A stretch of DNA of 64,000 nt from Podospora anserina. Lineage: Eukaryota. The notes beneath the pieces are model-generated. The model searched no databases and had not been told where the DNA came from. It saw only the letters and a list, made by a program, of their open reading frames with translations. The translations under genes and the position numbers were made by a program. Position 1 is the first letter of the stretch; each line of letters starts with the position of its first letter. The DNA lies in the NCBI GenBank assembly GCA_017654855.1, contig CM030338.1, positions 2,108,001 through 2,172,000 on the forward strand. Reading direction: 5' to 3'. Positions 1-64,000 of the stretch are shown here, one piece after another.

Positions 1-3000
1 TTCCAACGCGACAGTGTTGGACGGGTTGATCTCCAGCTCTGGGTCGGCGGCAAACACCCCCGAGATTTCCAACGCGCGGAAGAGGTTGGCTTGGAGGATG
101 TACATCGCCCCTGTTTTTGTCTGGGCGAGCTGGAGGAGGAAGCAGAGTTTGGCGGTGAGGTACTGCTCCGTCGCTTCTGCTGTTGAGGCGGGGAGAGGAG
201 AAGGGGGGTTGATAATCGCGAGCCATTCTCGCAGGATTGTTTTCAGCGAGTCGACCAAGACGCCGATGAAGTTGAGCCTGTTGAGGGACTCAATGACGGA
301 AATGGATGTTGGGTTGGTGTGCGGCGAGGAGCGGGATATGTGGACTAGAGCTGATAAAAGGACCATGGCAGCGGTCTGGCAGAGCGTGTCAGACCCATAA
401 GCATCATCGCAGATGACGTGAAGGAGCTTCTCCCCGTGGTTCTGGATGGCCTTGTGGGTTCTGATCCTCGCCGTGAGGAGGCTCGAGCTGCGCGTGTCGC
501 CGCCGTCGTTGTCCACCACCCCAGTAAGGTAGCGGTAACAGATACTGTAGTATAACCCGCGCAGCTCGGCAAACTGGTTCCATTTGACAATAGACGCCAG
601 ACATACCTGGAAAAGCTGAAACAGCTTCTCGCTGACCAGATTCCCCATGGCAATCTTATCCGTCTCCAACCCAGGCGCACCGCCGGTATTATCCGAAAAG
701 TCAAGCTTGTAAAGAAGGATCTTGGCCACCTTTGCCAGCTCAAACGCCTCGGGAGGATTGTCCGTGTTCAACGACTCCAACGTCGGCAGAATAGCCTGCA
801 GCGCCTGCAGCAAGAACGTCGTCTTGACCGTGCCCCTGAACTCATTGGCCTCGAACATGACCAGCAACAGATCCGACCACTTCTTCAGCAGCTCAAGCCT
901 GACAGCCCGAACCAAAACCCGGCGGTTGTTGAACAGGAGATACTCCAGCAGCACCTGCTCCTCCGCTTGGATCTCATCCATGCCCTCCTGAGGCACCATG
1001 GCCAGCGTGTCCCGGTACTCGCTACGCTTGAGCTGAATGCACTCCTTCACTCTGGAGAGATTGTACTGTATCCCCGCCCCCCCAGCGTCGATCACACACG
1101 GGCTCAGGTCGAGCTCATGGTAGAAATGAAACTGCGGCGGCGCAACCTCCCACGAGATATCAACATTCATGAAATCAAAAAAGTCAAAAATATTGTGCGC
1201 CGCCAACGTCTCCTGGTTCTCCAGCGTGATCTGCCCATTGAGAGCATCAAAAATCTGACGCTTGATCGACGGTATCCTGTTCTGCGAAACGCTGCACAGC
1301 TCCTTGGCAATATACTCAAAGACAATGGCCCTCGAACCGAGGTAGTCGATATACGCAACCGACGCCGTCGACAGGAGGAACGAATTGTCATCCAGCGTCA
1401 TATCGTTCCACGGCAGCCCCGGCACGATTTGTGACTCTCTCAGAAGCATGTGGAACAGAAAGTTGGTTGACCTCAACTCTTCCATCACCAAAGTCGACGA
1501 AAGCGGCGACTTCCACAGCAGCTGGAAGATGCGGAGAATCTTGTACTTGAGCGTAATCAAGTATCCGCGCATTCCTCGATCACCCTCATTCACCACCAGT
1601 TCGATGACCACACCCAACAGGCTGTGGAAGAGGGATCTCTGGTTGTCAAACACCCCGTTGGGCGCAACGCTCAACCCCCGCAGCTCGCAGTTGAAACCGA
1701 GAAGCAAATGCGCAATCGTGGGCTGGTCGGGTGATGCCCTGAGGGTCTCGTATAAAAAGTCGAGAATGAAGAGTTTGATCAGGTATTCTTCCGACTCTGT
1801 CTCGAGCGCCGGATCGATCACCGCGTTGATGCTAGCAGCAAGTGATGTTCCGATGACCTCGCCCTCGCCATCCTTCTCAAGCTGGACAATGGCCTTGTTC
1901 CGGTGTCCTGGGCGATGGGTGTCGGGATTCCATGCCGAAATAAGCTTGCTGGAAGTTGAAACCTTCTCTAGCAGCTTGAGACAGGAAAGAGTGAGTTCGC
2001 TGACCCCGAGGTTGCAATACTTGCCCAGATCAACCAGCAGTGTCAGATGGTTGAGAATTCCATCCTCAATGGACGTATACGTGCTCTTGGCCAGAGTAAG
2101 CGGCCTCCGCTTCCCGGCCTCGGATTGAATCACAGGCCGCACCAAGTGAATAAAGGTCGCCTGAAGGTCGAGAACCTTGATCAGCACCTGGATCCCACGT
2201 AAGATACTCTGGATCAAGGGCGAGTGAGGTGAAGCCCGGCTGAGGGCATACTGGTCCTGATGAATGGTATCCATCAGGGCAGTGATGGCCTTTTCGCTAT
2301 ACATCCATTCCATAACGCGAGCAAAAGGATGAAGGCGAACATAAACCGCGAGACTGGTCGTTTTCACAGCCTTGTCAATCTCGATGTTTGTCTCGTTGCC
2401 CAGGACGATCAGGTCTTCGTTGAAGGTTTGCAAGCATGCCAGAATGAATTCTAGGCAGGAGAGACGCAGCATTCTCAGTTGGCCTTGGTCTACTATTTCC
2501 CTCGGCTTCATGGTGAACATCAAGAACACAAAGTCAACATAGATCTCTATCCCGGGTCTTCGCTTGTTCACACCGAGAAACTCGGGGAACGGCAAGGTGT
2601 CGTTGAGCCCATCGGAGACTGTGTAGGGCGTGACCAACGACGTAAGAAGCTGGATGAATGCGTTTGGCTCTTCAAAGCCAGTGGATAAATCGTTGAAAGC
2701 GCGTTCCTGCAGTTCTTCGTACGTCGACTGATATGTAGGACTTCGCTGTTGTTGAGCAGTCGCCGGGTTGTTGGGGTCCAGAGCTCCCATAGTGAAGTTG
2801 TCCACAAGAGTCCATATTATGTTACTTTCGGAAACCGACTTCATCACCAACAGTGATCTTAAGCTGTAAAAGACAGCGGCGCGAAGCCGGGGAGTGACGT
2901 TCGCATTTGCCAACCTGAACAGAATCTCGGGAAACGTGAGTTCCTGTGTCGTTGCCAACCTGGTTCTGCAGGTGCTGCTCTCCGCTGTGAGCTTGCCAAT

Positions 3001-4832
3001 CAACCGAACATAGCACTCCAGCATCATGGCCGATTCAGGCTCGGCCTCTCCCTGATCGGTGCCCGGTTTGCCTGGACGCTGGATCTGCATTTGCGCTGGG
3101 TTGGGCCTCTCGCTCAGTTTCTTGGCAAAGAACTCTAATTCCCTAAAGATTTGGTTCCAGGTCAGCGATTGGGATCGCCTCATTTTGCCAGAAGACTGGT
3201 GCCCCTCGTCGAGCAAAAATGTATGAGCAGCCGTTGCAGTCTCCTCGTTGCAGGCCAGAGCCTGTAGCATCTCGCAAAACGCACTAACCAGGGGCGTTGA
3301 TGCTTTTGTGGACGCCCATTGTAGGAAACCATACAGAGCACTATCTGGGTCCTCGAAGAAGGTCATGGCGGCATCTGGCCTGTCCTCGTACGCATACGAG
3401 ATGATGACCACGAACCGCTCGAGGTCGAGGTCTTGCTCGTGGGTTTGGCTCAGCTGGCGCTGCTCATCCTCCTCTGTTTTTAATGTCCTGACGAGCTCGG
3501 GTAGGTTTGTGATGACAGAGTCGATAAACACCTCCAGGTGGGCCATCAGGCTGAGCTGGAGGAAATGGCTGAAGTAGTAGAAATCACCTTGGAGAGGAGG
3601 TGACTTCCGTTGCAACCACTGCCGCATTCCCATGCGTGATGGATCTTGCCACTCCTCCGTCTTGCAATCGGCCGCCACAGAAAGGATAAAGTCGAATGCC
3701 CCCTCCTTGAGGGCCTCTGTAAATGCCTTTGTTCTCTTGTCAAACTCGACGTCCAGATCCAACCCACCAAGATCGAATTCGTTATCGACTTGGAAGTATC
3801 CAGTGTACTCGGCAATCCACCAGACCCGCGTGGCCGCTCCCAGATACGAAATAGCCCAGCTGTCACCATCTCCAGTTTTCAAGATCTCTTGGTCCAACTG
3901 GCGAGACTGCTGGAAGTCACACATGCCATCTGGTGAGCCAAACACGTTGATGTAGGCGGCCAAAACAGGGAATAGATGAACTGGCGCCCTCAGATTAGTA
4001 TTTGTCATGAACAAATCCGGACAGGGGGGTAAGGCTCACCGAGAAATTGATCGTACTTATCGATCTTCTTTAGCGTCCCCAAAAACTGCTTGAAGTCGTT
4101 GATATCGGCGTACTGCTTTTCCACGGCAGCGTGCAGTATCATGGCAAGACACTCATGCTGCTCCACGAGGCTCATGCGGGAGAACTCAATCGTGTCGGCA
4201 GCCTCTGGGGGCCGGGCGAGACTGGCTTGTTCTAGCATGTACCGGGACGCCACCCTCTCGTTGATGCTCTGCAACATAGCCTTGATGGTTTGCATAGCCT
4301 CCATACATCTCGCGACAATCTTTTTGCTTGAGCCCTTGACGAAGATCTTTTCCTCCAGAATTTTCCCAAAGGCATCCTTCAAATTGTCGTCCATTTCCTC
4401 GTCGTTTGCTAATTCGATGCAGAGCCGCATGCAGTCGAGTAGGTATTTTCGCTCTTGGTGGAAGCGGATGAGACCGCATTCCCATAGCGGGCGTGACTGT
4501 ATTTCCGAGTCGTCCTCGTCCTGGCAATCCAGAATAATCCTTCCAGCCTCGTACTCATCCAGATCCAACTCGTCGGCGACCTTGAGAGTCTCGAAGATGA
4601 AGTCATCGTTGACCTTGAATTCGCCGTCCTTGGTCTTGATTACCTTTTTGTTGGTGATGTCGTTTCTATGGGTAGAGTTTCGTGGTGTCTTGTCAACCAG
4701 CGCCTTCAAATTGTCGGAATGCAGCTCGATCAGGTTCTCTAGGACTGAGATGTTGTCAAAACGGTGTTGGCGAACAGCAACCAGCTCCGAGTGGAGGGCC
4801 TGTAGCCCCTCGAGAACGCGAAACTCAGCCAT
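1..4832 (-). CDS. NUP192: Nuclear pore inner-ring nucleoporin Nup192/Nup205 family (3' end runs off the window)
   Basis: ATG at 4832 gives MAEFRVLEGLQALHSEL...FKVNDDFIFETLKVADELDLDEYEA...IRFHQERKYLLDC, which I recognise as a fungal Nup192 N-terminus. Intron 3981-4039 (GTGAGC...CTAAT...CAG) joins DKYDQFL to VHLFPVL. Exon 2 appears to stay open from 3980 to the window edge. Confidence 0.88.
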
Positions 4833-5891
4833 GCCTGGCTCAAATGAGGCGCGTTGTGAAGAGAAAAGTGGTGGATGGTAAGGAAGGTTGCTGGCTGGCT
4901 TGGGAATTGAGTAAAATCGTATCAGTATCCGTACATCGCAGGCAAGCCTTTGTCGATGGACTCGCTCGTTCGTAGTTGCGGTCGCAGTGTGGAATGGTTG
5001 GTATTAGTTAAAAGAGGCCCCCTACGATGCTGTTATCAGTGAGGTTGGTATCGACACAATTCCTCCTAATTCGTCGAGATGGGGGTTTGTTAATGTTTCT
5101 GTTTTTGGAAGCGCTTTTGGAAAAAGAGTCGCGGCCAAACTAAACCGTGAGCTTTGCAGCTTGTCCTTGTCCCGCGCGCTCTTGCCTGCCGCGGATTTGG
5201 ACAGGCGCCAAGATGCGCTGGTCAACAAAACAATTAGGCGGTGAGCCATTCTGCCAGCGCCCTGTGGATCTCATCGGCACCCAGTGGATCCTCAGGGGTC
5301 ATCAACTTGGGGAAGGAAGTGGTCATAGCTTCCTGCATCACTCCTCCAGCAGCAGGTGCGATAGAGAGAGCCTTCCAATGTTTTGGGATGCGACTGCCGT
5401 TGCCCGTCTATTTTCTGTCCACAAACAGGCAAGAGCTGCCCTCAAGTGTCAAACTCTATCTTTCCCTTCATAAATGAAAGAGCTGCCCATAAAACACATT
5501 TCCTTTCCCACCACAAAATACCAACGGACAAACAACGTGGAAGCCTTTTAAAACTGAAGACTTTGGCGTTTCTCCCATCCGCTGCAGCACAAATGGGCTG
5601 CACTTTCTTCTCCCATCATCTCAATTTTTAATTCTCACTTCTCATAAACCCAAGTTATCAACACCTACCGTTATCTCTCCTCCTTCCATTTGAACATCAG
5701 ATCTCACAGATAACACACACTCGGCCACCACAACAGAACTTGTGTGTTGTATTTCAGACTCTGAACTCGCTGGGAACTGGACTCTCGGGTCCAATCCTGA
5801 CCACAATCCACTTTCGTCCTGTCCTGGGTCAGATCTGAGCCAATCCTGGTCTTAATTCGATGTGGTACGGTCAGCTGGGACAAAAGACGCA

Positions 5892-8800
5892 ATGGCACGT
5901 GGAAAGGGTTACAGCAATGAGCCTCTCAACTTCAAGGCGCTTGCCGGTAAGTGTTACATGGTTGCAGAGACAAGGCTGATGAAAGTAAACAATACACATG
6001 CTGACCATTGAAATGCAGCCCAGCTAGTCCATTCAACAGCCACGCAGCGCAAAGAAGCTCTTGACAGTATGCCTCTCTCGCTCTGTCCTGCATTTATGTT
6101 TATGTATACTGATTACCCTGACATAGGTTTGTTGGAGTTTTTCAAGACGGCAGAGAAAGGGGGCCTTCAGAGTCAGAAAGTGTAGGTCCCATACCTCAAT
6201 CCACAGCATACCACAACTAATACAAAACTAGTAATCCCTTTGATGACAAGTCATACCACTCCATCTACGAAGCCCTCTTCCGATGCACAGTCTTGGAAAA
6301 GGCAAGCTACTTCACTTCCAAGAAATCAGCCAGAGCCAGTGCTACTGCCAATGCCAGACTCGAAAAGTGCGCCGAGGTCCTCAGGCTGGCTGTCCGCCAT
6401 GGAGCTTCACGGATCAAGCGCAAAACAGCCAGAGCCATCATCGACCACATCACACAGGTGCTCCAGGGACCCGATGATACCTACATCGCACCTCTGCTCA
6501 AAGATTATGCCAAGGCTTTGTGCACATTCCTTCAGAACTCGGCCAATGTCGAAAATCTCTCCGCCTTTTCAGGTGAGAGCTGGGATGCTTGTGTCGACTT
6601 TTGTGTCGAAGCTCTCTCTCGCTATCTCGAGGTAGGTGGAAATGATAGCGGCTCTCGCGCCTCCCCGGCGCCAACTCTGAGAGCATCATCCGTCGGGCTT
6701 TCATCCCAGGGCGGAAACCAGATTGGTAGTCAGGTCGCTCTAGACTTTTTGTCATGCTTGAATTATCTGGTGGCTGCACCAAATGCACCGGTACTACGAC
6801 GGGCAGGGGAAATATCCCGAATCATTCTTCAGATTCTGCAACTTCGCCAGATGAAAATAGGGGAGCTGCACAAAGTGGCCTTTTCTGCCCTCAACAGAAT
6901 CTTTACTCGCACCCAGACCGACGACATCGCTCTTTCAAAGAGGCTTGTCATGACTCTGACCCCTTTGCTCTCTCATTGGTGGCAGCCGCGAGCCTTATCC
7001 CGGGACGCAATGCTGAATAGTATTCGCGATGAGATGCTCAAGACCATCTATGCTTCTCATCTTTATCTGGAGAGCATACTTCGGGAGTCGACAGACGAGT
7101 CTTTTCTTCAAGATGTGGAAGAACTTATGGATGCTCTTTGGTCGGACTACTCGAGGAGAGAAGAACGCGCAAGGCTCCAGCTTGATGATATCACTTTTAC
7201 TGGAATGCTCCTCCCATCCGATCATCCAACCACTGGCGTCTTCAGCCTTCGTCCGTACAATACAGGAGGCGAGCAAAATTGGGCGCTTTTGCAGAATCTC
7301 GCCACCCTAGAGGCCATCTACGCCCGCAGCTCAAACAAGCCATTTTCGCAGCAAGAGCCCGAGAATGACCAGCCTCGCAAGAGACGTCGAATGGTTAACA
7401 CGCCAAACAGGCTCCATCAGAAACTCAATTCTCGGGATCCTGCAGTGCAGCTGACAGCATTACAACTCGTGCCTTTTCTGAGCCGCCAGAAGCTGCTTAC
7501 TATCGAAGAAGCCACAGAGGCCATCACAGACTTGTCGAAATGTGTCACGGCGAAGCAAGGTGTCGTGGCATCGTGGGCGATGATCGCATGCTCCAGCCTC
7601 ACCTCCCATGAAGTTTGTCGAGATGCCTCCCTGTCTCAAACCTGGAAGCAGTTGTGGCAGCTTGGTGTGCGGTCTGTCAGCCTGGCACCAACCACACGTG
7701 CTGCCTCGGTCTTCTTGGACTCCGTGATCAAAGCGTCCCTGATCCCAAGACATGAGTTGGCCGGTGATGTGAACCACATGATCATAACCGCCGATATCAG
7801 CGGCCCTGCGATCCTGGTTGACTCTTCTCTCAAGTTGATGCTGAGCCTCCTGCGTCTACGCAATACCATGTCACCCAATGCCAGCCAAGCTACGACCAGC
7901 CATGTCATCCGGTGGGTTTTTGTCAAGTGGAATCCAGCTGAACTGACCTATGCCTCACTTCATTCGGTACATACGGCTCCGTTTGATCTGACCAACCTCC
8001 TGAGAGGCTGCTTTGGGATGCCAGCTTTGAAGATGGGTGCTCCTCTCCGGCTCTTTGGGGGAGCGATTGTACAGTTCTGGAAGAAGCAAAGTCAAGCCTA
8101 TCCGCTGATGCGGTATCTGCTGCTTCTTGAGGACGAAACAACATCAGCAACGACACTCATGGCTGAACCCGAGGATGTTATCCTGCCAGAGGAACAGCAA
8201 GAACAGACGGTCGACCCAACTGGGTCGCACACCGCAAAGCGCCTTATCCTCGAGCTACTGTATCCTAAACTGGAAGAACTTCACCAGATCACCGAGTCGT
8301 GGCAGAAGCGCGGGCCGGATGGTGTTGCGCCAGTTGCGATATCTGCGGATCGGTTGCAGAGCATGATGCTTGCTTGTCTTGTTGGCGCCACCCTCCTTCC
8401 AGAACTAGTCAATCTCAACTCTTCCATGTCCAAAGATTTGGAGTCGACACTTTTTGAGGTCATTGACGGCGCCTTCCGAGTCATTCTCGCGGCTCCTCAA
8501 ATCGATGAGTTCTTTGAACTGGTGTTGACGACGGTGGTCCCGTTTATCCCGCCCTTTGTGGAAAGCCAGGTGGCAGCGCTCAGGAAGGAACAGTCTCACT
8601 TGTTGAAGCTGTACTCGAAGCTGTCGATTGCTCTTCAGGAAAAGGCTCAAAAGGAGGCCTTTGGACGGAGCATGGATGCTATGGACATTGACGACGAGTT
8701 TGAGTCCCAGACGAGCCAGAGTTCGGCTGTGTCAAAGGGGAAGACGTTGGCGAGGAGGGATAGTCTTTTGTGTTGGACCCCTGAGGCGTTTTATCTCGAG

Positions 8801-11800
8801 ACGACGCTGAGGGTGCATTACCTGGAGATTATCAGGCAGGATGAGGGGGAACTGGGGCATGTACCTGAACCGATGATGGAGCAACTGCTGAGTTTGGAAA
8901 AGGAGCAGCTGTTGACTTGTCGGGTGTTTATGAAGGAGTTGTTTTCTTGTGGGTGGATGGCGAGGTTGAAGACTGTGGTGAGGGTGTTTGAGACGGTTGG
9001 GGGAATTATTTCGGAGGATGAGTTTTCGTGCTGTGAGGTGGCGCTTTGCACGTGCATTGATGTGATGGATGGGTTTATTTACTTTTGGACGGATCAGAAG
9101 TTAGAGGAGGCGATTGGGCGGATGGTGGGGGATCTGTATCATTACCTTGTCAAGAGCTCGCTGCCGAACAACTCGATGAGTCCGGTTGTGCAGGGGGTGT
9201 TTAGTGGGCTGCTTTTTCATATACTGGAGGTGAGGTCGGGGTATGCGGGGGATCTGGGGTTGCCGAGCGCGAGGAGCACGTTGTTGGGGGTGTGTCAGGA
9301 GGGGGGGATGGAGGTGAAGTATGAGATTGGGAAGGGGTTGCCGGGGGTGTTTGGGTTGTATGTGCTTAAGACGCACGATGACATTTTCCTGGATGTGCTG
9401 GACAGCTTGCCTACCGATCCGTCGATGGAGGAGGGGATCGCGTATAGGTTGTTTGTGTTGGCGGAATTGGCGTGTAGGTGGCCGACGCTGTTGAGGAGGT
9501 GTATTTATCACATCTTTGAGACGCCGGGGAAGATTGTGAGGAGTGTGAGGTATGCGGGGTGGTGTTTGAGGAGGATATCGAAGGAGTTGAAGTTGAGCGG
9601 GCCGGAGGAGCTGTTTCGGCTGTTTGCGCCGCAGCTGCTTTACACGTGGTTGGATGAGAACTCGATTGAGGATATCCCGTTTGAGATCTTTGGGTTCAAG
9701 AGCCTGCAGGATTTGCTGGCGGAGGGGCAGACGGAGGCGGCGGCGATTATGATTATGAGGGGGCAGGAGACTGAGGCGTTGGAGTTGGCCAAGATGCTGG
9801 GGTTGACGCTGCAGGAGCTGGTCAAAAGGAACTTTACAAAGATCATTGCGTATTGCATCGCGCACGATGTCAGTGTGCAGAGGGAGGAAGGGCAGATCAC
9901 GGGGGAGAAGAGGCTGATCAAGATTCTTATTAAGGAAGGGTTTCTGGAGCAGATTCACCTCAATTTTGCCGACATTATTGCAACGTTTTTTGAGACCTTC
10001 GACCAGGAGGATCCGGTCGAGAAGGCGTTTAGACGGAATGAAGGGCTTGGGTATGCGGCGGATATTGTTGAGATGATCAAGGAGTATGGCCATTTGCCTA
10101 CGAAGCTTCCGCCGAATCAGCAACCGTGCTTTAGGGCGAAGTATCTCCCCATTGAGATGCTTCACCTTTTGAGCAGAACGCCGTATGAGTTGGATCAGAT
10201 TTGGACGCCGGCGTTGGTGGTGTTTATTGCTCGGAAGCTCCTCAACACCATTCACCCGGCCCTTGGCCCTCTTCACGCCTGCTCGGTTCTGCGCAAGATC
10301 AGAGTGTTGATCTGCCTTGCTGGTCCTACAGCACTTACCGCCTACCCGTTGGAGATGCTCCTGCACTCCATCCGGGCCTTCGTCGTCGACCCCGAGTGCG
10401 CAGACGATGCGCTGGGCATCACGCAGTACCTCATCATCAAAGGCTCTGACCACCTCAGCAAAACCCCATCCTTCTTCGCGGGCTATGCGCTCTCGTCCCT
10501 GGCCGACCTGAGGGTATTTTTGGAATCCTCCCAGTCGAGCACAACTCAGGAGTCCCAGTTCCGAGCCACAAAGTCGAAAGCCCAGGTGTTTCATGATTGG
10601 TTTGGGAAGTATCTCAAGGGGTATGAGAGCAAGATTCTAAAGGAGAACCCTGAGCATCTTAAAGCTTTCAGGGCGATCACTCAGTCGGCAGCGGAGATCA
10701 GAGTCATGGGCAACGCAGAGAGGGGAACGAATGAGAGTAACTTGCTCATGGAGATCCTCAAAGATTGGGACAGGGCTGATAGCGAGGGTGATGAGCTGCT
10801 AAATGAACCTGCTCGTGGTGTTGCCTTGAGGATGCTGTGTGGGCAGTTTGGGCCTGCGCCGAAGGAGAGGGGGTTGGATGTTATTGGGGAGGATGAGGAG
10901 GCTGTCAAGTATAAGGGGGTGGTTTGGAAGAGTTGTATGGAGGAGGGAGGGATGGGGTTGAGTGGCGAGTACTTGGCCTGGGCGGGGAGGGTGATTGGGC
11001 GTGGGTTTGCCGCTAGTGGGGAAGTTCCTGGGGGGCTGTTGAAGGAGAGCAGACTGGAGGAGTACAAGACGTTGAGTTGTAAAGCGGGTGGGAAAGAACT
11101 AGGGAGTTCAGAGGAGGGGTTGCTGAATCTGATGGAGCAGTTGACTGTCAGCGGGGATTGTTTGACTGCTGGGCTGGCGGAGGCAGCGCTGAGGACTGTG
11201 TTCAGTGACGCGGCTGCTGATAACTTCCAGGAGCTTGTGGCAGCTTGCCAGCGGAGTTTGAGTGAAGCTCTGGCGGATAGTTTGGATTGGGAGCCGTTCC
11301 GGACGCCGCAGTCGGATCTGGTCAAGGTGGAGAAGGTAAGGGAGCAGGAGGTGTTTAGTGGGGCGAAGTTGGGAGAGGCGGACTGGGCGAGAAAGTTGAC
11401 GACGTTGTTGGCGCAGGCGGTGCCGGATGATGTTACGCTGAGAGTGCTGCCCCCGATATTGACCAAAGTCAAGGGGTTTGCGGAGCAGGCTTTTCCGTTT
11501 GTGGTGCACTTGGTGCTGAGCTATCAGCTGGATAAACAGCAGGGGGTGAAGAGGCAGCTTTCGGAGGTGATGAAGGAATGGTTGAAGAACGAGGAGGAGG
11601 GGGCGAGGGAGAATGTGAAGTTGTTGCTCAACACGATTCTGTACCTGAGGACGCAGCCACTTGCCGGGGAGGCTTCCATTGCAGATCGGGGGCATTGGTT
11701 GGAGGTTAATCTGACGAGTGCGGCTGCTGCTGCGACGAGGTGTGGAATGTTCAAGGTTGCGTTGCTGTTTGCGGAACTGGCTTCGAGCGAGGAGTCGAGG

Positions 11801-14800
11801 GCGTCGAGGAGGTCATCGGCGATTAGGGAGGTGGAGGATTCGAGCGAAATTTTGTTGGATATCTTTGAGAATATTGATGATCCGGATGCGTACTACGGGC
11901 TGGCACAGGATGCTTCGCTGAGTACGGTGTTGGCCAGGTTGGAGTATGAGAATGATGGTGGGAAGAGTCTTGCTTTCAGGGGGGCGCAGTATGACAGTCA
12001 TTTGAGGAGTCGAGATGCTGCCTCGAAACAGGATGGGCAGGCGCTTATCAAGGCGTTGAGTAGTTTGGGTCTGGCCGGGTTGTCGAACTCGTTGTTGCAG
12101 ACGCAGCAGAGTCTGGATGAGTCTTCTAACTCGCTGGATAGCACTTTTACGACGGCGAGGAGGCTGGAAATCTGGAATTTGCCGGCGCCGGCGACAAATG
12201 ATAATTGGGCGGTGACGGTGTATAGAGCGTATCAGAGTATGCACCAGGCTTCGGATATTGAGGCTGTCAGGGGTGTTATTCATGATGGGCTTCGGGGGAC
12301 CATCAAGCACTTGACCAGCAAGAGTCTCAATACGACGAGCATGAGGCACCAGCTGGGTGTGCTGGCTGCTTTGGCGGAACTAGATGATGCTCTCAGTATC
12401 ACTGACCCGGCTGAGATGAAGAGGGGACTTCAGATGTTTGAGACGAGGTCGAAGTGGATGATGAGCGGACGGTATGAGGATGTCAGTCAGATCCTGTCTT
12501 GTCGGGAGACGACATTGAGTATGTGGAGCCAGCATCACAAACTGAGAGCGGCAACTATCCCACCAGCAGATGCCCGGTTTGCTCAGATTAAAGGACTGCT
12601 GCTGTCGTCTGATATCTTCCGTTTCCACCGACAGCACCAAGAGACGTTGAATTTGTCAACCACACTCACCGATCTGATCCAGCCAAGCGAGGCTATGGGG
12701 CTCAATGTGGATGCAGCTATTCGGATGGAGGCGGCGAATTCACTGTGGGATCAGGGGGAGATGATTTCTTCCATTAGGATGCTGCAAGCTATTGACAAGG
12801 ACTCGTCGTTGAAGAAGCAGACGATTCCTGTCAGTCGATCGGATTTGTTGGCCAAGATTGGGTTTCAGGTCTCGGTTGCTAGGCTGGAGAGCCCGGATAG
12901 CACACAGAAGAAGTATCTTGAGCCGGCGCTGAAGGAGCTCAGGGGCAAGAATGAAGGCAAGGAGGCTGGACAGGTGTTTCACCAGTTTGCCATGTTTTGT
13001 GATGAGCAGCTCCAGAACCCGGATAGTTTGGAGGATTTGGCACGGCTGCAGAACCTCAAAAAGGGCAAGAGTGATGAGGTTGAGCAGCTGAAGCAGTTGA
13101 TTTCAAGCTCGAGGGACTCGCAGACGAAGAGCAGGTACTCGAGTCACTTGGCGAAGGCTCGGCAGTGGCTCGATTTGGATCAGCAGGAGTTGAGAAGGGT
13201 TGAGCAGTCGAGGACTGAGTTTGTGAAGCTCAGTTTGGAGAACTATCTGCTATCTTTGGCCGCTTCGGATGAGCATAACAACGATGCGCTGCGGTTCACG
13301 GCTCTTTGGCTGGAGAGGTCGGAGGAGGATGCTACCAATGAGGCGGTCAAGAGGTACATTGGCAAGGTCCCGACTCGAAAGTTTGCGCCGTTGATGAACC
13401 AGCTTTCGTCTCGGGTACAGGATCAGAAGACTCTCTTCCAGAATGTGCTTATTGATCTCATTTATCGGATCTGTGTTGATCATCCCTATCACGGGATGTA
13501 TCAGATCTGGTCTGGGGCGAGGACAAAGGTCAATAAGGACGACGATGTTGCGGTTTCCCGGCAAAAGGCGACGGATAGAGTTGCTAAGGCACTTACCAGG
13601 GCCGAGGCGGTGTCTGCCATCTGGCCGGCGATTGACCAGACAAGCAGGGTGTACCATATGCTCGCCATGGATCGGGACACGAACAGGTTCAAGCAAGGTT
13701 CCAAAATTGCCATCAAGGACTCTCAGCATGGGCCCAGCTTCCTCACGACGTTGTCAAAGTATAAGATTCCGCCGCCGACCATGCAGATGGAGCTGTCGCC
13801 TACGTGTGATTACAGCCATATCCCGATGATTGTCAAGTTTGATCCTTATATGACTATTGCTTCTGGTGTGAGCGCGCCAAAGATTCTGACGGCGATTGGG
13901 TCGGATGGGAGACGGTATAAACAATTGGTCAAGGGGGGTAATGATGACTTGCGTCAGGATGCTATCATGGAGCAGGTTTTTGCTGCCGTGTCGGAGTTGC
14001 TTAAACTTCATCGTACCACCCGCCAACGAAACCTCGGCATCAGGACGTACAAGGTTTTGCCGCTGACGTCCAGTTCGGGGTTGATTGAGTTTGTCTCGAA
14101 TACTATACCTCTGCATGAGTATCTCATGCCCGCTCACGAGAAGTACTACCCCAAGGACCTCAAGGGGTCGCAATGCAGGAAGGAGATCTCGACGGCGCAG
14201 ACAAAGACTACTGAGCACAGGATTGCGGTTTACCGCAGGGTCACGGAGAAGTTCCACCCGGTGATGAGGTACTTTTTTATCGAGTATTTCCCCGACCCTG
14301 ACGAGTGGTTCCACAAGCGCACCGCCTATACGAGAACCACGGCGGCGATTTCCATGCTGGGCCATGTGTTGGGGTTGGGTGACAGACATGGGCACAACAT
14401 CCTCCTCGACACCAAGACTGGCGAGGTAGTCCACATTGATCTGGGCGTGGCGTTTGAAATGGGAAGAGTCCTGCCAGTCCCGGAACTGGTGCCGTTTAGG
14501 TTGACGAGGGACATTGTCGACGGGATGGGAATCACCAAGACCGAGGGTGTGTTTAGGAGGTGCTGCGAGTTTACGCTTGATGCGCTGAGGGAGGAGGCGG
14601 GGAGTATACAGACTGTTTTGGACTCGCTGAGGTTCGACACGTTGTATCAGTGGAGCATTAGCCCGGTGAGGATGGCCAAGCTGCAGCAGAATGCGAGGGA
14701 GGAGGATGATGGGGAGAATGAGGAGAACGAGGAGGCGGGGGGGGAGAAGAAGGGGGTCAAGGGGAACGTGAACGAGCCCAGCGAGGCGGATAGGGCGATT

Positions 14801-14926
14801 GAGGTTGTCAAGAAGAAGCTGAGCAAGACGTTGAGCGTGATGGCGACGGTGAATGATTTGATTGAGAAGGCGGGGAGTGTGGGGAATTTGGCGGTTTTGT
14901 ATTCGGGGTGGGCTGCTTATGCTTGA
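5892..14926 (+). CDS. TEL1: Serine/threonine PIKK kinase Tel1/ATM
   Basis: Predicted exons 5892-5946, 6019-6066, 6127-6181 and 6232-14926, with GT-AG introns that keep frame. Features: N-terminal TAN-like region (DKSYHSIYEALFR), FAT region, PI3K-like kinase motifs (KGGNDDLRQD, GLGDRHGHNILLD, HIDLG, PELVPFRLTRD) and FATC end LAVLYSGWAAYA. Confidence 0.96.
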
Positions 14927-15427
14927 CGAACATATGAAAATGAAAATAAGGGGGCATCTTGGTGGATTTTATGGATTGATATTTTGGGCTTGGTATGAGG
15001 CGCAAATGATTAGGATGATGTACCTATGTAATGAGAATGTAGACACGGCCAAAGATGAATAAAGCTGTGGTAATTATCTTGATAATTTTGCTGTTTGCTT
15101 TCGAAGGCATGGTGACACGCGAATGATAGAGGTCAACCGCCTACACTAGTCTGTATGAAAGTTATCCGAAGAACGAATTTGCACCCGAAGTATGTAAAAC
15201 ATCCCAATCCACTCGTGTCTCACTTCCAAATCACCGCGATGATCCACCTATTATCACTTCTGCAGCTATATCTCAAGCCAACCGAGAAAAGGATCCACAA
15301 CATCTCAGCCATTGTCACTTTCGCAACTATCACCAAGCATGTCCTTCCCACCAGATCATCTCCAACAACACACCGCACTTCCCCCCTCCTCTCAATCCAA
15401 ATCAATAACCTCCTCACTCCGCATCTG

Positions 15428-16729
15428 CTACTGCTGCTGCTGCTGCTGTTGCTGTTGCTGCCCCCCACTAATAGGCAACAACCCCCTCCCCAACTCCCCC
15501 TCGGTCGGATGCAACGCATACACCCCCGCCTCCGACCTCTCCCCATCAAACACCACAAAGTTCTGAATCGGCTGCTGCGTCCTCCCAAGCACATTAATCA
15601 CATCCTGCGCCAGCTGCCCCCCCAACACCGCCGCCACAGGCGAGACCTCCCCCCCAATATTCTGCAAAAACGCCCTCAACGTCTCGCTCCTCAGCGTCTC
15701 AGCCGGCAGCCCAAGCGCCTTGTGCTGCTCCCCGCACAAAATCGTAAACTGCGCCAGTTGCGCCTTATCATTCGGGTTGGGCCGAATGCCAAACTGCGAT
15801 TCAAACTCCCAGAGCCCTCGCAGACAAGACAAAATAGGGGTGACCACTTTTTTGCGGCGGGGGGATTTGAGAATTTCCGCTGGGAGGGGGGAGGAACTAG
15901 CCAGTAGCCATGTTGAAAAGAGTTCTCGTTTTGTGACGTTTTCGACTTTGGGGTCGTTGGGGTCGGGGCTGGAGGAGATGATTGATCTTGTGGGGGATTC
16001 CGGTCCTACCACGGTGGGGACGTTGGAGATGGATCTTGAGATGATGAAGTTGTGCTCGATGAGGTCCGAGAACAAGAACCCGTACATCCCGTGAGAGCCG
16101 GCCGCGTAGAATTTGCGGTTGTTGAGGCGGGTGGCTGTGTTGATTAGGTTTAGGGTGGGAGCGTCGAGGTCGGTGGCGATGATGATGTCAAAGGCGGAGA
16201 AGTAGGAAGGGGGTTTGAGGCGGATGTCGAGGGTGTCGATGTTAATACTAACGCGGGGGTTAAGGCGTTGAATGTTGGTTGAAGCGGCGATGGCGCGGTT
16301 GGTGCCGACTGGGGAGCGGTCAGAGGGGAGGAAGAATTGGGAGGTGAGGTCGGAGGGTAGGACGGGGCAGTGGTCGCAGAGGGTCAGGGAGTTGATGCCG
16401 GCTAGGACGAGGTTTTTGGCGATTTCGTTGGCGAGGGCTTTCATTGTTATGAGGAGGATGTTGGCGTTGCGGATGGATTGTTGGGCTTTGAGACCCCAGA
16501 GGCGGATTTGTCGGTCGTAGAGGGCGATTTCATCTGGGATGGGGGTTAGTAACTGTAAGATGTGATGGGAGAGAGGTGAGAACTTACCTGCGCTGATGCC
16601 ATTTGATATGGTCGAGGTGGGTGCTGGAACAGATCCATTGGTGTTCTCTTGCATCACAGGAACTGTGAGATTCTGGGTGTTCCCAGTGCCATTGGGGTTG
16701 CCGGCTGGTTCGGAGGTTGGAGCCTCCAT
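15428..16729 (-). CDS. AOS1: SUMO-activating enzyme E1 subunit Aos1/Rad31 (SAE1), ThiF family
   Basis: Motifs DEIALYDRQIRLWG, ANEIAKNLVLAGI, LNPRV and PVAAVLGGQLAQDVINVL. Intron 16534-16587 (GTAAGT...CTAAC...CAG, 54 nt, in frame). C-terminal polyQ ends at TAG 15428-15430. Confidence 0.92.
   Translation of the reverse strand: MEAPTSEPAGNPNGTGNTQNLTVPVMQENTNGSVPAPTSTISNGISAGKFSPLSHHILQLLTPIPDEIALYDRQIRLWGLKAQQSIRNANILLITMKALANEIAKNLVLAGINSLTLCDHCPVLPSDLTSQFFLPSDRSPVGTNRAIAASTNIQRLNPRVSINIDTLDIRLKPPSYFSAFDIIIATDLDAPTLNLINTATRLNNRKFYAAGSHGMYGFLFSDLIEHNFIISRSISNVPTVVGPESPTRSIISSSPDPNDPKVENVTKRELFSTWLLASSSPLPAEILKSPRRKKVVTPILSCLRGLWEFESQFGIRPNPNDKAQLAQFTILCGEQHKALGLPAETLRSETLRAFLQNIGGEVSPVAAVLGGQLAQDVINVLGRTQQPIQNFVVFDGERSEAGVYALHPTEGELGRGLLPISGGQQQQQQQQQQ
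15431..15460 (-). repeat. CAG/CAA trinucleotide run encoding Q10 at the AOS1 C-terminus
   Basis: Plus strand reads ctgctgctgctgctgctgttgctgttgctg immediately beside the stop codon. Confidence 0.9.
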
Positions 16730-17082
16730 CGTGGCCAGTCCTCAAGTGAGTTTCTCGAGCTCGTCGAGTCGATAATTGAGGTTGGAAATGATGGTGCAAG
16801 AGAAGAGTCGAAATGAGAAGCCGCAGAGATCAAGGAAAGTCTGGAGTAAAAAACCCCAACGCCAGCTCCAAGCCAAAGGAATGACGATCGACCACTCCTG
16901 AGAGAGTGAGAGAGGTGTTGGTGTGTGTGTCTGTGTGTGAGGTTGAACGTGACAGTTCGCGTGGCTGCAGGTTGTGTTTGATCACTCCAGGCAAACGGTG
17001 CAGCCTTGTGGACCAACCGAGACGGAAGGAGGGAAGGGGTTCCTGATAAGCTCGGGCTCCCGTTTCTTGTGATTATCTTGCT

Positions 17083-17111
17083 CTTGTTTCTTGTTTCTTG
17101 TTTCTTGTTTC
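17083..17111. repeat. 7-bp tandem repeat (CTTGTTT)x4 in the divergent region between AOS1 and the hypothetical gene
   Basis: cttgtttcttgtttcttgtttcttgtttc read directly. Confidence 0.85.
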
Positions 17112-17670
17112 CCTGTGTCGCCAATTTGCAAAGTGTTTCTCGTCTGTACTGCCGTCTTCCGTAATCCCTAGTCAAGAGATGGTTTTAACGATGTTCCCGG
17201 GATTTATGGGGACGATGCACGGCTGCGATGCCAGTGTGGCTTGGCGTGACGCGGGTTTAATAAGTACTTTTGTGCCCATACAAAGAAGTGTGACGTTGCA
17301 GGTACATGCTACCAATTAGCCATTCATTCTCTCAAACCCCGCCATTTTGAACTGGACAAGCTAAAGAAGTGAACGGGCCCTTTGCTGTCGCCTCCCACCA
17401 AAAAGGCCCCAAGATGCCCGTTTCCTGACATCCACACAGCATCCACTGCACTTCTTCTGCGCTTCATGTGTCCACTTGACCCTGCGGATTGAACCTCTTA
17501 CTCTTTTGCTCCTTTTCTCTCTGCAACAACCCAGCTCGACTCTCTTCTGCTGTTTTCATACCAAGGCCGACCCTTGACTCTCTACTGCTGCTGTTTTCAT
17601 AGCGTGCTTTGCGACAGTCATATCACGCTTCTCGCTGCGGTCATCAGTGCCTGTGCCTTTGTCGCTTTTC

Positions 17671-19599
17671 ATGGTGAGTGTTGCCTCCGACATAAACCCC
17701 CCCAATCACCCTCGTCCCTCCTGGCCCTCTGTTTGGGCGCCCGGCCGCCTGCTTGATTGCCTGGGAGCCTGCATATCCAAAACTGCCCAACAGCCTTGTT
17801 CGAGTCTTTCAGGGCAGATGCATTTTCATTCTGACCAAAACCCACAGTCTGGCAACTCCTCGCAGCGCAACGACCCATTGGATGATTCCAGGCCGTGGTG
17901 GTTTCCACGAGTGCCCAGCAGACGAGAGCGGATCCCTGGTGAACGACGTCGTACGGCTCCAACCACAACCACAACCACGTCTGGAGAATTTCATAGAGCT
18001 ATAGCGAGGTATAACCGAAACATTGAACGGGTCCGCCGGAATCTCGACGCTGTAGAAAACCGACGTTATCATCCGGAAGCCAGCATGTCCTCTGCTGATA
18101 GGGATCTGCGACGAAGATTCAATCGTGATCCGCCCACCACCAACGACCCGCCCGCAGTCCCCGGCGCTCCCTCACTCCCCCCTCTCCGGTCTCTTGGCTC
18201 GAGAGCTCGACCTGGCATGGCGTCGGGGTCAGGCTCACGATCAAGCCGCTACCGCCCCGAGCGGTTGCTCCGCGCCACCAACTTTGATTCCCGCATCAAT
18301 AATACTTCTTCGCATGTCGTCTCCGATGAGCATCCCGACGCCAACTCTCACCTTCGCGCCCTCTTGGACTTGCCCAATATCGGCACCCTCATCTCACCAC
18401 TGGCTCCCACGAGCATGACGCCCACATTGTACAGCCAGGACACCGAGGACACCCGTCGCACCAAGCGGCGAAAGCTGGACAATGACAAGGTCGGTCCAAA
18501 GTTCAAGGGGTTCCATTATGGACATTATGGACAGTTGGAGCCCGGCAGGTTGACCATGGAGATTGTGAGCTGTGACGGGGGGCTCTATCAAGAATCACTA
18601 CAATACCCGCCGGAAAATATCCTGAAGAATGACGATTCAGTGTACTGCACCAAAGGCAATCGGTGCAACATCATCCTGAGGCATACAGGCGGGACCGTTT
18701 TCAGCCTTACCGAGCTTGTCATCAAGGCCCCCGGATCAAGCTACTCATGCCCGTATGTCTCTATCGATCCTCTCCACATATCGCATACTTACACCAGGAA
18801 CAGGGTTAGAGAAGGGATGGTATTTGTGGCCATGAAGTCAGACGAGCTCCTCACCCGCACAGCGCAGTATCAGATCCAGTATCTCCCCCCGCAACAAAGG
18901 ACAAATAACACCCTAGTATATTCGGTCCGTCATGAGGAGGACGGTAGTTCCATCACACGCCTTCAACCACCAGTGCGGGAATTCAGCTTTGGTTTGGACG
19001 ACGATGAGGACTATAGAACAGCCCAAATCCCGCCAGAGTTTGCTGTACCGCCACCACCCTTCAACATTACGACAGAATGTACCGACGATGGTAGCGACGA
19101 CGATGATGATGGACGTGTACTTCCCCCGCATCTCCGGTCACGTAACAGAAGGACGCCGAACCGTATAGGGTCACTGCCATTTGAGAGCGAGAGCAGCGAA
19201 GAGGACCGAGACCCATGGGGTAACCCGTCCTCGGACTGGAGAGCTTTCGATAACTTGACTCGGCGTCGATATACCGCTCGCGGTGGCGGACGGCAGCATG
19301 AAAGTACCAGCAGTACGACGTTGGAAGAAGCCCAAGAAGCTTCGCAAATCGCAACGCAAGAGGCGGTACGGGCAGTTGGTGGCGAGCTCATGGCACCGTT
19401 GGCACACTTCTTTATCGAAAAGGATAAGAATAAGTGCACCATTCGGTTTGATCCGCCAGTGAGCGGGCGTTTTATACTCCTCAAGATGTGGAGTCCTCCA
19501 CAGGACCTGTCTGATCGGTCGAGCAATATCGATATCGAGGCAGTGGTTGCCCAAGGATTTGCCGGGCCAAGGTACTTTCCTTCAGTGGAGCTTGCCTAA
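17671..19599 (+). CDS. Fungal hypothetical protein with a split galactose-binding/discoidin-like beta-sandwich domain
   Basis: Long ORF. Probable ATG-only first coding exon at 17671-17673, intron 17674-17847 (GTGAGT...CTGAC...CAG) and intron 18753-18803 (GTATGT...CAG). Globular blocks LTMEIVSCDGG...YPPENILKNDDSVYCT...LTELVIKAP and KCTIRFDPPVSGRFILLKMWSP...NIDI. NLS-like TKRRKL. Confidence 0.75.
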   Translation: MVSVASDINPPNHPRPSWPSVWAPGRLLDCLGACISKTAQQPCSSLSGQMHFHSDQNPQSGNSSQRNDPLDDSRPWWFPRVPSRRERIPGERRRTAPTTTTTTSGEFHRAIARYNRNIERVRRNLDAVENRRYHPEASMSSADRDLRRRFNRDPPTTNDPPAVPGAPSLPPLRSLGSRARPGMASGSGSRSSRYRPERLLRATNFDSRINNTSSHVVSDEHPDANSHLRALLDLPNIGTLISPLAPTSMTPTLYSQDTEDTRRTKRRKLDNDKVGPKFKGFHYGHYGQLEPGRLTMEIVSCDGGLYQESLQYPPENILKNDDSVYCTKGNRCNIILRHTGGTVFSLTELVIKAPGSSYSCPYVSIDPLHISHTYTRNRVREGMVFVAMKSDELLTRTAQYQIQYLPPQQRTNNTLVYSVRHEEDGSSITRLQPPVREFSFGLDDDEDYRTAQIPPEFAVPPPPFNITTECTDDGSDDDDDGRVLPPHLRSRNRRTPNRIGSLPFESESSEEDRDPWGNPSSDWRAFDNLTRRRYTARGGGRQHESTSSTTLEEAQEASQIATQEAVRAVGGELMAPLAHFFIEKDKNKCTIRFDPPVSGRFILLKMWSPPQDLSDRSSNIDIEAVVAQGFAGPRYFPSVELA

Positions 19600-20504
19600 A
19601 GACCGGGAGAGGGATCTCGGTGTTTGGTTCATGGAGCTGTGGGATATACTTGTAGATGCATTTTGGCGGCGAATTGGCGTACAACCGGAACCTCTGGTGG
19701 ACTGGAGGAAAAGCATTGGAAGGGGTGTTGACCTGCATGATCACAGCATCATGAAGTTACTTTGTTCTGCATTTGAAGTTTTTCATGTGGCATGGCGAGC
19801 AGGAGCCTGTATAAGACATGAGGGTATGCAGTAAGATGAATAAACAATCATTTGGCCTTTGGGAGTGTCTAGCAACATCAAACATACACAACCCTGTACC
19901 ATTCTACATACATTTACTAAGATTAACATCCTTGAGACTTTTGGGACCAATCAAGGCTATTTACCAGTGATTCATGATGAATTGCGGCATTGAGTCACTC
20001 GCCCTTGGGACTGGGTGGCGTATGCATTACAATCTGCCTTAGCCTTGCCAACCCCCAGCCCTTTGAGTCACCATAAGTGCAGGCAAAGCCGAGAATGGTT
20101 TGGCAGAAGGCGATGAAAGGCAAAGTCTGAAATGATTTGTGATGATGAGAGTGACCAGAGAAGATTAAAAAGACTATGCTGCTCTGCGTTTTCGCCCCTG
20201 CGATTAGATAAGCCTTGGCTGGAGAGCACAGTCTGTTTAGCTATTAGTCACCAGGCGGGACCACTATTTGGGTTGGGCCCCACTTCCTTCTAGGTTTCTT
20301 GGCTGACCGACCAGGACCCCAGAATGATATATTTTCTTCTCGGCCGCCCTGTTTGCTTCCACCATCCAACAGAGCAATCCAAGCAAACTCACCACCAGCC
20401 TTCCACCGCAACGCCTCTTTTTGTCGTATCAAGTCCGGCACTTTTTCGATACCCCGAGGTTTTTTTTTAAAAAAAAGAAGGAATCAGAGAAAAAGGAAGC
20501 AAAC

Positions 20505-21654
20505 ATGGCTGTCAGAGCGCAATTTGAGAACTCCAACGAGTAAGTTCTGCATGGAAATGCGATGCGCATTGCGATGCAATTTTTGCCCCACCCCACCACA
20601 CCTCTATCGCTATCTTCATCATGGAGGAAAACCTGCCCCGCGGCGACGACAGAGCGAGCTATAGGGGTTTTGTCTGGTCGCATTCATATGGGACAGCTCA
20701 AGAGCATTGTTGCCTTTGACTCGAATATCTCGAGGGGAGTGGGATGGTGCCTATACTCAGACATTGGGGTCTAAAGAGGGGAAACGCGGGGTACCGAAAC
20801 AGCACAACAGCATGCAGACTTCACAAGCCACACGGACTACTTGTTCAGAAAGAGGGACGACAGACGGCTAACGTTTTATTTTACAGAGTTGGTGTCTTTT
20901 CCACCCTCACAAACTCTTACGCCCTCGTGGCGGTCGGTGCCAGCGAAAACTTCTATAGCGTGTTCGAGGCCGAGCTCCAGGATGTCATTCCCATCTGCAG
21001 AACGACGATTGCCGGCACGCGGATCATTGGGCGGTTAACAGCTGGGTATGTTGTCGACTCTCTCAACATATTCTTGTCCTGCGGCTGAGCTAACAATGAA
21101 AAAAAAGTAACCGAAAAGGTCTTCTCGTCCCCACCACAACCACCGACCAAGAACTCCAACACCTCCGCAACTCCCTCCCCGACGAAATCCGCATACAGCG
21201 CATCGAGGAGCGTCTCTCGGCCCTCGGCAACGTCATCGTCTGCAACGACCACACAGCCCTCGTCCACCCCGATCTAGAGCCTGAGACGGAAGAGATCATC
21301 GCTGATGTCCTCGGTGTGGAAGTTTTCAGGCAAACCATTGCCGATCACGTGTTGGTGGGCACATACATGGCGCTGAGCAACCAAGGCGGTCTGGTGCACC
21401 CCAAGACGAGCATTCAGGACCAGGATGAGCTGAGCAGCTTGCTGCAGGTACCTCTTGTGGCGGGCAGTGTCAACAGAGGTAGCAATGTTATTGGCGGCGG
21501 CATGGTGGTGAACGACTGGATGGCGGTGACGGGGTTGGATACCACAGCGCCGGAACTCAGCGTGATTGAGAGTGTGTTCAGGCTGGGTGAGGGTGCGGCG
21601 CCGGGGGCGATTAATACGACCATGAAGGAGACGATGGTGGAGTCGTTCTACTGA
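20505..21654 (+). CDS. TIF6: Eukaryotic translation initiation factor 6 (60S biogenesis factor)
   Basis: Exons 20505-20539 ([12 protein letters not shown]), 20887-21045 ([14 protein letters not shown]...IIGRLTAG) and 21108-21654 (NRKGLLVP...VAGSVNRGS...[13 protein letters not shown]). Intron 2 uses an AAG acceptor. Confidence 0.97.
20630..20809 (+). ncRNA. Candidate intronic box H/ACA snoRNA
   Basis: Lies inside the 347-nt TIF6 intron 1. Hairpin 1 pairs CTGCCC/GGGACAG, GCGAC/GTCGC and GACAGAGC/GTTTTGTC. H box AGAGCA at 20701-20706. Hairpin 2 is closed by TTGTT/AACAG, with ACA at 20804-20806. Confidence 0.6.
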
Positions 21655-23113
21655 GGGGTTCAGTTCACTGCAAAAAGGACATGGCTATGGTTTTTTGTGG
21701 TAGCGGGTGGTTTTGCCTCATGGTAGGATGGTCAACACTGAATAGATGGCCGACGGGGGAGGCCCCGAGTGGCGTCAAAAGATACCCAGTCATCACCAAC
21801 TACCTGCATTTCAACATGTGTGATGTGTAATGTATGTCTCAATAGTTGGTGTTCGTGGCAGTCAGCCTCGAGAAATGAGACATTCCTGCCCAAGCATCAG
21901 AAGCATGTGAGCTAGACATGCCCTTTGAGTTCTACCAGTATGTGAGAACTGCTAAATTTTGCACCTCTACGACCTCCTCTTTCTATGGCAACAGAGAGTT
22001 GGATCACAGCTTGCTCAAAGCTCGGGTTCACTGGGCTTTAAAGTTTAGGCTAGCCTCAGGGCAAGTCAGGGCCCGACGAGCCGTTGCAAGACCAGCGGGG
22101 ACGTTGTCAGGACAGATCGGACAGACTGCGGTTCCACGTAGGAGCGTTGGATTGGTTTAAGCAGTGATGAGAGACAGAAAATTCGTGGAGGGGGAAATGT
22201 GTAGAAATAAAGTGGCTGGATATGAGAGATAAATTCTTTGACTGAACCGGTGATAACCGAGTCAGATAGTTGCAGGATAGATTCCGAGTGATGATATTCA
22301 GCTGAACTGAAGAGAGGTGATCGTGGGGTTGATGGCTGGGAGTTGAAGGTCTTGGGAGAGGTGTTGGTCTTGGCAAAGGCGGTCAGCCAGAACCCTGGAA
22401 ACGAGATCCCCGAGAGAGCGAGAGGCACTGACGGTCGACCACCTGCAAGGAACGGGAAAACTTGTTTTTGTAAACAAGACAGCTTTGGGTGGTTTTCTTT
22501 TTTGTCGCACAACCACTTCTTGGACTTTTTCTGATCTTTTTGTTTTACTTTTTGTGTTGCCGCAGAGAAGAACCAGAAGCTCGAGGACGACAGGTTATCC
22601 TGGTTTTACTTTTCAGGTCCCCAGCCATACACAACCATATCTACTGCGTACACAAACCACCACCACACCCAACCTCCTACGACCGCGTTTTTTGCATGCA
22701 AGTTGAGGCTCCGCTTGCTCAGAAAGGTTTTGCTGCCGCCGGCGCCGGGCTGGGAAAGATCTCGGGAATCTCCCACGTGTTGTTGAGGGATGAGATGAGC
22801 AGAGGGTGAGGGCCGAGGTTGTTGGACTTGTGTGTTGTTGTGTGGAAATAAGCGAAAGTGTGGAGGATCGTCGCAAACGTTTCCTCGTTTTCATCTCAAT
22901 ATCGCTTCCCTTTCACGAGACATTGTTTCGCCTTGTGGAATGCTTTGACAGCAAAAGGGCAAGCAAACAAGACGTCACCGGCTGAGAATTATCAACACAT
23001 ACACCCACACTATTGAGAGGAAAATTCCAGGGATTCTATTTTGACCAAGGGAAACAAAAAAGTCCAGGCCACCTTTCATCCACCCCCCCGAAGCCGCGAA
23101 ACATTAACTCATC

Positions 23114-24811
23114 ATGCTAAGCGACGACAACCCTGTTTCGTCCTCCCCACAACCTCCCAGGTCTGGCCAGACTGTTCATCCTATCCTTCCTGCTCAACAA
23201 GCAGCAGCCGTGCCAGAAGCCCGCGCCTTACGAGGATCATCTGCTGGCAGTAGCCAGGATAATGGATACGGCTCTCCACGCCAGGAGCTTGAGCGGCGCG
23301 CGACGGTAACACCAAATTCACCACCACCACCACCAGCATCGGCGCACCAGCAGCAGTCCTCGCCCTTTAGCTTTATCGCGCCGAAGCCATCTCTTCCGCC
23401 CTTCTCGGAATATCACAGCGGGTATTCTGATGCCGACCTCGAAGAATCCTCCTCCACCTGTCCATCACCGTTACCCTTTGGGCCACCACATAATAAACAT
23501 CTACACCGCCGGCAGCAGTCATTCCCCAACTTGTTCCCCCTGGCACTGCGGAACCAAAGCCGGACCCCTTCCCCGACGAGGAAGAAGACGCACCATCAAC
23601 GATTTCCGTCTGAACAAATGCCATACACAGGAGAAGGGAGGATACGCCAAAGGGCGGAAAGCCCACGATCAGGCCTGGCAGGGTGGTTAAGTGGAACAGC
23701 AGCAGGGTCAGCGCTGGGGATGACCCCGAACAGCAGCATTGATGACCGGACCAACAACAACAACTCCAGCACCACCCCGACAACGAGTGGCAATGATAAA
23801 AAACAAATTTCTGAAGCCCCTGACATGATGACACCCACCCGTCCCCCCCCTCAACGATCATCTCTCCCACCACCTCCCACCCCAAAAACAGCCACCACCA
23901 CTCCCGCAGGAGGAGGAGGAGGGACTATGACATCGCGGTTCATGTCGGCCTTTACATCCCGCTTCACAGCCCCAACCACACCGACAACCTCGACAATGGA
24001 AGCCGCTGACGAGCTGTTGACGCTCAACATTGAAACCGCCTTGTTTCCCCCTTCCTCCACCCCAGGAAACGAAACATTCTCCCCGGCCGCCTTTAAAAAC
24101 TTTCAAGCCAACGCTGTCGGGTTGCTGACCAAATACCAAACCGCCTACAAATCCCAGTCAGGCACAATCCACAACCTACGTCAGGAACACTCCGCCCAGA
24201 AAGACGAGCTGGAAGAGGCGGAAACAAGGGCGAAGCACCTGAAATTTCAACTGGAAAACATGGCCAAGGAGCTGGCGGAGCAGCAGCACAAGGTTCGGGC
24301 ATTAACTGAAGAACTCCAGCACGAAAGGGAGAGGAGTAAAGCCCCCTCTGTGGTGTTATCTGAAGATCTCGGTGTTGACAAAATCCGGCATCATAAGCGC
24401 CGCAGCGGGGAGAGCTGGTCAGCGGATGATGACGAGGAGGTGGAGAGCGCGGAGAGTGAAAGTGTGTTTAGCAGTAGGTGTAGGAGCCCGGTGCCGGAGA
24501 CGCCTGTACAGGGGGGGTTTCCCGGAGGGAATAGTAAGTTGGGCACGCCAACGACTAGCAGCACAACGCCGAGACAGCAGACGCAGCAGCCGAAGCCGGT
24601 GACGATGAATGCCTTTCAAAAGATTTTTAGGGGGGTGGTGGCGGCCGGGGAGGAAGGGGGGTGTAGGAACTGCAAGGGGCAGGATGCGAGTGTGGCTTGG
24701 GATACGGTTGGCTTGCTGAGGGATGAGAATAGACAACTCAAGACACGGGTGGGGGAGCTGGAGGGGGTGGTGGAGGGGGCATTGGATTTGGTTAATGGGA
24801 TTGGCATGTGA
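23114..24811 (+). CDS. Hypothetical protein: Pro/Ser/Thr-rich disordered N-terminus, central and C-terminal coiled coils
   Basis: 565-aa ATG-initiated ORF with an in-frame TAA just upstream. Contains FSPAAFKNFQANA, heptads [20 protein letters not shown], and CRNC...AWDTVGLLRDENRQLKTRVGELE. Confidence 0.85.
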   Translation: MLSDDNPVSSSPQPPRSGQTVHPILPAQQAAAVPEARALRGSSAGSSQDNGYGSPRQELERRATVTPNSPPPPPASAHQQQSSPFSFIAPKPSLPPFSEYHSGYSDADLEESSSTCPSPLPFGPPHNKHLHRRQQSFPNLFPLALRNQSRTPSPTRKKTHHQRFPSEQMPYTGEGRIRQRAESPRSGLAGWLSGTAAGSALGMTPNSSIDDRTNNNNSSTTPTTSGNDKKQISEAPDMMTPTRPPPQRSSLPPPPTPKTATTTPAGGGGGTMTSRFMSAFTSRFTAPTTPTTSTMEAADELLTLNIETALFPPSSTPGNETFSPAAFKNFQANAVGLLTKYQTAYKSQSGTIHNLRQEHSAQKDELEEAETRAKHLKFQLENMAKELAEQQHKVRALTEELQHERERSKAPSVVLSEDLGVDKIRHHKRRSGESWSADDDEEVESAESESVFSSRCRSPVPETPVQGGFPGGNSKLGTPTTSSTTPRQQTQQPKPVTMNAFQKIFRGVVAAGEEGGCRNCKGQDASVAWDTVGLLRDENRQLKTRVGELEGVVEGALDLVNGIGM

Positions 24812-25639
24812 GGGTGTCTCATCTCATCTCGTCGTTGTCTGTGGATTTTAGAGGACGTTTTTTCGGGGGAGGGCATATCGTGCAATTTAGATTGGGGATA
24901 CGGGTAGCGGAATATTTTGGGATGGAGTTAGGGGGGGATATATAGGTGTTGGGGGTTTTGATCTTTCTTCTTTTTGTGAGGAAAGGTTGTGTGGACCTGC
25001 TCATTAAGGGGGTGAGACAAGTAAACTTCCTCATCAAGCCAACCAACCTCTAAATTACAACCATGGGTTTCCGTGACACGTTCGTTGATATAGTGATATC
25101 AGGTTGTCTGTATCTCCCCTCCAGGAAACCTCCTCTTGTGCTCTTCACACCGTCACCAACCTCTTCTCGAGACGTAGGCATTTACATGGAATTCACATCT
25201 CGCACTGACAATCGCGCAAATGAACAGACTTCGCCAACTCTCTCATAATGCATTTGGTAGCCGCTCAAAACTCAAATAACTACTCTGCAGACTAAAAAAT
25301 ACATTCGCTACCTTACTCGCTGTCCCGATATTGCTTTTTCGAATCGAAAACAAACCTCCCGACGTTTCAACCCCCACAAAACCCCCTTTTTGTTTCCCGG
25401 CCCTCAACCCAACCCCAAAACAATGCACAACTCCGAAAAATCATCCCCGAAGAGAAGGAGTTCGAGGCGGAGAGCCCCTCGAAATCATTTACGTTACTCC
25501 GTGCGCATAAAACAGCACATTAATCAAGAGCAGCAGACCCACCACCTGTCATCGTTGATTCCGCAGTAGAACCAGCAGCAGTTGTCCCCTCCGTAGCAGT
25601 CCCACCACCCCCACCTGAGAAGCAGAACCTTGACCATCA

Positions 25640-26809
25640 TTATCTCCCCCCTAAAGCCGCTTCCTCCTGCTCTCCCCGCTGCTTATTTCTCAAAACACCT
25701 TGTCCCCCCCCCGCCCCACCTCCAGGAGCAGGAGCATCAGCCTGCCTCCTCCGGTCACCGATTACGCCCCAGGCCGGAGCTAGACGTGAAGGAGGACAAC
25801 CAGTCGTTCTAGGAGGAATATATTCTGGTTCAACAGGTGTACTCTGCACAGCAGGGGTGAATCCGGGGGGGTAAGGCTGTTGTCCAAAAATTGCAGCATT
25901 GTTCGCGGCGGTAGTAGTCGATGGAATATTTTGCTGAGATGTCGGGGGGTTGTATGCGGGAGTAGCAGGATTAAATGCGGGGGTAGAAGGATATGAGGCG
26001 GTAGAAGGATATGAGGTGGTAGAATGATATGAGGGGTAAGAGGGATATGAGGTGGTAGAAGGATATGAGGTGGCAGAAGGAGAAGATACAGGAACAGTAG
26101 CCCCCGGAAAGCGCGGTTGTCCAGGGGTTGCAGTACCTCGCGCGGGAACAGCAGCCCATTGAGGATCGATCTGAGACGGATTAAGCTGACATCCTATTCC
26201 AGCGTATGCTCTCGTCAGATTTGGCCGACCAGCGACACCACCACCACGACCATGAGATACAGTAATAGTACCCCCTGGAAAGTGTCCTTTTCCAGGGTTT
26301 GGGCGAGCTTGCGCGGTGCGAGCCTCAAAATGAGCAACGAGCTCATCGACCTCACCAAATTGGTGGGCAAAAGATTTGTCCTCCTCTAATTCTTCAGCGC
26401 CGTAGTGCCGGTATGTATTCATTTGATTTGGCCGACCAGGACCACCACCACCTCGACCATCTCCCTGAACAGGAGCAGGGGTAGGAGCAGGGGTAGGAGC
26501 AGGAGTAGGAGGAGGAGCAGGAAAAGGGTTATCCTTCACAGGCCAAGGTCGATCTGGAGGCAGTCCACCACCTCGAAGACGAAGTTCAGCGCTATCGCTC
26601 TAGACAGCAGAGCCTCCCGTGTCGGCAGACATATCATCATGATCCGTCATAATCGGTACAGTGATACAAGTAGAAAAGGCATCGCGTGAAAGAGAAGAAA
26701 AAACGCCATCCGTATGAACATTAATAGACTTGACATTGACGCTCGAATCGATATCCACCTCGTCCTCGACTGCTTTTTCGTTGTCGTCGACTGGATCCAC
26801 GCTCGAGCT
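25640..26809 (-). other. Cryptic in-frame extension of CAF1 (or a separate premature-stop gene starting at ATG 26650), interrupted by one TAG and containing LRLRGG
   Basis: Same frame as CAF1: 69 codons (26809-26603), TAG (26600-26602), then 319 codons SDSAELRLRGGGLPPDRPW...AALGGR to TAA at 25640. Confidence 0.7.
25960..26085 (-). repeat. Coding minisatellite (~18-nt unit) giving TSYPST/SYHST repeats followed by TPAFN/TPAYN
   Basis: Plus strand has repeated ggtagaaggatatgagg units. Translation: SATSYPSTTSYPSYPSYHSTTSYPSTASYPSTPAFNPATPAYNPP. Confidence 0.85.
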
Positions 26810-28540
26810 CTATCTAGCGCTGTTGGTATTTCCGCCACCAAAAGCAAACGCCCCAAATACTCCTCCTCCCCCTCCAGGTGTCATTGGACCCATGCCTCCA
26901 CCCACGCTCTGGGCGGCATTTCCGCCAGAAGACCCGGCAGCAGCATTGTTACTGTTTGACTGGTTGTTCACACCATTGGTTTGATGGGATGCTGGGGCCG
27001 GCGTGGTGTTGTTGGCTAGTCCAACATTGTTTGTGTTGGGCGTGCTTGGGGTAGCACCATTCGCAGCTGAGCCATCGGCATTGTTGCTCTTGTTGGCCGT
27101 GGACTGCTGTTGCCCGCTGTTGAACTGCTGCGCACCGATGGAATAGTCTGGCACACCCAATCCCCACACTTTGCCCAGATGTTCTTCCGGAATGTGGCCG
27201 TTGAAGATGCGCTTTCGCAACTCAAAGAATACTCGCCCAGTGAGCAAGCTGTCCGACCCAGCCTGGTGGGCGCTGCCTACTCGCTTGATCTTGAGTGTCT
27301 CGGCAATGTGTTCGAGGCCGGCCTTCTGCTCGAACTTTGTCAGAATATCGACCACACCAGGGTCCCGGACTTCAAGCTGGCCGCTGTTCTGAAGCTTGAT
27401 GGCATGCTTCATCAGGTGCTTCACATCATACGTGGCAGGAAACCACCTCTTCATCTCCTCGTCAAAGTCGCCCTCGTCGCCGGGAAGGTTCTTGGGCATC
27501 AAGAGCTTGGTCAGGTAACCGAAGTCATATCCGCCGTGAAAGCTGATCCAATATACATCATCCTCAAGAACCAGGCCAGATGGTATCAAGAGCGCAGCGA
27601 ACTTGAAAGGATCGATGCCGTCCTGCTCCATTCGCTTAAAATCGATACCGGCATGCTGGAGTGATTCAATCGAGGTCTCGTTGTACATGTCGTCCTCAAG
27701 AGAGAATTTGAAGTTGAATTGCCAGGCGAAAGGCAGTGGCGCTTGAGTGCCTGTCCTCCTAGGGTTTGACCATTGGGACGATGGGTCTACAGAAGTTGGT
27801 TGTTCACCATCCTCGTTGAAAAGCGCGATTCCGATCTGAATAACGCTGAGCATATCGACGTTTGTCCGCAGGCATTGGTAATGGTAATCGCTTTTCCCCC
27901 TAAATCCGCCCATTGGCCTCGATACAACACCCGGAAATTCCGTGTCCTATCATGGCAGCGCCTTCAGTTAGCACAGGCTCAGAAGCACCTTCGGAGGGCC
28001 TTGGTCACCTACCATAGCCACATATTTATGTGTCTGTATCAGATCTCGTAGAATCTCAAACTCCTCCTCCAGATTGTGCTTCCACACCTCCCGTATCCTT
28101 CCCTTGTTCTGGGCCGCCCGCGTTGTGTGTTCCAAGGCATGGCTTTGTTGTGGAGTGTGTTGGGCAGGATGGAGAGCGGGGTGTTGGCCATGTTGCTGTG
28201 CCTGCAGGTGTTGCTGCTGCTGCTGCAGAACCTGTTGCTGTTGAGCTTGCGCCTGCTGCATTGCCCCGCTATGGAAGCCCATTCGCGCGGCATGGCTTGC
28301 GAGGCCGGTTTCGGCATTGAAGCCGCCAGCAGCGGCACCCATTCCACCGGCAAGGCCCATCAGGTTGCTGGTCGCTCCAAAAGGATTGCCAGCGGCAGAC
28401 AGTTGGTTGAGATAAGCAGGGTTTCCACCCAGTGGCGGTGGGTGGCCCGAGGTTTGAGGTGCGTGTGTCTGATATTGCTGCTGATGGTACATGGTGTTCG
28501 GCCCGCCTTGAAAGCGGTTCATGTTGTTTGGCGGGGGCAT
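26810..28540 (-). CDS. CAF1: CCR4-NOT complex deadenylase Caf1/Pop2 (DEDD nuclease)
   Basis: Exon 28540-28013 (Q-rich N-terminus, IREVWKHNLEEEF...YVAM), intron 27947-28012 (GTAGGT...CTAAC...TAG), exon 27946-26810 (DTEFPGVVSRP, YQCLRTNVDML, WISFHGGYDFGYL, HQAGSDSLLT). 554 aa to the TAG. Confidence 0.96.
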
Positions 28541-29145
28541 CTTCACACTGGATCCAGGAGGCAGATCAGAGATGGAGAGATTTGGCAGCGGTCGATCGTC
28601 GTTCTCCTTCTTCTTCGCCGACGATACTTGCCTCTCCTAACTCCTTGTAGAGAACGAGGCAGCTGTTGGGAGTCGTAGCGCCGTGAGACCTGGGCAAGAT
28701 TGTTGGTGATTTAAGAAACTATTGGGATATCAAGTCGCGATAACCGAGGGGGTCGTGATTCGGTTTTGGAGAGAGTGGTTGTTTGTTGAACATGAGAAGA
28801 AGAGTTCGACGTGGTTCGGCGGGGGTTTTCTGGGAAATAATCGAGCAAGTGGTTCGGAGAGCGACGTCGTGAGAGGTTGCTGTTTCTGCGCGCTTGGTCA
28901 AGACTGCTCCTTCCATCAGAGGGATCGCACACAGCACAACTGCTGCAAGTGCTGGGTGCACAGACCAACCAGCCTCCCCGTGCTCTCCTGTTCGCGCCTC
29001 CCGCATATGAATGACTAAGCAGTCTTGGCAGTTGCGACCTCAATTCAGTGACATGGACCGAACAGTGGTGATGCTTGGAAGTTCAGTGAGCGAGCTCCCC
29101 TTCTGACGAAGACGACGACGAGGAAATTGTCAACCAACCGCCACC

Positions 29146-29572
29146 ATGTATCCCACAAGGTACTGACCCCTCCAATTGTCCGACATCTTCTCGTTCTTGC
29201 ATGATTAACCTCTGTTTTACCGCACACAGAATACTCCGCTCCGCCCTCCCCCAGCTTGGGGACGAGAAGCCAAACATCACCGGCTTCTCCATGAAGAAGT
29301 TCCTCGCCAATACAAAGAAGCCCCGTTACGACCCCTGGGAGAGAAAGTGTGTTGCACCCGACGTCCATACCCCTCTGTTCCCAATCCATCGCTGACAACG
29401 TCACCAAAACAGTGAGGCTTGGCGATACACCGGCCGCTTCAGCCGATTCAACAGATACAGAAACGCCCTCCCCGGGTTCGGTACTGCCGTCGTCGCTTTC
29501 ACAGCCTACTGCGTCTACGAGCAGCTCTTCTTGAAGAAGGATGAGCGCCACCACGGCGAGGAGCACCACTGA
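29146..29572 (+). CDS. NADH:ubiquinone oxidoreductase B12 subunit (NDUFB3 family)
   Basis: Three small exons, missed by the ORF track, give MYPTRILRSALPQLG...YDPWERNEAWRYTGRFSRFNRYRNALPGFGTAVVAFTAYCVYEQLF...HH. DPW.R.EAWRY followed by a single TM helix is the family signature. Confidence 0.9.
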
Positions 29573-30215
29573 GCGGCACACACGGGGGTTCAGGGGAAGC
29601 ACGAGAGAAAGTGATGTACATAAGCTACGGGCGGAGATCAACTGGGGAAATGACACAGAGAGATAGACAGACTCACTCAACTCAGTTGGAAGGAAGGGAC
29701 GGGAAGGAGGGATCAATAGAGTTGATTAGATGGTCGTCAATCAGCTGCCGTCGGGTGCCGAGCATACATTACAATGACCTTCATTTGAGGATATTCTATT
29801 CACATGGCCAGAAATACCGATACCAGAATAATGACGACACCGGCACAACGCTTCTCGAAGTCCACACAAAACCCACCTGGCCCATAAATTACTCGCGTTG
29901 TCTTGTCATAAACACCAATTACACTCATCAAATTCCCCGCTATGTAAACAAGCACCATGCTCTTCCAAGAGCAACTACTAACCCAGAAATCCTAAGCCAA
30001 AACCGTGCCTCCAATCTTTGGTTTCTGCTGTACTTCCAAATACACCGCTGCTGTTTGTCCCAGAAAAGGCCTCCCTCGTCCTCACAGTTCCGTGGTACCT
30101 GAAACATTACACTCTTTCACCCTTAAAAACAAATCCTGCTCCAAAACGCCATGATGATGCTAATAACTCGGAAACGACACGACAAATTATCCGCAACTTG
30201 GCAGCCCCTCAGATA

Positions 30216-31600
30216 TCAAGTGATGAAAACCTTCTTCAACTCATCCTCCCTAAACTTCTCTCCCGTTACCAGGTCCTTGACTTCTCCCGCGGCTAGCCGT
30301 GACTTTTCCGCATATTCGTCGAGCTGCGCCTTGCCATACACCCTCCCGTTTGGCAGCAGCATCAAGTCATGTTCCAGCAAATGACTCTTGCTGTGATGGG
30401 CATATGGTACGTTACGAGCCAGGGCGTTGAGCTCAGTCGAGCAGATTGGGCAGACGCTCGTTTGTAGACTTGCCGTGCCATGACTTCGTGATTCTTGCTC
30501 CTCGCCTTGCCCCGGGCCCGGCGTAGCTGACTTGTGTGATTTTTGCCCTTGGTGGCTCTGGTTCTGTTGGCTGCTGTGGCAAGCTGGCGTTTTGAGGGCT
30601 GAAAGGCCAGACGACAAAGCAATGAGCAAAAGCGGAAATTGAGGAAGGCCGAGCAGCTTAAGGTGGGCGTCGGTGAACAAATCGGCAAGCTTTTTCCATC
30701 GAGCTGAGCTGTAGAGAGAGGCATAGGGTTCGTGAGGCGTGTCAGCGCGGTAAGCTAATAAGCCAGCGATGTGGCTGACCTCTGTTGGGTAGGTCTTGCT
30801 AAAGGGCATAATGTGCTTCTTGGCATGGTTAATAGCCTCCAGCTTGGGGCAAGAGCTGCGGTTGAGTTCGATGTATTGTTGGCAACGTAGCTCAAACTCG
30901 AGCTTCGACTGCATCTTGCGAAGCTCTTTCTTGTTTTCGTTGCACCAAACGAGTGCCTCCTGCACACTGCCGTTCTCCAGAGACTGCCGGATCTTGCTCA
31001 TGGCAACAAATGTATCGATGTCGACTAGCCCGAGCATGTTTCTCTCCTCGGCAAGGGCGTTGGCGGACTTATTGTAGCCGTGTCGAAGCATGTAGTCGAC
31101 TACCAAGCGGTCAAGACGCTGACGTGACCAGGCTTCGTATTTGACATCTTCGACGGTGTGCACGTCGGATAGCTCTCGAAGGTGTGCGACCCTGGCGGTC
31201 GACTGGCGGTACAAGCGATTTTCCTCTTCGGCATAGGTGCTCAACTTCCTCTTGAGACCGCGCATTCTAGCCAGCATCTGGTCAAGGTTGTTGACGACAT
31301 CTTGTTTGGATGCTTTCTGGTTGATGGAGTTGGTGGCGGTCTCTTTGAGCAGGTCCTTGACAGCATTCGTATCCCACTCGATATGATAGTGCGCCGATCG
31401 GATATTCTTGCGTAGTAGCTCGTATGGAAGTCGGAGGAGGGGTTGGTCCTAGACGTACAACCTTTGTCAGCTGGGCCATCAAGGTTTGATGGGCCGTTTG
31501 GCAGGAAGATGGACCAGAGGGAAGAGAGCCGGCGATGACGTCGTCTTACCAGGAGGAGGTGGTTGTCGTGGTTAATCTTGGAGGCGCCGTGATCGGCCAT
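30216..31600 (-). CDS. FYV10: GID/CTLH E3 ligase subunit Fyv10/Gid9 (MAEA-like)
   Basis: Exon 31600-31550, intron 31449-31549, exon 31448-30216. Contains [15 protein letters not shown], LisH ([15 protein letters not shown]), CTLH ([10 protein letters not shown]), CRA, and a degenerate RING (LKTPAC...CPICSTELN...VPYAHH...LLPNGRVYG). Confidence 0.93.
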
Positions 31601-31616
31601 GGTCTTGTTTGCTTCC

Positions 31617-32899
31617 CACGTGCCTCTCCGGGTATGTGGATATGATGAAGTTGCTGGAAGAGTTGGCAATGAAAATGTGGTTGTGCTTGTCACGAGCAGG
31701 TCGGGAGTTGGGTGTTCGTTGACGGGCTGGGACCGATAAAGACCGATAGGGACATGCCCCACTCATGCGGAGGTATCGCGACGGGCAAATCGGATTGCTG
31801 CCCGTGCGGCAATCAACCCCCGCACAGCAAGCATCTTGATGGATTCACCCGCCTGCATATCTGTATGTGGATATTGATATATCGATGCACGGCGCTGGCT
31901 CCCAGTCGAAGGCGGGATGGGACTGTAGATGCCTGGGCCGTTTTCTGTCATTCCACCACGGCCAACCATTTGGTATGACATGCTCGGCGTTACTACTCCT
32001 CACTTTTCAGCGGGAGAGTGCATTCAGGTTGACGGCCAGGCGGAACTCCCGGCCTGGCTAGCCAACTGTTTGGATTCTTACGACCGAAGTTTGTCAGAAC
32101 GGTGCCCTTGGCGCCTCGTGACGCAAACATCACCCCTCCAAGCCATCAAATCATGTGTCGACCTGTCTCACTTCGCTACCTCCCTCCCGAGCAGTCAGGA
32201 GGGCGTTGCGTAGGATCTGTTGGTTGGAGGGGGTGGAGGGCGTTTCTGCTACACTGCTCTTCCAGCCTTGTCGAGACACAGACAATCTATGTATGCTGCA
32301 CATCTGCATGAATATCTGCCGAGCCTTTGTGACCAAAGGAGGCTGGTGGTCCAAGTATCCTCGAGGCCGAAGGAAGCTGTCAGATGCAGTACCTAGTGGT
32401 GTGGTGTAGTATTCACTGTGTACGTGGTAGGTCAACAGGGGTCGGGCAACACGTGCTTGGATGTGGCAGTGTTGCGATCATGGTTTGATTCCGAACAAGA
32501 AGGTTGTCAGTCCTGGTGAACTCGAGGGGCAGCCCACCATTCATCCAAACTGGGAGGGAATTATACAACACGAAACAACAAACGGCTGCTTTGTCGACGA
32601 TAGGTAGGCAACCCCGCACCTCACTGGTTGCCTTGGTAGCCTTGTCCGTTCTGTTCTGCAGCTCCATCAGTGTGTGTGCGTGTCTGGTGTACACGTGCAA
32701 ATTAGAAACATCAAGGTGGGGGGTCGAAGGACTCTAAAAGAAGGTGGTGGGTGGGAAGTCACGAAGCTACGGCCAGGTGCTGATCGAGGGGTTGAATCTC
32801 GGTCGGGAGTAGGAAATGGGTGTGGGTGGTGGTCCGTGCACGCGTCGCGCCCGCCGGCTCTCGAAAACCCTCCACCCCCCGGAGCTGAATGTTCACGTG
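31617..32899. promoter_or_regulatory. Cluster of CACGTG E-boxes in the FYV10/CBF1 divergent region
   Basis: CACGTG at 31617-31622, 32450-32455, 32692-32697 and 32894-32899 (TCACGTG). Confidence 0.45.
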
Positions 32900-33748
32900 G
32901 TTTCGTCTTCTGTCCCCCATCTCCCATCAAGTCCTCGACGAGGAAATATCAACGCCCTCGCACTCCAAGTCGACAGAAATAACTATTCTCCTTGCTGGTA
33001 CGATCTTGTTGATTTCCATCTCCTTCGTTGTATATCGACTTTCTGCGTCGACTGTGGATCCGAGACTGACTATTCGCAGTCTCTCGTCACGGTCACGTTT
33101 TCGGGCACGTTCTCCCAACCTTCATCAGGTGACCTCGACTTAGAACCTGGCAAACCCGACCGGTAAGGAGGCATTTCATCTCTTCAAGGGACAATCCAAC
33201 ATCAAGAATACCAAAACAACTCGCCTTTGCTCGAGACCCTCCTGCCACTGCCGCAGCACCTGCCCGCAACCCCTTACAATTTGCAGCATGCGCAAACGCT
33301 GGCGCAATGCCCATCTCTCCTTGTTCCTATCCAACAGTCAAGTGGCCGGACAAGGCAGGCTCCAGTATCTACCTGCGCTGGGCAGCCCCTAGTTTCTGTA
33401 GACACCAATAGCATCCTCCAACGATGAATAGAGAGCCTTGCATCAAGCTGCCTTTGGCAGCAAGGCCTCGAAGCCAGCTCTCGAGGTTGCGCACTTGCGC
33501 CATCCGAGGAGGCTGGGTTCTTTCACTCATAAGGCGACCCTCCAAGCAAGTGCTTGTTGCTTCGCTGATACCCCCAACCAAGAACCACACCGACCAACTA
33601 TCTTGGGACTTCACCTAGCTCCCCTCATCAGCCTAGCTTCTCTTCATTGCCTCTTGCACAATCATATTTGCCGATGTGACTCCTCAACCTGAACCTGGTT
33701 TGGCCACTAATATGATACCAGGACTAAGCCATCCTGCAAGTTCCCGTT

Positions 33749-34764
33749 ATGGCCGCGACAGTAGGAATCGAGCAACAACACACTGATCTCAGCGAGATCA
33801 CTACTTCTCCTGGTCACAAGCGGAAGCGGAATACCGAGTCGATATCTCCAGACTCGCGCCGTAGCAAACGACCAGCACCGCCTGCCACCATGAATGTCAC
33901 CGACTCGGAGGCTCAGGCCTTCCTCGAGAACACGGCGGTGAGCATCGCCCAAGCCGCACACGACCAGGTCAATGTGGATGACTTCAGTGTGCTCGCTCAA
34001 GCGACTGCAGATCATGCCGAAGAGCCCGGCGATGCCAACAATGCTACTAGCACTGCTGCTGCCGCTCTGAACATGTACCCTTCTCTGCATGTTCCGCAAC
34101 CCACGGAAGAAACCTTTGTCAACCAGCAGACTTCGGAACCTCAGCATGACGAGAATGCCTTCAACATGTCCGGCCCCCACCCGGATGGCCTTCCCGCTAT
34201 GCCACGCGCGGTAAACATGCACCCACAGTTGCAGAACGGTGTCCAGCAGGTGCAGCAAGTACAACAGGTTCAACAGGTTCCGCAGGAGCAGCGCTACACT
34301 CCTGCCTCCAACCCCAAGCCGGCCGTCGGATCAGAAGAATGGCACAAGATGCGTAAGGACAATCATAAAGAAGGTTGGTTATTCTTATTTTTTTTTATGG
34401 TGGATGTGTGGAAGTTGCGGGTGTTGACGCTTGTTTAGTGGAACGTCGCCGTCGTGAGACGATCAACGAGGGCATCAACGAGCTGGCCAAGATTGTGCCC
34501 GGATGCGAAAAGAATAAGGGCTCTATCCTTCAACGGGCAGTCTCATTCATCACCCAGCTCAAAGAGAACGAAACTCAAAACATTGAGAAATGGACTCTGG
34601 AGAAGCTGCTCACAGAACAGGCCATCGCCGAGCTCAGCCAGTCGAACGATAAGCTCAAGTTTGAACTCGACCGCGCCCTTCGGGAACTGGAATTATGGAA
34701 GAGCGTAGCACAAAATGCCGGTCTCAAGATTCCACAGAATGACGAACGCAACGCCAGCAGTTAG
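33749..34764 (+). CDS. CBF1: bHLH-ZIP transcription factor, Cbf1-like
   Basis: Exons 33749-34373 and 34439-34764, intron 34374-34438. Contains KPAVGSEEWHKMRKDNHKEVERRRRETINEGINELAKIVPGCEKNKGSILQRA...NIEKWTLEKLLTEQAI. Confidence 0.92.
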
Positions 34765-36272
34765 GAGGAGACTGGCGACAATCCCACTCTGGACGGAGAC
34801 TATCAGCTCTCCACGAGGGCGGATCCGGGCTTTCTTCATGACTGAATAAAATCTCGGTCAAACTTTGTTATATGATTTTTGAGGGTATACCCTGGTGTCC
34901 CAACACCCTTTTTTTCTCTTTGTTGGAATTGTATGGATAAGGCTTTATTTCTTCACTTTCTTGTTTTATGCGCTTCATCATTGCGTTAGGGGACATGTTT
35001 ACCGCGCGTTGGAGCTGGAGTGGTTCTAGTCAACCCGCTGGCAGGCAGTGGACATATCAGGGGGTTGGTGATTACATGGCGTTGAGGGCCGGTCGTTGTT
35101 GTTGGTGCTGTGAGCAGCGGAATGTATTGCTTTGGAGGGGCAAAGACCCCATACACTGTATTTGAGATTGTTGGTAATATCGGAACGAGTCTTGATTTTT
35201 CAGAAGCCGGTGTGGGTGTACAGGTTGCATTCCAAGCTGTGAATGAATGGTGGTTTGCGTCGGAAAGTCTCAGTCTGGCAAACCGAGCACCAGGAGAAGA
35301 GGGACGGCATTCGTCGGCGTTGATTTGTTGTTGAAGTTTGGGTGTGTGTGGCAAAGCTGCAGTGTGTTTTCGTTAGTATCAGATCATTTGTATCCATGTG
35401 TCTTATAGCAACTGGTCTCGAAAGACGTGAGATGGCCGTGAGTGTGCAGGTGACCCGAGCTCTGGACCGCGACCCCTGAAGGTGTGGGGTGAGGAGGGGT
35501 GAGGGGCGGGCTGCACCCCGCTGCGGTGTAAGTGGTCTAAGGCGTGCTGGGCACGATGCTTATCACCATCCAGCTTGGTAGAATTGGGAAGCTGCGTCAT
35601 CTTTCGGCGGGTACAGAACCGGCCATGCTGTCCACAGCTCTCCACGGAGTGGTTGGATACGACGGCATGGAGATGTCGGATCCACGGGGAGGTCCCGATG
35701 TCGCAGTCCGGACGGCTGTTTGAGCTCGCAACAGCTAGAGCTCGCAACAGCTCGATATCGTAACTGCATGGTTATCTGGAGGGGCACCACAGATAAGTGA
35801 TGGCCGGAATCTGTGTACAGAGTAGGGAAATATATGAGCACTGCAATTATAAAGAGGAACGCCCAATGACTAACAAACAACCGAACGTGTTACTTCTTTG
35901 ATACCTTATTAGGAATTATACTGACGTAAGGGCCCGTTGCTGAGACGGATCGACCCAAGAGCTTCCCCGCTCCTTCCCCAAGCTCTCTCTCCTCTCTCCC
36001 TAAGACTAACACTCCAAATCTCCAACTTTTGTTAGTTCCCTTTCAGATCCTGGACCCGATTCGACCAGATATAAGCCGGTGATATCCTTTTATATTTTCG
36101 GAAGGGACCTTGTTTGTGGCGTTCCTTCCTTTCTCCCGTCTGCACCTCTCGACATCAGGAGGGTGGGAGTCACAGCTTTTTGGCATACTCAACAATATCG
36201 CACTTACATCCAGGGAGGGTGACATTGAGTTTCTCATCGTCATTGAGAGAAAGCATATAAAAGGTCACCATC

Positions 36273-37854
36273 ATGATGACATCCAGAGCCCTGAGGGGGC
36301 GCAGCTCTCTTCTGCGGTCTGTTCCGTCTTCCGCTACCAGAGCTGCTGTTCCTCTCGAGGCCCGTCGCCGGTTCTCTTGCTCTACCCGCAAGATGTCCTC
36401 TTTCTACTCATCATGGGAGCCTGAGGGTCCCTCGGTCAAGACTGAGATCCCCGGCCCCAAGGCCAAAGCCGAGATTGCCGAGCTCAACGAGGTGTTTGAC
36501 ACCCGCAGCTTGAACATGCTGACGGACTACTACAAGAGCGCGGGTAACTACATTGCCGACCCAGATGGAAACATCTTGCTGGATGTGTAAGTCACCTCTC
36601 TCCCTATCTCCCAACCCAACTCTAACCCGGGCATTCAGCTACGCTCAAATCGCCTCCATCCCCGTAGGCTACAACAACCCGTCCCTCATCAAAGCAGCCC
36701 AATCCCCCCAAATGATCCAAGGCCTCATCAACCGCCCCGCCCTAGGCAACTTCCCCCCTCACGACTGGGCCGACGTGCTCAAAGCAGGCATCTTGAAAGT
36801 AGCCCCCAAAGGCCTCAACCAAGTCTTCACCGCCATGGCAGGCTCCGACGCAAACGAGACCGCCTACAAGGCAGCGTTCATGTACCGCCGCCAGCAAGAG
36901 CGCGGCGGCGCCCACGTCGAGTTCACAGAGGAGGAGATCTCTTCCGCCATGCTGAACCAATCCCCCGGCGCCTCGCAGAACCTCTCCATCTTGTCCTTCA
37001 AGACCGGTTTCCACGGCAGATTGTTTGGGTCCCTCTCCACAACGAGATCAAAACCAATCCACAAGCTCGACATCCCCGCCTTTGACTGGCCGCAGGCGAC
37101 GTTTCCCAAGTTGAAGTACCCGCTTGATCAGCACGTCAAGGAGAATGAGGCGGCGGAGAAGGCCGCGCTGGAGGAGGTGGAGCACCTGATCAAGAACTAC
37201 CACGTCCCCCCTTGCGCGGTGGTGGTTGAGCCGATCCAGTCTGAAGGAGGGGATAACCACGCCTCGCCTGCGTTTTTCCGCGGTTTGAGGGAGATTACCA
37301 AGAGAAACAATGTTTTGCTGATTGTGGACGAAGTCCAGACTGGCGTGGGAGCAACGGGCAAGTTTTGGGCGCACGAACACTGGGATTTGCCGACGCCTCC
37401 GGATATGGTTACCTTTAGCAAGAAGGCGCAGACGGCGGGGTATTACTTTGGGAATCCGGAGCTGAGGCCGAACAAGCCGTATAGGCAGTTTAATACTTGG
37501 ATGGGGGATCCGGCGAGGGCGTTGCTTTTCAAGGGGATCATTGAGGAGATTGAAAAGTTTGGGCTGGTGGAGCGGACGGCAAAGGTGGGGGAGTATCTTT
37601 ATGGGAAGCTGGAGTGGTTGGGGGAGAAGTATCCGGGGCAGGTGGAGAATCTGAGGGGAAAGGGGATGGGGACGTTTATTGCGTTTGATAGCCCGAAGAG
37701 GGATGAGTTTTTGAAGAGGGCGAAGGGGGAGGGGGTGAATATTGGGGGGAGCGGGGAGCGGGCGGTGAGGTTGAGGCCGATGTTGGTGTTTGAGGAGAAG
37801 CATGCTGATCAGTTGGTTGAGGCGCTGGAGAGGGTGATTAAGAGTCTGCAGTAG
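36273..37854 (+). CDS. UGA1: 4-aminobutyrate (GABA) aminotransferase, class III PLP enzyme with a mitochondrial-type presequence
   Basis: Exons 36273-36586 and 36639-37854. Arg/Ser-rich N-terminus; motifs LDVYAQIASIPVGYN, GSDANETAYKAAF, FHGR, EPIQSEGGD, DEVQTG and TFSKK (PLP lysine). Confidence 0.96.
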
Positions 37855-38841
37855 ACGGGAAGGAAGGGGGTTGAGGGTATATCAGAACTCAGCAGGCGAG
37901 ATGCATCAACCATACCATGGTTTTTTGAGGATTCTGTTTGACGACGTGAAGATCTTTCTTGATATTGAAGTGAATAACTCGATGATGCAGAATGTACAAT
38001 GAAACCCCAATACCTGGCTACGCATTCGGGCCAAGTAACCCATGAACATTTCATTCCCAAATGCAAACTTTCCATTTGTGCTGTGTTGTGTGTAGAAACA
38101 TTTTGAAAAAAATGAGATAACGTCCCCTTCTCTCTCTCTCATATCTTCTTCACTTCTCTCCTGTGAATAAAACAAAACAAAACAGTTGCACCAACCCAAC
38201 CAACTACCAACCCCGACCCCGACCCAGCACACAAAAACGCCCCTGGAATGTGTGTGTGAATTTCAATTGAGTATCATGCAGTAGTACACCAAAACAAGAA
38301 GCAGAGAAAGAAAAAAGAGGTATCATCCGTGAAGAAAAAAGAAAAAAAGTGTTAAAAAACACAAACGCAGAAAAGAAAAAGTCTAATACCAGAAAAAAAC
38401 AAAAAGCAATCGCAATTTTTGCCCTTCCCATGTCCCAGTGTAGCAGAAAACCACCACCACCCAGTCCATCCTACCCCATTTTCGGTTTCTTGTTGTTTCC
38501 TGTTAAATCGATTCCACCCGAGAGAGCTGATGCAAATGGCGAGAATGGAAAAATAAAAACAAAAAAAACAAGGTAATTATGCAATGTTGTTGTTGTATGC
38601 CTGGTTCCTTCCTTCCTCCTTGGTTGCCCTGATGTGAAAATAAAATATTATGTACCCATAACCCAGCACTTTTTGTGATCTGAGCCACCCGCCCCCTTCC
38701 CCTTCTCACAATATTTGTGAGATTGGGCGACCCTCCACTTCCTGTTTGTGGCTTCCATGCGATTTCCCCTAGCCTAAGGTATCCGATAGCCCCTCTACTA
38801 ATCCGCCTTTTCCTCTGCGGAAAAGGCCCATGGAAACTCGC

Positions 38842-41766
38842 CTAGTGGCTCATGACCTCCTGTGCTCCCCTCTGTTCCCTATGCTCAAGCGGCTTATCAT
38901 CATCACCACCAGCCTCCTCCATATCAACATCCATATGCTGCCCGTTCTTGTGGTTATTATTCTGAATATTCTCCTCCTCCATCCTCTGCGCCTCCTCGTT
39001 CTCCCTCCTCAGCTCCTCCTCCTGCTCCCGCATGGCCCGCTGCTCCTCACTAAGGGGCGTATCCACCGGCGGCGGCGGCGGCGGCGGAGGACTAGGTATC
39101 ATGTCCCCATCCCCATCCTCCTCCTCCTTGAGCCGCTTCACCGAAGGCGTCTCCGACATGTTATCATCCTGCGGTGACTGAGAAGTCTCCTCGCCTTCAA
39201 CAACATCATCATCATCATCGTCGCGCTTCCTTTTGCGACCACCAACGGGGGAGCTAGGGGAGCTAGGTTGAGAAAGGGGTGTAATGTCGTCTTGGACCGG
39301 GGTCGGGGCAGAGCTGCCTCCCAGGTCATTTAACGAAGCCGAGGGCTTGTCCGAGTCGGTAGATTTGTTGTTGCCCTTGGCCTTTTGCTGTTCCTTATAT
39401 TTGACAACGGCGCGGTCAAAAAAGTCACGGACGTACTTCTTGACCTTTTTCTCTTGTTTGGAGGAGATATGAGTGGGGTCCTCAACGCGGTTGTTCTTGT
39501 AATCGGAAGAGACTAGCTTCTTGTTGACTTCGCGGGCAAACTTCTTGAGGTCCTCCTTGGGGAGCTTGCCGTGGAATTTCTCGACCACGTACTTGACGTG
39601 AGGGAAAAGCTGGGGAAGATGTCAGACTGGGCAATCATTAGGAACACTGGCGAAAGAAACTTACGGTGTTCTCGTAGATCTTCATCTGTTTCTCGATTGG
39701 GAGAGAACGCCACTTCTCCTTCTTGGGTTCGGTGGTCGGGGTGCTAGACCGCTGGGGGGTATGTGTGGCCGAATGTCTTGGCGTGATCTCCTTAGTCAAG
39801 CTGTCAATGATATCCTGCACCGCCTTCTGGCCCTGCTGGGCTTTGGTCGAAGTTTTGGGAGTGGAAACCGCCGGCGCGGTGGGCCGCTGCCACTGGACTT
39901 TGCCATTGACATCGTAAAAGTAATACCGGCCTGTATTGTCCGTGGTGACGTGCCAGCCCTCGGGCAGATTGCTGGGCAGCTTCCGTGGTGGACGTTGGCC
40001 ATTGAAGAAACCGACGTTCCTTTGCGGTACCTTATTGCGCGGGCCCGTCGGAATGTTTAGGTTGGCCAGGGAGTTGTTGGCGTGCTTGTGAGGCTCGTCG
40101 CGATCCATGTTGCGACGCTCCTCAAATGGGTTAGAAGTCGCATGAGCTGCGGCATCCTTTTCCTTGCGAGGAATACGGTACGCTGTCGAGAGCTTACTCC
40201 ATTCCTCGAGCAGTCTGTTGGCCTGGAAGGCGACCTCTTCATGAGTCGAAGTGGTCAGGGGCTGGATGGCTGCCTCGATGTTGGAGTCGGCGATCTTGTT
40301 CTTGGTGATGCGCGGCAGGTCGTAGAGGATATCGAGAACCTGCAGGACGACATTGGTGTCGTCTTTGTACGAGTTGAGTGTCGTTTTGAGAATCTGGTAG
40401 CCGTGCATCCTCACCACTCTATGGCGAAGCTGCTCGTCTTCTGTGGCCTGAAGGCGGGTAAGCAGCTTGACAGCAATCCACTTCTCCTTGCACTGCATCA
40501 GAGTGGCCATGACCTTGTTGACGCCATCTTCATCAAGGGATTTCGGCTGGAAGCTGTTGACATAGTCTTCGTCGTCTTCGGTGACCTTCTTCCTGCGAGG
40601 CTTCTTGGCAACGGTGGTGTCCCAGCTGTCGCCACTGTCCTCGATACCGAGGGCCTCAATCGTGGCAAGAGACAGTTTGGTCGCACGCTCTGTCTGCGTC
40701 TTGCCGCCGATGAAGCCGACGCAGTTTTGCTCACCGCAGTAACATGGCTGGGGGTCGGCGCCGTAGCGGTCGACATTGTAGTTGAACACGAGCTCCTCAC
40801 CGGCGCGGATGGGGCGGCCGGCAAAAATGCCCATGCGCAGCTTCTCGCCCACCACCCACTTGTCGACATAACAGTTGGGATTGCACGAATGGTTGCAGAA
40901 CCGGCCCAAGTTGCCCTTCTTAGTGGCATCGACAAACTCGCTCTTGGTGAGCGACATGAAGTAAAAGTGCTTGATGCCCTCGCGGTCGTACTTGATCATC
41001 CGGTTCCGGAACGTCGGCTCATTGATGACCTCGCCAATGTACTCGAAAATGAAGTCGTTTGGCTGCAGGTTCCGGTTCGCCCGCAGGCCGAACCCCTTCT
41101 TGTCGGTCTTGATGACCGAAACATCGGCATACTGCTTGCGCTGAAACCGCTGGTTTTGACAACCCGGCCCGCAGTTGCAGTCTCCATCTACGCACTCAAT
41201 TTTGGTCGCGCGGTTGATGCAGTCGGAATCCTCGCCACAAGCGTGGTTTTCATCATTTCCTGTGAGCAGAAAAAAAATTAGTGTGTCAGGGCGGTCGCTT
41301 TACGGACATGTGGACGGCCACCATCTCGGGGAGAGAGAGAGTGACGGGCCAGATGGTGGAAAAACTTACGCCATTCTTCGGTACAGTCGCAATCCAGCGC
41401 GTCGTGATCCGACGAGCCCATATTCCTCGAGCCATAAAGACAGTCGTTGATGACCTGAAACGTGCTGCATGCTTGGGCTGTGACATCTGGCAGGTGGTCG
41501 AACAAGGTAGGGGGACTTCGAACGGGTTTCTGAGACGACTTGCGAGACAGCTTCGGGGCAGAGGCGTGATCTGGAGTCGCTGCAGTCTCTCCTGCAGACT
41601 TTGTGTCGTCGGGCGACATACTGGTGCCTCGCGAATCCATCTTGGAGTTGTTCGGGGAAGCCGAGTCGGTCGAATCCTCCTTTCGTAACCTAACGCCATT
41701 GACCCTCGGCCTTTCCTCAATCCTGCCTTCCAGCACCGGTCCTGAAGCGCGAGCGTCTTCCCCCAT
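38842..41766 (-). CDS. SET2: Histone H3K36 methyltransferase Set2
   Basis: Exons 41766-41370, 41259-39665 and 39609-38842. Domains: AWS ([10 protein letters not shown]), SET ([17 protein letters not shown]), post-SET ([10 protein letters not shown]), TFIIS-N-like, WW (LPEGW...YYFY...QWQRP) and SRI ([15 protein letters not shown]). Confidence 0.96.
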
Positions 41767-43531
41767 GGTGAATGAGTTGGTGCGCAAGAGGCGCCAGAGT
41801 CGCCGAGCGTAGGGAAGCCGCTAGAGTGGTTTGTGCTTGTTGTGGTTCAGGGCAAAGAAAGGCACGCGCAGCGAGATGGGATGCAGGACGCGCTGAACAG
41901 CAGGTCAAAGTTGTGAAAGAGAAGAAGAAAAAGCGTGCTGGAAAATGGTGGCGGAAAGTCGACAGCGAGGAGAGGAAAGCGTTTGGGAGAGTGGGCGAAG
42001 ACAGACGGAGTGGGAGACGCAGCGAGAGTGGAAGAGAGAGTGAGAGGGAGAGAGGGAGAGGGAGCGAGAGAGAGCGCCAGGAGGGTCAAGGTCGAGACGT
42101 GAACTGACTGGAGGAAGCTATTTCTGCGCCCTGACTTTGCGAACATGGCAGCTCAAACCGTCGGGCGGGCTCACGGAAAAGATGACAATGGCTCTCAATC
42201 CAAGCAAGGGCCAATCCAACGGCTATCGCGCTCACTCACATCCACAACAAATGCGTCACGTCGAGGAGGTAGTCAATTGACATGGCCGCGTTCAGCAAGA
42301 CTTCAGTAAAAGATGCCCTCCTGCCCCCAGAGTGCCAAGCCGGCGACCTTGAAGTGCCCCAGCCCATCTCAATCGGGGCGTCGACTTGTCGGCCCGTCAT
42401 TGATCCGCTCCGTGTCCACGCCCGTCGGGGTCCCATCCCGCGCTTACAAGGTTCTGTTAACTGCGCTGAGAACTTTGAAGGTGATGGCGGGCTTTCAACG
42501 GAACTTTCAGTTCATCTCCAGCGGAGTGCACAATTGATATTGGAGACACATTTTCAGGCCACTGGGTCACTGGGTCAATGGGAATATGGGAATTTCAAAG
42601 TTTATGTCCACTACGCGAGTTGGCATAAGTTGAACCGAGTTAAAACTCGTGAGCGGGCACCAAGAGCAATATATATATCAGTCCGGTCAAACAGAAACGC
42701 CACGCATGATCATCGCCTTCCGTCTGTCCGCCTGGGACAAACGCGGCACCAACCGAAATCCATAGAGATATCACAGAGGGCTTGTCTGGTGTGGTGGTGG
42801 CAGTAAACCAGAGCACCACATTGTCACGCAACGTGTGAAACAGCCCCCCGCAGCCATCACAACATGCATATATTGTCAGTCGCATAGTTTGGCACCACGT
42901 TTCTATATACTCGCCGGGTCGCCGGGAGGCATCTCAGCACTTTGTGAAGGCCCTTGCAGACGAACTCGGAGGTGGCATGCATGACTATGCACTCGAAAGC
43001 GTTTGGTATTAGGAACGACCACCGCGGCATGAAGCCACCCATCCCCTCCCCTCCCCCCCTCCCAGCCCCAAGACAGCCCTTTATTATACCTACAGCTCGT
43101 CACCCGTAGAAGTTTTTTCGAAAAAAGCTGCCCCCCGTTCGTTGCCGGTAGCATGCCAGCACATCGTGCAGCTTGGGTGAGGTGGAGAAAAGCCCGGCGG
43201 CCTGGTGGGATTTAAAACCTCGAGGGCCACCTCTGAACATTGTGAACACAAGTTCAACGGAACCTTGTCGACATAACTTTTTTATATCGCCATGTTCAAC
43301 AACATAGATCGACCCACCTCTTGCCCCCAGACAATGCGGCTCTTCGACAACCACACAAACCTAAGAGACCACCGCGGCCAAATCCTTGTGTCATGCTCGA
43401 CTGCCCCCCGCCATCCAATGCCATTGGTACAATTCGCTCACTGACGCAGCCAATGCCGACGCCAGAACTGGGTCCTGTCGATGGGGCCACAAGAAGTCCA
43501 ACCGGACCGCTTCCGACGTCCAACTCTAGTT

Positions 43532-43564
43532 CGACGACTTAGACCGACGACTTAGACCGACGAC
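43532..43564. repeat. 13-bp tandem repeat (CGACGACTTAGAC)x2.5
   Basis: cgacgacttagaccgacgacttagaccgacgac read directly. Confidence 0.85.
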
Positions 43565-45277
43565 AATGCAACTGTTTTTGTTTACTTGATGATGCGACTC
43601 GACACATGCGGACTTCAAAGGTCGGGGGATCACGAGTCGAGAAGCGGCAGCTCCATTTTTGGGCAGAAAAAAACGAGGACGTTGGGTTGAAATCTGATCT
43701 GTCTGCGAGTGCAGCAAGCCCCCAGCCTATGGGATCCTGCCGCTCACTTCCCCAGATGGCTGCATCCTATCATGGACATGTGCGAGACAGCCAAGAGGAG
43801 GGTCAGGTGCAGCTGCTGCATGTCGCTTGGACTCGCGCATTTGCATCCACGCATCCCACCGGCTAGCTAAGCTGAACCGTCGCCTCCCGACGGCGCCTGT
43901 CACGGTTGGCGATCGATTTAGAGGGGGGGGGCAGATGGATGGAGGCATGTTGCGCACGCGGCGGCAGCTCGTTGCTTCTGTTGGGAGCTGAAGAACACCA
44001 CCCTTCTGCTTAGAGGGAGAGATCGTGGATATCAGATCGCCGTTTGGCCGGCAGCCATCAGAAATGACAGCATGCTGGCGGCCCACCAAAACAGGGAAGC
44101 AAGGTGAGATGAGAAGGTGGGAGTGCGTTCGCGCAACCACACATCTTGCGCCAATCTTGCGGGCTCCAAGTCGGAGCAACTGAGGCGTCTTTTTTATCGT
44201 TTATCTCCATATCATTACTGCATACAGGCGAGAGGGATGCGCTCGGCTGGCTCGTTTTTGTCTTTCAGCCGAAGACATATCCACAGCACTTATGCTCGAT
44301 ATGCCCTTTCCGATATGGTATAGGTGTTTTGAATAGGCATGCTGCCAACGCGGGTGGGATCTAGGTCGAGGTCCACACACCCACCATCCGCCATCCGGGG
44401 GGGTGGTGAGGAGGTAGTCATCTGATCGCGCTGCTGCATCTGCAAGTTGCAATTGTTGTGGCACATCCTGGCGTGTTATTGCTGGGGAGCTGCGCACCTG
44501 CGCGACACAAGAAGTTCGAGGTCGGCTCCGACCTGGGCGCGGCGAGAGGAGAAGAGGAGAAAGAGGAGAATGTTGAAGTCATCAGCAAGCATTCAGGAAG
44601 AAAGGATGGTGGCATGGCAGCATGGCAAGCATGTGTGCTCGGACCCTGCCCGCTCTGCAAAAAGGCCGCCATGGAGAAAGACCGGGGCTAACAGAGGGGC
44701 GCCGTGAAACCCAAGCAAAGAGACGCGGGAGCAATTCGAAGCGCGCGTCTCTCTTCCCATTGCCGCCCCCCCCCCCCAAAACCCGCAAGCTACCCTCTGC
44801 ACCATTCGACTTTCTGGCTTGTGAGCGTCTTGAAGTTGCCCCGATGTCTTCTTGGTGCTCGGCGGCACCTCTGCGCTGACTGTCCTGACTGTCCTGTCTC
44901 CATATTCAACTGCGGATACGGATTCAAACACTCGTTTAAATCGTTTCTTCTTGTTCTTTCGTTTATGATTCCTCTTATTGACACCTCATCACTCATCACT
45001 CATCGCTCACCATTCATCATCCGTCACTGGGGGCGCGCTGTGTTTCTTCCAAACAAGACGCTTTGCCACTTCTGCTTGCTACTGCTGCTTGCTACTGTCT
45101 GCTGCTGCGACCTGTACCAGGCCACTCTCAACTGATCACGAGCAGCTCCAGTTTCCCCGGGGGTGAGCTGTCATATTGCGCCTGTCAAATGACTGGCCAC
45201 CCAGCCTATGGCATATTTCTTCCCTCCTTCGCCTTCTTTTCTTTGACGGAATCGGATAGCTGGGTTAGGGCCTAATC

Positions 45278-46548
45278 ATGGACTCCTCCTTTACTGACGA
45301 CGAAAAGGTAAGGTTATGCGCCAACTCTCCCCAACCTTCTCATCCCCCTTGAACCTTGAAGCTTGAGCCCCCCTCCCCCTCGCCCTCCCTCTGGCGTTTC
45401 CCCCCGCGCATCATGACGCCGCTGCTTATTTGTCTCGGCTATAGCGCTTCGTTCTTGCCGAAATCATCAAGGCCAGCCGTATGGATGTTGGTGTTCTCGT
45501 CAACCTAATCAGGTCGCACGATATTCAGCCCGACTGGTTGTCGATGCAGCTCCCTCGTGGTAGGTGTCTTTCGGTTGAAGTCATCTCTCCATCCTCTGAC
45601 ATGCTTTTCGCAGGTCGAAATGTGAACCAGTGTATTCATGCGGCGGAGGCCATGTTCAACGCCCCGATGCCTCCGCCTTTGATATCACCCTTGAAGCGAA
45701 AGTCGTTCGGCGATGTCAGTGATCAGCTTCCAAAGAGACAGGCGCTTGCGTCCCCTAGCGAACCTCCACCTCACGGATTGCCCTACCATGCGACGCCAGC
45801 CTTTGCGCAGCATCACGTCAACATCCATCATCCTAACGGGCAACCGACTGTTGCCCTTGCTCCTAATCCGAACACCGTCCCTGCCTCGGCGCCGACCCCA
45901 TATCCAGGGCCTCCTCGCAGACGTGGGCGGCCTCCAAAGTCAGAAAACCGATCGGGTCACTGGCAGATCACGACTTCTTATCCAAACATCACCCCAGCGC
46001 CTATCGCACCTGCTCCGGCTCCAGCCCCAGCTTCAGCGCCCCAGCCAAGCAGTCCAAGCTTCCGAGCCCAAGCACCGATAGCTCCAGCTCCGGCTCCAAC
46101 TTCAGTTCCAGCACAAGCCGCGACCTCGGCACCACAGCCAAACAGCCCGAGCTTCCGCGTACAGCCGTATAATAATCGATACTCGATGCCTGCCGGGCCT
46201 CTGGATTCAAAATCTGGAAAGAAGCTCTTGCCCGAGATAGCCCCTCGTCCAACGCATGGCACTTCGGGGTTGGAACAACCTGCCAGATCGCCCACAAGGC
46301 CGGTATCAGAATATCAAGATCGGAGGGAAGACATACACCGACTGCCACCACCGCAAGCTCAAGGGCCCCCAAGACACACGATGCGGGATCCTCCACTGCT
46401 GCCACCACCACAGAGCCCACGCTCGCATCCTCATCCGCCACCACACCACATGATGGACGCTTCACGACCACGAGAGACACCACCACCGACGCCCATGGAG
46501 CCGGTAAAGCACGAGAGCCATTTACCGCCACCGCCCACGAAGACATGA
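45278..46548 (+). CDS. Hypothetical nuclear protein: N-terminal Myb/SANT-like helical domain, AT-hook, Pro-rich tail
   Basis: Exons 45278-45307, 45445-45559 and 45614-46548 give MDSSFTDDEKRFVLAEIIK...PDWLSMQLPRGRNVNQC. NLS-like LKRK; AT-hook RRRGRPPK. Confidence 0.8.
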
Positions 46549-49500
46549 CGGCAGTCAGTACCAGCTGTTCGACCAAACACATGGAGAGAAGACAAGCTAC
46601 GAAAAGGCAGCATTTTTGACAGCAAAGTTCTTTTCAATATGAGGAGGCGACGACAGCAGAGACACGCAAGAGTTATTTTCTTTTTTTTTGCAAAATCCCG
46701 AAGAGGGGGCTGGGGGCGGTCTTATATGAATTATCTAGCCGCAGCATACGATGATGGCACGACAGGACACTTACAACCACGCTACTACAAACACACCACC
46801 GGAGCACGACATGCTTTCGAGCAGCTACTTTTCTTTGGACGCCTTTCCTTTACACTTGACTACGAGCCTTGAACCAACCTAATGCTGTACGACGAAAACA
46901 CAGACGGCAAAGACGTTCCTTTTTTCGACGCCAACTTTTGACGAACCATGACACTGACAACAGAAACATAATCCATCCATAGAGGGATTTACGGATACAA
47001 AAAGGAGTATGTACAAGGCTATGGTGGGCGGTACAACTGACGAAACGTCTTTTTTTGTTTTTTGTTTCCTTTTCTATCTTGAGCGAGGTTTTTACTCTTG
47101 ATGTTTGATGTTTCAACACGCGATTGAACGGCCTTTTTTTGTTGACTGACTATGCCATATTTTTCTTTTTCTCTTGTTATGTTTGTGAGGAGGGAGTGGG
47201 AGGGACCTAATTGTAATGATTGGGAAGATGAAGGTGAATGTGGAATGCGAGGGGGAAGTGGGGATACATAACGTGTATGATTATGAGCGGATACACAAAC
47301 GGCCTGAACTTGACTTTGTTTTTTTGGGGGGTAAGCTTGGGGAGATATGGAGATGGGATGGGTGTATGATATAGGTGTAGTTTTATCATGTGGTGGTTTT
47401 TTGGGGGTTTGGGGGGTGAAGGTGTAATGATGATTTTGTATATGTGAAGATGATCTCCACCTCCAACATGATGGTGATCCTGGCAGCGTTGCGAACCACG
47501 CTCACGGCATTTTTGACAGCGAACATTACAAACACAAGCACTCCCCATATTCTACAAGATAGACTCACATATTGTAGACCTGATCTCTTAGTACCAGGCC
47601 GTGAACCAATCACCTCGGTCTTGCGATGTGATACGTCGAGGTGACAGCCAACCAGATGTTGATGGAGCGTTTTTCTCCAATGCCCAGTGGATGACCGGAG
47701 AATTGTCAAGTTTGTGCTGGCCAACCAGGGGGGAGTGTAGAGGTGCTGCCAATAGAAATTCAAAGGAAGGGTCGCTCGCTTTTTGGTGTGGCTTACATCT
47801 ACACTTATCGTCAACCGCCTGTGTCGTTTACTAGCTGCTACTCCACCGTTGAGAAAAACACCATGATCTCTGTCTCTCTGCATACCTAATATATTGGAAG
47901 CTTTCAAACGATAAAAGGTTAGCATGCACGGCAAGTTTGTACAACAGAAATTCCTGCACCTTGCTTCGAAAGAGATACGCATTAGACAGCTCATAGACAC
48001 CACCCACCAGCTCTACTTACCCGCTTGCCACAACATTCCAGCGTGCTTGTTCCGAACTGAGTAGACAGGCCATTGCAGTAAACATCCCAGACAAACAACT
48101 GTTATTTGATGATTGTTTTCTTTGAGATACACAGATGCAGATGGATACGTATGCAAGGTATGTAATTCTGCAAAACCCAGAATGAATCTCCATACGGTCC
48201 AACAAACCTGAAGTTTTGCAACATGCCTACCTTTAAGCCGACAATTTAGAAGCGGTTCTCACCTTTTGTAGATGCAGAGAAGCAAACGTTTGTGAGTCGT
48301 GGTCTCTCTTGACGGGTCTCGGCCAATATGTGTCATTCACCTGATCATGCCTCACCCTTGGGGGTGGAAGAGCTTTTGATCTTGTTCATGAGGTATGCAG
48401 AGATGCATTCCCCGTCCTTTACATCTGCGAAAATTCCCTGGCCTTCTCTGCGGCAACCTTCAAATAGTATTCACCTTCATCACTTCCAGAAAGGTGACGG
48501 AGGTAAAACAGGCCTCTCCCCTCCGAGGTCTCGGCACTTCCTGCCCCACCTGCCGCCGAGATCTCGGCCCCACCCAACCGGCCCGTCGCTCCCGTTTCGT
48601 ATCTGTAACCCTCCACTACCGAGCGAACATCCACACCCCCCTCCGCAAAAAAAAAAAAAGAAGACTGATCTGCGAACTCTTTTAAGAAACTTGGAAGTAT
48701 CCAAACCTGGTTTTTAGCACTGCTCTCTTTCCTGTTTCCATCATTTTCAGAAATCCAGGCCTTTTGATCTACGACCGCAGCCCCGGCCAGACCAGTTCGT
48801 ATTCCCGACAAGGTGGAAGGGGTAGGTGTGATAAGAGGTGTGGCCATGGTTACAGGTGATCAGTGATCAGCGTTGCAGTCGATGATCGCCGGTTTGGCTG
48901 CTACAGATCAGATGGAAAATGAATGGGACTTGACACATTTTGTACCTGAAGTCTTTTGCAAGCTACAATTTGAACCTTTGAAATAGTTGAGAGATTGCGG
49001 GCAATGCCGCCTTAGATGCATAAACCCCCATCTTACCCACCGGCGATGCGGAGAGATCGGGACGGGAGGTTCGCGCATAAACCGCACAGTCCCCTCCTCT
49101 TGCCGTCGCTGTCATAGCATTTTACCTATGTGGAGGTGATTGTTTCGCATGCCATAACCCCATGACTATTTTCTGTTTTGTTTACTTCACGATAATACCT
49201 ACGGAGTATCCCCCTTTCACTTCCTCCCTTCCTTCACCGCATCTCCATCCGCAAGGGAGTCATGTTTCCAAGTAAACGCACGCTCTGACTCCATTGTCAT
49301 TGTCGCAGTCGCAGCGAACCATTGACGCGGTCTTTCTTTCTCCCTACCTACCGCGTCTGCGAAGTACCTGAATTGTTTTTATTCTTCCTTTTTCAGCCAG
49401 CTCACTCCCACCCATCACCCAATAAAATCCCTTCAGCTAGCGGTGCGTCCAACTGCTGCGCCCATTTTCTTGCTGACATGCATCGCATCCATCACAACGC

Positions 49501-52500
49501 CATTGCATGCGCATGACAGCATCTTGATGCAGGTACGGAGTGCGGCCCCCCTCACAAGTTGTGCTGCTCCCTGCTTCTGCCGTGTTCAAGGGTCAAAGCT
49601 TCCTGCATAAACAGAAATTGAATCGAGGGGTTGCGGTAACCGAGCGAGCCTTGCCCGGATTTTCTTCCGCTACTCTACTGTCGAAAGAAAGCTGGAAAAA
49701 ACGAGGTGTACTAGCAGGGTAGAGATTTTCCCTCGCTTGTGTTAACCCCCCTCATTACGAAAACTAAACAAGTGAAAAATCTCTCAATCATATAAACCCG
49801 CCGGGGAGTTGTTGTCATGATGTAAAAGACAACCTCGGGATATCGGAGAAGAGATTCCCGAGTTGGGTATTTGCTCCTCCTGGCTGGCATTGGCAAATCA
49901 TGTTTTCGGAATCGCTTGCATACAATGAGAGGTTTTTTCGTGCTACGAAAGAGTTACACAAGCATAGAAGGAATGGAATGAGGAAGTCGGACGCTGTGCC
50001 ACTCGTTTTATACGATGGTGGTGATTTCCGGTGGTAAGGTAGCCTGCTACGCCAGAGTTTGTGTTGTTCAGCTGATCATTCTCCTCGAGCTTGGTTGATG
50101 ATGGGCAAAATTCCATGCTGAAGAAGCTGAAACAACAGATGCTTGCTGGTGATGGACTCAATTAGAATGGCAAACATGCCAAAAGGCCTTCGGCTCGTCG
50201 ACTCCGAAAGAAGAAAGCTGCTGTGAATGCCGCGGCCTGGAAAGGCATGGCATCGGCTATTTCTGGGAGGAGATGTTGGCTGTTGGCGGTGAGGTGGCAT
50301 GGCACTTGTGCGGTTCTGGTGTAGGGCCGATCCAAGCGCGATGGGTTGGATTTTCTTGTTCGTGTCAGCGAAACAGCCCTGATGATGACGGATAACGACC
50401 GTTGGTACCTGCGTCTGGCGGTGGAGTCGAGTTTGTCATCCTCAACCAACCTGCGCTTGCGCTTATGGCTTGGCAAGACCTGCGAGCTGGTGAAACAGAG
50501 GCAACATGCACTCATCTCAAGATGAGATGATGTCTCGGCAAGTCAGATGCTGTAGTGAGGATTTGAGACAGCAACAAAAAGTTGTGCCGCCGGACCGGGT
50601 CGGTAGGTTCTGACTGAGCATCTTGTCTTGAACTGAAGCAGATGCTGAGCAGCGTTGTTCTTGGCGCCGCAATGGCAAGGCTGCGCTACAAAGTTAGAAG
50701 CACTTGGCATCTCGGCTGACGGGTTTGACGTGGCCGGCTTTCACCTTCTGGAAGGAAAATAGCGTCCACACCAGCGTTTGGCGTTTTATTGCCTTGTCTT
50801 GCATTTTTGACAGTGTTTTGTCGGTGAAGTTGACCGTTGCATGTTTGTACATATCGTGACGCCAGCCTCCGGCATGTTTTGCCTCAAGGCGAAGCTGGAC
50901 AAGCAGGCTCCCAAAAAAATAACCCATCACATACCGGTACCTGATTTCATCCGGGGACGGCATTGCTCGCTCGCTTCTGTAAGATGTAGAATGCATGGTA
51001 ACCAGTACCGGAAACCAGAAACGCGAGATTGCAACGTCGAAGGTCTGTGTTGCGTTTCCTTGCGCTTGCGCTGCGATACCTACCATGATGTCTCTTGATG
51101 AGGGTCTGGTTTCGAGTTCTGGGCTAGGTGGCTAGTAAAAGGAGACATAACACTAGACCCGGAGGAGCCGCAACTCCTTCTCGCCGAATGTGGTGAAAGT
51201 TTGCGCAAACACAGGAGGCGCCGTTCTTTCCCCGAGTGTGCTACTGGACGATATTCTGTATGATACTGCCAATGTCAACAAATGACCGGCATGAGAAGAA
51301 AATACCATTCACTCTCTGTCTTCCACACCCACTCCTCGGGCCTCGGGGGTCAGCTAATAGTAGCGGGCTGGCCAATAGGAAGAGCCAGCTGAGCTGATTG
51401 GGCTGCCCAGAGACGGGACAGAGCCTTTCCATCAACCAGCAGTCCGTCGACTCGACGCAATCTTCGAAGCTCGAGTACCGCATCTCTGTGTAGCGTCTAT
51501 CAGCGCGTGTGCTGTGAAACAGTGTCATCTGAAGACAACAGACTCGCCGAGATGCCAACGTCTCGCTCCCGAGAAGCCATGCGGTGGATCGACGCCTCGT
51601 CAGATCTTCTTCGTCGCTTTTTCTTTTCTTTTCTTGGGGGAGACCCCGGCAGAACCGCCCCCTGTCGCGGTTCGGGGCCCAGGTGGACACGATCACGCAA
51701 GTCAACAAGGGTCGATCCCTGCAACCCTGGCACCTCCCATCCAACCTGAGCCTCCCTACCATGGCCCAGCAAGGCACGGGCACGGCAGACATCCTGCTTC
51801 TGCATGGCCTAACAACAAAGACCCGGGGACCCTCCACGCGAGCAAAACGCGTCCTCTGTGTACAGTTGCTACATTTAGCCGGTAAGCCCACCCATCTGAG
51901 CTGTGCCTGGCGAATCCCCAGCTTGCTCTTTTCGAGTCTTCCTTCGTCTTGTTTACTATCTATCTTGTCTTCTCCTTTTCCCACCAGCCAGCAAATAGCT
52001 GGGCTCTCCTTCGTTTGCAATTGCTGCCGGTCTGTCTCAAAGCAGCTACCCCCACCCCTACAAGCCGTTACATACCCAAACCACATCCGACTACCCGGGA
52101 TCAGCTTGAAGAGACCACCAAATAACGAGACCCGCTTCGTGATTTTTTTTTCCGTTCACACCATTCAATCAACCGAGCTTTTCAACTACAAACCGGTCTT
52201 GTCCAGTCTTGACCCGACTTCAAGATACTACTTACTCACTTATACGCCGGCTGAGCTGGAATGCAGCTGTCTTGGTGCCACGCCTACTGATCGCATGAAC
52301 ACACGGCTGGTAAACCACGTCTCACTTATACCCGCCGCTTCCCGAAGAACTTGGTTGACTCAGGAACCTTCCATAACCTCCACTCCATAGGGAACCTGGA
52401 TCCAGACCGGAGTGACGGTGCCGTGGTCAAAAGACTGAAGGAGGTCAAAGAGGGCGCCGGTATCTTGCATAACCACAGACCAGCAGCAAGCCACTTCAGC

Positions 52501-52627
52501 ATCTGTTTGCAAAGGGGGGTTCGTTGGGGACTGTAAGGGGGTAGTTGAATGAGACGACGACATAACTGCAACACTTCGTCGTGTCTCAGACTGGACCTTG
52601 GGTCCGAATATCAAAACCATTGCCGTC

Positions 52628-54061
52628 ATGGTAATCCCTCGCTCCCTTCCGGCTGTGCTGGGCGTCATTTCGATTCTGCCGACCGCGGCTATCCTGGCGA
52701 TACACAGCATCCTTGCTCGATCACGGGAAGACCGGGCTCCTGCGGTCAGAACCACGGCCATCATTGCCGCCATCCTCGAAGCCACTGTTCTTGCCGCCGT
52801 CACCGGTCTCACCTGCGCGCATATCGGCCCTTGGTCAGCACGATGGGCGAAATTCAACGGGCTGTTGTTCGGGGCAGGCTTGTTCCTATGCACAGTCGCT
52901 GCCGCTGTGTCAGTGGCCAACATGATCTGCCTGAGCAAGGTTGATGAGGATCCTGAGAGCACAATTCTGGGCTCTGGCGCGACAGGCTTCCTGGTTGGTT
53001 CATCGGTCGTCCTCGGCCTTGCTTTCGCAACACAGCTTGTTTTCTTGGTCTTCCACTTTGTTGCTGGGAGAGTTCGAGGGCCACGGATCAAGGTGACTGT
53101 ACACAAGGACCAGGACCGAAGCAGATCGCCTCCCCGGGTGAAATCCATTGCCTACCACGAGACCAGCCCAAGTCTTGTTTCTGGGAAAGCCCGCGACAGC
53201 GCATCATTCGAGAAGACACCGCCTGGATCCAGTGCCGGACGCTCGACAGCGGAGACGATAAGCTCCTTTCGAAGCTCGCTATCAAACGTGGTCCGGCCCA
53301 TCTCCTCCAAGACTCGTTTGCTGTCTCAACGAGGGCGCCGTCCAGCCTCGTTAGACCTCCCATCATTCCACGAACAGACAAGAACGACGGAGGAAGGGTT
53401 CGATTCATGGGATACATCGGCGGTTGATCCACAAAACCGACAGACCGTCTTGGCATCGTCTTCACCACCGCTGGGCCGTTTCCTCGAGACAATACCGGCT
53501 AGCCCCACCACCAGTCGAAGTCCGAGCCCTGGCACACCGTTAGACCTCTTGGAGCCCCCTTCTCGCACCAGAAGACGAAGCCGAACATTGAGTCCAGCCC
53601 CAAGCAGAGTGTCCCAGGCACAGCGGACAGCCTTTACACAACATTCTACCCAGAGCGAGTCTCACATCCACCCGCTCTTCAGATCCGATTCGCCTATTCC
53701 TCCACCACCCATCGTAACACCAGGGACTGTTGTGGTTGCTGCACCAAACGGGGGACAGATCCTCAGCGATAGGCAAAGCATCCGAAGTATCAAGAGTCTC
53801 CGTCGAATGCGAAGCGGGAGTCTTCCAGGCGTTCCAAGCCCATTGAGTCGGCAAGGGTCCGTTGAATCTTTCCACCGCAAACCTGATACCCACTCACCAG
53901 AGATTCGTGAGGAGGATGAATACCTGACCCCCGAGGGGACGACACCGGTGCTGGAGACGGAGCGGAAGATGACACCGCCAATTCCTGATTGGATTCTGTC
54001 TGCCGGGTCTCGGACGAGCCTGACCACCTACCACAGCCGGAAGATCCATCTTCCAGGCTGA
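52628..54061 (+). CDS. Fungal hypothetical membrane protein (about 4 N-terminal TM helices, long Ser/Pro/Arg-rich tail)
   Basis: First in-frame ATG at 52628 in good context (gtcATGg). Four hydrophobic segments, then motifs FDSWDTS, ESHIHPLFRSDSP and TPPIPDWILSAG. Confidence 0.82.
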   Translation: MVIPRSLPAVLGVISILPTAAILAIHSILARSREDRAPAVRTTAIIAAILEATVLAAVTGLTCAHIGPWSARWAKFNGLLFGAGLFLCTVAAAVSVANMICLSKVDEDPESTILGSGATGFLVGSSVVLGLAFATQLVFLVFHFVAGRVRGPRIKVTVHKDQDRSRSPPRVKSIAYHETSPSLVSGKARDSASFEKTPPGSSAGRSTAETISSFRSSLSNVVRPISSKTRLLSQRGRRPASLDLPSFHEQTRTTEEGFDSWDTSAVDPQNRQTVLASSSPPLGRFLETIPASPTTSRSPSPGTPLDLLEPPSRTRRRSRTLSPAPSRVSQAQRTAFTQHSTQSESHIHPLFRSDSPIPPPPIVTPGTVVVAAPNGGQILSDRQSIRSIKSLRRMRSGSLPGVPSPLSRQGSVESFHRKPDTHSPEIREEDEYLTPEGTTPVLETERKMTPPIPDWILSAGSRTSLTTYHSRKIHLPG

Positions 54062-54857
54062 AGTGAAGAAGCTTCTGGTGGCGCTGCACCCAGCCCGCAG
54101 TAGGGTTATGCTTCAGTTGTTCTGTGGCACTTGTGACGACAAAACTTTGTCACCACGCCACATACCTTCATTTTTTTTTCTGTGTATCAAACTTTTTGCT
54201 TTCTTTGGGTAGGGCGGCTTGGTGTTGCTGAGGAGTGGGGAGATACCAATCATGATTGAAACTTTTGCTTTAGCGTGGCGTTGACACCGGTACTTGGCCT
54301 GAGGGAACAGGCTGGAAGGAACAGGACAATGGCGTTTGGTGGAATGGTTGATGACTATGAGACATGACAGGAGACATAGATTTCATTTGGTTCATCATCG
54401 GATTGGGAAGGGTAGTCGTCTGGAGATAGGGACTCTTGAAAATAAACAAAAGAAATTATTGATGGACATGATGTCTCAAATCAAAGCAAGTGAGTGATAG
54501 GTAAGGAAGGCACATGTAGTAGGTGACAATTGACAGCAAGTGAAGGTTAGGTTAGGTTGATTGTGAGGGGAAGGTAAAGCTACGGTAGGTCCGCTGACCA
54601 GAGTGGGGCTAGGCATCAGGACGCGCGCACCCACTGCCACTTCACTGCCGCCTTCTTTTGGCCTGGAATTCCATCCAGCATATTTTAAGCTGCTAGCAAC
54701 AGGCAACTCCAGGTTTTGCCACAAAACACCACCACGACCCCTCGACCGCTGAATATCGATACATATTCGATTCAGCATCAATACAGCTCCGTACTGCGCT
54801 TAATCTATCACCTCCATCCACAGGCAGTCATACGGAATCTTTCCTGGATCGCCCATC

Positions 54858-56484
54858 ATGAAGGTCAATTTCAAGGTACGTGCTGTCACCGGTGGTAGCC
54901 AGCTGCTTTTCGATAGCTGCGATAGCACCTTTGGAATCCTCAATCAATCACATCGCCGTGGTCAATGCTAACATATTGTGCTTATCCATAGGACCTCAAG
55001 CAGCAGAAGTTCACCATCGAGTTTGAGCCCACCGATCTCGTGAGTTACCCCTCATCATCCCTCAACCCTTGCTGCCGCCAACAGCTGCCCCCCGCCACCG
55101 AACCTCCAATGTCGAGACAGCCTGTTACAGGTTACAGTCCGGTCCAAGAACCACGGATGCCTACTATCGCTTTCAAGATCACCGCTGACAATAGCTCTAT
55201 CAGATCTCGACGGTGAAGCAGAAGCTCTCTGAGGACCATGGCTGGGATCCTGCGCTCCAAAAGCTCATCTATTCAGGTAAAAAGCTATGACGCATCCGTC
55301 CGCTACCGGTTCCCGCAACTAACCCATCCGCCCACTGCAGGCAAGATTCTGAAGGATGAGGATACCATCGAGTCTTGCAAGATCGAGGAGAAGGGCTTTG
55401 TTGTTTGTATGGTGAGCAAGGTAAGTAAATTCTGACATTTTGGCTGTCCACTGGTCACGGCTAACCGCAGACAAAATGACAGCCCAAGGCGCCCAAGCCA
55501 GCTCCTGCCGCCGAGTCTTCTTCCGTCGTCCCGGCCACACCTGCTCAAGCCGCCCCGGCCTCTACCCCAGCGCCCCCAGCTGCCCCAGCTCAAGTATCAA
55601 ATGCCGCCTCAGCTGCTCCTGCCACCCCCAGCCCAAATCGGACTAGTGGTGCCCCCAACGACTCGAGTGCTCTGGCTATGGGAGAGCAGCGTGCACAGGC
55701 TATTGCCAACATGGAGGCCATGGGTTTCGAGCGATCCCAGATCGACGCTGCTATGCGTGCCGCCTTCTTCAACCCCGAGCGTGCGGTTGAGTACTTGTTG
55801 ACGGTATGTTTGAGTGTACCAAGAGATCGGCGATTGCGGCATGTGCAGATGTGACTAACTTGTATAACCCAGGGCATTCCCGAGAACGTTCAACAACAAA
55901 CAGCTGCCCAGCGCGTGGGTCATGCCATCCCCCCCCCCGCCCCTGCTGCTGCGAGCCCCGCCCCTGCGTCTGCTGGTGAGGCTGCTGGTGACCTTGAGGG
56001 AGAAAATTTGTTTGACCTTGCTGCTCGTGCTGGTGGTGCCCGCAGCGGAAGTGGTGGAGCTGCTGCCGCCGGAGCGAGCGCGCAAGATCTTGGCAACCTA
56101 AGCTGGCTTAGACAGAACGCTCAGTTCCAACAGCTTCGCCAAGTCGTCCAACAACAGCCCGGCATGCTCGAGCAGATTCTTCAGCAGCTCAGTGCTGGTA
56201 ACCCACAACTCGCCCAGACGATCGCCCAGAACCCCGAGCAGTTCCTCCAGTTGCTTAGTGAGCACGGTGATGACGATGCGCCGCTCCCCCCTGGAGCCCA
56301 CCAGATTTCGGTCACAGAGGAGGAGCGTGACGCCATTGAGCGGTTGACTCGGCTAGGATTCAGCCAGGACCAGGCCATCCAGGCGTATTTTGCCTGCGAG
56401 AAGAACGAGGAGTTGGCTGCGAACTTCTTGTTCGACCAGCCCGATGACGATGATGATGACATGGGCGGCACCGGTACTCACTAA
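54858..56484 (+). CDS. RAD23: UV excision repair / proteasome shuttle protein Rad23
   Basis: Six exons: 54858-54875, 54992-55039, 55204-55276, 55341-55420, 55483-55803 and 55873-56484. Domains: UBL (MKVNFKDLKQQKF...QKLIYSGKILKD), UBA1 (MGFERSQIDAAMRAAFFNPERAVEYLL), XPC-binding (FQQLRQVVQQQP) and UBA2 (AYFACEKNEELAANFLF). Confidence 0.96.
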
Positions 56485-57079
56485 TTTTCTTCTAATTCGC
56501 CTTTGCTTTGGGATTGCGGGGTTATTCGGGATATCCAGGCAGGAATGGTTATGCGGGGTGGAGATGGGCGGAGGCTTTTAGCTTTTTGTTTTCACTGGTG
56601 AGGTGAGGCAGGCAGAAAGTTAAAAGCGAAGGTCTATTATTGATAGCAAGATACCAAACAGCTAGGTTTTTCTCCAACTGGAAGTCTGAGTGCCAGTGAT
56701 CTGTGATGCTAGACTCTGGGGATGGAAGACGGGAAAATTTTGAGGTGGAGGGAGAGAGAGAGAAAGTGCTCAACATCTCTTTTATGCCTGCGAGTGATAT
56801 GAAGGGGTTGGGAACCATCATTAGCTGTGTAGACTCTAGTACCCAACTCGGGCATACTATTAGCAGGTCACTGGCGGCTCATTTCAGACAGGGTAATAAA
56901 AACATCGCTTTGATTCCTTCCGATAAATAAAGCTATGGGTATCAATGAATCGAAATAAATGCGAGAAACCCTTACAAATACCAGCACATCTATCTACCTG
57001 GGTTCCTATTTTGCCTGTGGGTCTCGTAACCACGACCGAATCCTTTCTATCCCCCCCCCCGTAAACACCACAATGTGCC

Positions 57080-59002
57080 TCACCAAACCCCCTGCTCCAC
57101 CTTTTTCTTCCCCCTCCGCCCACTCTTCTTCTTTGCCTCCTCCAGTTCCTTGAGCATCTTCTCCTCCTTCCTCTTTTCTTCTTCCCTCTTCTCCCTCTCC
57201 ACCGCCTCCTCCCTCTCCTCAAACTCTTTCCTCTGCTCCTCCAGCTCCTTCTCGATGTCGTCCGTCGTCTCAAACTCCTGCTTCGTCTTCTCCTTCACCT
57301 CCTCAATCCTCATCGGCTGCTTCACCTCCCCGACCAACGCGCTCTTCACCCTCGCCGGATTTTGCCTCTCCTCCCGATTGAATTTCAGCTTGATGTGCTT
57401 CCTCGTCTTGCCAGGAAACATTTTCGAAATCAGCTCAAAGTCCGTCCCGAATCTCGAAAGCGCCCAGTAAAACTGGTCAGTGTCGGCGTCGGACCATTGA
57501 CCTGGTTTCAGGGCGCGGCGGAGATAAGTCTGCTGGGTGGTGTGGTTGGTGAAATCATTGACTTCCACCTCTTCCAGATTCCCCTCCGCTTCTCTCGCTC
57601 TGGCATGCCGATCAATTTGGAGAGATGACTGGTTGAGCACGATTTCTCCGTCAATGATCTGGTATTGTTCTCCTACCGGGGCTGTCACTGCCACCGGGCG
57701 GGCAAACTCCCCTTCATCATCATCATTACCCCCCGGCAAGGGGGTGTCGGCGTTCAAAGTTTGAGGTTGCCCATCATTGTCGTTGTTTTCCCCACCCTCC
57801 TCGGCACCATTACCCCTCCCCTTCTTCCTCTTCTCATTCGCCTTCAGTTTCTTCACCCGTTCCCTCTCCAAAAGGGTATCATGAAGAGAAAACTTCTTGC
57901 CGATCCGGAGGTCCTTGGCTAGGTCGGCCATTTTGAACTCGTCTTCGTCTACAACTTGCTCTTCGGCGTTTTCGGGTGTTACCTCACGCTGAGCACGTGG
58001 GGCGCGGGAGTTGGCTCGGGATTGGGTTGCTTCTCCTTCGGGGGTCTCCCCATCTTCGGCGGCGACTGCGGCCCTGGTGCGCTTTTGACGGGGTTTTCTG
58101 GCTGCTTTGGCGGCTTGGTATGCTTCGTAGCCTTCCTCGCCTGGGAGGGGGACGGCTCGTCTGCGGGCTCGCTTTCTTGGGGCGGGGGTGCTTGTGTTTG
58201 CTTCGCCGGCCTCCTCATTCTCAGCTGTTTCTGCAGTGGGTTCTTCGATGGCTGTGTCGGCTTTGCGTTTCCGGGGGACCCGGGGCTTGGGTTTGGGCTT
58301 CGGCTTTGGGGCTTGGGATGGTCCAGAGGTGCTCGGTTCGGGTGGTTGAGAGGGACCAGAGGTGGGTTCGGCGGGCTGCTCAGCTACAGGCTCAACGGAG
58401 GCGACAACATCTTCTGTGCTAGGTGTAGCTTCTTTGGGGGGTGGAGCTTCAGAGATAGTCGATGCTCCTGAGGAGGAGGTAGCTGATGAAGCTTGCTCGG
58501 GCACCGAAGGCGTAGGCGCAGGGGTGAGCGCCGGGGCAGGAGCTGCTGGAGGAGGAACTGACACAGCGGCCGATTTCGACGCTCTCACGGGTTTGGGTGC
58601 GGTTGGACGGGCATGCCTGGGCGATACCGGCGTGGGCAATGGAGCAGTTGACGCCGGGGTCTCGGCCTGAGAGGGTGTAGCATCATCCTGGCTCTGGATA
58701 CTTGATACTCCCGCAGCAGAAGTCGTGGTGCTAATTGGTGACGGCTCTCTCACTTCAGAGTGCTGTGTCTGGCCCTGAGCTGAAGGTGTCTCGACATCTT
58801 GAGGAGGGGCATTGTCGACGGCCGGAGGAGCGGCCTCAGTAGGGGCGCTGGGTGGGGGCGGGGTCGGGTTTGCGTCCTCTTGCTGAGAGGCAGCTGGAGT
58901 AGAAGCTGGAGTATTCGAGGAGGAAGGCCTCGAGGCAGGAGGAGGGCGTTTCCCTTTCGGCTTGGGTCCCGGCTTGAACTTGCTCTTGTTGTTCGCCAAC
59001 AT
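57080..59002 (-). CDS. BDP1: TFIIIB B'' subunit Bdp1
   Basis: 640-aa ORF with MADLAKDLRIGK, IIDGEIVLNQSSLQIDR and the SANT domain WSDADTDQFYWALSRFGTDFELISKMFPGKTRKHIKLKFNREER. Confidence 0.92.
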   Translation of the reverse strand: MLANNKSKFKPGPKPKGKRPPPASRPSSSNTPASTPAASQQEDANPTPPPPSAPTEAAPPAVDNAPPQDVETPSAQGQTQHSEVREPSPISTTTSAAGVSSIQSQDDATPSQAETPASTAPLPTPVSPRHARPTAPKPVRASKSAAVSVPPPAAPAPALTPAPTPSVPEQASSATSSSGASTISEAPPPKEATPSTEDVVASVEPVAEQPAEPTSGPSQPPEPSTSGPSQAPKPKPKPKPRVPRKRKADTAIEEPTAETAENEEAGEANTSTPAPRKRARRRAVPLPGEEGYEAYQAAKAARKPRQKRTRAAVAAEDGETPEGEATQSRANSRAPRAQREVTPENAEEQVVDEDEFKMADLAKDLRIGKKFSLHDTLLERERVKKLKANEKRKKGRGNGAEEGGENNDNDGQPQTLNADTPLPGGNDDDEGEFARPVAVTAPVGEQYQIIDGEIVLNQSSLQIDRHARAREAEGNLEEVEVNDFTNHTTQQTYLRRALKPGQWSDADTDQFYWALSRFGTDFELISKMFPGKTRKHIKLKFNREERQNPARVKSALVGEVKQPMRIEEVKEKTKQEFETTDDIEKELEEQRKEFEEREEAVEREKREEEKRKEEKMLKELEEAKKKSGRRGKKKVEQGVW

Positions 59003-59620
59003 CGTGCCAACTCACTGCCCCGCACTGGGCACCTTTGTGGCCTTTGAGTTACTGAAATCCACGGCAGTCTTGGGGCATTTGCCGCCGGTCGGGTCGCTGA
59101 TTGCCGCCGCAATAAATGATGTCAAAAGCCAAATAGATGTCTTCGCGAGAAGAATCAAATTGGCGTGCTTCTGAGCAGTGGGATCTAGTTGATGGTTTCG
59201 GGAATGATGGCTGGCCGAGTGGAAAAGTGTTGGATTAGGTGAAAAGCACGTCGGAACAGAGCTGGGACGCACATAAGAAATGCAGTCCCCACCAAGCTGC
59301 CCCGCTAGAGCCGAAACAGGACTAGCGGCCTCAAAAAGGAGCCATCTCTGGGAATTCCTTGGCGAACTTGCAGTCGAAGTCAGCGGGCTCTCTTTCTCTC
59401 TTGTCTCTGCTTCTTCCAATTCCAAACTCGCTCACGCTCCCACGCTCATTCATTCTTCCCATCATTGGAGCACCGCCGGGCCACACAGACGCCGAAACCC
59501 ACTGACCCCGATTTCCACTCGTACTTTATTTTAATCATCTTAATCTTTTCCCCCCGCCCTGATCGACCCTTTCCTTTGGCTTTTGCAAGTCAAAAATCCA
59601 AATCTCGCGCGGCCATTCTG

Positions 59621-62382
59621 ATGCCGGTTGCCACCTCCCCGTCCGCGTTGCCTCGTCCGTCCAGCTTTGCCAAGATGGAGGACAGGAAGAGACCCGCGTC
59701 CGGCGCGGTCGACGAAGTAGCTCCCCCGAGCAAGCGCCATCAGGTCAACGGCAGCGGAAAGTCCAAGGATGACTCTGGCGACATGAAAGAAGAGGCCTGG
59801 ATTGAGGTGAGTCGTCACACGACAGCCGTCCCTTCCCCCGCGTCATCACCACCTGCCCCGGCCATCCAGCATCCTCTCTCCTATCCCCATCCCTCCTCAT
59901 TCCTATTCCGGCACTCATCGAGCAGGCCACTCGGACCCCTGCTCTGCCATCGCGCGCCAACCAGTTTGCGGCCCTGCCGAGTGATGGGTGACAGTCTCCA
60001 TCCAGCGCGATGTTTCTGCACGAGTTGCTCGCCTTGACCGCGGCTAATGCGTGGCCTGCTGCCAAATAAACAGCGCGCCCGAGTTCTACCAGGTTTCCTC
60101 TAGTGTCTCATCACTGCTCATCACTCTTACTTCGCTGTCTCCGCTACGATGTGTATACACGTTCCTCTCGGCCGAGTACTAGGGTGATGGTTTTGGCTGA
60201 CAAGTTTGCGGTACATGTAGGAATATACCAAGGGCGCCATATATCGCCAGATGCAAGAGTACAAACGAGAAAAAGCAAGCCTTGAAAGTCGCGTACAGGA
60301 GCTCGAAAAGAACCACACCGACCACGACGACCATATCCGAGTTGTCGACGCCTGGCTACATCAGGTGAGTTTGCTGCCACATTTTTCCGTTCGGAACACC
60401 GCAGCTAATGCGCCACAACTAGTTACTGCAAGAAATAGAGTTACTCGTCGATGGCACAGTATCATCTCGCTCTCCGTCAGGTACGAAATCCTTGTCAAGT
60501 CTTATCCAGTATCCACTTCTGACTTTGTTAGACTCGCCATTCCCATCGTCAACCGCACTCGGCTTTAAGGACAGCAAGGAGTTCCAGAGACATTTGGGTG
60601 ACAAGGGCAAAGCTTTCAAATCCAAGGCCGAATCCATTTTTCAGCGTCTAGCAAGCTCACGTGGCGAGGTAAAGCCAGACGTTGCCAAGCTTGAATCTCA
60701 GCTCAAGACGGCACTCGCGCAACAAAAGGAGTTACATCTGAAGCTGGACAGGCTCGAGTCGGATAAGGCGCTTCTCTCGGAACAATATGACCAAGCAACG
60801 CTGAAAGCAATCAAGGCGGAGAGAAAACTAGACCGTGTGAGAAGCGTCCAGGTTCAAAAGCTGGAACAAAAGGCCCTGGCCAGTGCGACGACACGGCCAG
60901 TCAAGACAGAGGAAAATGGTGATTCTTCCGACGACACCGATGGCAACACCAGCGAGTTGAAGGCACTTTACAAGGAGGCGCAAGCTGTTGTCAACAGGCA
61001 AAAGTTGCAGATCGAGGCCATTATCTCCGAAAACAAGGCCCTCATGGAAGAGAACTCGACCTTCAAAACCAAGAGGGAAAGTGTCTCTGATGAAGATTAT
61101 GTTCGAACAGACGTTTTCAAGCATTTCAAGCTCCAGAATGAGGATCTTATCAAGCGCATCAACCATCTGGAAGCCACTAACAAGCAGCTGCGCGAGGAGG
61201 CCGAGAAGCTACGAGCAGAAAGGTCTGACTGGCAAGTTAAGGTGGAGGCCGAGGCTCAGCTCGTAGTGTCCGAGGCGGAGGACCAAATACAGGCAAAGGA
61301 TCAGGACCTTACGCGGATTCGAGCTGCCAGAGACGACTTGGTAGCTGAGTTGGCCATGCGCAAGGCCGCTCAGGATCAAGAAAGGGCCGCCTTGGATCAA
61401 ATGAAGGAACTCGTGAACGCCAAGATGGATCGCATCACCCAACTTGAATCTGAGCTGGAACGACTGCGACCAAGTGAGGACGTGGTCATGACCGACGCGC
61501 AACCGAATCTCGAATCTTTGTCGATTGAGGAGCTCCGGGCAAAGTGCGCCAAACTCGAGAAGGACTATGCCTCGATCAATACGGAACTTCCGCTTCTGGA
61601 GAAGTCGTACAAAAAGGCCATGGTGCTCGCGCATTCCAAAACCATGGACAATAACGCTGTCGAAGAGCGCATCAACACGCTCATGGCCGAGAAAGCCAAA
61701 GCGGACCAGAAGTACTTTGCGGCACGGAAAGACATGGATATTCGGCTTCAGGAGATCCGTACCTTGCGTTCGCAAAACTCAAGGAGCTCCGAAATCATCG
61801 CACAGCTCAAGGACGTGGAGCATTCCACGAGAAGTGTCATCAGCAACCTGGAGAAGCAAATTGCAACTCTCAAGACCGAGGCCGCAAGCATGGCAGCGGA
61901 GAAGAAGAGGCTTGAGTTGTTGACAGCGGAAGCGACCAGAAGAGCCGACTCGGTCAAGGGCCAGATTGCCAATTTGACCGAACTGCTCAAGGCCAAGGAC
62001 GCCACAGTGACTAGCATGAAGGAGCAAACTATGAGCCGGGAGCAAGAGCTGGACAAGATCAAGGCACGGTTGGAGGAGAAGAACTCGGAAATTAGCAAAC
62101 TGAGGGCCAAGTGTCGCGGCAACTCAACCGATGAAGAGGAGGCTTTGCGGGTAGGTTTTTTTTTCGTCTCTGTCATGCGCATGAGAGTGGAAGCTAACAT
62201 TTTGACAGAACTTGGTTATTTGCTCTGTTTGCCGCAGCAATTTCAAAAACACGATACTGAAGGGATGTGGTCATGTTTTCTGCAACAGCTGCGTGGACGA
62301 CCGGCTGGCCAACCGAATGCGCAAGTGCCCGAGCTGCAACAAGGCGTTTGACCGATCCGATGCCATGGCGGCCCACCTTTAG
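59621..62382 (+). CDS. BRE1: E3 ubiquitin ligase Bre1 (H2B monoubiquitination)
   Basis: Exons 59621(or 59675)-59806, 60221-60364, 60423-60480, 60532-62150 and 62209-62382. Contains [35 protein letters not shown], long coiled coils and a C-terminal C3HC4 RING (CSVC...CGHVFCNSC...RKCPSC). Stop TAG at 62380-62382. Confidence 0.95.
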
Positions 62383-63241
62383 GCTCGTTCTGGGGCTGAC
62401 CTGGATGAAATCGGGCGCAGATTTGGGCCAGGGAGGAAGGATGAGAGAGAGGGGGAAGATGAGTAGGCTCTGTTGTTTCTAGCTCTTGTCGTCGCCGGGT
62501 CCGTCGCCGCCTTGATCACCGCCTTGAACACCGCCATATCTTCACCATTGCCAAACTCGTCAGCCTGATTGCCCTTGGTTCAGGCTCACGAGAAGAATCG
62601 ACCTGAACGATGGATCGACGCGGGCTGCGCAGTTTTGGTCCATTGGTCTCTGGACGTCGTTATCGAAACGATTTATCACTATGACACTGCAGAAACAGCG
62701 GAGGGAGAAGAAGCTTGAAAGGGGTGATAATTTTCGTTTCTGTTGATGCTTGGATCTCTTCGCCACACAAAGCGTTTTGTAATTCTACCGTGTGAGAGTA
62801 GTACGAATAAGTTTTTTCTAGTTTTACTCTTTGCGGCTCGGCATCCTTGGGTCTGGCTACCCTGCCTTGGCTTCTGGCTCTTGATATTTTCGCATTACAT
62901 TTTTCTCCTTGGTGAGATGGGGGACAAGGAAAAGAAATGAGAAGGAGAAGGCAGGATATAGATGGCAGGGAGTTATTAGGCATATCATCATCATTTTTTT
63001 CCTGCTGTGTTGGGTGGGGTTGGCTGGGATGGGGAGTTGAGTATAAGGGTGGTGATGAGTGCTTTTATATAGGGATTGATACTCTGCCAGCCTTTGCTAA
63101 AGTTTTGGGAGGTATATCAGAAAGAAAGAAGGAAGGAAGGGAAAGTAGTGTACAAAGAAGTAAAACAACATTCAACACCTCTTGTTACTTGTTAGATGAT
63201 TGTTTGTCTAGGCATCTATACCATCGTGCCGTGTCTTCTAT

Positions 63242-64000
63242 CTATCTTCTCGAAGTAGACCCATACCCAGTGCTTTCATGACTTGGTCCAGAACTCCCCG
63301 AGCCAGACGACCTCGACGGTCCAGCAGCACCACCGCCCCAACCGCTCCCCCCACCTCCAAACCTGCTCGACCCGCCGCGGTAGTTGTCCTCATAATTGCT
63401 GTTGTTATACCCCCCGAAAGCACTGGAATTATTCCCCCTCCTCTGCCCAGCCATATACCCCCCCGCCGCCCCCGACGCCAGCCCCGTCCAAAACCCCGGC
63501 CGCCAGCCCTGTTCCTGCTGTTGTGGCTGTCTGGAACTCGAACTCGTTGTTTTCGGGCGTCTAGCCCCCCTTCCTGAACCAGAACCAGGGTAAGGAGGAG
63601 GCGGATCGTCATCGTCATCGTTGTTACCCCCCCACCCCGAACCGTAACCCCCTCCTGTCCGTGGTTGTCTCCTCTGCCCATTGGCAGTATTATCCCTCGC
63701 CCCCCTCCAGGCCCCCCAGATAATCCACACCACCACTCCGACAAAAATGATTCCGAAGAGTACACCCCCCCAATCTGTTTCATTCTTGTCGTTCATCAAC
63801 AGACCCGGTTTGAAGTACAAACCAGGGTGTTCCTGCCTGCCTTGATCGGTGAGCTGTAAAGTGTACTCCACCCCGCAACTCCCTTTTAGGACATAAGGGT
63901 CATCCGGGGAATCGTACCCCTCGCAAATAACCTCTGTCCTGTCGAGGCGGAGGGTGGGGGGCAGGGAGGCGGTGCAGGACCATTCTATGTCTTCGGATGT
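63242..64000 (-). CDS. SARAF/TMEM66-like (DUF1183) single-pass membrane protein, 5' end outside the window
   Basis: EWSCTASLPPTLRLDRTEVICEGYDSPDDPYVLKGSCGVEYTL, a TM helix, DDPPPPY, WRPGFWTGLASGAAGGY and a C-terminal STGYGSTSRR, which I recognise as family features. Confidence 0.88.
   Translation of the reverse strand, partial: TSEDIEWSCTASLPPTLRLDRTEVICEGYDSPDDPYVLKGSCGVEYTLQLTDQGRQEHPGLYFKPGLLMNDKNETDWGGVLFGIIFVGVVVWIIWGAWRGARDNTANGQRRQPRTGGGYGSGWGGNNDDDDDPPPPYPGSGSGRGARRPKTTSSSSRQPQQQEQGWRPGFWTGLASGAAGGYMAGQRRGNNSSAFGGYNNSNYEDNYRGGSSRFGGGGSGWGGGAAGPSRSSGSGSSGPSHESTGYGSTSRR

Follow-up and report, generated by a model that had tools for sequence, protein, structure and literature searches.

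The window, i.e., the whole stretch of 64,000 nucleotides from Podospora anserina analyzed here, carries on its minus strand a two-exon gene (Table 1) whose product, as judged from its sequence relationships, is Aos1, the small subunit of the SUMO-activating enzyme (SUMO E1). The protein gives a match to Pfam ThiF (PF00899) of 8.6e-21, and its sibling P0121, which represents P. pseudopauciseta and one further Podospora species, one of 3e-21, indicating a ThiF-type (inactive) adenylation fold. The best solved relatives, found via P0121, are the human SAE1 chains (2.4e-48), with residues 42-389 of P0121 aligning to residues 8-344 of the 346 of SAE1 and thus to its whole length, while the ubiquitin and NEDD8 E1s match no further than residue ~170 and with values no better than 1e-29. 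The nearest solved structure, matching in full length, is thus SAE1 and not UBA1, NAE1, or UBA2. Among 1820 significant protein matches, those with a name are annotated as aos1, RHC31, rad31, or ubiquitin-like 1-activating enzyme E1A; the nearest of these come from Podospora and Triangularia, and models from P. anserina S mat+ fall into the 90% identity cluster of the window protein. The sequence-only reading, which had taken the gene for the SUMO E1 subunit AOS1, is borne out by the Pfam match, the relationship to SAE1, and the database names.

The end of the minus-strand frame reads GGG GGG, ten CAG or CAA codons, TAG, and then CAG ATG CGG AGT GAG GAG GTT ATT GAT TTG GAT TGA, which translates across the stop as Q10-stop-QMRSEEVIDLD-stop, with the codons of the V-I-D-L core at 15409-15398. 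This sequence had been described exactly by the earlier reading, with the TAG at 15430-15428, the TGA at 15394-15392, and QMRSEEVIDLD in frame between them; the A of the TAG indeed corresponds to the plus-strand T at 15429. Eleven open codons are expected after any stop with a chance of ~0.6 (by arithmetic) and are unremarkable alone, but the peptide behind the stop exceeds chance because it is homologous to the C-termini of the sibling proteins and to an 'EVIxLD' consensus.

Table 1. Features of the AOS1 gene in the window (feature, positions, strand, basis or remark)
AOS1 exon 1	16588..16729	-	ATG at 16729-16727; N-terminus agrees with orthologues
AOS1 intron, 54 nt, GTAAGT...CAG	16534..16587	-	Unspliced form still in frame
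AOS1 exon 2, coding part up to the stop	15431..16533	-	ThiF fold and beginning of the fungal tail
AOS1 polyQ run, ten CAG/CAA codons	15431..15460	-	Read from the sequence
AOS1 TAG stop, probably a derived nonsense codon	15428..15430	-	Gln at this position in sibling species
Eleven in-frame, formerly coding codons (QMRSEEVIDLD)	15395..15427	-	Match the translated C-termini of P0121 and P0128
SIM-like motif EEVIDLD (VIDL core, acidic flanks)	15395..15415	-	Sequence; ends of orthologues
TGA, probable ancestral AOS1 stop	15392..15394	-	Sibling proteins end at the codon just ahead
AOS1 3' UTR	15100..15391	-	On RNA contigs, reaching 15100 or beyond

The 90% identity cluster of the window Aos1 consists of nine distinct sequences, six of which stop after Q10 while three continue. 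The six comprise two models from P. anserina S mat+ (415 and 419 residues), two unspliced ORFs of 433 residues (12 contigs for one and 2 for the other, the longest of 44.7 kb), and two ORFs that are spliced and therefore RNA-derived, one of 390 residues whose source contig has a length of 2372 nt. The locus was also followed in RNA by aligning the assembled contigs of four runs to 15100-16800, these contigs being majority-rule products from which minority variants are dropped. The splice joint from 16533 to 16588, skipping the 54 nt of the intron, is present in all four runs, which identifies the contigs as RNA-derived. A spliced contig of run X1, again of 2372 nt, follows the window colinearly over 15100-16533 and departs from it only at 16480, which shows that the mRNA contains the TAG along with the tail behind it. 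This departure (G>C) occurs in all four runs and exchanges the Gln of the window for Glu. The pieces from runs X15, X16, and X9 extend over 15100-15415 or 15147-15415 and break between ~15416 and 15535 in G-rich, repetitive sequence, with 15416-15468 skipped as repeat. The sequence-only reading had allowed for an assembly or sequencing error in a genome that truly encodes CAG, and trinucleotide repeats do suffer such errors. This option was rejected and is considered practically impossible, because the same stop is present in the two independent P. anserina S models, the unspliced ORFs on their long contigs, the spliced ORFs, and the X1 contig, and because at least half of the sampled words of the stretch are contained in 22 runs from 10 studies; it would hold only if a common source of error lay behind all of these assemblies. 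Splicing around the TAG was ruled out by the colinearity of the X1 RNA and the lack of a plausible GT..AG intron. Reinitiation at the ATG located two codons past the stop, yielding a free SIM peptide of 10 residues, would be unlikely after an ORF of 415 codons.

A comparison with the closest relatives shows what preceded the stop. P0121 reads Q11-MGSEEVIDLN and ends with ..QMGSEEVIDLN, P0128 reads Q11-H-MGSEEVIDLD and ends with ..HMGSEEVIDLD, and P0122, which is labeled as Cercophora samala, ends with ..GKGEVINLD. The polyQ runs of the siblings contain 11 Gln compared to ten in the window, and in the gap-free alignment of P0128 with the window a Gln faces the TAG; the ancestral codon should therefore have coded for Gln, and the TAG probably arose from CAG by a single C>T change, with the direction of the change resting on the protein comparison. 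The proposal that a CAG of the polyQ run recently mutated to the nonsense codon TAG is supported in this way, and the suggested check of Aos1 C-termini in other species came out accordingly, since P0121 and P0128 read Gln and run on to MGSEEVIDL(N/D). The siblings translate the same peptide as their C-terminus, so that the sequence behind the stop is real, if former, coding sequence, as had been supposed. It is coding-conserved in P0121, P0128, P0122, and P0002 as well as in remoter orthologues, the ends of which are of the same kind (VIDFD, EVINLD, EVVTLD, QVIALDD, and QVISLD).

SUMO-interacting motifs (SIM) are built around a hydrophobic core of the type psi-psi-x-psi or psi-x-psi-psi, with psi representing V, I, or L. 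The VIDL behind the stop conforms to this pattern and is flanked by acidic residues, with EE preceding the core and D..D within or after it; its earlier classification as a SIM-type sequence is upheld by the identity of the core with that of the PIAS1 SIM VIDLT (PMC4907222). The end of human SAE1 corresponds to residue 389 of P0121, and the last ~37 residues are therefore a fungal addition past the fold. When 18 orthologues are aligned, the linker in front of the motif is free in length and composition and probably disordered, while the ends converge on 'EVIxLD'. After exclusion of the six truncated alleles of the own species, 122 orthologues remain, and 42 of them show a strict V/I/L core within their final 8 residues (near misses such as VIDFD, AIVID, and AIVLE scored as negative); D or E is also present in 36 of these. 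The same core occurs in 3983 of 49923 other 8-residue windows (8.0%) and in 8.2% of the windows in the 52 residues directly before the end. A more distant set of 150 representatives of 50% identity clusters contained 100 proteins with a recognizable end-of-fold anchor, and strict core ends were present in 9 of the 35 representatives with tails of at least 30 residues. As judged from these sequences, a SIM-like end carried by a variable linker is found in many Aos1 proteins of filamentous ascomycetes. The motif is missing from the listed Aos1 proteins of Neurospora, Sordaria, Chaetomium, Thermothielavioides, and Colletotrichum and must therefore have been lost or replaced repeatedly. Its persistence at the extreme C-terminus in Sordariales, Coniochaetales, and many other fungi suggests a function, possibly that of a SUMO binder, and a clean loss in one species might accordingly be costly. 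No description of a SIM-like end of Aos1 was found among the listed paper titles or in passages of one review (PMC12687455).

The close relationship between the species limits what can be read from the tail itself. P. anserina S differs from P0121 in only two of the 415 residues of the protein body, and at such a low divergence the 33 intact bases following the TAG carry no signal of selection. Two changes in the tail region fall on the lineage of the window, namely the stop and a Gly>Arg exchange downstream of it. This corresponds to 2 of 12 codons changed in the tail versus 2 of 415 in the body (Fisher p=0.004, based on small numbers), an excess which would fit either relaxed constraint or a generally fast-evolving tail. 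The nonsense change in Aos1 is best read as very young.

The explanation regarded as fairly probable is a young CAG>TAG change that removed a conserved SIM-like end, leaving a plain truncation without any needed rescue. A C>T transition in the P. anserina lineage would have converted one CAG of the polyQ run to TAG, and the main product would be an Aos1 of 415 residues which keeps the whole ThiF fold and lacks the last 12 residues, including the conserved hydrophobic-acidic EEVIDLD on its variable, probably disordered linker. The 33 bases behind the TAG would now form the first part of the 3' UTR, still intact because too little time has passed for their decay since so young a change. Loss of the tail would be tolerated, as appears to be the case in other families of the Sordariales. 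A small leak past the stop by a near-cognate tRNA-Gln is likely, yet unnecessary to the truncation. Neither a W- nor a Q-extended Aos1 is present among the nine cluster members, and a query of the protein collection with the read-through translation of the last 112 codons gave 52 matches from 69 candidates with a best identity of 76% and without any Podospora fragment, which is a weak negative. As to its kind, the event may be classified as a lineage-specific nonsense change, possibly representing a young site of premature-stop correction or QXQ readthrough.

The last two options differ in the residue inserted at the UAG and in the tissues concerned. Both had been named by the sequence-only reading as ways to switch the motif on, and they are regarded as minority possibilities. 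Under A-to-I editing, Tad2/Tad3/Ame1 of the fruiting body would turn UAG into UIG, which is read as UGG (Trp), an event that appears unlikely for this site. What distinguishes a corrected premature stop from a plain stop-loss is that outgroups conserve the sequence 3' of the stop as coding. AOS1 shows this conservation, which serves as the criterion for 'functional pseudogenes' (PMC13684035). Fungal A-to-I editing is described as specific for the sexual stage, common in Sordariomycetes, and biased toward UAG (PMC11156358, PMC11087585); 71 genes of F. graminearum are reported to require the correction of a premature TAG, often derived from codons other than TGG (PMC10776026), and genes of the ADAT type are reported as upregulated in the sexual development of P. 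anserina (bioRxiv 10.1101/2024.12.09.627484). Around sites of fungal A-to-I editing, position -1 (U) and positions +1, +3, and +4 (purines) carry the greatest weight (PMC9600606). AOS1, with its context G-U-[A]-G-C-A-G, has the preferred base at each of these four, while its G at -2 and C at +2 are bases depleted at editing sites. The base rate is low: stop-loss editing is reported for 403 genes in F. graminearum (PMC13123824), which has 4292 genes ending in TAG (PMC13684035), amounting to ~9%. For editing, the bases around the stop are permissive and the predicted folding is neutral. In 98% of the sampled folds the A of the stop stays unpaired. It lies in the loop of a weak local hairpin in 93% of the folds if +/-15 nt are considered, but with +/-30 or +/-50 nt it is located in a hairpin loop in just 32-38% (+/-30 nt, 2000 sampled folds: hairpin loop in 32%, interior mismatch in 66%). 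In the non-hairpin folds it forms a mismatch in a weak stem of CAG repeats, and the local fold is no stabler than shuffled sequences (z values of 0.62, -0.03, and 0.18). No editing catalogue for P. anserina was found among the listed matches of a literature search, and the form with Trp is absent from the nine cluster members and from the 52 short proteins matched by the read-through translation. It is correspondingly doubtful that a sexual-stage form ending in ..Q10-W-QMRSEEVIDLD regains the SIM-like tail while vegetative cells produce the short form, and there is likewise only a slim chance that the TAG owes its fixation to conversion into UGG by editing in the fruiting body, with Gln readthrough contributing. 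If this were true, P. anserina would possess a SUMO E1 with a SIM tail only or mainly in sexual development, representing a case of harm-permitting or restorative editing that is datable at the species level and switches a short linear motif of a core enzyme, with the siblings still encoding CAG as natural controls.

Readthrough in a glutamine context would require decoding of the UAG within the Gln run by a near-cognate tRNA-Gln(CUG), at the percent level and in all tissues, which is conceivable without being probable. The ancestral full-length Aos1 would then be recreated exactly and the mutation blunted, a consequence to which a similarly low likelihood is assigned. The site reads CAG-UAG-CAG with a C at +4, and both the Q-stop-Q motif and a C at +4 are reported to increase readthrough in yeast, where CAG-TAG-CAA reached 1.6% in ADE2 and 4.7% in snf5-Q267X, and where the residue inserted in a Q-rich gene was Gln (PMC13192750). 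Insertion of Gln at UAG by tRNA-Gln(CUG) is also described in PMC4150775, but for UAG in another context the same source gives Tyr as the main residue, with 92% versus 5% for Gln. Moreover, the yeast values of PMC13192750 were obtained for the most part in a [PSI+] background and with Q-rich transcripts of 7-20% Gln, a range above the 26 Gln among 415 residues (6.3%) of Aos1, which is thus not Q-rich by this measure. CAG flanks cause merely a small increase in yeast, and natural QXQ or QQ stops show no readthrough in the ribosome profiling data presented there (PMC13192750).

If neither editing nor readthrough operates, the TAG of AOS1 is an ordinary lineage-specific truncation. Even so, with the young truncation as the preferred reading, P. 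anserina would represent a laboratory model with a natural knock-out of the SIM-like motif of Aos1, and since the siblings retain the intact allele, the function of the motif should be directly testable by an allele swap. The debate on adaptive versus harm-permitting stop-codon editing is short of young cases that can be polarized, and the outgroups used for such purposes are usually too distant (Li and Zhang 2026, PMC13684035). Those of AOS1 are only 2 of 415 residues away, so close that RNA could reveal if editing acts on a TAG that has just arisen within a conserved frame. The site would thus provide a clean natural experiment both on the function of the SIM-like Aos1 tail and on the editing of young stops.

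Several known systems share single features with AOS1. The extreme C-terminus of human SAE2 (UBA2) is a SIM, which in some crystal structures fills the SIM groove of the E1-bound SUMO (PMC12687455); in both cases, a subunit of the SUMO E1 has a flexible extension that terminates in a SIM-type motif, but the motif of AOS1 is located on the other subunit, where human SAE1 has no such tail, and would bind SUMO by analogy. The SIM of PIAS1 contains the identical V-I-D-L core (PMC4907222), yet PIAS1 is an unrelated protein, and the core of AOS1 lies between acidic residues at a free C-terminus. The Q-stop-Q cases from yeast (Leslie et al. 2026, preprint, PMC13192750) resemble AOS1 in the conversion of a Gln codon to a stop within a Gln run, in the C at +4, and in the flanking Gln codons, so that insertion of Gln would restore the original protein; they differ in the organism, in the higher Gln content of the proteins, and in that the flanks of AOS1 are CAG rather than the stronger CAA.

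The premature-stop-correcting 'pseudogenes' of F. graminearum (Qi et al. 2024, PMC10776026) likewise contain a TAG inside an otherwise conserved frame of a Sordariomycete and a downstream part that is coding-conserved in outgroups, and their TAGs often came about through one change of a codon other than TGG. Unlike in these genes, the part affected in AOS1 comprises the last 12 codons and no domain, and the product is a housekeeping enzyme rather than an innovation of the sexual stage; editing would also yield Trp instead of the ancestral Gln. The stop-loss editing of FgDBF2, FgMOB1, and FgCDC14 (Du et al. 2026, PMC13123824) finally offers a parallel in the UAG end followed by a short in-frame extension, which amounts to 11 residues in FgMOB1 as well as in AOS1 (PMC13123824; critique by Li and Zhang 2026, PMC13684035). 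However, the extensions in F. graminearum are described as poorly conserved, disordered, and destabilizing, whereas that of AOS1 consists of a conserved motif which is constitutively translated in the sibling species.

The window carries a sequence difference within the body of AOS1, where the minus-strand codon CAA places a Gln in the otherwise conserved stretch LKAQ[E]SIRN. At 16480, the four RNA runs compared with the window all read G>C, which gives Glu, and Glu also occupies this position in all orthologues of the 18-sequence alignment. The Gln allele recurs in one other ORF, P0125, an AOS1 member of the 90% identity cluster in the protein collection, where it is found on two contigs. The position is 90% conserved, and the Gln represents a missense change that is specific to the strain.

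A second AOS1 ORF of the same cluster, P0127, is a spliced ORF of 380 residues derived from one contig of 4359 nt. It is devoid of 35 residues (NFVVFDG...LLPISGG), such that ..QQPIQ runs straight into the polyglutamine stretch, and the missing piece is not bordered by GT..AG. The gap may represent an artefact of assembly or of reverse transcription at the CAG repeats, or a deletion allele.

A second U-A-G triplet is present 39 nt 5' of the AOS1 stop codon, with its A in the AGU Ser codon of ..LLPISGG. All (100%) of the sampled folds place this A in a hairpin loop (-21.3 kcal/mol for +/-30 nt), and it is surrounded by U at -2 and -1 and by G at +1, +3 and +4. It matches the fungal editing preferences described in PMC9600606 better than the stop codon itself and is a predicted editing site, at which editing would convert Ser to Gly in Aos1.

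For three of the four RNA runs, the mean word depth of the contig that spans the 3' UTR and the tail behind the stop codon is 2.6 to 5 times that of the coding-region contig (190 vs 74, 56 vs 12, and 66 vs 13), which could be caused either by 3' bias or by a second transcript. The gene next to AOS1 is convergent with it, and the remaining length of the contig from one of the runs (X1) is sufficient to extend into this neighbour. As judged from reading its translation by eye, the C-terminus of its product is PI3/PI4-kinase-like, and the product is a putative Tel1/ATM-type kinase.

Coordinates of features at and near AOS1 in the window
Feature	Position	Strand
Convergent open frame, 2901 codons	6221-14926	+
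3' UTR/tail contig	15100-15415	
Missing piece in P0127	~15461-15565	
A of upstream U-A-G	15469	
Coding-region contig	15500-16800	
Gln (CAA) codon	16480-16478	-

Among the paper titles listed and in passages of the review PMC12687455, no account was found of Aos1 carrying a SIM at its C-terminus. Short-tailed Aos1 proteins, which end about 10 residues past the fold, are without a terminal hydrophobic-acidic motif; such a motif recurs at the extreme C-terminus of the long-tailed Aos1 of many fungi, the orthologues P0195-P0240 among them, as exemplified by ..AVVLLD, ..AEVIEL, ..GIVVLD, ..VEIIVD, and ..PSQVISLD.
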